Source of the DNA: Chiloscyllium plagiosum
Lineage: Eukaryota
DNA: 64,000 nt
Direction: 5' to 3'
Assembly: GCF_004010195.1 (NCBI RefSeq)
Contig: NC_057751.1
Span: forward strand, 7,716,137-7,780,136
Shown: positions 1-64,000 of the stretch, piece after piece
How positions within the stretch are numbered: the stretch's first letter is position 1
Layout: each line of letters opens with the position of its first letter
Position numbers and translations under genes: made by a program
The notes under the pieces: model-generated
What the model was told of the DNA's origin: nothing
The model's input: only the letters and a program-made list of their open reading frames with translations
The model's database searches: none

Positions 1-310
1 GCTAACCCGAGAATGCAACTTTTAAAAAAAGGTTTTGTGATTTACACATGAAAGAAGTGAAACTATCACTCTATTCTAACAGATGAAAGGCTTAACAGAC
101 AATCAATTTTTCAATGTATAATTTCAATTACATCACACAGTAAATTTTTGTATAAATTCTGTGTTACGATTGAGCCCTCCACTATCACCTGATGAAGGCG
201 CGTTGCTCCGAAAGCTAGCGTGCTTCCAATTAAACCTGTTGGACTATAACCTGGTGTTGTGTGATTTTTAACTTTGTACACCCCAGTCCAACACCGGCAT
301 CTCAAATCCT
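1..310 (+). mobile_element. Penelope-like element 3' UTR/tail (family A), truncated by window edge
   Basis: Similar to 51690-51955, the 3' end of the GIY-YIG-bearing PLE; contains CTGATGA..GAAAGCTAG hammerhead core. Confidence 0.8.
186..220 (+). ncRNA. Minimal type I hammerhead ribozyme motif (family A)
   Basis: cac-CTGATGA-aggcgcgttgctcc-GAA-AGCT-A-gcg; core intact, stems I and II each have a mismatch. Confidence 0.65.
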
Positions 311-683
311 GTGATGTCACCTTCAAGGAACTATGTACCTACAGCTCTCTTTGTACGACAACACACCCCAAGGCTCTACAATTAATTGTCCAAGTCCTGT
401 CCTGGTTTGTCTTACCAACAAGCAACAACTCGCATTTATCTGAATGAAACTCCATCTGCCATTCCTCAGCTTACTGGGCCCAAATGATCAAGATCTTGCT
501 GTACTCTGAGATACCTTTCTCGCTGTCCACTACACTACCAATTGTATTGTTACCCTCAAACTTACAAATCATGCTTCTTATATTCTCATCCAAATCAGTT
601 ATATAAATGACAAACAACAGTGGACCCAGCACTGATCCTTGCGGCACACTTCTGTTCACAGGCCTCCAATCTGAACAACCCTC
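311..683 (-). mobile_element. CR1-clade LINE RT fragment, decayed
   Basis: Minus-strand [23 protein letters not shown]. Confidence 0.85.
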
Positions 684-2103
684 GAACTCGGTGGGAAGCT
701 AGAGAAGTGATTGCTGGGCCTCTTGCTGAGATATTTGTATCATCGATAGTCACAGGTAAGGTGCTGGAAGACTGAAGGTTGGCTAACGTGGTGCCACTGT
801 TTAAGGAAGGTGGTAAGGACAAGCCAGGGAACTACAGACCAGTGAGCCTGACGTTGGTAGCGGGCAAATTGTTGGAGGGAATTCTGAGGGACAGGATGTA
901 CATGTATTTGGGAAGCCAAGGACTGATTAGGGATAGTCATATGGACTATATAGTCTTCAATAAGGCGCTCGACAAAGTTCCCCATGGGAGACTGGTGAGT
1001 AAGGTTAGATCTCACAGAATAAAGGGAGAACTAGCCATTTGGATACAGAACTGGCTCAAAGGTAGAGGACAGAGGGTGTGGTGGAGGTTGTTTTTCTGAC
1101 TGGAGGCCTGTGACCAGTGGAGTGCCACAAGGATCGGTGCTGGGTCCCCTACTTTTTGTCATTTACATAAATGATTTGGATGCAAGCATAAGAGGTACAG
1201 TTAGTAAGTTTGCAGATGACACCAAAATTGGAGGTGTAGTGGACAGCCAAGAGGGTTACACCAGGATCTGGACCAGATGGGCCAATGGGCTGAGAAGTGG
1301 CAGATGGAGTTTAATTCAGATAAATGCGAGGTGCTGCATTTTGGGAAAGCAAATCTTAACAGGATTTATACACTTAATGGTAAGTTTCAAGAAAGTGTGG
1401 CTCAACAAAGAGACCTTGGAGTGCAGGTTTATAGCGCCTTGAAAGTGGAGTCACAAGTAGATAGGATAGTGAAGAAGGCGTTTGGTATGCTTTCTTTTCT
1501 TGGTCAGAGTATTGAGTACAGGAGTTGCAGCTATACAGGACATTGGTAAGGCCACTATTGGAATATTACGTGCAATTCTGGTCTCCTTCCTGTTGGAAAG
1601 ATGCTGTGAAACCTGAAAGGGTTCAGAAAAGATTTACAAGGATGTTGCCAGGGTTGGAGGATTTGAGCTATAGGGAGAGGCTGAACAAGCTTGGGCTGTT
1701 TTGCCTGGAGCGTCGGAGGCTGAGGGGCAACCTTATAGAGGTTTACAAAATTATGAGGGGCATGGATAGAATAACTAGACAAAGTCTTTTCCCTGGGTTG
1801 GGGGAGTCCAAAACTAGAGGGCATAGGTTTAGGGTGAGAGGGGAAAGATATAAAAGGGACCAAAGGGGCAACTTTTTCACGCAGAGGGTGGTACGTGTAT
1901 GGAATGAGCTGCCAGAGGGTGTGGTGGAGGCTGGTACAATTGCAACATTTAAAAGGTGTTTGGATGGGTATATGAATAGGAAGGGTTTGGAGGGATATGG
2001 GCTGGGTGCTGGCAAGGGGGACTAGATTAGGTTGGGATATCTGGTTGGCATGGGTGGGTTGGACCGAAGGGTTTGTTTTCATGCTGTACATCTGTATGAC
2101 TCT
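684..2103 (+). mobile_element. CR1/HER1-like LINE, 5'-truncated and frameshifted
   Basis: [39 protein letters not shown]-like motifs; 3' tail ending tatgactct. Confidence 0.93.
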
Positions 2104-2209
2104 GAGATTCTGACAACCTCTACCACCACCCTCTGTCTCCAACCATGAAGCCAATTTGAATACAATTGGCTAGCTCTCCCTGGATCCTTTGTAATCCAAC
2201 TTTACTAAC

Positions 2210-2550
2210 TAGGGGAAAGTGAGGACTGCAGATGCTGGAGATCAGGGTTGAGAGTGTGGTGCTAGAAAAGCACAGCCGGTCAGGCAGCATCCGAGGAGCA
2301 GGAGAATCGAGGTTTTGGGACTATGCCCTTCATCAGGAATGAAGCTTGTGGGCCAGGTGTCTGAGAGATAAATGGGAGGGAGGTGGCACTGGGGGGAAGG
2401 TAGCTGGGAAAGTGATAGGTGGATGAAGGTGGAGGTGGAAGTGATAGGTTGGGGGGGAGACAGGCGGGGGGGGGAGGGGGGGGCAGGGGCAGTGCCGGTT
2501 TGGAGGTTTGGGACTGGGATAAGGTGGGGGGAGTTGGGGTCTGGGCTGCT
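2210..2550 (-). mobile_element. Penelope-like tail (family B) with degenerate hammerhead
   Basis: Reverse complement reads ttcCTGATGAagggcatagtcccaaaacctcga...ctcggatgctgcctga, matching the tail at 37420-37520. Confidence 0.75.
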
Positions 2551-4924
2551 TGCTTAACAATGCTTTGAGTGGTCTGGCCTGGTACATAACACGTGAGATT
2601 GTTGTTCTGCTTATGGACTCTAGCGGCAACTGCGAGAATCAGTGCACGCATTTCATTTTTTTTGACATAAGAAACCTTTTTGATGTTAAAACAAATAAAA
2701 TCCAATTCTCCATTTGGTTGGCATCACAAATGCCGCTCAGCTGTGCTGCACAGCCTGGCGTGAGTGAAGTAATCAGCTGGGGTGAGAACGCTGAGTCACT
2801 TGTCCGTGAACAAACCAAGATGAAAGGTCCATTAATCTGTTAGTTGAAATGTCACAAGCAATGCATGAATGTATCAATATCCTCAGAGCACAAGTTTCTG
2901 GTTTTAACTTGCATCCATTCTTTGCTTTCTGAGTTATTTCCAATCCTGTCTTCTTACAGGGTGTGCAGCCATTTCACATCCACAGCACCCCTTACCCTGT
3001 CGGTGGCTTGGCTGCAGAGGCGACGTTTGGACAAAGCAATGTGAGATTGAGTAGAAAGTCACAGGCTTGCCAAGCTGCCTGGGAGGGACCAGCTGGAGCA
3101 TTGGTTTCAGTTGGTGTCAGTGTGCCAGGACGCTGAGAGTGAGAGGGGGATATCAACTTGCCCCACTGTATGTCACAAGTCTACAGGGAAACACTTCAAA
3201 GTGGAAGAGGAGGCACCAGATGAGATGTTTGACAATCAATGTCTTCAGTATTTTTTGCGCAATAAAGAGCAGGCGAATTCTTTCATTGAACTGCTCCAAA
3301 CCTTGCACCTCCCATGATGTCAACTTGTCATGGTGATGGAGATTTCCCTCAAAAAGACCTCTGTGCTGAGGATCCAATTAAATCTATGAATGCTCAGACC
3401 TGGACACATGTCTGCCCGATGGACTCAAGGTGATCCAAGAACAAAGACAGACCGAGGCTCTGAGTGAGTTTCAAGTTTGAGAGTGACTTAGCTGCCTGGA
3501 TACGGGACTCTTAGCACTTTTTTGCAGAAGCCCAACAACTTGTCACAAAGAGAGATCACAATGAATGGTCAAGCAGTGAAGAGCCAAGCATGAGTGAAAC
3601 AGTCTCTGCAGAATTCATCGACTTTGAACTCCAGTCACTGGAGAGCAACATCCCCACTCTGTTCAATATGCATGAAACAAATAAATACATTTTTTGGATT
3701 CTGAAGGCATCGAGGGGAGAAACCTGGAATGTGGCATTGAGACAGATGATTAACCACCATCATAATACATGTCAGAGCAGGCTCCAAGGGCTGAGGGGCC
3801 TACTCCGGTTTTCACAGTTCATTCCAAGTGCTGAGGCCACCAAATGGTTCGTCGGTTCAGTCAATGACTTCAGGATTTTCTTTGTCCTGAAGACGACACC
3901 TGGTCACTAGTGGCCCCCAGGATGAAGATACAAGATGCACCGACCATGCCTGATTTGAAAATGGACGAGAGACACCAAAGCACTGATTTCAGTCTCCACC
4001 TCCCCCCTGCTAAGGGACAGAGGAAGTGCACAGGCTGTGGAATATTATGTTACAAACATAAATTCATTGTGGATCCTCTCAAACATACACGGCTGGATTT
4101 GAGAATTCATGACAGGCATTTGTCTGTCAGGATCGCCTACAGTGGCAGAGAAGCTGAGATGAAATTGCAACCCTGAGCTATCTCTCTTGACAAGGCTCAA
4201 AGCTAATAAATAGCTGGCAAATCAGAATCGAAGAGAAAAGCAGCCTGGAGCAGTAAAAGACAGAAGAGATGTTGTTTTCATTCTCTCCCTTTCTCTTGAA
4301 AGCACCACCAGGAGGGGAGAAATGGGGAAAGAAGGTCTTGTTTTGTTTCAGATGGAGCACTAAACTGCCTCAAACAGTGTCTCCTGAATTCCTTTGTACA
4401 GGATAAATAGATTGCCACCATAAAATGCTAACCGATTCAATTGTGACTCAATGGATCTCTGACAAAAAGCCCGTACCTTTATATTCCATTTATAAAGATT
4501 TATGAGATTGAATCAATTGTACAGAAAGAGATAGTAGATGACTGGGCAAATGTCCAGGAAACCACTCTGGGGCATAGGACAGTGACAAAACCTGACTTGT
4601 GATCTCGGAATTCAGAAGCGAACTGAAGCCTACAAATATTAATTGTGTTATTAAGATTCTTCATTGACACCAAGATGGGGAACTGATGAGCTCAATGAGT
4701 CATCGCTGTCTCCAGTTATGAGGCGGGTGTGAATGGAAAGAAAATAAAAATCTCATTTTTATCCACCATTATTCTCTCGCTCTTGGTCAGCAGACAGAGT
4801 TTTGCTTGCCTCTTGCTGGCAACTTTGCTCTCCCTCTCTAATTTGTCAACATATCCCCTGGTTATTTTACCACACCAGATGGTCTTCCTTAACAGATATC
4901 TTTGCAGCATCCTTGAACAGAGGT

Positions 4925-6308
4925 GAGATCCCGGAGGACTGGAGAATTGTTAATGTTGTTTCAGAAGGATAGCAGGGATACTCTAGGTAATTATAGACTG
5001 GTGAGCCTGAAGTCAGTAGTAATGAAGCTCCTGGAGAAGATACTGAGGTATAGGATCTATTCACATTTGGAAGAAAATGGGTTTATCAGTGATGTGCAGG
5101 GAAGATCATGTCTTACCAACTTAACAGAATTCTTTGAGGAAGTGACAAATTTGATTGATGAGGGAAGGGCTGCAGCTGTCATGCATATAAACTTCAGTAA
5201 GGTGTTTGATGGAAGGCTGATGAAAAAAGTGAAGTTGCATCAGGTCCAGGGTGTACTAGCTCGATGGATAGAGAACTGGCTGAGCAACAGGAGGCAGAGA
5301 GTAGTCGTGGAAGGGAATTTCCCAAACTGGGGAACTGTGACCAATGGTGTTCCACAGGGATCTGTGCTGAGACCACTGTTGTTTGAGATATACATAAATG
5401 ATCTGGAGGAAGGTATGGATGGTCTGATTAACAAGTTTGGTGGAAAGCAGATAGTGAAGGGGGCTGTCAAAGAATGCAGCAGAATATAGGTAGAATGCAG
5501 AGTTGGGTGACGAAATGGCAGATAGAGTTCAATCTGGGCAAATGCAAGGTGATGTATTTTGGAAGATCCAATTCTAGAGCAAGCTAAATGGAAAAGCCTT
5601 GGGGAAAATTGAGAGATCTGGGTGTTCAGGTCCATTGTACTCTGAAGGTGGCCACACAGGTCAATAGAGTGGTCAAGGCGGCATAAAGCATGCTTTCCTT
5701 CATCAGACAGGGTATTGAGTACAAGAGTTAGTCGGTCATGTTACAGTTGTATAAGACTTCAGTTCGGCCATATTTGGAATACTTCATCCAGTTCTGGTCA
5801 CCACATTACCTAAAGGATGTGGATGCTTCGGAAAGGCTGCAGAGGAGGTTCACCAGGATGTTGCCTGGTATGGAGGGCGCTAGCTATGAAGAGAGGTTCA
5901 GTAGATTAGGATTATTTTCATTAGAAAGACGGAGTTTGAGGAGGACCTGATTGAGGTCTACAAAATCATGAGAGGTATAGACAGGGTGGATAGCAAGAAG
6001 CTTGGTCCCAGAGTCAGGGACTCAATTACGAGGGGTCAAAAGTTCAAGATGAGAGGGGAAAAGTTTAAGGGAGCTATGCATGGACACATCTTTACGCAGA
6101 GGGTGATGGGTACCTGGAACACATTGCCAGTGGAGGTGGTAGAGGTGGGCACGATAGCATCAGTTCAGATGTATCTAGACAGGTACATAAATGGGCAGGG
6201 AGCAGAGGGATACAGATCTTTGGAAAATAAGTGACAAGTTTAGACAGAGGGTCTGGATCGGTGCAGGCTTGGAGGACTGAAGCATGTTCCTGTGCTATAA
6301 TTTTCTTT
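4925..6308 (+). mobile_element. CR1-clade LINE, decayed 3' half
   Basis: [40 protein letters not shown] motifs with stops. Confidence 0.92.
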
Positions 6309-6462
6309 GTTCTTCTGTTATTTGTTCTTGCTCCCTTCTCAAAACCTAAAATCTGCAATCCTTTATGTTACCTTCATTTTATGGATCATCATTGTGTCAA
6401 AATCTCAAGGTTCACTGCAAGTCTTCAGCTCACTTACCCAGACCTTCAGAGGTGTGGAATTC

Positions 6463-6870
6463 CCGTGGGGGGGGGTTTGACTTAAAAGGAGAGGCTGTGA
6501 TTTTTTTTAATCACTGGAGTGGAGGACGTTGAGAGGTGACTTTATAGAGCTTTATAAAATAATGAGGGGGTTCAGATAAGGTGTATCGCAGGTGTCTTTT
6601 GCCTAGATGGAGGATTTCAAGACAAGGGGGCTTTTTTTTTTAAGGTGAGAGGAGAGTGGTTTGTGTGTAGAATGAACTTTCAGAGAGAGTGGTGAATGCA
6701 GGTATAATCACAACGTTTAAAAGACATTTGGATAAATTGCTGAATAGGAAGGGTTTGGAGGGATATGGGCCAAGTGCAGGCAGGTGGGACTGGTTCAGTT
6801 TGGGATTATGGTCAGCATGGACAGGTTGGACCGAAGGGTCTGTTTCCATGCTGTACGAGTCAATGGCTGT
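6463..6870 (+). mobile_element. CR1 3' end inserted into a duplicated segment
   Basis: GLEGYGPSAG and 3' UTR; interrupts homology with 21100-21630. Confidence 0.85.
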
Positions 6871-7347
6871 CAAACTCTCTCCTTGGCCATTCAACTTTGA
6901 GGTTTTTACAAAACAAAAAGAAAACTTGTCTTGTTCAGGACTGAGGATTGTGCTACCCCAAAGGCAGTCAGCGAATCAGGGGCTGAGCAGAATCTGTGCT
7001 CACCTTATCGCCAATCTCGCTTGCACTAGATTTTTAGCTCACAGTTTGCAGTCAAACAGATGGGATAATCTTTGCGCGGCCATTCAGATACACACAGCAA
7101 TTTTTATCATATCTGACATAAAACTAAATATTTTTTATTTGCTTCCTTGTACAGAATTGACAACACTGTCCAAGAAAATATTCTAGCCTGCTGTGCTCAA
7201 TTAAACTCCTGCACTCTGGTGTCAGGACACTATAACAATAGTTGTGTGTTGGTGATCTCCCATGCCAGTGATAGTCAATGTTATGGCAAGGTAGATTCAC
7301 TGAATATTTCTAGCCCTCACAGGTAAATACATTCCTCAGGGGTTAGG

Positions 7348-8055
7348 TGTTATGAAGATGTGGGCGCACTGCACCTTTAAGAAAGTTAAAAGCTAGTAGA
7401 ACTAGCTGACAGAACCAAGTGTCCTCAACAAGACACAATGTTGCATGTGGCCCAGCAGTTAGGGGAGCTGGTTACCTGGAGACAAAAATGGAATTGAATT
7501 AGGCCAAATCAGTTTAAATTATACTCCCCCAAAATACCAAATTCTAATCCAGTTTGAATTTAGTATATTGACAATCTGAAAAGCCAATGACACAATCCGA
7601 TGCTTTGGGGGATATAAGACTGGGGAATATTGAATAGTTGGGAGGAGAAGTGCCAAGCCACCAGCATGTAAAGACTGCCTGAAAAATAACTCTCTGAAAG
7701 GTACCTTTATCGATCAGTAACTTATGAAGCAGAATCCCCAAGAAGAAAAGAAGACAGGAATACAGAAAAGAACGGAAAGCTGCCTGGTTTTGAGATAAGA
7801 AGCTTTGTTTTGTAAATCTTCTTCGGGCTTTTATCAGACCAGTATTGTTGAGAGGAAAGTAGAAGATAGGTGAGAGGAAGGAGTTGTAAATAGTTGTTAG
7901 TTAATTATTCTCTGTTATATTTTAAGAAATAAAGTTATTAATTTTTACTTTCAATATTCTCGGCCTCTTGAATTTTCACAGATTACTACACGGGATAAAT
8001 CTTTTCCTTGTTGCTGGTTTAAATTAAGCAGGAGAGTTTACCCCATGTCATAACG
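7348..8055 (+). mobile_element. Solo LTR, homologous to 29398-30102
   Basis: Starts TGTTATG, ends CATAACG; internal TATAA and AATAAA; flanks TAGG/AAGG. Confidence 0.75.
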
Positions 8056-8914
8056 AAGGAGAGCAGAGGAAATATCATGGAGTTAGAACATGGGCTGCAG
8101 AGTTATGGATGAGCTTAAGCTTACAGGCAGGGCCATGGAAGGTAGAAGGAACGTGCATTGTAAATGTCAGGAAATGTTGGAGGTAGCAAAATCATAGGTG
8201 ATCAGATGATGCAGGGACGAGTGCAAAGACCATGTCCTCGCTGTACTTTTGATTGTAGGCTGAAGTAAGGGGTGGGGAGAACTGTTTCAAAACCAAGGAT
8301 GTTCAAGGGATCATTGCACTTCTTTGAAAGCAAGTAAACTGGCACCCATTGGAAGCAGTGTTTACACAGCCCCTGGTTCAATGCTAAGATGAGCTGGAAC
8401 CAACGGTTATGGAGAGATGGAGGTTCAGCCAACAACAAATATCTGATTGGTCTGTGGATCAAAGTTTATCAGCGACAAAGGCCTTCTGCTTACCAGCATC
8501 TGTTTGATCAACTCTGAGCGAGCTGAACAGCTTGGTGTTGAGAATAAGTCAGGGAGAAGCCATTAGATCTCTATCAGCTGGGGAGCTCATTCTGGAATAC
8601 GATTTAGAATTAGAAAGAATAAAGGTCAAAGACTTCATAAAATCAGTCCCTCTGTGTCCCCTGGAAACCATGGAGAGCATCTAGAGAAGAAAGACCGAGA
8701 AACAGTATTCCGATCAGCATAAAGACCATTTCTGTGAACAAGGACAACTGAGCTGCCTCCCAGTTTCTCCCTCTGTCCGTAAGAACCACGTATTTTCCCT
8801 CTGTGTTTATATACACGTACATGACAGTACAGAAGACCTTATCAGAGGATGTGAGAGTTTTTACAAGCAGAGTTGTACAGTGACAGTTCACAATATTTTA
8901 CCTGAAATGAGAGT

Positions 8915-9700
8915 CGTAAAGTCTTAGAGATGTCCAGCATGGAAACAGACCCTTCGGCCCAACTCGTCCATGTCAATCAGATATCCTAATTCTAGTACCA
9001 TTTGCCATCACTTGACTCATCCTCCCGAAACTCTAAACCCTTCCTATTCATGTACCCATCCAGATGCCTTTTAAATGTTGTAATTGTACCAGCCTCCACC
9101 ACTTCATGTGGCAGCTCATTCCATACACACACCACCCTCTGCGTGAAAAGGTTGCCCATTAGGTCCCTTTTAAATCTTTCCCCTCACTCCTTAATCCTTT
9201 GCCATCTAGTTTTTGGACTCCTTTTCCCTGGGGAAAAGGGCTGATGAAGGGCTTATGCCCGAAACGTCAATTTTCCTGCTCTTTGGATGCTGACGGACCA
9301 GCTTTCCTAGCATTACACTCTTCAATCCTGGGGAATAGACCTTGACTCTTCACCCCATCCAGTCCCCTCATAATTTTATTAACCTCTATAAGGTCAGCCC
9401 TCAGACTCCGAAATTCCAGGGAAAACAGCCCCAGCCTATTCAGCCTCTCCCTATAGCTCAAACCCCCCAACCTTGGCAACATCCTTGTAAATCTTTTCTG
9501 AACCCTTTCAAGTTTCATAAAATCATTCCTTTAGCAAGGAGAGCAGAACTGAATGCAGTATTCCAAAAATGGCCTAAGCAATGTCCTGCACAACCACACC
9601 ATGATCTTCCCAACTCCTGTACTCAATGGAGTGACCATTAAAGTCCAGCTTACCAAATGCCTTCTTCACTACCTTGCCTACCTGTGACTCCGCTTTCAAG
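8915..9700 (-). mobile_element. CR1 3' fragment interrupted by a PLE-tail insert
   Basis: KLERVQKRFTRMLP on the minus strand. Confidence 0.88.
9239..9326 (+). mobile_element. ~88-bp hammerhead-bearing PLE-tail insert (family B)
   Basis: CTGATGAagggcttatgcccGAAACGTC; flanked by cctggggaa(a/t)ag at 9227-9238 and 9327-9338. Confidence 0.75.
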
Positions 9701-12587
9701 TAAAGTGAATTTTACCAGTAATGAGCTGTGATTTTTGGAAGTACAGTCACTTATTCTGTGCTTTGTGTCAACCTAGGTTCAAGGGTCAGGCGAATTGGAG
9801 GAATTGTGAGTGCTTTTTAAAAAACCTTCAAATCTCGTGGCGCATCCGGGATTTGTGTGGCTCAACTTCCAGCACGTTATCGCGGTGAGGTGTTGCAGTG
9901 GCTGCAAACCAGACTGTTTTGATTCACTCAGCTTCGGAGTTTGGAAGCAATGCCTGAATGTGGCCAGTTTGTGATGAAGGAAATAACCGAGGTTGAAAAA
10001 TCAATACAGTTGTGACCTGCAAGAGAAGATGTCCTGTTGGGAATAACTCACTGACACGAAAGCAGATTTCCCAGCTGAAAGTTCCTGCAAAAACACTTTG
10101 CAAGGCGTTCAACTTAAACGAGTAATTATAACCAATATCGTACAGTCAAAAGATACCACTGGAGTGGTGGCAATCCCCTAACTAGCAAGCGCATTAGCAA
10201 CAACAAAAAGCTGCTAAGAGCTGGGATTTCAGAGAACACATAATCTGCACTTGGGAAGCATTTCAGTCTGATGAGTAAATCACATACAACAACCACAGGG
10301 AAATGAAGACTGAAAGACAAAACTGTGGGTTTCAGGGATGATAAGTGTTCCTGTTATTCAGCTTCATGGAACACTGCAAAATCATGGCTTGAGACGAACA
10401 CATTGTGCAAAGACTTTGTGAGGAAAAAAAAACAACTTTATATTGTAATCATCTTGACCGAAAGATGTACTGCACTGTTTTAAAACCTGGAATCATTGTG
10501 GTAAAGCATGTAAAAATGTCAGCTCACCTGTACGTAGCAATGATCAATAACCAGATTTCTAATAAAATTCTGTTGGTTTCAGTGATAAATGAAAGACAGA
10601 TGGTCCTAAGTAGGCGAAAAGACTGACGTGTATCAGTGTCTGGAGTGGGACATGAATCAAACCTCTGGCTCAGAGGGAAAGCTGCAGTTCATTGGAGCGC
10701 TGGGGCCAATAGGCAGCCTATTTTCCAGCACTTGGTCTCATTTAAGACTCGCACATTTGGGATCGAGTGCAACTCTCTCTCCCTTTCTCTGTCTCCAGCA
10801 GGAACAGGTTGGGAACGTTATCAGGAGGCTGGAGATGTCACACTGGGAAGGGGGCTACATACAAGAGGATAAGTTCCTGCCCTTCTTTCGCAAATCTTTG
10901 CCAATCTTGCGCTGACTTCCAGTTCACAACCGCGTCCAGCTGGGTGACCAAAATCAGGAGCTCGATCTGAGGGAATACTACACAACCCGAAAGCTGCAGT
11001 ATTCCTGGGAGAGGTCCTCGATGGGCTTTTCATCATCCTTAAAGATCATACCAAGGGCAAAACCCTTGGAATTTGGAGATAAGACTCTTGCATAGATAAA
11101 GCACAGGCACAAATGGCTGGGCTGGGTGGGGTAATTCCTCTAGAAAGCTGAGGGCGGTCCGATTTGCTGTCCAAGTGTTTGAGGACCTTGGAGCAACCGT
11201 GTAATAATGTCACGGAGACGCTCCTCACTGAGTATAAATAGAACAGTGTGGGGAGAGTTAAGGAAAGGAGAGAGAAACACGAGAAGAGTGAGGCAGAAGT
11301 CAGTTCAGACGGCTGTTTGAAGCAGGCATGGAGACGCATGTGGGGTGAAGCAACTAGCATTACGCCATGGAGTTCATAAAAGAGTAATTCCAAAATGGTA
11401 CAGTGAGATTGCAGCTTGGCATTGCTCTGAGCAGCATACAGGTCGTTCTGCTGTAATGCCACAGCATAATTGACGAATTGGGGGGACACTGTTTCTGAAG
11501 CACGTCTTGGCTATAACATGATTCCAACCCCATTAGGTTAAATGGTGTTGCTATTACATGATTTTCTGATAACACAGGGTTGCATATAAACAGAACTAAC
11601 ACGTTATAGTGGAACCAATTGTATGTTGAAGGATTTAGACATAATGTGATGAACAATGTCGTGATGAAGCCCAAGTCTGAAGGTAGTCCTTCACAAAGCT
11701 TTCTCCTTGAACAGTCTGTCTTTAATCTAGACTCAGGGATGCAGGCATAAAACCATCTAATAAAGGACACTTTGAGACATGGAGGCCATCAGAGGATTAG
11801 CAATCAGGAATGGTCATGAAATTTCTCCATTTTCCTGAATTCTTGCACAGACAATGAGTGAAGGTCCACTGCCAAACAGAGAATGGGAGCCCTTGACTTC
11901 CTTTTCCTTGCCACATTACCCCCACAGATCAAGTGAGAGGTCTGGACCCACAGGCCCCTCCTGAGTTCCCAGAACATTGGCTCCTCCAATTTTGGAATAA
12001 TTAACCTCTGGTTTAAAAAAAAACAGTTTGAGATGCAGTGAAGAGGAACATTGTAGGAGGACATGGCTTCTCAAAACAAGCATGCTCCTCAGTCACAAAG
12101 CAAAACAAAACATCAGAACCCAAGAAATCCTGCTTCCTGCATTGCCTATTTTCCTGAAACTGATCCACATTCCTGACTGTGAACACCGAACAAAAAATGC
12201 ACTCACTTAATCCTTAATGAACAGCACTTAATGTGTAATTGAATAAAGCAGCACTGATTAGCCTGGCTGTGAAGGTAAATTAGCCTTGATGAGTGAAATC
12301 CAACACTCTGCTGAATGATTTGCTGACACTGGTGTTCTGAAGACACAAATCTTTCGTCAGAATTCATGCCTTTGCTCCTCAACATGCCCGATGTCCAACC
12401 AGATGCTTACCTCAAAGTGTTGCCTTCAGGCATGTCAATATGGACAAGGAATCCTGGCAATGATGGCAAATCGATTGACCGTGCTCGAGCCAATCGCTGG
12501 ACGGATTGCGATCCAAGGAGATCACCTCACCTTTCCCTCTTTGCCAGGGTCAGCCAAATGGCTTAGTACGGCACCAAGCCAAGGGCA

Positions 12588-12958
12588 GGTAATGGCCTAG
12601 TGGTATTATCGCTGGTTATTAAGCCAGAGACCCAAATAACATGCTGGGGATCTGGGTGCAAAAATCATTACAGCAGATGGTGGAATCTGAATTCAATAAT
12701 CCAGAATGAAGGATCTAATGATGACCATGAATCCATGGCTGTGTTTTGGAAATCCCATCTGGTTCATCTGGTCCTTTGGGGAAAAAAAACTACCATCCTG
12801 ACCTGGTCTGACCAACATGTGACTCCAGATCCACAGGGATGTGGCTGACTCTTAACCACCACCAACCCCCCCTGCCCCCCCCCCCCTCCACGAGCAATTA
12901 GGGATGAGCAATAAATGCTGCATAGCCAGCTACACCCTCATCCCATGAATGAATAAAT
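12588..12958 (+). mobile_element. Second tRNA-derived SINE family (unnamed here)
   Basis: A-box-like tggcctagtggt, degenerate B box, tail gcaataaatgctg...tgaatgaataaa; homologous to 28495-28835. Confidence 0.6.
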
Positions 12959-13319
12959 CAGCTCTTTCTCTTAGTTGGCCTCACTCGAGTCCATTTCCCT
13001 CAAACTCCTCCACTAACTGACACCAATTGCGGGGTGAGGCCAATGCCTCAATTCTCCATTTCTCAGCCTCGTTTCCAAATTCCTTCCTTCCGCTCAGCCC
13101 TCCCCCCTCCGCTAGCCTCTCTGATGTCTCTTCCATCCTTCCAATTCCAGCCTCTTGCCCTTCCCCTCAAATGATATGTCTCTGCCACTGCTGCCTGTAC
13201 AAAAAGCTGCATGGATTCTACAATCCTCCCCAAAGCCCTCTGCCTGTCACAATGATGGTACTCAAAGACTACCTCTTGAACCAACCAACATTTGTGCTTT
13301 GGTGTCAAATTTTGCAGAG

Positions 13320-13571
13320 AGCCATAGAAAACAGGTTCATGAGTTGGCCATTCGGTGCTTTGAGCCTGCACCCCCCCCATTCAATATGATCATGGTTGAT
13401 CATGCAAACTCAGTATCCCACTCTCACTTGCTCTCCAAACCCCTTGATCCCTTTAGCCACAAGGGCAATGTCCAGCTCCCTCTTGAATATATCTAACGAA
13501 CTGGGCCTGACAGCTTCCCGTGGGAGAGAATTCCACAGGTTCACACTTTCCGAGTGAAGAACTTCTTCCTC
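13320..13571 (-). mobile_element. CR1 3' end (continues at 15309-15645)
   Basis: VNLWNSLPREAV..FKRELDIAL on the minus strand. Confidence 0.8.
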
Positions 13572-15308
13572 GCCACTGGAAATGGGGGAGGTACTAAATG
13601 AGTATTTTGCATCAGTGTTTCCTGTGGAGCACATGGAAGATACAGAATGTGGGGAAATAGATGGTGACATCTTGAAAAATGTCCGTATTACAGAGGAGCA
13701 GGTACTGGATGTCTTGAAATGCATAAAAGTAGTTAAATCTCCAGGACCTGATCAGGTGTACCCTAGAACTCTGTGGGAAGATAGGGAAGTGATTGCAGGG
13801 CCTCTTGCTGAGATACTTGTATCATCGATAGTCACAGGTGAGGTGCCGGAAGACTGGAGATTGGCTAACATGGTACCAGTATTTAAGAAAGGTGATAAAG
13901 ATAAGCCAGGGAACTATAGACCAGTGAGCCTGACGTCGGTGGTAGACAAGATGTTGGAGGGAATTCTGAGGGACAGGATTTACATGCACTTGGAAAGGCA
14001 AGGACTGTTTCAGAGATTCAACATGGCTTTGTGTGATGGCTGTGTGTGTGAGAAATCATGTCTCACTAAATTGATTTTTTTTGAAGAGGATTGACGAGGG
14101 CAGAAAGGTGAATGTGATCTATATGGACTTCAGTAAGGTATTCGACAAGGTTCCTCGTGGTAGATTGGTTAGAAGGATTAGATCTAATGGAATACAGGGA
14201 GAGCTAGCATTAGGATACAGAACTGGCTCAAAGGTAGAAGACAGAGGGTGGCGGTGGAAAGTTGCTTTTCAGACTGGAGGTCTGTGACCAGTGGAGTGCC
14301 ACAAGGATCGGTGCTGGGTCCACTGTTTGTTTTATCATTTATATAAATGATTTGGATGCGAACATAGGAGGTACGGTTAGTAAGTTTGTAGATGACACCA
14401 AAATTGGAAGTGTAGTGGACAGCGAAGAAGGTTACTTCACGTTACAACAGGATCTTGATCAGATGGGCCAATGGCCTGATGAGTGACAGATGGAGTTTAA
14501 TTTAGACAGATGTGAGGGCTGCTTCTTGGAAAGGCAAATCAAGGCAGGACTTATACACTTTACGGTAAGGTCCTGCGGAGTGTGGCTAAACAAAGAGACC
14601 TTGGAGTGCAGGTTCACAGCTCCTTGAAAGTGGAGTCGCAGATAGATAGGATAGTGAAGGCGGCGTTTGGTATGCTTTCCTTTATTGGTCAGAGTATTGA
14701 GTACAGGAGTTAGTAGGTCATGTAGTGGCTGTACAGGACATTCGTTAGGACAATTTTGGAATAGTGTGTGCAATTCTGGTCTCCTTCCTATTTGGAAGGA
14801 TGTTGTGAAACCTGAAAGGATTCAGAGAAGATTTACAAGGATATTGCCAGTGTTGGAGGATTTGAGCTACAGGGAGATGCTGAATAGGCTGGGGCTGTTT
14901 TCACTGGAGCATCAGAGGCTGTGGGGTGACCTTAGAGAGGTTTATAAAATTATGAGGGGCGTGGATAGGATAAATAGACAAGGTCTTTTCCTTGTGGTGG
15001 GGGAGTCCAGAACGAGAGGGTATAGGTTGAGCCTAAGAAGGGAGAGACCAAAAAAGAACCTAAATGGCAACTTTTTCATGCAGAGGTTGGTGCATGTATG
15101 GAATGACTTGCCAGAGGAAGTGGTGGCAGCTAGTACAATTACAACATTTAAAAGACATCTGGATGGATACATGAATAGAAAGAGGGCAGAGGGAGTTGGG
15201 CCAAGTGCTGGCAAATGAGACTAGATTAATTTAGGATTCCTGATTGGTATGAATGAGTTGGACTGAAGAGTCTGTTTCTGTGCTATTCATCTCTGTGACA
15301 GTATGACT
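13572..15308 (+). mobile_element. CR1/HER1-like LINE nested in an older antisense CR1
   Basis: LNEYFASVF, SPGPDQVYPR, NYRPVSLTS, KFVDDTK; frameshifts; 3' tail. Confidence 0.93.
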
Positions 15309-15645
15309 CAGTCCCGAATGGCTCACTCCTTATTCTCAGATTGTGACCCCCTAGTTCTGGGTTTCCCTAACATTAGGAACATTCTTCCCATATCTAGCCT
15401 GTCTAGTCCCATCAGGATTTGATGTGTCTCTGAGATCTCCCCGTATTCTTCTGAATTCCAGTGAGTACAAGCCCAGTCGTCCCTCCTATGTCAGTCCTGC
15501 CATCCCAGGAATCAGTCTTGGTGAACCTTTACTGGACTTGCTCAATAGCAAGAATGTTCTTCCTCAGACAAAGAGACCAAAAGTGCACACAACACTCAAG
15601 GTGTGGCCTCACCAAAACCTGCAGCAAGACATCCCTACTCCTATC
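15309..15645 (-). mobile_element. Remainder of the interrupted CR1
   Basis: Resumes the CR1 sequence broken at 13571. Confidence 0.75.
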
Positions 15646-16869
15646 CTAAATTTTGATTGGCGGTGCTCATTTTCAGAAGTACCTTGGAACATCTGATGGC
15701 CTTCAACATTCCAGGCAAATGTAGCTGCTGCTGTGCCCCTTTCTTTGACTACTCCACTCTTGAACGTGGCCTGTTTCGTGCCACCAGGGGTGCCGACTGT
15801 AACTGGCCATGAGGAGGTGGAAGAGAGCTCCAAGTACAACTTTTCCCTGAGGTCCAATTAATTAAGCTAGGTGAGAGTGGAAGGGAGAGATGGATGTCCC
15901 CATTAACATTTGTAATCTGCATCGCTATCATGTTGTGAAGAACCCACCAGTCGCAGTTAATTAAAGCAGCTCCACTGCCAATTAACAAGCTCAATTAAAA
16001 AGAGATTTGCACATGGCACTCTCGTGCGCTTGCTTTATAAATCACCCAAAACTCTAATTACGTGACTGGGAAAAGATACACGCCTTGCATCTGAGATGCA
16101 GTCTATTTTCTCTCCTCCTCGTGAAGGAAGCAGTTCCATTACTGTCACTGCATTCCAACCCAAGAACAGCCAATTCAAATTCCTGCCCATGCTTCCACCA
16201 CTTGGCTTGCATGATGAAGCCCCGGTCCATCTTGGCCAGCCACAGATCAATGCTTTAAGCAGGCCTACCCATCACTTTACGACTGCACGTCGCTCTCATC
16301 ATAGTGGATGGAAAGAACTTCAAGAGAAAGAAACCTACAACTGTCATGCCTTTCCTAACTTACATGTGGTTTTTATGATTTTCCAATAAAAATGGGGATA
16401 GGCTCAGCACAGAACCAAGGTTTCTGTCTATTCTGTCTGGAATCACCTCCAGTCCAGACTTTCTGGTTTCCCTCATTGTAGCGGGACCCTGCAAATGTTC
16501 ATGAGGTTCTTTAAGCACCAAATCCTGGGGAACACAAGCAGACCAAAGACATCGCGTGCCACAGTTGAAAGTTCCTGCCAATAACAGATTGAGTGTTCAG
16601 ATTTTTGATCATGAATCAAAGGCTCAGGTCACAAGTTCTCCATTTTGCATCAGTCAAGCTCCAAGAAATACAAGCCATTCACGGCAGACAAAACAGGGCA
16701 TTGGGTTACAGAAGTTCAACACATCACCCTGCACACATGCCACTCCTTCTCACCTCTCAAGTCCTTCTCATTCTAGAAATTCACCTCTGTGTTGCCAGCT
16801 GTTATCTGTGTCAATGGACTTACTTGGAAAACAAATTCCCAACTCTCTCCGCTTGTGAGAAGTGTTTTA

Positions 16870-17300
16870 GGGATTGAGAGGGGAAAGATTTAAAAGGGAC
16901 CCAAGGGGCAACTTTTTCATGCAGAGGGTGGTGCGTGTCTGGAATGAGCTGCCACAGGAATTGGTGGAGGCTGGTACAATTACAATATTTAAAAGGCACC
17001 TGAATGAGTTTGGAGAAGATTCGTAGCTTAGGTTGAGGTTCTGGATTTAAGTTTGCTCGTTGAGCTGGAAGGTTAGTTTTCAGACGTTTCATCACTGTAC
17101 TAGGCATGGAGACGAAATGTCTGAATATGAACCTTCCAGCTCAGTGAGCGAACTTAATCCAGCATCTGAATGAATAAGAAGGGTTTAGAGGGATATGGAC
17201 CAAATGCTGGCAAATGGGACTTGATTAATTTGAGGTATCTGGTCGGCATGACGAATTGGACCAAAGGGTCTGTTTCCGCGCAGTTCGTTTTTCTGACTCT
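16870..17300 (+). mobile_element. CR1 3' end interrupted by a palindromic insert
   Basis: GNFFMQRVVRVWNELP-type sequence then 3' UTR. Confidence 0.8.
17008..17161. mobile_element. Palindromic insert, probably PLE-tail derived (family D)
   Basis: taagtttgctcgttgagctggaaggttagttttcagacgtttc is mirrored by gaaatgtctgaatatgaaccttccagctcagtgagcgaactta. Confidence 0.6.
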
Positions 17301-18160
17301 AAATATATAAGAGCCCAGAAAAACACAGTTTTGTTTCAATGGGTCCAAGCTTGGGATTGGTGTTTTGCTGAGCCTCGCTCTTACTTCTTCTTCTTTATCT
17401 CAGTCCATGAAGACGTCCCTCTATTCCTTTCTCTCCCATGTATTTATCCGGCTTCCTTCCAAATATTCATTTTGTGAGAGAGGCCTGAAATTGCACCTGG
17501 ATCTGCTCGCATCTCCTTTGGGGTTAGACAGGCTGTTATCAACCATTCTTCTGACATGAATTGGCAGCGCTTAAAAGTATAAAACATGGAAGGATTAAGC
17601 CGAAGAAGTACATACCTAATGAGTAAGAGGCAACCTATTGTGAAATCGTAAGTTAACAGGTTGCATTAGGTTAAGACTGAGTAACCCTATTACATTGGGT
17701 AACAGACAAGGGAAGACTGGACCAACACAAGTAACATGGTTTTTCACAGTAGAATAAAGACTAAAAGATGACAACAAATATAACAGACAACTAAAGTGAA
17801 TAAACTCCTACCAGAGGCAGTCATCCAGTAGCTTGGACCTATAAGAAGTGACGGGTTTTGAAGTACGAAAGGTTTTTTTTTAAAACAAGAAAGACTCTGC
17901 GGCGATTCGACAGGTTAGTTGCAGAAAGGTTGTGTCACCATGTGAGAGAGTCTTGGACCAGAGGGTATGATCCTAGAATAAGGTGTTGCATGTTTAAGGC
18001 AAAGATGAGAATGAGTTTCCTCTCTTGGAGGGTCGTGAATCTGTGGAATTTTTTACCGCGCTGTATGGGCTGTGTGATGAAGTACATTCAAAGCTGAAAT
18101 CGGCAGACTTTTAATCAGCAAAGTCACGGGGAAAAGGCAGGAAAGTAGGGTTGAGGATTA

Positions 18161-18457
18161 CGGGCGGCACGGTGCCTCACAGCGCCAGAGACCCGGGTTC
18201 AATTCCCGCCTCCGGCGACTGACTGTGTGGAGTTTGCACGTTCTCCCCGTGTCTGCGTGGGTTTCCTCCGGGTGCTCCGGTTTCCTCCCACAGTCCAAAG
18301 ATGTGCAGGGTCAGGTGAATTGGCCATACTAAATTGCCTGTAGTGTTAGGTAAGGGGTAAATGTAGGGAATGGGGTGGGTTTCGCTTCGGTGGGTCGGTG
18401 TGGACTTGTTGGGCCGAAGGGCCTGTTTCCACACTGTAATCTAATCTAAAAAAAAAA
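18161..18457 (+). mobile_element. HE1-like V-SINE nested in a CR1 3' end (17830-18535)
   Basis: B box gggttcaattcc, V-domain ccccgtgtctgcgtgggtttcctccggg, tail gggccgaagggcctgtttcc, A-run. Confidence 0.9.
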
Positions 18458-19219
18458 TTATCACATCAGCCATGATCTCATTGAATAACAGAGAAGGCTT
18501 GATAGTTCAAATGATGGCGCTTCACATTATGGTCTGATCTCAGTGGGCAGACCTATATAATTTCTCAATGTTAACACCTGCCGGCCATTTGTCTAGTACA
18601 GCATTATCACTTATTCACTCAGAAGGTGTTGGTGTTGCAGGCTAGGACAATATTTACTGCCCATCCCCGATTGCCCTTGAAAAAGTGTTGGCAAGCCTTC
18701 TTGAACTGCTGGAGTTCATTAGGTGTATTTAGAGGCACAACATCATGAGGGAGGGAATTCCAGGACTTGGACCCACTGACACGGGAGGAACAGCGATACA
18801 TTTCAAAGTCAGGACGGTGAGCGGTGGGTGGCGGTTTCAAGATGGCTGTGGTTGAGGTTTTGGAAGGTGGTGTTGAAAGAACCGTGAACTTCTACAGGAC
18901 CGCTTGTAGACGGCACACAGTAGTGCTGCCAAGCTTTAGAGATGGAGGGAGTGGAAGTTTGTGCATGGACTGCAGAGCTTAAATCTTAATTTTTCCCTGT
19001 TTATTACTTGCTGCTCATGTTGTTTGGAATGTGAGTGGTCCTGTGTTGTTTTCTCATCTCTCATTCAGCAAGTTCCAAACTCTCACCGATTGAAGAGGTT
19101 TCTCCTGAATTCCGAATAGGGTTCATTTGTAACTGTCCTACACTTGTGGCCCCTGGGTCTGTCCTTTCCAGCAATGACACCCACATTGGTGGTATCACGG
19201 TTAGTAAAGTTCTAAGATC

Positions 19220-20040
19220 AACTAGGCCAATGAGCTGACAGATGTAGTTTGATTTGGATGAATGCATTTTCGTAATACAAATAAGAGCAGAACTTGTACA
19301 ATTAATGGTTGGACCCTTGGAGTCTTGTCGAACAGAGAGACCTCAGGATTCAGGTACATAATTCTTTGCAATGTGCATCACAGATAGAAAGGGTGGTTAA
19401 GAAGGCATTTAGCACGCTTACCTTAATTCCTTAGACCTTTGAGTATCAGAGTTTGGACATCTTGTTGAGGTTATACAGGATATTTGTAAGGTCTCTTCTG
19501 GAGTACTGTGTGCAGTTCTGGTCACCTTGTTACAGGAAGGATATTATTAGACTAGAGAAGGTTCAGAAAAGATTTACCAGGATGTTGCCAGGAATGGAAG
19601 GTTTGAGATATAAAAATAGACTGGAAAGACTGTGACTTTTCTCATTGGAGCACAGGAGGTTGAGGGCTGACCTTACTGAGGTTTAGAAAATCAACAGGGG
19701 TGTACATAATATGAGTGACAAGGGTGTATTCCTTAGCATGGGCGAGTTCAAAACCAGGGGGCATATTTTTAAGATGAGAGAAGAAAGATTTAAATAGGAC
19801 ATTTAGTTTAGGGACAACTTTTTTCACACAGATAGCGTCTTGTGTGTGGAATGAACTTCCAGAGGAAGTGGTGGATGTGGGCACAGTTATGATGTTTAGA
19901 AGACATTTAGTTGAGTACATGAACAGGAAAGGTTTGGAGGGACATGGGCCAAGTGTAGGCTGGTAAGACTAGTTTAGTTTGGGATGATGGTCGTCACGGA
20001 CTGGTTGGACCGAGGGTCTGTTTCTGTGCTGTATGACTCA
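19220..20040 (+). mobile_element. CR1 3' fragment
   Basis: LEYCVQFWSPCYRKDI..LEKVQKRFTRMLPG. Confidence 0.9.
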
Positions 20041-20050
20041 ATAAATGGAA

Positions 20051-20222
20051 AGTTAAAAATCACACAACACCAGGTTATAGTCCAACAGGTTTACTTGGAA
20101 GCACTTGCTTTCAGCAGCGCTCCAAAAGGTAGTGCTTCCAAATAAACCTGGTGGACTATAATCTGGTGTTGTGTTATTTTTAACTTTGTACACCCCAGTC
20201 CAACGCCGACGTCTCCAAATCA
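20051..20222. mobile_element. Palindromic PLE-tail mini-element (family A)
   Basis: Two inverted ~60-bp arms; perfect 13-bp TSD TCAATAAATGGAA at 20038-20050 and 20223-20235. Confidence 0.8.
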
Positions 20223-21977
20223 TCAATAAATGGAAGCTTCAATTTGATGACCCTTCCATTCCTGCTGATTACATTCTTAAAGTGTGCTATGAGCTCACTC
20301 CTTACTTCTTGGACAAACGTACACCATTTGCCTGATATACCCTCTATTTTCCCATTTCAATTTCTATTGGCATTCCCTCTTTGCCTGTGCAAACAACTCA
20401 CATAGTTAATCGATTTATTTCAGGATTTTGAATACTTCATTTGGTAGAATAAAAAAAAGTCCTCCTTTTCTAAGGGGGGAATCAAATTCTTCAACCTCTC
20501 ATGAAAATCTAAGATTCCCAGGATCTGGTGGTGCATATCTTTTCAATTTTTGTTGCATCCAAAGTTATTGCTTCCTATCATGAATCTGCCAGAATCCCAC
20601 CAGTGAATTAAACACTCACGTTTGCAACAGGGTCTTCAAAGCTGGTGGCAGTGAATTCTCTCGCTTTTCGTTATAAGAACAGGAGTAAGCCATTTAGCCC
20701 CTCGAGCATGGTTGATCAGTGGCCTCATCCCGTAGGTCTGTCTTTGGACCATGTCCCTTAACAGCTTTGCTCAACCATAAATTATCAACCTCAGATTGAA
20801 AATTAACAACTGAGATACTGTTTGGCGTGCAGGAAATTATGGTAAATAATGAACACACATGACCTCACTCATGGCACTGAGGTTGCAAGGAGACCATTTC
20901 ATTCCAAGTCATGTAGTTTGAGGAATAGCTATTGATCAGGATTCCTAATGGGATTGCCAAGACCTGACATGAAACAATGCCAAGAGACATTTCCCATAGA
21001 CCTCAGAGGGCACAGGAATAGCATCTTATGCCAACTCCAGTTGGTAATATAACCAATGTAAATGCAATGTATTTTTGTGTTCTCTACACTCCCTGGATAC
21101 TCGTTTTGTGAAAATCTCAAGACCCATTGCTGGTCTTCAGCTCGATTACCCATACCTTCAGAGGTGTGGAACTCTGAAACTCCTTCCTTGGTCGTTCAAC
21201 TTTGAAGGCTTTTACAAAATCAGAAGAGAATCCAGACTTGCTCTTGTTCAGAGCCTTGGGATATTGTTACTCTAAAGGCACTTGATTAATCAAGTTGGCA
21301 GAATCTGTGCCCACCTTATCTCCAAGCTTGTCTGCAATGCATTTTTAGCTCACACTTTGAAGTCAAACAGATGGGATATTCTTTGTGCAGCCATTCAGAT
21401 GCATGTACTGGTTGATAATCACGCTGCAATTTTCATTAGATCTGACACCAAAAAAATAAATCTTTTATATTTGTGACATACTCCAGAAAATACAACACTG
21501 TCCAAGAAAAGATTCTAACCTGTTTTGCATCCATGCATTGCCAATTTCCCTCCTGCATTCTGGTAGTGGGACAACATAACAATGGTTCAGTGTGGGTGGA
21601 CTTCTTTGTCAATGATGTCAATGTTACGCAAAAGCTCAGCAGGTCTGGCAGTATCTGTGGAGAGAAAACAGAGTTAATGTTGAGGGCCCAGTGACCATTC
21701 TAAATAAGATTGAGCTGTTTTCCAGCAACTTCTCATGTTATATCAAGTCTTTAATTGGTATTAAATTCACTCTGCACCAAGGGCAACCATCAGAGATATA
21801 AATCCTGATCGATTTTCCAACAGCTAACTTATAGATACAATTCCACAAAACCGTGAGTAACTAACTTAGCACAATGTGGGCAAAGTACACAAGATTTTTC
21901 ATGTCAGTCTGGCTGATGTCTACACTGGTCAGATCATTTATCATCTGGAATCTTCTGATTTTCATAACTCATTGCTT

Positions 21978-22225
21978 CAGATGTGGAGGAGCCAGTGTTG
22001 GACTAGGCTCGATGAAGTTAAAAATCACATAACACCAGGTTATAGTCCAACAGGTTTATTTGGAAGCACTAGCTTTTGAAGCGCTGCTCTTTTATCAGAT
22101 ATCTGTGAAGCAAGATCATAAGACACAGAATTTATAGCAAAAGGTTACAGTGACATGCAACTGAAATGATATATTGAACAGCAACCAGGTTTGTTCAATA
22201 TATCGTTTCAGAAACATGACACTGT
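21978..22225 (-). mobile_element. PLE tail (family A) with degenerate hammerhead and short terminal inversion
   Basis: Reverse of the 100-310 sequence; 22148-22180 is mirrored at 22192-22225. Confidence 0.7.
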
Positions 22226-22229
22226 TGTG

Positions 22230-22510
22230 TCACACATGAGACTGTCAGTGCAGAGTTTGCACACTCTTACCCCTTCCTACATGCGTCCCTCTCCGGGTGC
22301 TCGTGTCCACCCACAGTCCAAAGATGTGCGGTTTAGTTGGATTGGCCATATTAAATTGCTTGCAGTGTTAGGAATGTACAGGCGAAGTGGATTAGCCATG
22401 GGAAATGCAGGGATAGGGTAGTGGGCTGAGTCTGAGTGGGATGCTCTTCGGAAGGTCAGTGTTGGCCCGATGGGCTGAATGGCCTGTTTCCACACTGTCG
22501 GGATTCTAAC
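22230..22510 (+). mobile_element. HE1-like SINE, 5'-truncated
   Basis: cccacagtccaaagatgtgc and tail ggcctgtttccacactgt. Confidence 0.8.
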
Positions 22511-23370
22511 AGGCATTAGGCAGAGAGAATTCTGAAGATTCACCAGCCTCTGAGTGAGAAGAGTCTTCCCTATCTCAGTCCTAAGTGGGCCCATACCTTT
22601 TTCTGCATTCAGCTCCCTTGGAGCTACACATACTCCCTTGTCCCATTACCCCGTTTCTTCCCCAACCCCCTTGCCTCTGGTCAGGGTAAGCATATTCCCC
22701 ACCTCTATGTCCACCATTCATCTGACCTTTGAACATGGCAGGCCGTTCGGCCCACTGTGCCCATGCAAGGTGCTTTGAGGGATCTGTCCAAATTAGTGCT
22801 GTACCTTCCATCCACGAACTCAAGGTTCTGCATGTGATTGCTTCCCACAAGTTATTTCCAAGGTTTCACATCTGAGGAGCCTAGGGGATGAATCAGTTGC
22901 GCTCAGTAAGGTTTGACACTAGCCGTGGAGGTTTTTGTGATGTGGAAAAGGAATTGGCAAACACTTTTCTCTTTGGCACCACAAGTGTGAAAGCAAGAAT
23001 GCTCAAAGAATAATGAAAACTTGTGATATTGAGCCCTGACAATAAATAGCAGTGATGCTGTGTGAACTCTAATTGCTGTAGGTGATACCACCAGCAACCT
23101 TGAACTCAGCAGTCACTGAGTCTGGTTTGGCACTGCTCCCATGACAGCTCTTATTTCGGAGGACTTGAGACTCTGCAATTCGATAGAGGATGTGAGGAAA
23201 TACTAAATCACAGTTTGGATGGTGACAACAAAACAACTTGTGTTTACATAGCTCCTATAAACCTAGTAAAAAGTCCCAAGGGCCTCCCTTCACAGGACAG
23301 CGAGATGCAAACTAAATCTGATACTCCAATAGATAAGGAAATATGAGAGCATCAGTACTGAGAAGCTCAG

Positions 23371-23967
23371 TGTGATGATTCTTCTCCTTTAACAAGGTTA
23401 CAATGTCCTTGGCTTTTCTCAAAAGGGGTCGTAAAGGTAAAGGTCCTGATACGCCTGGAAATATCTACTTGAAAAAGCTTTAAGTTTTTTTTAAACACTT
23501 GGACAATGAAGGGAGAGTGGCCAGTTCTCCCAGCTCAGGGTTTGTTTTTAGCGAACTGTCTGTTTGAAGCTGCTGGTCAAGTTTTTTCGCTGGGGACCCA
23601 GAGAAACAGGTCCACGCTGATTCTCTCTCTCCCTCTCCCTTTCTCTGAGATCTCTCTCCTATAAAAACCTCTGTTTATTTACATTTTTGCCAAGGGGCGC
23701 GTTCACGGGATGTTGCAGAAATCAGAACAGCAGTTTGTTAAGTTATGTTTTTTATGTCGGTTGCGTTTTCAAATTGTTATATTATTCTAAATTTGTTTTT
23801 TTTTGTTCAAGTGTATATAAATTCTGTTTTCTTTGAAATTGAGTGGCTGGGCCAATGGCATCGCTCCTGGAATATCCACTTTACACCTGCTTGAAACAAC
23901 TAGAAAGGTTAGGATCTGGGCTACCTTCTGAAAATGTTTTGAGGGGGATCTGGCCTGGTCCGTTACG
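23371..23967 (+). mobile_element. Solo LTR (second family)
   Basis: TGTGATGA...CGTTACG bounded by 4-bp TSD TCAG (23367-23370 and 23968-23971). Confidence 0.65.
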
Positions 23968-24244
23968 TCAGTCAAAGAGGTAGATTATAATGAGCATCTT
24001 AAAGAAAAGGGGGAGGAGATAGAGAAGGAATTCTCAAGTTCCATGCTAAGACAGCTGAAGGCAAGTCTGCCAATAGTGAGGCCACAGGTGACAGAACAGG
24101 AGGAATTCAGGGCCTCAGAGACAGAAAGAGTACTGAGATTGGGACGGGGGTCACTGCAATGTAATGTTGCATTTCAGTGGAAAATAGGTAAGCACATGGT
24201 ACGGAAAGCACCACTGCTCAGAGAAGAGGTGGAGGCAGGTTCAA

Positions 24245-25050
24245 TTAGAGTCATAGAGATGAACAGCGTGGTCCAACCTGTCTGTGCTGACCAGATATCC
24301 TAAATTAATCAAGTTCCATTTGCCAGCAGTTGGTCTATTACCCTCTGAACCCTTCCTGCTTACATTCCCATCCAGATGCCTTTTATATATTGCAAGTGTA
24401 CCAGCTTCCACCACTCGGACAGCACGGTGGCTCAGTGGTTAGCCCTGCTGTCTCACAGTGCCAGGGACTCAGGTTTGTTTCCCTTCTCGGGCAACTATTT
24501 GTGTGGAGTTTACACATTATCCCTGTGTCTGTGTAGGTTTGCTCTGGTTTCCTCCCATAATCCAAAGATGTGCAAGTCAGGTGAATTGGCCATGCTAAAC
24601 TGCCCAAAGTGTTGGGTGCATTAGTCAGTGGTAAATGTAGGGAAATGGGTCTGATTGGGTTACTCTTTGGAGGGTTGGCGTGGACTTGTTGGGCCGAAAG
24701 GCCTGTTTCCGTAATGTAGGGAATCTAATCTAAACTTCCTCTGGCAGCTCATTCCATACATGCACCACCCTCTGCATGAAATAATTGCCCCTTGGATCCC
24801 TTTTATATCTTTCCCCTCTCTCCTCAAATCTATACTCTCGAGTTGTAAACTCCCCACTCCACGGAAAAGACCTTGTCTATTTATGGTATCCATGCCCTTC
24901 ATGGTTGTATAAACCTCTATAAAGTCACTCCTCAGCCTCCAATGCTCCAGGGAAAACAGCCTCAGCCTATTCGGCCTCCCCCTACAGCTCAAACCCTCCA
25001 ACCCTGGCAACATCCTTGTAAATCTTTTCTGAACCTTTCCAAGTTTCACA
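24245..25050 (-). mobile_element. CR1 3' fragment split by an HE1 SINE
   Basis: VKLGKVQKRFTRMLPGLEGL on the minus strand; continuous across 24416-24733. Confidence 0.85.
24416..24733 (+). mobile_element. HE1-like SINE
   Basis: gcacggtggctcagtggttag head, V-domain, tail. Confidence 0.88.
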
Positions 25051-26169
25051 ACACTGAAGCATTCAGGAGAGGCACTCAGTGGTTGGAGATTGACACTCAG
25101 CATTGGAACCAGAGCAGGCACAATGCACTGGGTGGCCCCTTCCTGTTCTGTAGCAATTCTGTCGTTGCATGAAATAATTTGGGAGCAAGGGTCTGAGCTG
25201 AACAAGCAAGCAGCAGTGTCATCATTTCGCCTTGCAAATCCCACAGCATGGAGGGACTTGAGATATTGATTGCGAGATAGAAAGAGAGAGAGAGTAACAA
25301 GGAGGGAGTGAGACAGACTGTGGAGAGGAAGAGAGTGTGAGAGGAGAGGGACAGAGATAAGAAGGGCTAGACAATGGGAGAAAATGAAAGAAACTGATTG
25401 AGTGTGACAAAGGGAGGGAGAGAGACATTTTTAGCCATCGAGTGGTGAGTCTATGGAATTCATTGCTGTGAAGGCCAGGAGATTGAGTATATTCAAGACT
25501 GAGATAGATAGGTTCTTGAGTATTAAGGGGATTAAGGGTTACGGGGAGAAAGCGGGAAAATGGGGTTGAGAAACTTATCAGCCATGATTGAATGACAGAG
25601 CATTCTGATTGGCCAAATGGCCTAATTTCTACTCCTATGTCTCATGGAACCCAAGGACACAGGGCTGACAACCAATTCGTCAAGTTCCTTGTCTTTCGGT
25701 GTCAAGTTGACACAAACATGGGGCAATGAAGTGGTCGAGTTTCGTGACTTTGTGCTATTGGTGCCCAGAGCAACCAGAATGCTCCTGGGCTGCAGTATGG
25801 TCATGAATGTGGCTGTCATTCGCAAACAGGAAAAGGTAACTGAGTTGCAGAATGGCGATGGCTCAGCAGGCGGCCTTGTGTACATGCAATGATCAATCCA
25901 CAAGGTCCACTTGGACGACGACTTTGCCTGGCCACCCCTCGCACGACCCATCTCATGGACCAGAAAATGAGCACTGGCTGGCATCCTGCCTGGCGGCAAA
26001 GACAGGACAGCTTATTCCCTTTCTTGCACAGTTGATGCAGCGCACATGCCAATCCCCACTTTGCCCCAACTGTCTCCCCATACAGGGTCTCTGAATCTTA
26101 CTTTGAGAGTCTGCCCACTGGAAAGCTGGCTGCTCATGGCTGAGTGAAGAGTGGCCCTTCAGTTTTAGA

Positions 26170-26502
26170 ATTGAATCCCTACAGTATGGAAACAGGCCAT
26201 TCGGTCCAAGCCTACACCGACCCTCCGAAGCGTAACCCACCCAGACCCATTCACTTACTCTATTAATCTACATTAGCCTGACTAATGCACCTAACCTTAC
26301 ACATCCCTGAACACAACTGGCAATTTAGCTTGGCCCGTTCACCTCCCCTGCACATCTCTGGATTGTGGGATGAAGACGGAGCATCCCCATACACAGACAC
26401 GGGGAGAATGTGCAAACTCCACACAGACAGTGGCCCAAGGCTGGAATTGAAATCGAGTCCCTGGCGCTGTGAGGCAGCAGTGCTAACCACTGAGCCACTG
26501 TG
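26170..26502 (-). mobile_element. HE1-like SINE
   Basis: Full head, V-domain and tail on the minus strand. Confidence 0.88.
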
Positions 26503-26604
26503 TTCTACCCCCAACTCCATACGTTTTAACATGGCTGGGGTCTCCAATCCCCACACTGAGCCGGGTCTCAAGCTGGTTTATCTCCAGGCAGAAACTCGAG
26601 GTGG

Positions 26605-26932
26605 GACGGCACTGCTCTCTCACAGCACCAGGGAACCTGGGTTCGATTCCAGCCTCGGACAACTATCTGTGTAGAGTTTGCACATTCTCCCCGTCTCTGC
26701 GCAAGTTTCCTCCGGGTGCTCTGGTTTTCTTCCACAATCCAAGGATGTGCAGGCGAGGTGCATTGGCCAAACTAAAATGCCCGTAATGTTCGGGGACATG
26801 CAGGCGTGGTGGATTAGCCAGGGTAAATGCCAGGTTATGGGGATAGGGTGAGGAAGGTCAAATGCTCTTCAGAGGGCCGGTGAGGACTTGATGGGCCGGA
26901 TGGTCTGCTTCCACGCTGTATTGATTCTATGA
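26605..26932 (+). mobile_element. HE1-like SINE
   Basis: gggttcgattcc B box, V-domain, tail. Confidence 0.85.
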
Positions 26933-28494
26933 AAGGACATGCCAAGACTCCATTTTCATCTTCAATTAGGATAGACAGTTTAAAATATAGCTGTCTCATC
27001 ACATCAAGCAGCAATGCAGGCTGAACTCAGTCAGGTTCAGACACAGAATCTTGTGTTTACAATTCACATTACACATTACTATCCACTTTGGTCCATTAGT
27101 CTTGATGATATGGCTTTATTGCATCTCGGGACATACCAGCTCATGTGAGACAAGACATTTTTACAAGACATGCAGACAGAGTTTCTGTTCGGGGAACACT
27201 ATCAGGTACATATCAGTGGTCATGATAAACCGTGATGGCTGCGGTGTACTTTCCGTCGTCGCTTTATAGCAATTACACCAAGGATTTCAATCAGCACTAG
27301 ACCAATAAATCCATCTGCTATTTCTGCATGAGACCTTTCTCTTTATTTTCTGAGACTGATGTCAGCGTCAGGAACAACACATCCCTGCGCAGTGACACTT
27401 TGCAAATCTGCCATTGCACTTATTGGGTGTGCTAAGTGAGATGTGGCACCAAAATAGATCCCCTGCATTTGCTGGGGTGGGAGCACAATTTTTCAGCAGA
27501 TTTGCCCCGTGTCTCCTCCTGAAAGCAGGGTTACAGAATAGTAGAATGTCACAGAGCAGGCTGAGGCTGTTCAGCCTAGCAACTCATTGCTGGCTCTTCC
27601 AAAGAGCTGTCTGGTATATTTCCATGGCTGATCTCTATCGTCCCCACTTCCACAACACAGCGAATTAAGCCTTGTCTTTCTAAGGTTCCACTTGAAGCTG
27701 CTAACATCGCACTTGTGGGTTGCACGGTCCAGACTTTCACGAGGCTGTGTAAAAACCACCTTCTCACATCATCTCCAATTAATTTGACACGGGATTCATG
27801 GCACAAAGCAAGGTCAATTCTGGTCATCCTCCTCCCATTCTCTCTTCGTTGAATCCCATCAACAACTCCTTCTACTCTTCTAGCCATGTGCTTACCTATT
27901 TTCCACTGAAATGCAACGTTACATTGCAGTGACGCCTGGAGATTTCCCATAGACCCTGTATGGTTCATGCTTCAGAATCAGTCCTTTGCTCCCACCTGAG
28001 TAATTCAGACTCAGCCCCTCATTCACTAACCCAGTCATCTACCCTGAAAGTCAAGTCCACTAACTTGAGACCCACATACAACAATGCTGTCCTCTCCCAC
28101 TGACCCAGCCCTCACCAGCACTGAATCATCCCTCCCCTCCAGCCCACCAACCTGGATTCCACCTCTACTGACTCAGCCCGTTCCCACTTACTCAGTCTCC
28201 CCTCAACCCTGTTGACCCAAATGTCCCTTGCCACATCACTGACCCTGCACCCCCACTGTCCCCCTCCAAACCGACTCCTGATGCACCCACCACCATTCCA
28301 GCAACCCCTGCTGACCCAGCCTTGGCCCATCAGCCCCAGCTCCCAGACAGTCCAGTGACTCTCGACTCCCCCTACACCGGTGACCAGACTACGCCCAAAC
28401 CATCTCACTACACCTGTCCAAATTATCAGGTCTGTCGTGAAAAAATAAATGACTTCCCTTCTTATCAGTTTGTCAACTACGTGAGCAGATGAGA

Positions 28495-28835
28495 GGCCAG
28501 TGATATTATTGCTAGGTTACTAATCCAGAGACCCAGATAATGTTCTGGGGACCTGGGCTTTAATCGCGCCATGGCAGATGGTGGGATCCAAATTGAATAA
28601 TAATCTGGAAATAAGTGTTTAATGCTGACCATGAAGCCATTGCCAAATGTCAGGAAAAAAAAAACCATGTGGTTCATCCATGTAGTTTCAGGAAGGGAAT
28701 ATGTCATTCTTCCAAAGTATGACCTGTACGCAACAACAGACGCATAGCAATGTGTGAACTGCCTTCTGGGCAATTAAGGTTGGGCAATAAGTGCTGGTCC
28801 AGTCAGCGATGCCCAAATTCTGTGAATGAATTCAG
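28495..28835 (+). mobile_element. Second tRNA-SINE family copy
   Basis: Homologous to 12588-12958 (taatccagagacccagataatgttctgggg...gcaataa). Confidence 0.6.
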
Positions 28836-29397
28836 AGAAAAATTCCTGTCCATCCATCACTCTGGATGCTAAATGGTCAAAGGAAGTAGTCCCTTCTGAC
28901 GTGCCTCATGAAGAATCATCTCAAAAAGAGGAAGAAGGAAACTAACTTACATCTCCGCCTGTGCCTAGTTAGCAGCAATCGGAGGACTACAGCCTGTGGG
29001 CAGGAACAGAAGAGAAAAACCATTTGGCTATTCTTACTGCTTCCCCGTACACCCATGAGTGACTCCTGCTCAGAGGTTTGCATGTCCCTGGGGAGGGGTG
29101 GGAGGACCCCGCTGGCCTCAGGGGTGATGCCTCACTCAGGTGGGGGGTGAGGGAGCTACAGGACTCCGTCAAGAATCATTACCCTCAAGAAGGAAGGGGC
29201 TTCAAGGAGGTGCTGAGTTGCAGCTGGAAGCAGAGCAGTGAGCGAGAAAATTCTCAAATTGTGGTAACTTGCATCTCAGGGTGAATGAACACACTCAAAG
29301 CCAAAGGTTAAAACTTGACCAAAGATGAACAAACTTTAAGGGAGGCCACCTCTAACTGCTTTTCAACCTTCCTCTGGGCGGAAAGTAGGATTGAGTG

Positions 29398-30102
29398 TGT
29401 TATAAAGACGTGGGTGTGCTGTACCTTTCAGAGAGTAAAGGCTAGCAGTGTCAGCACCAAGTGTTCTTGATAAAATACAATGTAACATGTGCTCCAGCTA
29501 CTGGGGTAGCTAGTTACCTGGAAATGGCATAAGAGATTTGAATTAGGCCAACCAGTTTAAATTATACCCCGAAAAATACCAAACTCCAAACAAGTTTGAA
29601 TTGAGTATACTGACAATCTTAAAAGCCTCATTCCAATGCTTTGGGGTATGAGACCAGGGAAAATTGAACAGTTGGGAGGAGAACTGTCACCAGACCAACA
29701 GATGTAGACTGCTAGTCAGAACTCTATGAGAGATACCTGTCTAGAGAAGGAGTTTGCACAGAGACAAACCTCAACACTGACCTAGAGAGCCAATCTACTG
29801 ATGAAGATAAAGAGAAGATTCGACCACTGGCTGGTTTCAAAATTTGGATTTTTCTGTAAATCTTAATTGGGAGTTTTATCTGACTAGTATTATAGAAGGG
29901 AAGGTAAAAGATAAGTTAGAGGAAGGAATTGTAAACAGTTGTTTCATTAATTATTTTCTGTTATATTTTAAGAAATAAAGTTGTTAATTTTTACTTTAAA
30001 TATTTTGGGCCACCTGAATTTTTATAGATTACTGCACGGGATAGATCTTTTCTGTGTTTCTGGTTTTAAATTAAACAGGAGGGTTTACCCTGTGTTGTAA
30101 AA
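29398..30102 (+). mobile_element. Solo LTR
   Basis: Starts TGTTATAAAG; perfect 4-bp TSD AGTG (29394-29397 and 30103-30106); colinear with 7348-8055. Confidence 0.8.
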
Positions 30103-32129
30103 AGTGAATATGCAGATGAGCCTCTGACATACGCTACAACTTCAGGACTCAGAGACTGCCAGGAGGTTAAAGTCAAGGCAATTGAAAGCAAGGAGTTCTG
30201 CTGCCTCATCATTATTGATATAATAAGCATGGTCCTCCAGGCACCCTGAGGTCAGAATAACGCACACTAAAACACACAGTACCCAGTGTTCTTTCAGTTT
30301 CTCATTCAAGCACTGTGTGTTATCTATTACTCAAACCATCATCCTGACAGTGACCTTAATTCTTCTTTCATTCTTCAGAGTCGTGTATTTCCCTTAAACA
30401 TCAATTGCACCTTACACTAAGTCTCTCTCTTAGCCTGACCTGTGCGGGAAAGGACAGAGGAAACTACACTACAATTTTGTACAGAATTTGACCAGGAATT
30501 AGCGGTGCCAGCATCACACTGTAATCAGAACAAGCTCCGTACGCACCTTGGGGTTAGAATGAACAGAACTAAGAACAGTAAAACAGGCAGAGAAAAATAT
30601 GCTCACGTGTTTCTTTCAGAAGACAGTCTGAAAGGACAATTGGTCTCTGTGAAACTGTAGGAATAGCCACCAGACTTGCTGTGTGTCAATAATCCATTTC
30701 TTCCATAGTCTCCCCTGCTTGCATTTATGAGATGAAATTATACTTTCTGTGCAGTGCACAGTGTGCCTGCATTGGAAAACGAACAGCTGCCTTCGTTTTT
30801 AAAATTTTTTCATTGAATCACAGAATCCCTACAGTGCAGTAAGAGGCCATTCAGCCCATCGAGTCTGCACTGACACCCCTGCAAAGAGCATCCTACCCAG
30901 GTCAATCAGTGCATTAGTGTTTGTTCATATTATTCAACGGGCAAGAGATACACACGAACTTTCTTCGAGCACACATAAGTGAGTGCCATCTGGAAAATTG
31001 CAGCAGTCGTTGCAGGAGAGCTGGAGGACTGAGTAAGTCAACAAACTCTCTCGGCAACGGTTTGGAGGGATATGGGCTGGGTGCTGGCAGGTGGGACTAG
31101 ACTGGGTTGGGATATGGTGCTGGCAGGTGGGACTAGACTGGGTTGGGATATCTGGTCGGCATGGATGAGTTGGACCACAGGATCTGTTTCCATGCTATAC
31201 ATCTCCATGACTCTATGGTAAAGAAAAGCCTCAGTTTCTGTGTCTCTCGCTAAATGGCTTGGGAAGTTTTGACGTGAATTCAATTTGCACACAACACAAT
31301 CTAATTAAGCAAAGCGAAGAATTTAACTGATTAACACAGGGTTTGTAAATAACAGATTGGAATGAGGCGACTGGTTGAGAAGCACAAACTATTCTGCGTC
31401 ACTGGACCACATAGTCCATTATGTTCCCATATGGAGTATTTACCCACTGAGACAGCAGGGAATCTGTGAGTGCGTCCAGTGCTGACGCCTGTGATACAGT
31501 TAATATTGCGCAGGCAATGCTTATTGCCACAAAAAGATCTATTTCTCTAGTCATTCTCATTGCTCCATTAGTGCTATAAAGCTGCGGATCTCAACATAAG
31601 CCCAGAGGCCTCAGAACAAAATCATTGAGACCACAAAAGTCACTTCTATTAATTTTGACTCTGATCAGCTTCAGCTAAATGCAGAGTTCCATTTGAGTTG
31701 CTTCGCTCAGGAGCTTTCCAAAAGCACCGAACTGTGACCCAGAGTTCATTTAGATCGCGACTGTGGCAGCCGCAGGTCACTGCAACCGAATCCAGGAGAA
31801 AGATTACATTCCAGTGAGATTTGTGCAGCCTTTCTGTGTACACAGTCAAGAAAACGCCTTTTTTTGCCCCATTTCATCTGTATGCTGCAACAATACATAC
31901 TTTATACGGTCACATATCAGACGTCAAGTGGTGCAACACTTCAGCTGAATAATCTGCATTCCGTGCCCAATGTGCCCTCACACCCAACAACGGGTCTTGG
32001 AATGTCCCTTGGCCATTCCAAATGCCTCTGTTGCGACATGGATTGGACTCCCTGAAATGATGGTGGGAGCAGATCCTAACGAATATTCCACAGATGCGTG
32101 AAGGGAAATCCAAAGGATTGCAAGGGGAA

Positions 32130-33020
32130 TGCAATGCAGATGACACAACGCTGGATGGAAAGGTGAGCTGTGAGGCGGTTGCAGAGATGTTGCAATGTGA
32201 TTTGGACAGGTCGAGTGGGTGGGCAAATGCAAGGCAGATGCAGTACCGCATATATAAACATGAGTGTCATCCACTTGGGTGGCGGGTTGTTACTTGAATG
32301 GCTGCAAATTGTGAGGGGGGAATTTTCTATGTCTCCCCATCCTTCATTTGCTGAAAAATGTGCAGGTGCAAGAGGCAGTAAAGAAGGAAGACTGTACGTT
32401 GGTTGACGTAGCAAGAGGACTCAACAACAGGAGCAATGATGTCTTGCTGCAACTGTGCGCAGTTTTGATCTCCTTATCCAAGGAAGGATGTTCTTGCCCT
32501 TGAGTGCAGTGTAGGTTCACCAGACTGATTCCAGGGATGGTAGGACTGATGTATGAGGAGAGATTGAGTCAGTTAGGGGTCTATTCATTGAAGTTCAGAA
32601 GAATGAGGAGGGGTTTCATAAAACCATCTAACATTCTAACAGGACTAGACAGGTTAGACGCAGTTGAGATGTTCCTGATGGTGTGGCAGTCCAGAACTCC
32701 CACCAGGGTAATGGTTAAACGATTTAGTGTAGAGATGAGGAGAAATTTCTTCAACCAGAGAGTGGTGAGCCTGGGGAATTCACTACCGCAAAACGTCGTT
32801 CAGGCCAAAATATTGTGTGTTTTCAAGCAGGAAGTAGATATCCCTCTTTTGACTGAAGGGATGAAAGGACATTGGTGGAGGTGGGGGAGGCGAGGGGGAG
32901 GGGCAGTGTGAAGAGGACAAATCAGAACATTGAGCTCAATGATCAACCATGATCAGAATGACTGGCCGGACATGCTCGAGGGTTTGAATAGTCTACTCCC
33001 GCTCCTATCTTCTACGTTTC
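32130..33020 (+). mobile_element. Old CR1 3' fragment
   Basis: QCRFTRLIPGMVGLMYEERL..RNFFNQRVV. Confidence 0.85.
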
Positions 33021-33764
33021 TCCAACAGAAGCTAGAAGGATGGTGGAAAAATTGGGAAGTGGACTTCGTGGGAAAGCTGTGATGAAGAGCTGACGCAGCA
33101 ACATCGGGCCAAATGGCCTCCTGGCTGTGTCACACTATGCTACTTGCGTCTGCATTGGCAGGAAGAGTAGGAGGATTTTGTGGGGGTGAGGGTGGATGGT
33201 GTGGGAGTAGAGTAAGAGCCACAGTCCTGGAGATGAGGAAGGGGGGGGGGGGGGAGCTGGGAGGCTGAGAGTCATTGAGTCGCACAGCACAGAAACAGGC
33301 CCTTCAGCCCAACCTGTCCATAATGATCATAATCACAAACTAAACTAGTCCCACCAGCCTGCACTTGGCCAACATCCCTTCAAATATTTCCTATTGATGT
33401 ATCAATCCAAACGTCTTTTTAAACATTGTAACTGTACCTGCATCCTCCACTTCTTCTGGAAGTTCATTCCACACGTGAACCATTGTCTGTGTAAACAAAT
33501 TTCCCCTCATGCCTTTTCTGAATCTTTCGCCTCTGACCTTAGTCCTGAAAGGTAGGAGAGTGAATTACAGTGAGGCATAAAGCAACACGCCAGCTGGTCC
33601 CAAAATGAACCACGACAGAACCCAGGGCCACGCAAGGGAAGGAGATGCATTCGTCACTTGTACAAGAGGACTTGACAAACAAGGAGAGTCTTGGGGAAAC
33701 AGCAGGGTGACCATCACACAGCTTTTTCAGAAGGGCGCCCAATGGGCTCGGTGATCTCCTGACA

Positions 33765-34400
33765 CAAACAAGAACAGAAGTTGCTGGAAAAGGTCTGCAG
33801 CGTGTGTGAAGAGAAATCAGAGTTAACATTTCAGGTCTCCTCGGAACTGAAGGTAGCTCGGAAAATGTTGGTTTATATGCAGAAGGAAGGGTGGGGGAAG
33901 GTGGGGGGAAGGAGAAAATGATAAATGGGAATAGAACCCAAAGAGAGAGAAGAACAGTTGGAGAGACAAAAGAGTGTGAATAGCTGTAAAGGAGATCATT
34001 AGTGGCGAGCAATAGGTAAAGTTAAAATCACACAACACCAGATTATAGACCAACAGGTTTAGTTGGAAGCACTAGCTTTCAAAGCATCACTCCCTCATCA
34101 GGTGGTTGTCATCTGATGAAGGAGCAGCGCTCCGAAAGCTAGTACTTCCAAATAAACATGTTGAACTATAACCTGGTGTTGTCTGATTTTTAACTTTGTA
34201 CACTCCAGTCCAACCCCGGCACTTCCAAGTCATAATGATAGGTAGTGTGTAATGGCAGATGATGTGATAACAAGGCCTGAGGTGTGGGGTAGGGGGCTAG
34301 GACATGGGAGAATTCAGGCCCTAAAATTATTGAACTTGATATTGATTCCAGGGGGGCTACGGGCTCCCGAAGCAAAGAATAACACCTCATTTTCCGTTTG
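33765..34400 (-). mobile_element. PLE-related tail (family C) interrupted by a family A palindrome
   Basis: cagaagttgctggaaaag...gagttaacatttcagg resembles the reverse of 46150-46285. Confidence 0.55.
34019..34237. mobile_element. Palindromic PLE-tail mini-element with hammerheads on both strands
   Basis: Degenerate minus core at ~34070-34104 and intact plus core at 34110-34143; flanked by ATAGGTA at 34012-34018 and 34238-34244. Confidence 0.8.
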
Positions 34401-35145
34401 GGGTAAAGAGAAAAGGGAACTAATGTTTCACACTCCAGGTGAATCAGGGTCGATTCCAGATAAAGGGCATTGAAAATCTGAATCATGTCACCTTATAAAA
34501 ACTTTTGAGAGTGTGGGGGTGTGGTCTAGTGGACAATCTCAAATTAAAAGATTGGTATAGGTTTTTGTTTGGCGAGGTTATTCAAAGTTACGAAGCCAAG
34601 GTGGGTTGACGATGATGTGGGACAGATCGTCTGCAATCTGAATAATCGAAGAAGTTTGGTGGGACTCAACCGCTTCTTTCTGCACCTGTCCACAGGTATG
34701 GGTGGGTTCCGCCTCGCCTGACTGATCTGCTAGCCTGAGGTGATCAATGTCGGAAAGTATGGCACTGGGAAAGCACAGTAGGTCAGGCAGCATCCGAGGA
34801 GCAGGAGAGTCCATGTTTCAGGCATAAGCCATCAATACCACTGCAGGAAATTCCAGAACAGCCACCTCAAAAACACCAGCAACGGTTCTCCTTCAAGATC
34901 TTCAGCTCCACACTTGCAGCAATGCGCCGGCACCTAACCTCTCTACAGTCAGCCCGGCCTCAGCTGAGGGCCACACTCTCTCAGAATTGCAAAGGACCCC
35001 TTCTGTACTACATCCTCAGGAGAATTCATACTCTCAACAAACAGTATTTCAACTCCATCTCAAACATCAAAAACTGTAGGTACAACAAACTTTTATCTAC
35101 CCACCTCCATAACCAGCGCTCCTCAAACATTCCAGAAGATTCCCC

Positions 35146-35522
35146 NNNNNNNNNNNNNNNNNNNNNNNNNNNNNNNNNNNNNNNNNNNNNNNNNNNNNNN
35201 NNNNNNNNNNNNNNNNNNNNNNNNNNNNNNNNNNNNNNNNNNNNNNNNNNNNNNNNNNNNNNNNNNNNNNNNNNNNNNNNNNNNNNNNNNNNNNNNNNNN
35301 NNNNNNNNNNNNNNNNNNNNNNNNNNNNNNNNNNNNNNNNNNNNNNNNNNNNNNNNNNNNNNNNNNNNNNNNNNNNNNNNNNNNNNNNNNNNNNNNNNNN
35401 NNNNNNNNNNNNNNNNNNNNNNNNNNNNNNNNNNNNNNNNNNNNNNNNNNNNNNNNNNNNNNNNNNNNNNNNNNNNNNNNNNNNNNNNNNNNNNNNNNNN
35501 NNNNNNNNNNNNNNNNNNNNNN
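35146..35522. other. Assembly gap
   Basis: N run. Confidence 1.
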
Positions 35523-35690
35523 GTAGAGTGGGAGGGGGAGTTGAAATGTTGGGCCACTGGGCGATTTGGTTGATTGGTGCGGGTGTCTCGGAGATGTTCC
35601 CTAAAGCGCTCTGCTAGGAGGCGCCCAGTCTCCCCAATGTAGAGGAGACCGCATCGGGAGCAACGGATACAATAAATGATATTAGTGGAT
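35523..35690 (-). pseudogene. PLE GIY-YIG endonuclease fragment, inverted relative to the RT
   Basis: Translates STNIIYCIRCSRCGLLYIGETGRLLAERFREHLRDTRTNQPNRPVAQHFNSPSHS. Confidence 0.9.
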
Positions 35691-35708
35691 ACCTAACCCT
35701 AACCCCCC

Positions 35709-36982
35709 CATCACCAAACCATCATCTCCCCCCCCATACAGAACCTCATCACCTCCGGAGATCTCCCACCCACAGCTTCCAACCTCATAGTCCGGGAACC
35801 CCGCACTGCCCGGTTCTACCTCCTTCCCAAGATCCACAAGCCTGACCACCCTGGCCGACCCATTGTCTCAGCATGCTCCTGCCCCACTGAACTCATATCT
35901 ACCTACCTCGACACTGTCCTATCCCTCCTAGTCCAGGAACTCCCCACATACGTTCGAGACACCACCCATGCCCTCCACCTCCTCCAAGACCTCCGTTTCC
36001 CCGGCCCCCAACGTTTCATCTTCACTATGGATATCCCATCCCTCTACACCTCCATCCGCCATGAACAGGGCCTCCAAGCCCTCCATTTCTGCCTTTCCCG
36101 ACATCCCCAACAGTACCCTTCCACCGACACTCTCATTCGTTTGGCTGAACTGGTCCTCACCCTTTACAATTTCTCCTTCAAATCCTCCCACTTCCTCCAG
36201 ACCAAAGGGGTAGCCATGGGCACCTGTATGGGCCCCAGCTATGCCTGTCTCTTTGTTGGCTACGTAGAACAGTCGATCTTCCGTAATTACACCAGCACCA
36301 CTCCCCACCTTTTCCTCCGCTACATCGATGACTGCATTGGTGCCATCTCGTGCTCTCGCGAGGAGGTTGAGCAATTCATCAACTTCACCAACACATTCCA
36401 GCCTGACCTCAAATTTACCTGGACCATCTCTGACACCTCCCTCCCCTTCCTGGACCTCTCCACCTCCATTAATGACGACTGACCTGATACCGACATTTTT
36501 TACAAACCCACCGACTCCCACAGCTACCTGGATTACACCTCTTCCCACCCTACCTCTTGCAAAAATGCCATCCCGTATTCCCAATTCCTCCGCCGGATCT
36601 GCTCCCAGGAGGACCAGTTCCACCACAGAACACACCAGATGGCCTCCTTCTTTAGAGACCACAATTTCCCTTCCCTCATGGTTAAAGATGCCCTCCAACG
36701 CATCTCATCTACATCCCGCACCTCTACCCTCAGACTCCACCCCTCCAACCATAACAAGGACAGAACGCCCATGGTGCTCACCTTCCACCCTACCAACCTT
36801 CGCATAAACCAAATCAGCCGCCGACATTTCCGTCACATCCAAACAGACCCCACCACCAGGGATATATTTCCCTCCCCACCCCTTTCCGCCTTCCGCAAAG
36901 ACCGTTCCCTCCGTGACTACCTGGTCAGGTCCACGCCCCCCCTACAACCCACCCTCCCATCCTGGCACCTTCTCCTGCCACC
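35709..36982 (+). pseudogene. Penelope-type reverse transcriptase with one in-frame TGA
   Basis: FYLLPKIHKP..GRPIVS, MDIPSLYT, GVAMGT.MGPSYA, FLRYIDD, PFLDL, YKPTDSHSYL in one frame; TGA at 36480-36482. Confidence 0.93.
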
Positions 36983-37333
36983 NNNNNNNNNNNNNNNNNN
37001 NNNNNNNNNNNNNNNNNNNNNNNNNNNNNNNNNNNNNNNNNNNNNNNNNNNNNNNNNNNNNNNNNNNNNNNNNNNNNNNNNNNNNNNNNNNNNNNNNNNN
37101 NNNNNNNNNNNNNNNNNNNNNNNNNNNNNNNNNNNNNNNNNNNNNNNNNNNNNNNNNNNNNNNNNNNNNNNNNNNNNNNNNNNNNNNNNNNNNNNNNNNN
37201 NNNNNNNNNNNNNNNNNNNNNNNNNNNNNNNNNNNNNNNNNNNNNNNNNNNNNNNNNNNNNNNNNNNNNNNNNNNNNNNNNNNNNNNNNNNNNNNNNNNN
37301 NNNNNNNNNNNNNNNNNNNNNNNNNNNNNNNNN
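36983..37333. other. Assembly gap
   Basis: N run. Confidence 1.
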
Positions 37334-37425
37334 AATCTCCAGCAACTGCAGTACTCTATGCTACTTTCTCCCCACCCCCACCCTCCTCTAGCTTATCTCT
37401 CCACACTTCAGGCTCTCTTCCTGTA

Positions 37426-37458
37426 TTCCTGATGAAGGGCTTTTGCCCGAAACATCGA
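37426..37458 (+). ncRNA. Minimal hammerhead motif (family B)
   Basis: ttc-CTGATGA-agggcttttgccc-GAA-ACAT-C-ga; stem III palindrome ACGT mutated to ACAT. Confidence 0.65.
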
Positions 37459-38889
37459 TTTTACTGCTCGTCGGATGCTGCCTGAACTGCTGTGCTCTTC
37501 CAGCACCACTAATCCAGAACCCCTTTTTTACATTGACGAACCTACCTTCCCTGTGTCTTTGCGACTGAAAAAGGGCAGCTGCAAGGCAGGGATTACACAG
37601 CAGATCCCACGATAACTGAGCTCATCTAACTTGGCAGCGGTGACGGGAAAGTCAAAGTTAACAACCCAAAGCATTGTCAACATGAGAGATGGAATTCGTC
37701 AGACAGTCTTTGCAACACAATGTGCAAATTAACCATAAACTTCGAGCTTTTCAGCATTCCGCACTACTGCGCAAAGTGAAGCTTTCACCTTCAATCCCCA
37801 AGGAGCATTATGTGAGGAACAGAAAAGAGGGACAGCTGTTACTCGAGATCAAACCCTGCACAAAGGAAGGGTGTGCAAACAAGCAACCGTCCACATAAAG
37901 ACACACACACAAACCCGCAGAAAATACTCGAACACACACACACACATGCAAGCACATGGACAGAAATGCAGTGACTTAGCCATGAAACAGACTCCATGCA
38001 GGGTACAAGAGACGCATATATCCAATCCCATGCTTTTGGGGGTATGCACAAAAACATGGTGCGCACACAACACATGCAGAATCAAAGACACACACCCACA
38101 CACACACAGATGTATAAACTGACTGAGAACACATTTGGGGGAGAGAATTTGCACTGTATATTGATAGCTGCTAATGAATTGCTTCTCCATTAGATTTGCA
38201 TGTAAGTTGCATCCAAGTGCAACATGGTAAAGTGGCTTTGTTGGGGGCTGGGAGGATGGCGTCATGGAGGTGGGGGTGGAGAGAGACTGCTCACACAGTC
38301 TTCTGTTTCTGAGCAAACCTTCCTGCTCACAGAAACAGCATCCTCAGATAGACAAGGCTCAGGACAACCAAAACGATTGTGCCCCAAACTCCGAACATCT
38401 GCATTTTCGGCAGATTAAATGACTCAATCTGGAGGCTAAAAGGAGACATCACCAAACGCAAGCAAAACAGGAAAGAAGGACTGTCTTGATGGAATGACAC
38501 ATCCATCGTTGACAGGAGATGCTGTGAGCATGATATTGCTGTGGTGTGCAGGCACACACACTGATCGGAATTCAAACAGGGTCAGGCAAACTAACCTGGC
38601 TCTCAGATACCCCCTTTGAAAGCAACTGCGTTATGCAGAGTACCCTGTTTCATCTCCTCTTTTCCCATCATCACAGGGAGATGAATGGCGATGGAGTTAA
38701 TTTTCCTCTGGTGTTGATTACTCTGTCAGACTTCACACTGCTCCACAGGGCATGACAACTTGCATTCGTATAGCAACCTCGACTGACACACAGAGATATC
38801 CCAAGATTCATCCGGAGGGTGATGAATCAGACAAGATCGAACAACGAGGCATAACAAGAGGTAGTGGGACTCCATTTAGACTTCTCGCT

Positions 38890-39215
38890 GCCAACATTAC
38901 GGAAGACCCTGTCTGACCCTGGTAGTTCTCTCTTGCAACTTCTTCTGTCAGGTAGAAGATACTGAAGCTTGAATACACGAACCAACAGTTTCAGGAACAG
39001 CTTGTTCCCTGCTGTTATGAGAGCGATCAATGGACTCCCTGGCTTCAAATAATGTTGATTGTGCTTCATGCATCTTCTGTGTAACCCATGTGCCTTGCTC
39101 TGTCTAAGCACCGTATGTTCTGGATGTCCTTGCTTACTACGATCTGCCTGTACCGCTCACAAAAACAAAGCCTTTCACCGTCCTTAGGCACATGTGACCA
39201 CAATAAATCAAAACA
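38890..39215 (+). mobile_element. Rex1/Babar-type LINE 3' end
   Basis: Decayed LLLSGRRY*SLNTRTNSFRNSLFPAVMR followed by 3' UTR and AATAAA. Confidence 0.7.
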
Positions 39216-42200
39216 ATTCATCAGGATAGGCTCTTCTCGTTGTCGCGGAGGGTTGTGGAAGCGAAGTCATTGAGTGTATGTAAGACAGAGATCGATAGGT
39301 TCTTGATTAGGTTCTTGTTGTTGGCAGAAGACACAAAATCGGGGGTTGAGAAACATATCAGCCATGAACGAACGGTGATGCAGAACTAACTGATGGGCCG
39401 AATGGCGAAATTCTACCCCATATCTTCTGGTCTTTTGCTATTTATCTTGAGATGCGTCTGTCAACAGCAGGGTCTGCATTCCCCCCCTCCCCATCCCCAA
39501 CAATTGCCCTTGAACCAAATGGCTCACCAGACAGGTTCAGATGGCAGTGAACAGTCAACTGCAGCGCTGTTGATCTAGAATCGGGTGTGGGCCAGATGAG
39601 AGGGAGCACGGCAACGGCAGATTTCTGCCCTGCAAAAGGCAGGGGCGCGGACGCGCCTGGAGGAGGCGTTGAGGCTCAGAACTTTCTGACTCAGGGAGTT
39701 CTGGCGCGTGAGGTCACAGCTGACATCAGAACAAGCTGGAGGAGGATGGTCAAGGGTTGGACGCGAGCCCAGCGCACACCGTGGTGTTTCCCCCCAACTC
39801 TCCCCACCCCCCCACCCACCCCCTCCCCCCAACCAAACACCTCTTCCTCCACCACCCCCGGCCCAAACATGCCTCAGACGCCTCTGCCGCTCCATCCTTC
39901 TGAGGGAAAAGATAAGGCCGTTGGAAAGCAAGCAAACACTGCAAGACACTTGCTGCTGCTCTCAACTGCTGCTTGCAGTGATTTGAGTTAAGTGCTTTTT
40001 TTTCAAACCGCTCATCAGTCAGCTAACAGCTGTCATTGGTAATATGCCAGTGAAATTACTCCTGCCGTTTGCAAGCTGAGGGTCCATCTGTCACTAACAA
40101 GCCTTGCTGCTGCACCAGAAACATTTGCAAAGATCTGGAGGTTTTAACAGGGGTTCCTTTCTCCCCTCCACCCTCCACGGTTTTACTACGTTCTGAGGGA
40201 AACTGGAACATTTCAGCAAACATGGCTCACACCAGGCATCCTTTGACGGCCTGACATGGTTGCATCTGAAGTCTTTCCTTGTTTAACAAGGATGCCTCAG
40301 GGACCAAGTATTGCTGTACAACACAATATCACTTCAGGGCTCTGACACAACCAGTGCCGAGCGTCAGCCGAGAGAACTTCAAAAGCAAACACTCGAAAGA
40401 ACAAATAAGGGCACAGCTCAGTCACCGAAGACACTTGATATTCTGAGGGAATCACCAAGTAAAACAAAGACAAATTGCACAGCAAACCTCAAATACAGAG
40501 GCCAACAGCTGAAGCGGTTTCTCTGCAATCAATCTCTGCACGCTCACGAAGAAAGTGTTGATGGAAATAGGTGCATGTGTCATTTGGTTTATTCAGGCAA
40601 TCAGGCCCAATGCTGTCCAACCTGGGAGATGTGAGAATACATACAGCGGAGGATCAGGCCATTTGAGCCAATGCAACATCATTGCTGTTCATTCTCCACA
40701 ACAGCCTCCACTCCATTCCACCTGCCCCCAGTCAGTCTGCCCCTTCTCTCAAGCATTCATCTCATCGTGTTCGGACAGCATCAATAACTACCTGTAAAGA
40801 AATGCTTCTGTGATTCCCTTTTGGGCTATTATCACCATTGTACTCTAGTTTCTCTTTTACAAGCATGAGTTTCGGACTGCCCATCGGTTCACCTCCCTCA
40901 ACACCTTTGGATGTGATCAATCCTATAATCAAAGAATCAGATAGTCTTTCAACTATGCACCAACAAGTAAACGCTATTCCAAATCCACACCAGTCCCACT
41001 TCCCAGCACTTGCCTCATAGCCTTGAAAGTTATGACATTCTTAAGTGTTCATCTTCGTTGTTATTGAGGTTTCCCACCTCAAGTGCCTTCCCAGGCAGTA
41101 CTTTCCAGATTTCCATATAGGTCAAAAATGTTTTCAAATCCCTTCCCAGACTTCTGTCTGTTATGTTTGAATTATGGCCCCTTTATACTGGACCTTCAAC
41201 TGAGGGGAACAGCTGCTTTCTATCCACCTTGTCCATGCCCCTCATACATCTCAACTCATCCTTCGTCGCTCCAAAGTAAACTACTCATGCTTATCCAACC
41301 TCTCTCGAGGTAAGATGTCCCATCCCAGGCAACATTCTGATCAATCTCTCCAGTACAATCACATCTTTCCTACAGTGAGGCGACCAAAACTGCACGCAAT
41401 ACTCTAGTTGTTGTCTAACCTGTACAGCTCCAACACGACCACCCTGCTCTTACAATGTTTGCCATGTCTGATAAAGGCAAGTGTGCCAAAAGTCTCCTTG
41501 ACTACCCTGTTAACCTGCCCTGCTGCCTTCAGGGATCTTACTGAGACACACAAGATTGTGAATGGAATTGACAAGGTGCATTCTTCACAGATGCTCCCCC
41601 TTGTGGAAGAAACTAGAACCAGGGAACAGTGTCATCTTGACTAAGGTTGGAGTCAATGATTTTCAGGGTCGTTGGGAATGTGAAGTTGGACATGCTAGCG
41701 GTCTTGAGGGGCTGAATGGCCTGCTTCTGATGGCTATCCTTGACTGGACGTACTTAGTGAAATTAAAAAAATAAAGCCTCAATACTTCAAATCCTTGGTC
41801 TGAAGAAATGAGACCTTACTGGTCCTTCGACTGATCACTCATTGAGATTTCGTCCAATATTCTGTTTGGACTCCGCTTCCCCATCTCATGTGCATTCACC
41901 TCTTGTTGCTTGGAGGCCAAAGTTAACTCTTGAATAAAATCAATGACAGAGGATTTACAAACCCACTGGGGCAGAGAGTTCCAAAGATTCACAACCCTCT
42001 GAGTGAAGAGGTTCCTCTCTTGCCTGTACCTCCTGCCAGTCATGATTCCATATGTAGCTTGTGTGCAGACACCAATTGGCTGTGGCCACTCAAGTACAGA
42101 GTATCATTGCCTACCAGTAACCAGAGCAAACCAGCATTCAAATTACACCTGGACTGTTCCTTTGCCGTCACATCCCATTGGAGCCATCCTGCCGATGGCC

Positions 42201-43429
42201 ACAGTTATCTCAGGACATCCTGACACTGTGCAAATTGAGAGGCAGTGGCACGCAGAAATCGTCCAGTTGACCACAGGCTAAGATGAAGTGGCCCCCATGG
42301 AAGTTAAAACAGAGCTGGGCTCCATTCCATGTCATGGGAGGGCTCATGACGATGATATGGCCATCAAACAGCCAACATCGATAGCCACATGGCATCGAGA
42401 CTCCGAGAGATGAAGGGAAGAAAACGTGCCAAGACAGCTGAATCACGTTCTGCATGTAAGAACATAAGGACCTAAGAAAGAGGAGCAGGAGTAGGCCGCC
42501 TGGCCCTTCGAGCCTGCTCCGCCATTCAATAAGATCAGGCTGATCTTTTCGTGGACTCAGCTCCTCTTACCTGCCCACTTGCCGTAACCCTCAATTCCTT
42601 CACTGTTCAAAAATCTATCTATCTTCGCCCTTAACAAGGTAGCCTCAACTGCTTCAGTGGGCAGGGACTTCGATAAATTTACAGCCCTTTGAGAGCAGAA
42701 GATCCTCCTCAACTCTCAGCCTGTATCATCATTTCAGATTCAAGCAATGGTCACTCTCCGATAAGGCAGGGACAGAAATGCATCAGGCTAAGGGAAGGGA
42801 TCGTCTCCTTGCTGGGAGTAGCCTCAACAGATCAAACACCAATGTCCAGACCTCATGGGACTTCACAACAATCATGGGTTTGATTCTTGGTTCACAATAC
42901 GACTGACGGAGGTTTAAATCGAAGCCCTATTTCTGTTTAATTGCCTTGCACCAGACTTCAGCTTACGGTACACTCTCCCTTTTGGCTAGAATACACAATC
43001 AGCACTTGTATGCTGAACAAAATGCTTGTGAGTTATCTGACTGAGGATGCCACAAGATTGATTAATCTTAGCCTCTCTGATCTGACAGCTGATTTATGGA
43101 ATGCAAGGCCAAGATAAATTGAACATGGTTGCACAGCAGAGCTGGTGTGAGGTCAAAGAGGGGTCTCCGCATATCACAAGTCTATTCTGCCTGCAGAGTT
43201 TCAATGAACATTAACAGCTTCTTACTGCCAAACAGAAATTAACTCGAAGGCTTTATGAATTTGAGGCCAGAATAAGAAGGATATTCGTTGATCTTCCAAC
43301 TGAATTTTTTAATGACAGCTTTGAGCCACACTGACTCAAATCACTGAGTTACATTCTGCAGCACCACAGAAAAGGTGACCAAGTTTTGGCAATCATATAA
43401 ATCTGTCAAATTAAAATCTCTCTCTGATT

Positions 43430-43832
43430 ACACACAGAATAAAGTCCCCTCCACACTGTCTCCAGCAAACAGTCCCAGGAGAGGGAGAGCATGTGGTTAG
43501 AAACAGAGTAAACCTGCCTTTCCACTCCAGGACAGCTACAACATGAGTAAAGCTCCCTCTACACCAGTCCCATCAAATACTTCCAGGAAATGACCAGCAT
43601 GGGGTGTGATACAGAGTAAAGCTCCCTCTACACCAGTCCCAACAAATACTCCAGATCAGGTACAGCACGGGGTTACATAGAGAGTAAACTCCCTTAATAC
43701 TGTCCCCATCAAACACTTCCCGACAAGTACAGCACAGGTTAGATACTGAGTAATGCTCCCTCTCTGCACTGTCCCCATCAAACACACACAGGAAAAATAC
43801 AGCACGGGGTTTGAGAGAGAGAGTAAAGCTCT
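43430..43832 (+). repeat. Degenerate ~68-bp tandem array
   Basis: Unit approx. gggttagatacagagtaaagctccctctacactgtccccatcaaacactcccaggacaggtacagcac; gagtaa recurs at 43545, 43614, 43682, 43748. Confidence 0.85.
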
Positions 43833-44124
43833 TTTTACAGGTGGTGTTCAGATTTAGCGAGGACCGCACTGAAGTTTCACAGTGAGGCCTGAACCTACAA
43901 CTTGCTGACTCGGAGCTAAAACAAATCCCCAACGGCTCAAAAGCAAGTCCGATGCAGAATGTGCAGAACTGACTGGAACAGTGGCCCAGATTGTAAGGCA
44001 GCGGGGTCATCCCATTAACTGCAGGATAAGTCAATTACAATCATGACACCTGTAATGTACCATCTTGGCTGACTGGAAATTACTTGAGCGTCTCAACCAC
44101 CCGCAGTTTGTGCATTTCAAAACT

Positions 44125-44730
44125 TAGAACATAAGAACCAGGAGCAGGAGTAGGCCAGCCGGCCCTTCGAACCTGCTCCACCACTCAATAAGGTCATGGC
44201 TAATCTTTTCGTGGACTCAGCTCCACTTACCCGCGTTTTCACCATTTCCCTTAATTCCTTTATTTTTCAAAAAGTATCTACCTTAGCTTTAAAAGTGATT
44301 ACTGACGTAGTGTCAACTACTTCCCTGGGCAAGGAATTCCATAGATTAACAACCCTCTGGGTGAAGAAGTTCCTTCTCAGTTAAGTTCTTAACCTGCTCC
44401 CTCTAATCTTGAGGCCATGCCCTCTTGCCCTGGTCTCGCCTACCAGTGGAAATATCTTATCTGTTTCTATTTTATCTATTCCCTTCATAATTTTATATGT
44501 TTCTATAAGATCCCCCCTCATTCTTTTGAATTCCAATGAATATAGAACATAGAACAGTACAGCACAGAACAGGCCCTTCAGCCCACGATGTTGTGCCAAC
44601 CACTGATCCTCATGTATGCACCCTCAAATTTCAGTAACAAATCCCAATCTACTCAGTCTCCCCTCATAAGCCAACCCCCTCAACTCCAGAACCAACCTAG
44701 TGAACCTCCTACGCACCCGCTCCAGTGCTA
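44125..44730 (-). mobile_element. CR1 3' end with a nested short insert at ~44543-44632
   Basis: RMRGDLIETYKIMKGIDK on the minus strand. Confidence 0.85.
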
Positions 44731-46149
44731 TAGATCCTTTTTCCCTCTAAATTCATTAAAGTCAAAGTAACAGAGAATAGTTGTGATGTTCCCATGACAG
44801 TACTTTTTCATAGTATTACATAGGATGGACTTCAGAATAACCAAGCACAGTTTATTACACCACTTAGCTCAAAGCAAATAAAGCTCTCCTGTACTAATCC
44901 CTCTGAAGAATATATCTTGCTTCATTGATATTGATGCTGAGAAACAAATGTTTTATGAATCCCTTCAACGTAAATTCAATTAGCCTGCACTGACTCCCAG
45001 GGGACTTAAGAGGCTGGCCAGACAGCAAGTAAAATTCACTGCAGAAATATGTTCCCCACCAGATAGAAAACAGTCACTATTGTAGAGTTTTACAACTTGC
45101 CAATTTGACTTGGGATCTAACACTCCAAGAAACCGATGCCATTAGGCTGTAGGCATTGTTAAATGGGTCCCAAGCCAGATGACAAAACATGAATCTCAAC
45201 ACAAATCCTTTAGTTGCAGACTGCAGGGCTGCATATCTTTGCCTCCTATCTACAAACTAAACTACAATTTTAGCAATCCCGATGCACATCTGCTCGATAT
45301 ACGTAATGAATAAAAACCCCTGCAGGTTTATCAACCAGTCCAACAGCATCATTAATACAGCATTCCCTAAGATCTCAATCACTCCAAATGTTTCTGCTCG
45401 TTGCTTTCTTCATGGTGACTCAAGACAAACCGGGAGTCCAAAGTGATAAACAGCAGGAGCTTTATTTTAGAGACTTAAGACCTTTCTCTTGGTCCTACAC
45501 TCACCTCCCCAACCTCGGACCTGTCATAATAAAGGTTCCCTTCAGCAAATGAACCCATTTACCCCTCACATTGTCTGCACTGTGGCTGAAATAACACCAG
45601 AGGGGCTGGTATCCTGTCACCAAGTCAACTTTTATATACACATGGACTCTGACCAGTTAGCTCAGAGCCAGCTCTTAGAGTGAGCACAACCTCTGACACT
45701 CCTGCTTATTTCTTTTCTTATTTTATTAAACAGTGAAAAATACAGTTGACAATGAACAGAAAGCAACAGTTCACAAAAAAATCCCACTGTATACAGGGGC
45801 AAGGGCAGCAAAGCCGAACCCCAAACCCCAACATTCAACCAGTTTTCAGGGAGATGAGGACAAACCTCAAGTCCCACTTTCAGCCAAAGGTAACAGTAAC
45901 AAACACAGACAAGACAGTGTAATCAAATGAGAAACAGTGCATAGAACAGATCCTCCTGTTTCTATCTGTCAGCCAGGGTTTCCTGATTGTACCAGCTTAA
46001 CAGTATTGACTTACTCTCAACGTTCCCTGTGTCTGCCGAACTCTTCCCCTTGCCCTATCTGGGCTCTGTCTCCATCTGTCTGCTCACTCCTTTACACCCC
46101 TCCACCTATCTCTGTCATCAAGATAGGTTCTACCTTTTCTCAAAGATGC

Positions 46150-46285
46150 TATCGCATCTGAAGAAGCATCACTGGACTCAAAACATTAACTCTGTTCCTC
46201 CACAGATGCCACCCGATCTGCTGAGTTTCTCCAGCAATTTCTGTTTTTCCTTCGAATTTCCAGCATCCGCAGTTCTTTGTTTCAT
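46150..46285 (+). mobile_element. PLE tail (family C) with degenerate CTGAAGA-type hammerhead
   Basis: CTGAAGAagcatcactggactcAAAACATTaactctg...ctgctgagtttctccagcaatttctg. Confidence 0.55.
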
Positions 46286-46390
46286 TCATTCTGGAGGTGT
46301 TCACTGTGCAGGAAGCAAGGTCAGAGAGAGCTGTTTCCCAACCAGAACCACCAATGACATTACTATAACTCCTTGCGGGTGCCAGAGTGA

Positions 46391-46463
46391 GCTCAGATAG
46401 CTTAGTTGGCAGACCATCACACTTTTAAGCTGAGGGTCCAAGGTTCAAGTCCCTGTTCAGGCA
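46391..46463 (+). pseudogene. tRNA-Lys(UUU) pseudogene
   Basis: 73 nt, colinear with vertebrate tRNA-Lys-TTT as recalled (about 11 substitutions); CTTTTAA anticodon loop, GGTTCAAGTCC T-arm; acceptor and anticodon stems mismatched. Confidence 0.85.
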
Positions 46464-46477
46464 TAGCTTTAAAGGTT

Positions 46478-46815
46478 GGCGCACAAGCTCAGTTGTTAGC
46501 ACTGCTGCCTCACAGCGCGAGGGACCTGGGTTCGATTCCAATCTCGAGTGATTCTCTGTGTGGCGTTTGCACATTCTCCCCGTGTCTGTGTGGATTTCCT
46601 CCGGGTTCCGGTTTCCTCCCACAGTCCAAATGTGTGCAGGGTAGGTAGATTGGCCGTGAGAAATTGCTCGTACTCAACAGGGTAGATGGATTAGCATTGA
46701 GAAATGCAGGGTTACATGGATAGGGTAGGGGTGGGTGTGGGTAGGATGCTCTTTGGAGCATTCGGTGTGAACTCGATGGGTCAAATGGTTTGCTTCCACA
46801 CTGTAGGGATTCTAA
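46478..46815 (+). mobile_element. HE1-like SINE
   Basis: Head, V-domain, tail. Confidence 0.88.
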
Positions 46816-47087
46816 CTTTCCTTGTATCCTGCAATTGGACTCTTAAAGTGACAGTCCACCATAATTCCTAAATCCAAAACAACTGGACTAAGAGTCTACT
46901 GGCAATATCAGCATCTGATGCACATCCTGATTGATCCTTTAAAGGGCAGTTAAGAAGTCATCACATTGTTGTGGCTCTTGCCTCAAACAGAGGACAGGCT
47001 AGGTAGGTGTCCTCAACTAGATTACATTCGTGAACCAGGCAGGCTTTTATTACAATCTACAAGAGATTTGTGATCACCATGAGGGAG

Positions 47088-47442
47088 GTGGCACAGTGGC
47101 TCAGTGGTAAGCACTGCTGCCTCACAGCACCAGGGACCAGGTCCAATCCCACCTTCGGGCGATTCCCGGTGTGCAGTTTGCACACTCTCCACGTGGGTGC
47201 GAGGGTTTCCGCCAGGTGCTCCAGTTTCCTCTCTCAGTCCAGAGATGTGCAGCTTAGGTGCAGTGGCCATGGGAAATTGCAACGTAATGTCCAGGGATGT
47301 GCAGGCAAGGTGGGTTAGCCGTGGGGAATGCAGGGCTACAGGTGAAGAGTAGGGGAGTGCGTCTGAGTTGGGAGGCTCCTGGTCACGTTGTTATGGACTC
47401 CCTGGGCCAATTGGATTGCTTCCACACTGGAGAGATTCTATG
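47088..47442 (+). mobile_element. HE1-like SINE, older
   Basis: ggcacagtggctcagtggtaag head and degenerate V-domain. Confidence 0.82.
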
Positions 47443-47779
47443 ATCATTGGAGTTGGGCTTTCATATTCCAGATTTGTTGGTTGAGTTGAAATCCCACCAG
47501 TACCAATGTCCCCAAGAGTGCGAGCTTGAGTCTTTGGATTATGAGTCCAGCGGCAAGACCAAGAGTCCCTGCTCTCTCCATCGAAGGTGAAACTCCAAGG
47601 TTTGAGCTTGTGAGGAGAAGTTCACCTTGCACTCAGTCACATGTGAAACCCTCCCACAGGCAGGTCTGCATTCTCAAAGGATGTAACAAGCTGACAGCAC
47701 CTCACCCAGTGAGGAACCCCTTTCCCTGTATGCTTGCAGTAGCAGCTCTCGAGATACAACTGCATGCTGACTTAATAGA

Positions 47780-48420
47780 AAACACGAGGAGTAGGCCATT
47801 CGGCCCGTTGAGCTTGTTCCACCATTCAATATGATCATGGCTGATCATCCAGTCAGTGTCTAAGTTCTGCTTTCTCTCCATATGCTTTGATCCCTTTAGC
47901 CCCAGGAACCATATCTGTCTCCTTCATGAAAATATTCAATGTTCTACATAAAAACATAGAAGATAGGAGCAGGAAGAGGCCCTTTGGCCCTTCAAGCCTG
48001 CTGTGCCATTTGTCACAATCATCCAACTCAATACCTTAATCCTGCATTCTCCCCATAACCTTGGATCCCATTTGCCCCAAGTGCTATAACTAGCTGCCTC
48101 TTGAATATATTCAAAGGTTTGGTATTGACTACGTCCTCTGGTAATGAATTCCACAGGCTCACCGCTTTTGGGTGAAAAAATGATTCCTCACCTCCGTCCT
48201 AAATGGTCCACCCAGAATCCTCAGACTGTGACCCCTGGATCTGGACGCACTCACCAATGGGAACATCCTCCCTGCATCGACCCTGTCTAGTCCTGTAAGA
48301 ATTTTGTAAGTTTCTATGAGATCCCCCTCATCCATCTGAACTCTAGCGAAAACAATCCTAACATGGTCAATCTCTCTTCATATGTCAATCCCGCCGTTCC
48401 TCCTGTGACAGAGAACTCCA
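47780..48420 (-). mobile_element. CR1 3' fragments (two tandem ends)
   Basis: Two ggccattcggccc/ggccctttggccc tails; RGDL.ETYKIL-type sequence on the minus strand. Confidence 0.75.
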
Positions 48421-48459
48421 CAGGCTTATGTTAAGATTCTTGCTTGTGCGGATGAGCAG

Positions 48460-49120
48460 TGTCCATGTACATAGATCCCTGGAAGTTGCTACACAGGTTG
48501 ATAGGACTGTTAAGAAGGCATGTTAGCTTGCATTGACAGGGGATTAAGTTTTGGAGTCACGAGGTCATGTTGCAGCTGTACAAAACTCTGGTGCGGCCGC
48601 ACTTGGAGTATTGAGTACAGTTCTGGTCGCCGCATTATAGGAAGGATGTGGAAGCGTTGGAAAGGGTTAGGAGGAGATTTACTCGGATGTTGCCTGATAT
48701 GGAGGGCAGTCTTATGAGGAAAGGCTGAGGGATTTGAGCCTGTTTTCGTTACAGAGAAGAAGGTTAAGAAGCGACTTAATAGAGGAATACAAGATGATCA
48801 GGGGATTAGATAAGGTGGACAGTGAAAGCCTTTTTCCTCAGATGGTGATGGATAGCATGAGGGGACACAGCTTTAAACTGAGGGGTGACAGATATAAGAC
48901 AGTTGTCAGAGGTAGTTTCTTTACTCAGAGAGTAGGTGGGGCGTAGAACTGCCTGCAACAGTAGTGGACTCATCAATTTTAAGGGCATTTAAATGGTCAT
49001 TGGATAAACATATGGATGAAAATGTAGGTTAGGTAGGCTTCAGATTGGTTTCACAGGTCGGCGCAAGATCGAGAGATATTGGGGCTGTTTTGCACTGTCA
49101 TGTTCCATGATCTATGATCT
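48460..49120 (+). mobile_element. CR1 3' fragment
   Basis: RRRLRSDLIEEYKMIRGLDKVD..FFTQRV; ctatgat tail. Confidence 0.88.
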
Positions 49121-49398
49121 ATATTATTCTCCGCCCCCCCCAACACCATGCAGGGATCTGAACTCACACCTCATGACTATTAGCTGAATAACAAGTGCCC
49201 CATGAGGAGATAACTCTCAGGATTGGCAACAAAATTTGCTCAACTCAAACAACGACAGAAAAAGTTGTAATTTCCTTTTTACTGCCTCTTTGCAACAAAC
49301 CCATAAACCCTCGTGTGGTAATCAACACTGGGGAGAAAACAGTTTAAACCCATTAACAGACCTTTCAGAATGGAAAGATTAAGAGCATTCACAAACTT

Positions 49399-49620
49399 GG
49401 ACATCAGAATGGAGAGAGTGTGGTGCTGGAAAAGCACAGCTGGTCAGGCAGCATCCGAGGAGCAGGAGAATCGAAATTTTGGGCATAAGCCCTTCATCAG
49501 GAATGAGGATGCACAAAACGTCACTTTCCCTGCTCCTCGGATGCTGCATGACCTGCTGTGCTTTTCCAGCACCACACTCTCGACTCTGATGTCCAGCATT
49601 TGCAGTCCTCACTTTCTCCC
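49399..49620. mobile_element. Palindromic PLE-tail mini-element (family B)
   Basis: gagagtgtggtgctggaaaagcacagc..gcatccgaggagcagg is mirrored by cctgctcctcggatgc..gctgtgcttttccagcaccacactctc; degenerate minus hammerhead at 49470-49503. Confidence 0.78.
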
Positions 49621-50400
49621 AAATACAGACATCAGCCAAGTAACATATCAAATGATAAACCTGGAACATGACTTTTTTTTTCCTGCTTTGAATTATGAAT
49701 GCTCCAAGGTGCAGATAAAACACAACAAACTAATTTCAATCAGCGAATGATTTCAAGCAATTACTTTGAGGGGTATAATTAGATAGAAATGTTAATTCTG
49801 CTAATTGAGACAAGTTACAGGCCTGGAGATAAACCAGTGCAAAAGGAATGTGCACATTATTATGGCTCCAGGAACATCACAGAAAATCTACTTACTCACC
49901 CTGAAGAATAAGATCCAGAAATAACTTAGCTCCTTACCACCTGCAAGGGTGCTGTTGGATTTCAGCTGGAGCTTGCAGTGTTGAGACAGAAGATGTTTCA
50001 TTTGGCACATTGTTAATGGTTGACAGAGGATATTTTGATTTCACTAGACAACGTGACAGTGAATTCAAGATTTAGAATGACAACCCGCCTTCAAACAGAG
50101 CTTTGCAAACATAGTGAAAAGCAACAAGGCAAAACACTGCAGCTGGCGGAAATCTGAAACAAATGCAGAGAACTCTGGGGGAACCCAACTGGTCCCACAG
50201 CAACCATTATTAGCCACCCTTTTATTCTCAGGAACATGCCCTCTGGTCTGAGACTCAACATTCCATTAACCTTCCTGAGTACGTGCTCCATCTGTTTGTT
50301 CACTGTGTTTTGTATGTGCATGAATACCTCCCAAGTCCCTTTACTCCATGTGCCAACATTTTGGCCACTTACTTAACACATAAACATCTCTCTGTAAACT

Positions 50401-51955
50401 TGATTTGGAGATGCTGGTGTTGGACTGGGGCAGACAAAGCTGAAAATCATACAATACCAGGTTATAATCCAACAGGTTTATTTGGAAACACTAGCTTTCG
50501 GAGCGCTGCTCCTTCATCAGGTGGTTGTGCAGCAGAACCATACGATGTTGGTAGTGGTGGTATCCATGTCAACACGCGAGTCTGTCTCCTGAGGAGGTCA
50601 TTCGCTCACAGCGAGAAACTGTAATGATGTCCTCAGGGAGAAAGACATGAGCTGCAACCGATAGGGTACTCTTCAATGTCCAGTACTTGCTGGGAGCTGA
50701 AAAACTATGCCATGTTTGTCGCAGCCTTCAGCACATTATCAATAAGGATGAGCACCTCGCCAAGACCTTCACCACGCCTGCACTTCTTGCCTTTAAACAG
50801 CCACCAAACCTCAAACAGATCATTGTTCACAGCAAACCGCCTGACACAACCCTGTCACGGCAGAGTGTTGACACGGACACCACCATTACACGTGGGGATA
50901 CCACCCACCATGCACGCAACAGGTACTCATGTGACTCGGCAAACATGGTCTCTCTCATACGCTGCAGGCAAGGATGCCCTGAGGCCCTGGTACATTGGCA
51001 AGACCAAAAAGAGACTATGGCAACGGATGAATGGACAACGCACAACAATCAATAGCCAGGAGTGTTCCCTCCCAATTGGAGAACACTTCAGTGGTCTGGG
51101 ACATTCGGCCTTGGACCTTCGGGTGACCATCCTCCAAGGCGGACTCTGGGACAAGCAACAAAGCAAAATGGCTGAGCAGAAGCTGATAGCCAAGTTCCAT
51201 ACCCATGGGGATGGTATCAACTGGGACCTTGGGTTCATGTCACAATACAGGTGACTCCACTGCACTATATGCTCCTTCACATACTCGTGCACACAATATA
51301 CATACATACACACGCACACACACCCAGACCCACACGGTGACGCAGATCATCTCTCATACACAAGGTCTCTCTGATAGGCTCACACATACTCCCTCCACAC
51401 TCACACCCTCTCACAGATTTATTCCCCATTACACACATCACATACACAGACACACACACTCACAATCACACCCGCACACCCACTCAGTCTCCCCTGCACT
51501 GACACACATCTAAGTTTATGGGGTGAATTTGTACTTGCAGAATTACATTTATTTTGCTCAAAAACTGCAGAAACTCATGTAAGATTTTGCAAAACCCACT
51601 TTTTAGAAATAGAATCAGTCTGACCTAACATTGGGACCCAGACAGACTTTAACCTCACACCTTTAATGCATTATCTGAGCTGAGCTGTTCAAGCTATCTT
51701 GAGAATGTAACTTTACAAATGTTCTGGATTTACTTATGAAGGAACATAAACTAACATGATCATTCTAAAAGATGAAAGACTTAAGCTAAATTTGTTTAAC
51801 ATTACATCCCACGACACTGCAATCCTGTTGCTATAAATTCTGTGTCTTATGATCATGCTTCACAGATATCTGATGAAAGAGCAGCGCTCCAAAAGCTAGT
51901 GCTTCCAAATAAACCTGCTGGACTATAACCTGGTGTTGTGCAATTTTTAACTTGA
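50401..51955 (+). mobile_element. 5'-truncated Penelope element (family A) with inverted 5' tail
   Basis: Inverted tail 50401-50525; GIY-YIG region WYIGKTK..RMNG..HF..EQKLIAKF..GIN at ~50930-51254; CA-rich UTR; TSD tctc(t/a)gtaaact at 50389-50400 and 51956-51967. Confidence 0.9.
50489..50523 (-). ncRNA. Intact minimal hammerhead motif (family A)
   Basis: Reverse complement cac-CTGATGA-a-ggagc-agc-gctcc-GAA-AGCT-A-gtg: stems I and II perfect, palindromic stem III. Confidence 0.75.
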
Positions 51956-52224
51956 TCTCAGTAAACTATTTGCATCCCTCTCGCAACCTGCCTTGCTTTT
52001 AGTGCTGTCTACAAATTTAGCTACAAGAAACTCTTTCCTTTATACCAGTCATCAATCCATATTGTAAATGGTCGCAGTTCCAGCACTGATCCCCAAGCAA
52101 ACTCACAGGTCATGGGTTACCAAACTGAAAATGAAACCCTTATCCTCTCTTACTGTTTCCTGCCCAAAAGCCAATTCTTTATCCATGCCAATACACTACC
52201 TCCAACAGCATGGGCTTTTGTTGT

Positions 52225-52575
52225 AGAATCCCTACAGTGTGAAAGCAGGCCATTCGGCCCATCAAGTTCATTTGAACCCACCAAAGAGCAATCCAACCAA
52301 ACCCACCCCCACCAACCTTATCCCTTTAACTCTGCATTTCCCATGGTTAACCCACTTCACCTGCATATCCCTGAATGCTGTGGGCAATTTAGGATGGCCA
52401 AACCACCTAAGCTGCACATCTTTGGACTGTGGGTGGAAACTGCCAGCACCTGGAGGAAATCCAAGCAGACAGGCGCAGAATGTGCAAACTGCAACAGACA
52501 ATCGCCTGAAGGTGGAATCGAACCCAGGTCCCTGGTGCTGTGAGGCAGCAGTGCTAACCACTGAGCCACTGTGCC
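52225..52575 (-). mobile_element. HE1-like SINE inside a decayed CR1
   Basis: Head, V-domain and tail on the minus strand. Confidence 0.85.
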
Positions 52576-53582
52576 CCCCATCCTATAACTTAAAGCATCT
52601 ATCGTTACCCCTCTGTCCATTGTGGTTGAGACTTCCTGGAAAAACTCACAACTTAGTCAGATGTGATGTCCCTTTCATGAATCCTTGCTGATTCTGCTCA
52701 TTTAGATGATGATTATCTAGGACTGTCCTGTACAAGCAAGAGGAGATATGATCCTGGTCAGATCAGGATCCTGCAAACGGCAATCATCTTGGATGAATCA
52801 TTTGTGGCATAGTTGTCTCAACCATTATCACAGAAGTAATTGATGCCAAAACATTGAATGTACTCAGGAGGCGGCAAGATATAGCACTTGGGGTGAATGG
52901 GATCAAAGGTTACGGGGAGAAAACAGGATGAGGCTATTGAGTTGGAAGATCAGCCATGATCATGATTAATGGTGGAGCAGGCTCAAAGGGCCGAATGGCC
53001 TCCTCCTTCTCCTATGTGTTTCTGAACACAACACTGGAAAACGTTCGATTGTATGGCTGCAGTTTGAGGTCTTCAAAATCGCTCAGTGATGAACAATTCA
53101 ACCCATGCTCTTGTAATTTCTGTGCCGGTCTTGCGTGCCAAACTGAACCGAAGACCTCAAGCCTCTCAGACTCAGGGTCTCAGATCACGAACTTGTCCAT
53201 GAGGGTTTCAGGAGCGGAAGGTGTTGGCGATAGGCAGACGAGGAGGGAGTAGGGAGGGAGGAGGAGGGCACCGAGAAGGCGTTGGGTCAAACTTCCAGCA
53301 CTGTGTTTTACAGGGTTTGATACCCATTGATGCTAAGCAATCTTCCCAAACTGCCATCACTGGAAAAAGAAACACCAGTCTAACAACGCCTGACAAGGAA
53401 CAGTGATCCAGCTAATCCATTTTGCCAAGGTGTCGGCTGAGACTTAAACTTTGCAGAGGACTTCAAGAGCAGCATGGAGAGCTCCTCTTGCAGTTGTGTC
53501 ACTGGATCACTGTAGGCTGTTTGAGTACACTCCATCAGTTTGTCATCCAAGGCGCTGGATAATGCAGCACTCCTTCAGAACT

Positions 53583-53907
53583 TTTTTTGTTTTTTAGATT
53601 ACTTACAGTGTAGAAACAGGCCCTTCAGTCCAACAAGTCCACACTGACCTGCTGAAGCGCAACCCACCCAGAGCCATTCCCCTACATTTACCCCTTCACC
53701 TAACACTGCGGGCAATTTAGCATGGCCAATTCACCTGACCTGCACATTTTTGGACTGTGGGAGGAAACCGGAGCACCCGGAGGAAACCCACGCAGACACG
53801 GGGAGAATGTGCAAACTCCACACAGTCAGTCGCCTCAGGTGGGAATTGAATCCAGGTCTCTGGCGCAGTGAGGCAGCAGTGCTAACCACTGTGCCACCGT
53901 GCTGCCC
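53583..53907 (-). mobile_element. HE1-like SINE, relatively young
   Basis: Close match to the 18161 copy, with A-rich tail. Confidence 0.92.
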
Positions 53908-55409
53908 ATATATCCAGTTCTCTCGTGCAGGGGTCTCAATCTGCGAGAACGGGTCTCAGGGGTTACAGCGTTTTCAATGAAGCGACACTTAGAGCTAAAA
54001 GCAACTCACAGCATTAAGGAGACAGGACTTGCAGTTACATTTTCACACTACAGATGGCTCATTATGCCGAAAATACCATCCCTCTCGTGGTTACTCGATT
54101 TTAATTGTGCAAACTGAACGAATAACTCAAGAAAAGCTGGCTCACAAATCATGCCAGTCAGGAGTGACAAGACGCGGAGACGGAGGGGGGGGGGGAAGAA
54201 TCGAATCAGAGCAGACAAAGTCGAGAGAGGTCAGGTCATCGAAGGAGGAGACAAGAGCCTGCATATTCCTTGTGAACTCCGAAAACATTCTGCAGCAGCA
54301 CTTGCCCAGCCCGCACCCTCAAACACAGACAAGGACAAAAAGGAGCACCAGTTGGATCAACTCTTGGCCATACAACGTCTTTACTTGGAAATATTTTGGC
54401 CATTCCATCAACATGACTGGGTCAAATCCCCGGCACCCTCTTTCAGCCACAACACTGGAGAAGGAGCATTTATGCCTCATGTGCAGAGGCATCCTCTCAA
54501 GGCATTGTCCCATCACTACTCTCTCAAGCAATGGGCAAGCAGTGACAGCCTTCCCAATGACATTATCGTTTATGAATGATTCAAACAGGAACTGTGCCCT
54601 GTCTGTGAATGATCCTAAGAAAAGAGGCATTTATATCCCATCTTATCATATTCACTTCACAGCCACTGCGTTGACTTTTGGGAGTCAGTGAGGAGCAAGC
54701 ACTTGACATTTGACGTAGCAAGACTCCACCCAACAGGGAATGTGATCAAGGAACAGGCAAACAATGTCCAAGTGAAGGAGCATCAATCCAGTGAGATAGC
54801 CAACTGAAAGTTTCATCCTTCAGGCAAAGTAGTCTGTGCTACTTGATCAGCACCACAAGATCAACAGGGGTCAGCTCAGAGACAAATGACTGAGGAGTAA
54901 CACTAGACGACACAGAGTCATTTATAAGATGCACTGCAGCAACTCCTGGAGTCTCCTTCAACAGCACCTTCCAAACACGTCATGTCCAACACCTTGAAAG
55001 AGAAAGGAGGTACATGGGAGCACCACCGCCCCTATCTATGAGAGTTTCCCTTGAAGGCACACACACACGCACACACACACACACTCAAACCCTCCTCCAT
55101 TTGGAACGATACCACCTCTTCCTTCATAAAATCCTAGTATGCCCTTCTGACCAGCACCGGGGAGTGCACTTGCATGACCTGGACCACAGCAGTTCAACAA
55201 GATCGCTCAATGGCAGTTAGGGTTGGACAATAAATTCTGGCTTGACCACATTCCCTGCCCAAACTGTAATAAGTTACACAATCTCAGAACGCAAGGCTGA
55301 GGAGAAGAAACTATCAAGTGAGCTGACGTCTCACATTGAAGATGGAAAACAGTAAAGAGAGACAGCAGAATATTGCTTCTTCTCTGCATGGGAAAATGAA
55401 TAGAAAAGT

Positions 55410-56010
55410 CGGGAGTTTATACAGGGTACGGCTGAGACTAGCTCTGCATTTTTGGCATATAGTATTGGTTTCCTCATTGAAAGAAGGAAGTAAGCAGTAG
55501 AAGTTCAGGGAATGTCAATGAGACTCATTCATGGAGTGGTTGCTTGTCTTATGAGAATCGACTGGACAAGATAGGCTTTTCTCCACTGCATGACATCAAC
55601 AGGACAGAGGTGACCCGACTGAAATGCACGGGATCCTGAGGGGTCTTGACAGGGGAGATGTAGAGAGGATGTCTCCACTGCTGGGACAATTTAGAATGAG
55701 GGGTCACTGTTTCAGAAACAATGGGTCATCCATTTCAAACCCCGAGATGGGGAGAAGTATCATTCTGACAGAGGGTTGCAAGTCTCGGAAACTCTTTTCG
55801 CCAAATCGTGGGAGAAGTAGTGCTGTTCAGTACTTGTTTTTAAGGCAGACGTAAGAGAGATTCTTGAAATTCTAGGGGGTGAAAGGTTACTAGGGATCAA
55901 AGGTTATTGGGGTTAGGCAGCAATGTGGAGTTAGCAGATCAGCTGTGCTCTGACTGAGTGGCCAAGCTGATTCGAGGGGTCAATTTGCCTCTTCTTGACC
56001 ATAATTCATA
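55410..56010 (+). mobile_element. Old CR1 3' fragment
   Basis: ILRGLDRGDVERM..RMRGH. Confidence 0.75.
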
Positions 56011-57307
56011 TGTCTGTCAGCACAAACATCTGGTTGATATTTGGGATATTACAACACATGTAAGACATGCAGCAAGCATTTGCTGCTCTCTCGTTGCATT
56101 CTCCTGAAAGACGCTGCAACTTACATGCCCCTCTCTTCCAGTGCCTTCAGTTCTGATTTAACCTTGCTCCACGAAGCTGCTCCAATACCCATTATTTCAC
56201 ATAAACACACCCCTTGGCAAAAGGTAAATTCCAACAGAGGTCCTTACAGGCAGGACAGATTTCAGAGAGAAAAGTCAGCCAGGAATCATCTGCTGAAGCT
56301 TGGTACTTTTTCTCTCTGCAGCAGCTTCTCACTGTCACAATTAAAGGAAACGAGATAAAACCCAAGCTCAGGGAACTGGCCACTCCCCTGACATTATGAA
56401 AGTAGACATTTTGGCACCTCTGCCTTTACAAACTCTCTTCAAAAAAACAACCAAAGACAAAACAACCTTATTAAAGTCACAACATTGTACCACACTGAGG
56501 GAATATCAGGGTGGTGTTGGTGCTGTGAATTGTTCATATCGAGGGACTTTGAGTGTGCCATCACTCAATCATTTCTCCTGTAACAGTAGACCATATCATA
56601 CAGGAGTAGAGGTAGACTGTTCAACCCATCGAGCCTGCTCTACCACTCAATCATGGCTGATACGTTTCTCAACCCCATAACTATGCTGACTCATCTTAAC
56701 CCTTGGTCCCCTTCATCAGCAATAACCTTGCTCTGTTTTGAAGACACTCAATAACTTGGCATCCACAGACTTCTGCAGCAGTGGGTTCCACAGATTAACC
56801 AACCTCTGGCTGAAAAAATATCCTCATTTCAGTCCTGAAGGGACATCACTTCATACTAAGGCTTGCTAACTCCGCCCAATCTGGGGATGGAACAGACGGG
56901 GTCAAGACCATAATTTGATTTCGCCCATCATTGGTTTAAGGGACTCTGTTGTTTGGGTCACCCACTTCTAATCAGGTCACCACAACAGGTTGAACAATTA
57001 AAACTTGAGCACAACACATTTTTGATAACCACTGCTCAAAACGTGCACCTCGCTGCTCGAGAAATGTCAACTTCTGCAATGCAGCCTTATGTCAGTTGAC
57101 GGCACCAGGGGTGAGGAGCTGGACCTGGTGATTGGTTTCAGGAGGTGGGAACACAACTTTGCACGAAGCATTTCTGAACTGGGGTTGTCTGTGATTTGGA
57201 GCCTCGTCATTCAGGTTATATCCTGAGTGATACAAATGATTGGGACCGGCCTATGTGCACATACACCTCTCAGGAACAGGTCCTTGTGCAAAGCACCGAC
57301 ATCGGGT

Positions 57308-57645
57308 GACATGGTGGCTCAGTTGGGCAGCACAGTGGCTCAGTTGTTAGCACTGCTGCCTCACAGCGCCAGGGACCCGGGTTCGATTCCAGCGTTGGGC
57401 GACTGTCCGTGTGGAGTTTACACATTCTCCCCGTGTCTGCGTGGGTTTCCTCCCACAGTCCAAAGATGTGCAGGTTAGGTGAATTGGGCATGCCAAATTG
57501 CTCAGGGATGTGTAGGTTAGGCATATTAGTCAGGGGTAAATGTTGGCTAATAAGGTAGGGGAACGGGTCTGGTGGAGTCACTCTTTGGAGGTTTAGTGTT
57601 GACTTGTTGGGGCAAAAATGGCTTGTTTCCACACTGTAGGGTTTG
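57308..57645 (+). mobile_element. HE1-like SINE with duplicated A-box head
   Basis: gtggctcagttg occurs twice, followed by B box and V-domain. Confidence 0.88.
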
Positions 57646-58494
57646 TACGATTGTGTTGTGATTGCATTGGAATTGCGACATTGGCCTAAGGGGGAAAGTC
57701 AGGGATAGTTTTGACGTCTGACATCTGGTCAGAGTGGGGGTTGAAGTAAGGTGAAGTAGTTTCCATCAGGGTTAAACTGCGATATCTTCTGGAGACCAAT
57801 AGACTTCACCTTCACTCAAAAGTATCGCACCTGCCGTTCACTGAACATGTCTAATAAGGGCCAGCGCTTTTAGGAAGAAACGTGTATGTGGAAAATAAGC
57901 ATTCACTTTGAACACCAAACATATTGTGACTGTCGTAATATGGTAAATGTTCTGCCCTGTCCCAGATTTGGCACTTGCTTGATTTTAAGAGGAAGCAGTG
58001 AAAAGGAATATGATAACATCAGGGTTTGCAATAAACAACTGAAAGCCAAATGACCCTTTCATTTTGCATCATCACTGACCCTTTTCCCTCAGGACTCTCG
58101 TTGATGCTTTTGGCTCTGCTGCTTAAACTGGATTTGCATTCATTTCAAATGTAGTCTTTTATGGCTTGTTTCAGCTGCTCAACAATTTAAGGTTCTGACT
58201 CCTGGGCCTGCTCATTGAGAGGCTGTGATTATGCCAAAAAAAAAACTTGTTTCTTATACTTGACTGGTCAGTGCATTAGAGCAAGGTTCTGCATCATATA
58301 TATTCCAGTCAATAACAAAGACATTACATCCAACCCAATGATTTTAATTTACGTCCTCTGAAAAAGAACACATGATCATGTTATGTCTTTGAATTCGGGT
58401 AGCATCATGGGTGATATCCCTGCCTTCCACAGAGACGAGAATAAGCCATTCTGCCCCCTCAAACCTGTTCCACCATTCCATGAGATCATTCCAC

Positions 58495-59150
58495 TTTTGG
58501 GAATCCTGATGGGGACAGCATTGAGGGAGCTTCACTCTGTACTTCACCCACACTGTACCTGTCCTGGGAACGTTTGGTAGGCAGAGTTTCGAGGGAGCTT
58601 CACTCTGTATCTAACCCCATGCTGCACCTGTCCTGGGAATGCTTGGTAGGGAGATTGTGAAGGGAGCTTCACTCTGTATCAAACCCCTCACTGTACCTGT
58701 CCTGGGAATGTTTGGGAGGGAGATTGTGGAAGGAGTTTCACTCTCTAACTAACACCATGCAGTAAATGCTCTGGGTTGGTTTAATGGGAGCAGGGTAGTG
58801 GAGCTTTGCTCTGTATCTGACTGCATGCTGTCCCTGTCCTGGGAGTCTTTGATGGGGACAGCGTGGAGGGAGCTTTACTCAGTATTTAACACTGTGCTGC
58901 ATCTGTCCTGGGAGTGTTTGATGGGGAGAGTGCAGACAAAGCTTATCACTGTATCAACCCTGTTCCGTCTCTGTCCTGGGAGTCTTTATGGAGGAGAGTG
59001 TAGAACAAGCTTTGTTCTGTGTCCAACTCCCTGAAGATCCCTCCAGGGACTACCTGATGGGGAAGTAGTGTAGAGGGAACTTCACCCTGTGTGAAACCAC
59101 ATGTTATAACTGTCCTTGGAATATTTGATGGGGACAGTGTGGAGGGTGCT
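58495..59150 (-). repeat. ~68-69-bp tandem array, ~9-10 units, same family as 43430 but inverted
   Basis: gggagcttcactctgta recurs at 58525, 58593, 58662 and, degenerate, at 58731. Confidence 0.88.
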
Positions 59151-61597
59151 TAATCATTTATCTTGGTTGTATAGTGCCTCCCTGGGAAGGTTCAAGAAAG
59201 TAGTTATCTACAAGAAAAAGTGTATTCTGTTCCTTCAGACTGCTAAGTAAAAAACTGTAGAGCTAAAATATTTCTGAGTCATTATCATTAAGAATTAAAA
59301 TTAAAAAGCAGTTGGCTTAAGTATTGTCGCAAACAATTCTGGTCCGACTGTGCGTGAATTTAAATGTAATATTGGTCGATGAATTTTAATTAATCTGAGA
59401 GTCAGGAGCTCAAAGCTGTTTAATATGTAGAAATCTGACAACTTAGGGAGTTCACAAACATTATTAGCACCCTAATTAAAACAGAATTTAGTTGTCAGCT
59501 CACATCTGTTGTTGCTAGAGTGTAGCCCTGATCAGAAATGGCATTTGGAAAACTGTAAGAGAAGGCACAGGAATAGGGAGCAGAAGTGTTCTGTTACTCT
59601 GCTGTTTGGGGATTGAGTCTGCTGAGCATTGAAGGGTGACACACTGAGAGCGGGGCTAGACTATAAAAGACATTGGTGGACAGGCAGAGGAAGACACATG
59701 TCAATATGTTCCCGCCTCTGCCACATTCTACTCCAGTTCAATGGAATCTTGCCCAAGGAGCAGTCCATTCATTAGCAAAATATGGCCAATTCCAGTGAAC
59801 CTGCACTCTTGGAAACAGGGATAACACAGGGATGCAGAACGTATTACGCATGGACACATCAAGTGCCATAGGCCCCTGGTGCCCTGGGTTCAAGCAGCAA
59901 CTAAGATCAGGATGCCCGTGACACCTGATGACACTGTCACCAACGCTCTTCTCAACATCCAGTGAGGAAACTCTGGACAGCAATGGCAAAGCACAAACTT
60001 TAATCGCCTCCAGGGAAAACCCTCCTTCAAGTGAATTTGGTGAAGGGTGGAACAGCATGTTTTTTTCAACGGGGGAGTGGCTTGCCAGACCGCTCCAAGA
60101 GATAGGTCAGCGTCCAGCACAATCCACGGGTCTGGAGTCACTCCAGACAGGGCAAGGGTGGAAGATTTCTTTCCCTCAAGGAAATATGCGAACCAGATTG
60201 GTTTTAAAAGAGAGAACAGTCATTTCATGGTCACCAATACAGATGCTTCCCTTTTTATATATAAATTACTGATGCACTTAATTAATGAACTGATTTTTCA
60301 ATTCCCTCGCTGCTGTTCTGGGATTTGAAGTTATGTCTAGGTTCATTAAACAAGGCCTTAGAATTAATAAGGCAGTGCAAACCAGTATGCTCAAACACTC
60401 CCTTCCTTTTTAACTGCAACAAAATCAGTCATAAAGGTTCAAAAGTCCAAAGGAAATAATCTCATCAATTGTCTTGTCCCACATCAAAGTGATAAAAAAA
60501 TTGAATACGTCCAATGCACTTGCTCAGAAAATATCTGTGCCGGGATATGTAATATGCAAATGTAATTTGTTCTGAGTGTAACGTTTGCCTGCAAAGCACA
60601 GTCACAAATGACAGTGCACTTAGAAACAAAACACATATAATGTAAGCAGGATATGATGTGCCAAGTTCAACGTTCCATTATGTGTTATACAATAAGTTAG
60701 AAAGACACAGCTATTAGGAAGTGACAAGGATCACAGATGAAAAGAAGATATCTCAAAAAAAAAATCACAATTTATATGTAAGTAGGACCAATTAATTCAT
60801 CTTCTAAATTTATAAAAGGGTTGTCAGTTATACAGCAACCAAGCTGCCTGCTGAGTGTGCCTGAGAAACACTCCAGGAAGGGAAAAAAAAGAGAAAAATT
60901 AACAGTGTAGGGCTTGGCTTCCTTAAACCGTGTTAAGAATATCAGCCCAGAATGAAAGAATTTGGTGACACCTTATTAGAGGGGTAAAATACTTCCTGAG
61001 GCCCACAGAGAGAGTCTAAGAGTGGATTCTAAACCAACCCTGAAAGGAGTGGTGAAAACTGTCCCCCACTGGAATTGTCTCAATACAAGTTACAATGCAT
61101 GCCCTACCCAACAATACATATGTACAATACATATGATGCTGCAGGCAGGAATTCTGACTCTCTCTCTCTCTCTCTAATGAATAACTGTTAAGATGGAGTA
61201 CACAAGGGCACCAGCAGAATCCACAAACCAATCAGATTGTAATGTTATGAAGTGGGTCACTTGAGGAGGGACAGGTGGGGTGGGTCAACCTGGAACATTA
61301 TCTTTGCCTCCTTAACCCATGCTGCACCTGCGCTGGGAGTTTCTGATGGAGATGTTGTTGTGGGAGCTTCACTCCATATTTATCTCATGCCTTGGGAGTG
61401 GTTGATGTCACAGTTTTTATCCATGATGCAATTGACTTGTACGAACAGCAATTACATTCCTTGCACTGATTGATGTAAATCCTTCTCAAAATATAGAAAC
61501 TTCAAGTATAAAAGACATTGGTGGACAGGCAGAAGAAGATACATGTCAATACGTTCCCGCCTCTGCAACATTTTACTCCAGTTTTCCATGGTATCAT

Positions 61598-61925
61598 ACA
61601 ATCCTTACAGTGTGGAAGCTGGCCTTTCAGTCCATCAGCCCTGCAAAGAGCATCCCACTCAGACTCAACCCCCAACCTCATCCCTATAAGCATGTATTGC
61701 CAATGGCTAATCCACCTAACCTACACATCTCTGAACTCTATGGGTAATTTTGCATGACCAATGCACCTAAACTGTACAGCTTTGGAAGGATTCACCAGGA
61801 ATGAATCCCATGCAGACAGGGGGAGAATGTGTAAACTCCACATGGACAGTTGCCTGAGGCTCGAATCAAACCTGGGTCCCTGCCATTGTAAGGCAGTAGC
61901 ACTAACCACTGGGCCACCCTGCCGG
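61598..61925 (-). mobile_element. HE1-like SINE
   Basis: Head and V-domain on the minus strand. Confidence 0.82.
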
Positions 61926-64000
61926 TATCTGCATGAGAATGTTAAGTCACACAGGGGAAGGGTGTTGTTGACTTCTCTACTTTGAGTCCTTCCTTGAGAA
62001 CATGTGACATCCTCGCTGACCATAGAACGAAGATAGAAACTGCATAAAACAGGAAGGGTAGGCCATTCAGCCCATTGAGCCTGCACCATCATTCAATATC
62101 ATCATGGATGATCATCCAACTCAACATCCCACTTCATCCCCCTAAGGTGCTGCATTTTGTTGCAGCCTCCTTTATCCAGAGATTCAGGGTCCACTAGGCC
62201 TGTTCGAAGGGTTACTCGGAGACATGGTCAGACACAACAAGAGTGTACCATTCCTGAGGAATATCAGAGGGCAGAATAAGGTTTCTGGATTCAAACCAAA
62301 AGCTCATGTCAGGTTGAGTTGGGTGAGTGTCAAGTGAGGAAGGCAATTGATATACGGAAGGAATTAGGGACTGTACAGTGTGACACCTGGGAGATTCGTA
62401 CTGCACAGATGGCCACCTGTGCTATGAAGTCTCATGCCACTGAAAGAGGTAGACACTGTTCAGGGGAACAGTCAGGAGATGGCATTGACTGAGCAGAAAG
62501 GCTGACTGGGGTTTAGTGTTAAATCAACGCACATTGAAAGTCTGAGCCCAATCTGGCACGTCACCCCAAGCACCCACCTTCCTGCCTCCCCCAAAAGAAG
62601 CAATACAATGATAATTTCAATCAGTAGTGGACTCAGAGTTAAATGTGAAACTACAGGACAAGAAGATCCCGCAACATGTCAGTATGCTGTCTTTCAAGAC
62701 AAGCAATAAACTATGTGGCTGATGGTCCCTCCCTCGATGCTAATTCAGATGAAACATGAGGGTTGAAATTTTTTGCTGTTTGGAGTACTTTCGACAGTGC
62801 TTTCTGATTGAAAGGCTAACAAATGACCAGAACACCATCTCAAATAGCAAGGAGTACAAATGAGTTGGAGAAGTACTTAGCATTGCTAAGTTAGGAAACG
62901 GGAGAAGGATAAACACAATTAAAAGTTTAGAGACATATCTTTCACAAATTATGTCAGGAAACCTTTGTCTCTGGACAGAATGAGACAAGTTGGAAAACAT
63001 TCCAGGGTAGATGAATTCTTAAACCTCAGATTGACAGATTTCTGCAAACCATCGTTGTTGTTGGAGTTGGGGGATATATCGGCCTTGATCTCATGAATTG
63101 TGTATTAGGATTGAGGGGAGAGGGCTCGATAATCCACTCCTGGTGCCCTCCTGGAGAATGATACGTTGAGCAGGTGACATTAATTCGAGTGAGAAGGCCA
63201 AGTCTGGTGATGCATTCTCTCCCCCATTTCTAAGTAATCCCTTATCCACCGCAATCATTTCACATTCAGCTCCACGATCAACAAACCATCTTGGGCCGAT
63301 GCTGCTACAAGTCCTACGATGTGGCAGAGAACCGTAACCTTGGAAACAAGGTATCTCGGCCACTGACACAGATTAATGGATGATTTTGAAGACTCCGCTG
63401 TCTGTCTGTGTTCATTTTGCAGTTGGCTTTGTGCCAAGCCCTGGAACAGCCTGTCCTGTTACTATTTTAATTGGTCTCTTGCATAGTTCTGTAAAAAAAA
63501 ACCTATTTATTCACTGCTCACCAAGATGAGGCATTTCAGGCTCATTTCCTCCCGTCCTCCTCTGCTATTTATTCAACAACGACCAATTTCTATTTCTGGT
63601 CACTTTACTAAGACGGGCAGCACAATTAAACTGCCACATGTCCCCGGCCTTTTGCTTAAAAAATTCACTCTGTTCCGGGATGTGACTGTTCATGTTTGTT
63701 GACCTTGAAGTGAGTGGCCATTTCAGACTGCGGTCAACCAATATGAGGCACATCACAAGGCTCCCTTCTCTCGAGGGCCTCCGCTGTGCACGCAGATGGG
63801 TAGCGCCCAAGGCATCGGTGAGTTTTCAGTCCCAGGTGTTATGACGGTGAGTTCATGTTCCACCAGCTGCGGTGGTGGGACTTGAACCAGAGCAGGAGAG
63901 CCTGGTCCTCCAGGTGACATTCTACAATGACGTGACCACGATGCTCCGGTTGCTTCCCCTGCCCCAACTCAGCCACCGAGCTCACTCACAGAAACACCTT

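Follow-up and report, generated by a model that had tools for sequence, protein, structure and literature searches.

A 172-bp head-to-head insert in Chiloscyllium plagiosum, probably an old truncated insertion of a Penelope-like element

Locus and structure of the insert

The window, which is the whole stretch of DNA that was analysed, comprised 64,000 nt of Chiloscyllium plagiosum (assembly GCF_004010195.1, contig NC_057751.1, positions 7,716,137 to 7,780,136 of the forward strand). It was repeat-dense with 728 N in two gaps, and 10 of its 59 listed ORFs scanned against Pfam for a host gene showed none above the cut-off. An insert of 172 bp was located at 20051-20222 behind the 3' end of a LINE, which we take to be of CR1 type, and consisted of two pieces of the terminus of a Penelope-like element (PLE) designated family A. 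The features of the locus are as follows.

19225-20039, plus strand: 3' end of the older CR1-type LINE against which the PLE inserted (context)
20038-20050, plus strand: left target site duplication (TSD), TCAATAAATGGAA; shared over its first 2 nt with the 3' terminus of that LINE and matching the element end over its last 2
20051-20112, minus strand: tail-less arm of 62 nt, an antisense end of the family A pLTR in which GAAA was copied and stem II was not
20113-20187, plus strand: pLTR part of the tailed arm, beginning 2 nt inside the 5' strand of stem II, without CTGATGA and with GAAA changed to AAAA
20188-20222, plus strand: PLE tail of 35 nt, on the right arm only
20223-20235, plus strand: right TSD, TCAATAAATGGAA, followed by unique flank

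The original prediction of a 172-bp insert between 13-bp repeats was exact, as the same direct repeat was found on both sides at 20038-20050 and 20223-20235. The prediction of two head-to-head family A termini stood with regard to the inverted pair and was corrected with regard to its symmetry: the left arm of 62 nt had no tail and stopped, on its way in from the tail-less end, at the base of hammerhead stem II; only the right arm of 110 nt (20113-20222) carried a tail of 35-37 nt. The inverted repeat itself covered 20049-20111 and 20125-20187 (63 nt, 90% complementary, 13-nt spacing). The predicted RNA fold of the insert had an energy of -89.5 kcal/mol with a z-score of -14.7, and 0 of 200 shuffles were as good.

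The null frequency of an exact 13-bp repeat at such ends was 1 in 20000 random position pairs with a slack of ±3 nt and 1 in 2000 with a wider slack. The edges of the TSD are uncertain by 2 nt per side, because its first TC are also the last bases of the LINE and its last AA fit the element end. No empty site of the locus was seen among the best 15 of 417 contig joints from three species, so the TSD is read from the direct repeat. Overall, it was confirmed that the insert consists of two head-to-head pieces of one PLE end.

Two other accounts of the insert were rejected. An assembly artefact was ruled out because contigs of three species carry the tail-flank junction and the arms are 10% diverged. 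A MITE with terminal inverted repeats was ruled out, since the repeat ends 35 nt before the right end and is itself the PLE end.

Hammerhead region

The arms joined at 20112/20113, which falls within hammerhead stem II as had been predicted, and the junction was the join expected from stem II self-complementarity minus 2 nt. Because the join lies inside stem II, the CTGATGA half of the core is gone from both arms (the GAAA of the right arm also reads AAAA) and the insert is not a ribozyme; ribozyme function at this locus was ruled out on the absence of CTGATGA from both arms. Where family A copies were intact, they had CTGATGA, GAAA, a 5-bp stem II and a palindromic GC, and a pattern search of the window placed the core of this predicted motif at 189, 34101, 34113 and 50520, all within family A. 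Rfam produced no matches at gathering score over the whole window, with no hammerhead, and five sub-threshold matches on 34000-34300, the hammerhead being among none of these.

Since both arms pass through the predicted cleavage site, we infer that the RNA template of the insertion was uncleaved, which fits the part of PMC11167929 on template use. A template cut at the ribozyme site was ruled out, as the predicted site is crossed by both arms.

Other fold-backs and PLE copies in the window

Fold-backs of the same kind had been predicted at 34019, 49399 and 17008, and arm-to-arm alignment agreed at each of the three, with the second starting at 49398. Together with a longer one at 50401 that had not been predicted, these are as follows.

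34019-34232, unstranded: second family A fold-back of ~214 bp, with a junction that differs from that at 20038 and a 7-bp duplicated core only
50401-51953, unstranded: third family A fold-back of 1553 bp, with a 12-bp duplication containing one mismatch (null 1/5000)
49398-49620, unstranded: family B fold-back, the tail-less arm running through the core and the tailed arm beginning in the stem II loop
17008-17162, unstranded: family C fold-back inside a LINE taken to be CR1-type, with the longer (tailed) arm on the left and an 11-bp duplication containing one mismatch

A tail-less arm paired with a tailed arm was found in five of the five fold-backs analysed. The TSD was clear in two of the four short ones, 20038 and 17008 (null for the latter duplication, 7/5000), and was restricted to the 7-bp core at 34019; a duplication was looked for at the ends of the 49398 fold-back and none was found. 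Family C was presumed to be a PLE end in view of its architecture, and the position of its hammerhead is likewise presumed. The 34019 fold-back kept both cores, its tail-less arm reaching 8 nt upstream of CTGATGA and its tailed arm starting 3 nt upstream. Both breakpoints of the four short fold-backs (17008-17162, 20051-20222, 34019-34232 and 49398-49620) lay in or within ~10 nt of the hammerhead region, a raw observation in which short arms are harder to detect. No two of the three family A fold-backs (172, ~214 and 1553 bp) had the same junction.

The fold-back at 50401-51953 combined a ~1.4-kb tail-less arm on the plus strand, which contained a decayed reverse transcriptase (RT) thumb, linker and putative endonuclease region, with a ~145-nt tailed arm on the minus strand that belonged to another subfamily. 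The two arms differed at five of the five sites that separate the two subfamilies, the long arm matching the copy at 21980-22225 (92% over 143 nt) and the short arm matching the 34019 type. Its centre was a patchwork junction with two short inverted pieces taken from inside the long arm (50551-50575 from 50865-50889 and 50580-50602 from 50623-50646).

Further PLE copies were observed in the window. A gapped family B complex at 34743-37509 started with an inverted end and contained in order a sense piece resembling the N-terminus of the ORF, an antisense GIY-YIG piece (35523-35692, Pfam GIY-YIG E 3.3e-6) and a sense RT (RVT_1 E 1.7e-7), with ~2 telomere-like TAACCC units at its inversion junction near 35693-35705; it was left out of the fold-back count because its parts may be separate events. 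The copy at 21980-22225 was a solo tailed family A copy on the minus strand whose 5' end was a local palindrome of ~80 bp (22147-22225) that stopped short of the pLTR, and a TSD of this copy was looked for and not found. Finally, positions 1-308 held a tailed copy of another family A subfamily, cut by the start of the window, with a 2-nt insertion after GAAAGCTAG and a different stem II.

Parent element

The family A end was colinear with a decayed ORF at 50628-51254, which matches protein P0007. This protein contained RVT_1 (E 5e-9), a DKG motif and a CX4CxxC linker, and was aligned to the C-terminal frame of the window at E 5e-41. A 134-residue frame of the 1.4-kb arm had 18 shark protein hits among 95 candidates with 47-78% identity, and the named hits were from Chiloscyllium, Hemiscyllium and Heptranchias. 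Overall, family A showed a PLE-type RT parent, head-to-head pLTRs, a one-sided tail, a short TSD and a predicted minimal hammerhead.

The CX2-5CxxC motif of the linker between RT and endonuclease was present in P0001, P0004 and P0007 and partly deleted in the window copy; passages of PMC8557442 give this motif as a mark of Neptune and Nematis. Judged from these sequence features, the parent of the insert looks like a Neptune-type PLE, Neptune being preferred over Nematis because the host is a vertebrate. Pfam GIY-YIG had no match to the family A fragments or to P0007 and the endonuclease motifs were visible there by eye, so the endonuclease assignment is by eye only. In addition, the family consensus of the tail (20204-20222, from loose ends of DNA run X17) terminated at ATG, and the tail may thus be the stretch just before the start codon of the element.

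Junctions in contigs of three species

Public contigs of organisms A, B and C (DNA runs X2, X11 and X17, respectively) were aligned to 19950-20549 at 85% likeness, which gave 50,537 contigs for X2, 68,163 for X11 and at least 66,264 for X17. X2 may derive from the very sample behind the window. Summed contig depth, which is not a copy number, was 10^6-10^7 on the arms. At 20106 it was 344,962, 457,596 and 288,654 for X2, X11 and X17, and at 20112 only 550, 218 and 236, so that no more than 0.16% of the depth was left over a distance of 6 nt, a fall of 600-fold or more across the junction in all three species. With a unique-flank depth of 10.1, 24.5 and 11.9, the junction could at face value accommodate about 54, 9 and 20 copy-equivalents.

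The best 15 of 417 joints all had different end pairs with 1-5 contigs each; 11 of them ran from left arm to right arm (1-3 contigs per run), three were strand changes and one lay in the flank. Contigs that extended beyond 20112 to take in stem II and the core numbered 301 in X2 and at least 311 in X17, and those with the CTGATGA core before 20113 numbered 538 in X2 and at least 537 in X17. One X2 contig spanned a near-coincident centre elsewhere (20053-20149, 13 other letters and one gap), and the near-identical joints 20111-20113 and 20112-20114 were present in X11 and X17. Joints clustered at 20176-20181 were left unused, since a private change of the reference at 20175 can clip alignments. 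Family contigs ended sharply at 20050-20052 (for example 431 and 391 in X2) and at 20223 (499 in X11); these sharp ends, the tail-less end and the tail end, are ~35 nt apart and both stand against AT-rich sequence.

The tail was joined to the unique right flank on contigs of A (one difference), B and C. The C contig covered 20182-20543 with 12 other letters, and the B contig covered 20214-20549 with 12 other letters and just 9 nt of the tail aligned. The flank was ~3.5% apart among the three species. As the tail-flank junction is found in all of them, the insertion is older than their split; no orthologous centre was found among the contigs listed.

A CR1-type 3' end was also found joined to a tail-less end of family A on four X11 contigs and at least three X17 contigs, with 6 nt less between the two than at 20044-20051; PLEs may insert repeatedly directly behind CR1 tails. 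Scans of viral_contigs and metagenome_contigs for exact patterns of the family end gave 0 stretches in each. Finally, RNA run X22, of which ~6% was covered, had 0 reads on the whole stretch.

Comparison with known systems

Head-to-head pLTRs with a one-sided tail are described as the general PLE architecture (PMC8557442, PMC8969392), and rotifer PLEs have an inverted pLTR, a one-sided tail of 30-40 bp and a TSD of 8-10 bp (PMC3846280, PMC8557442). Pen2 and Pen2a of Adineta vaga (PMC3846280; legend to Fig. 2 of PMC8557442) resemble the insert at 20038 in their inverted ends, one-sided tail, short TSD and heavy 5' truncation, but the latter is only 172 bp, has no ORF and is found in a shark, and TSDs in the window were 11-13 bp as compared to 8-10 bp. 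The pLTRs of metazoan PLEs are reported to carry opposite-strand minimal hammerheads 100-700 bp apart, most motifs probably coming from truncated PLEs (PMC4209133). The 34019 fold-back is such an opposite-strand pair and intact family A copies share the motif, whereas the 20038 copy, without CTGATGA on both arms, cannot form a ribozyme.

Biochemical sections of PMC11167929 on the anole Poseidon element PAc report that both strands were cut and extended in vitro on AT-rich targets, that uncleaved RNA was used, that two internal RT start sites bracket the tail and that the protein is a predicted dimer; these sections do not address inverted insertions. Likewise, the 3' ends of family A fell at two discrete positions ~35 nt apart, its targets were AT-rich and its arms cross the predicted cleavage site, although PAc belongs to the Poseidon clade and the parent of the insert has the Neptune/Nematis linker motif. 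Non-LTR retrozymes, as far as described in bioRxiv 10.64898/2026.07.22.740005, are head-to-tail tandem units with complete hammerheads. The insert is similarly small, non-coding and derived from a PLE pLTR, but as a single head-to-head unit without a type I hammerhead core it differs from retrozymes in both respects.

Origin and mechanism of the insert

Twin priming of L1 also produces an inverted 5' part with a TSD when two target nicks each prime a cDNA, both parts being copied from successive stretches of one RNA. Both arms at 20038, in contrast, copy the same 62 nt, so that two pLTR copies or two RNAs are needed. The insert is best read, with a probability of about 0.7, as one old and inactive insertion of a putatively endonuclease-bearing Neptune-type PLE, which represents the last ~110 nt of the element in the inverted-end-plus-tail form, was formed at this locus and does not propagate itself. 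Within this explanation, a mechanism with two nicks and two start sites is somewhat favoured. In AT-rich DNA the PLE protein would nick each of the two strands, with about 11-13 nt between the nicks. Both nicks would prime the copying of element RNA into cDNA, beginning at the tail end in one case and at the second start site ~35 nt upstream in the other. Both cDNAs would stop early, at 20038 by the GC-rich stem II hairpin, and their ends would be joined head to head, aided by stem II self-complementarity. Fill-in would then yield the target duplication, and the product would have no hammerhead core and encode nothing. Two primers account for the tail-less and tailed arms in five of the five fold-backs.

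The original prediction had left two readings open, extreme 5' truncation as a routine outcome of PLE integration, which the present results support, and a non-autonomous class of hairpin-RNA mini-retroelements mobilised in trans, which they speak against. The pattern named there as pointing to independent abortive insertions was largely observed, since breakpoints differed between copies. Such a mini-element, with this fixed junction and a transcript that PLE proteins would copy in trans, would gain from the stable predicted hairpin, the presence of both PLE ends and the near-coincident centres on a few contigs, and passages of the literature describe PLE ends that can mobilise other sequence in trans (PMC3846280) as well as non-autonomous PLE derivatives (PMC8557442; bioRxiv 10.64898/2026.07.22.740005). 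It is disfavoured by the collapse of depth at the junction in three DNA runs and by joints that were all different among the best 15 of 417; scarce junction and differing joints together indicate that no amplified family has the 20112/20113 junction. A core alignment of eight arms with 64 columns (column 1, a ragged edge, was set aside) showed no derived change shared by the left arms of 20051 and 34019 and none shared by their right arms, for the two short copies compared. The two arms of 20051 differed from each other at 7 of 64 columns, and unrelated older copies at 4-11 (seven older arms). The hammerhead core is also absent, and the insert is one head-to-head unit with no head-to-tail tandem as in retrozymes. 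A mini-element is thus very improbable, and if it exists its family would number tens of copies at most. Titles and abstracts in the literature searched, which left out most subscription papers as well as Repbase and Dfam, described neither a family of palindromic PLE mini-elements nor a model with two templates.

Two further accounts accept a truncated PLE and differ in how its short centre arose. Palindromes tend to lose their centres, and the insert could at first have been a longer fold-back like that at 34019, with both hammerheads intact, that later lost ~40 bp. The copy is old enough for this, with arms that differ at 7 of 64 columns and a tail-flank junction common to three species, and the core was kept at 34019 and in the short arm of 50401. 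Nevertheless, junctions in or near stem II were also found at 49398 and 17008 and much shorter arms occurred among the listed joints, so short centres need no second event, and none of the nine indel rows of the contig survey held an insertion behind 20112; a later deletion is therefore unlikely. Self-priming, by which the tail-end cDNA would fold back at stem II, copy itself and be cut or resolved at the tail-less site, is similarly doubtful. It resembles a proposal in PMC3846280, which however places the event on the antisense template, and palindromes at inverted junctions of rotifer PLEs are noted there; the tail has been ascribed to endonuclease resolution of an intermediate in a passage of PMC8557442. 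Small local fold-backs were present at 22147-22225 and 50580-50646, and folding back at stem II predicts the junction at 20038 save for 2 missing nt. Self-priming fits this one junction alone. It cannot explain 50401-51953, whose two arms belong to different subfamilies and have lengths that differ ~10-fold, the tail-less one being the longer, and the tail-less arms of 34019, 49398 and 50401 hold sequence missing from the tailed arm and thus do not come from fold-back copying of a single cDNA. Moreover, the tail-less end corresponds to an RT start site in vitro (PMC11167929, biochemical sections).

Priming of two cDNAs at two nicks leaves the number of templates to be considered. The mixed-subfamily arms of 50401-51953 suggest from their sequence two RNA templates, although this is a single locus and a chimeric donor would be equally able to produce it. 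More tentatively, and with the odds somewhat against it, PLE inverted insertions in general might be made by a protein dimer with two RNA templates, each nick priming its own cDNA and the hammerhead region serving as the usual stop.

Significance

The insert is a real feature with an ordinary explanation, since an inverted end, a one-sided tail and a target duplication are already published for PLEs. The locus itself is minor, a single decayed remnant of a repeat that is very abundant. PLE stubs of this kind are a risk for annotation, as they can be mistaken for MITEs, for microRNA hairpins (weak Rfam miRNA matches were seen) or for ribozyme elements. How PLEs build inverted insertions is described as undefined in a passage of PMC8557442. 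Short fold-backs hold both arms, the junction and the TSD within one read length, and counted in bulk they could separate the two-primer from the self-priming model. If a dimer with two templates is the true reading, the TSD-bounded fold-back at 50401-51953 would be its direct trace, and the very many stubs in sharks would be a natural data set for the integration step of PLEs.
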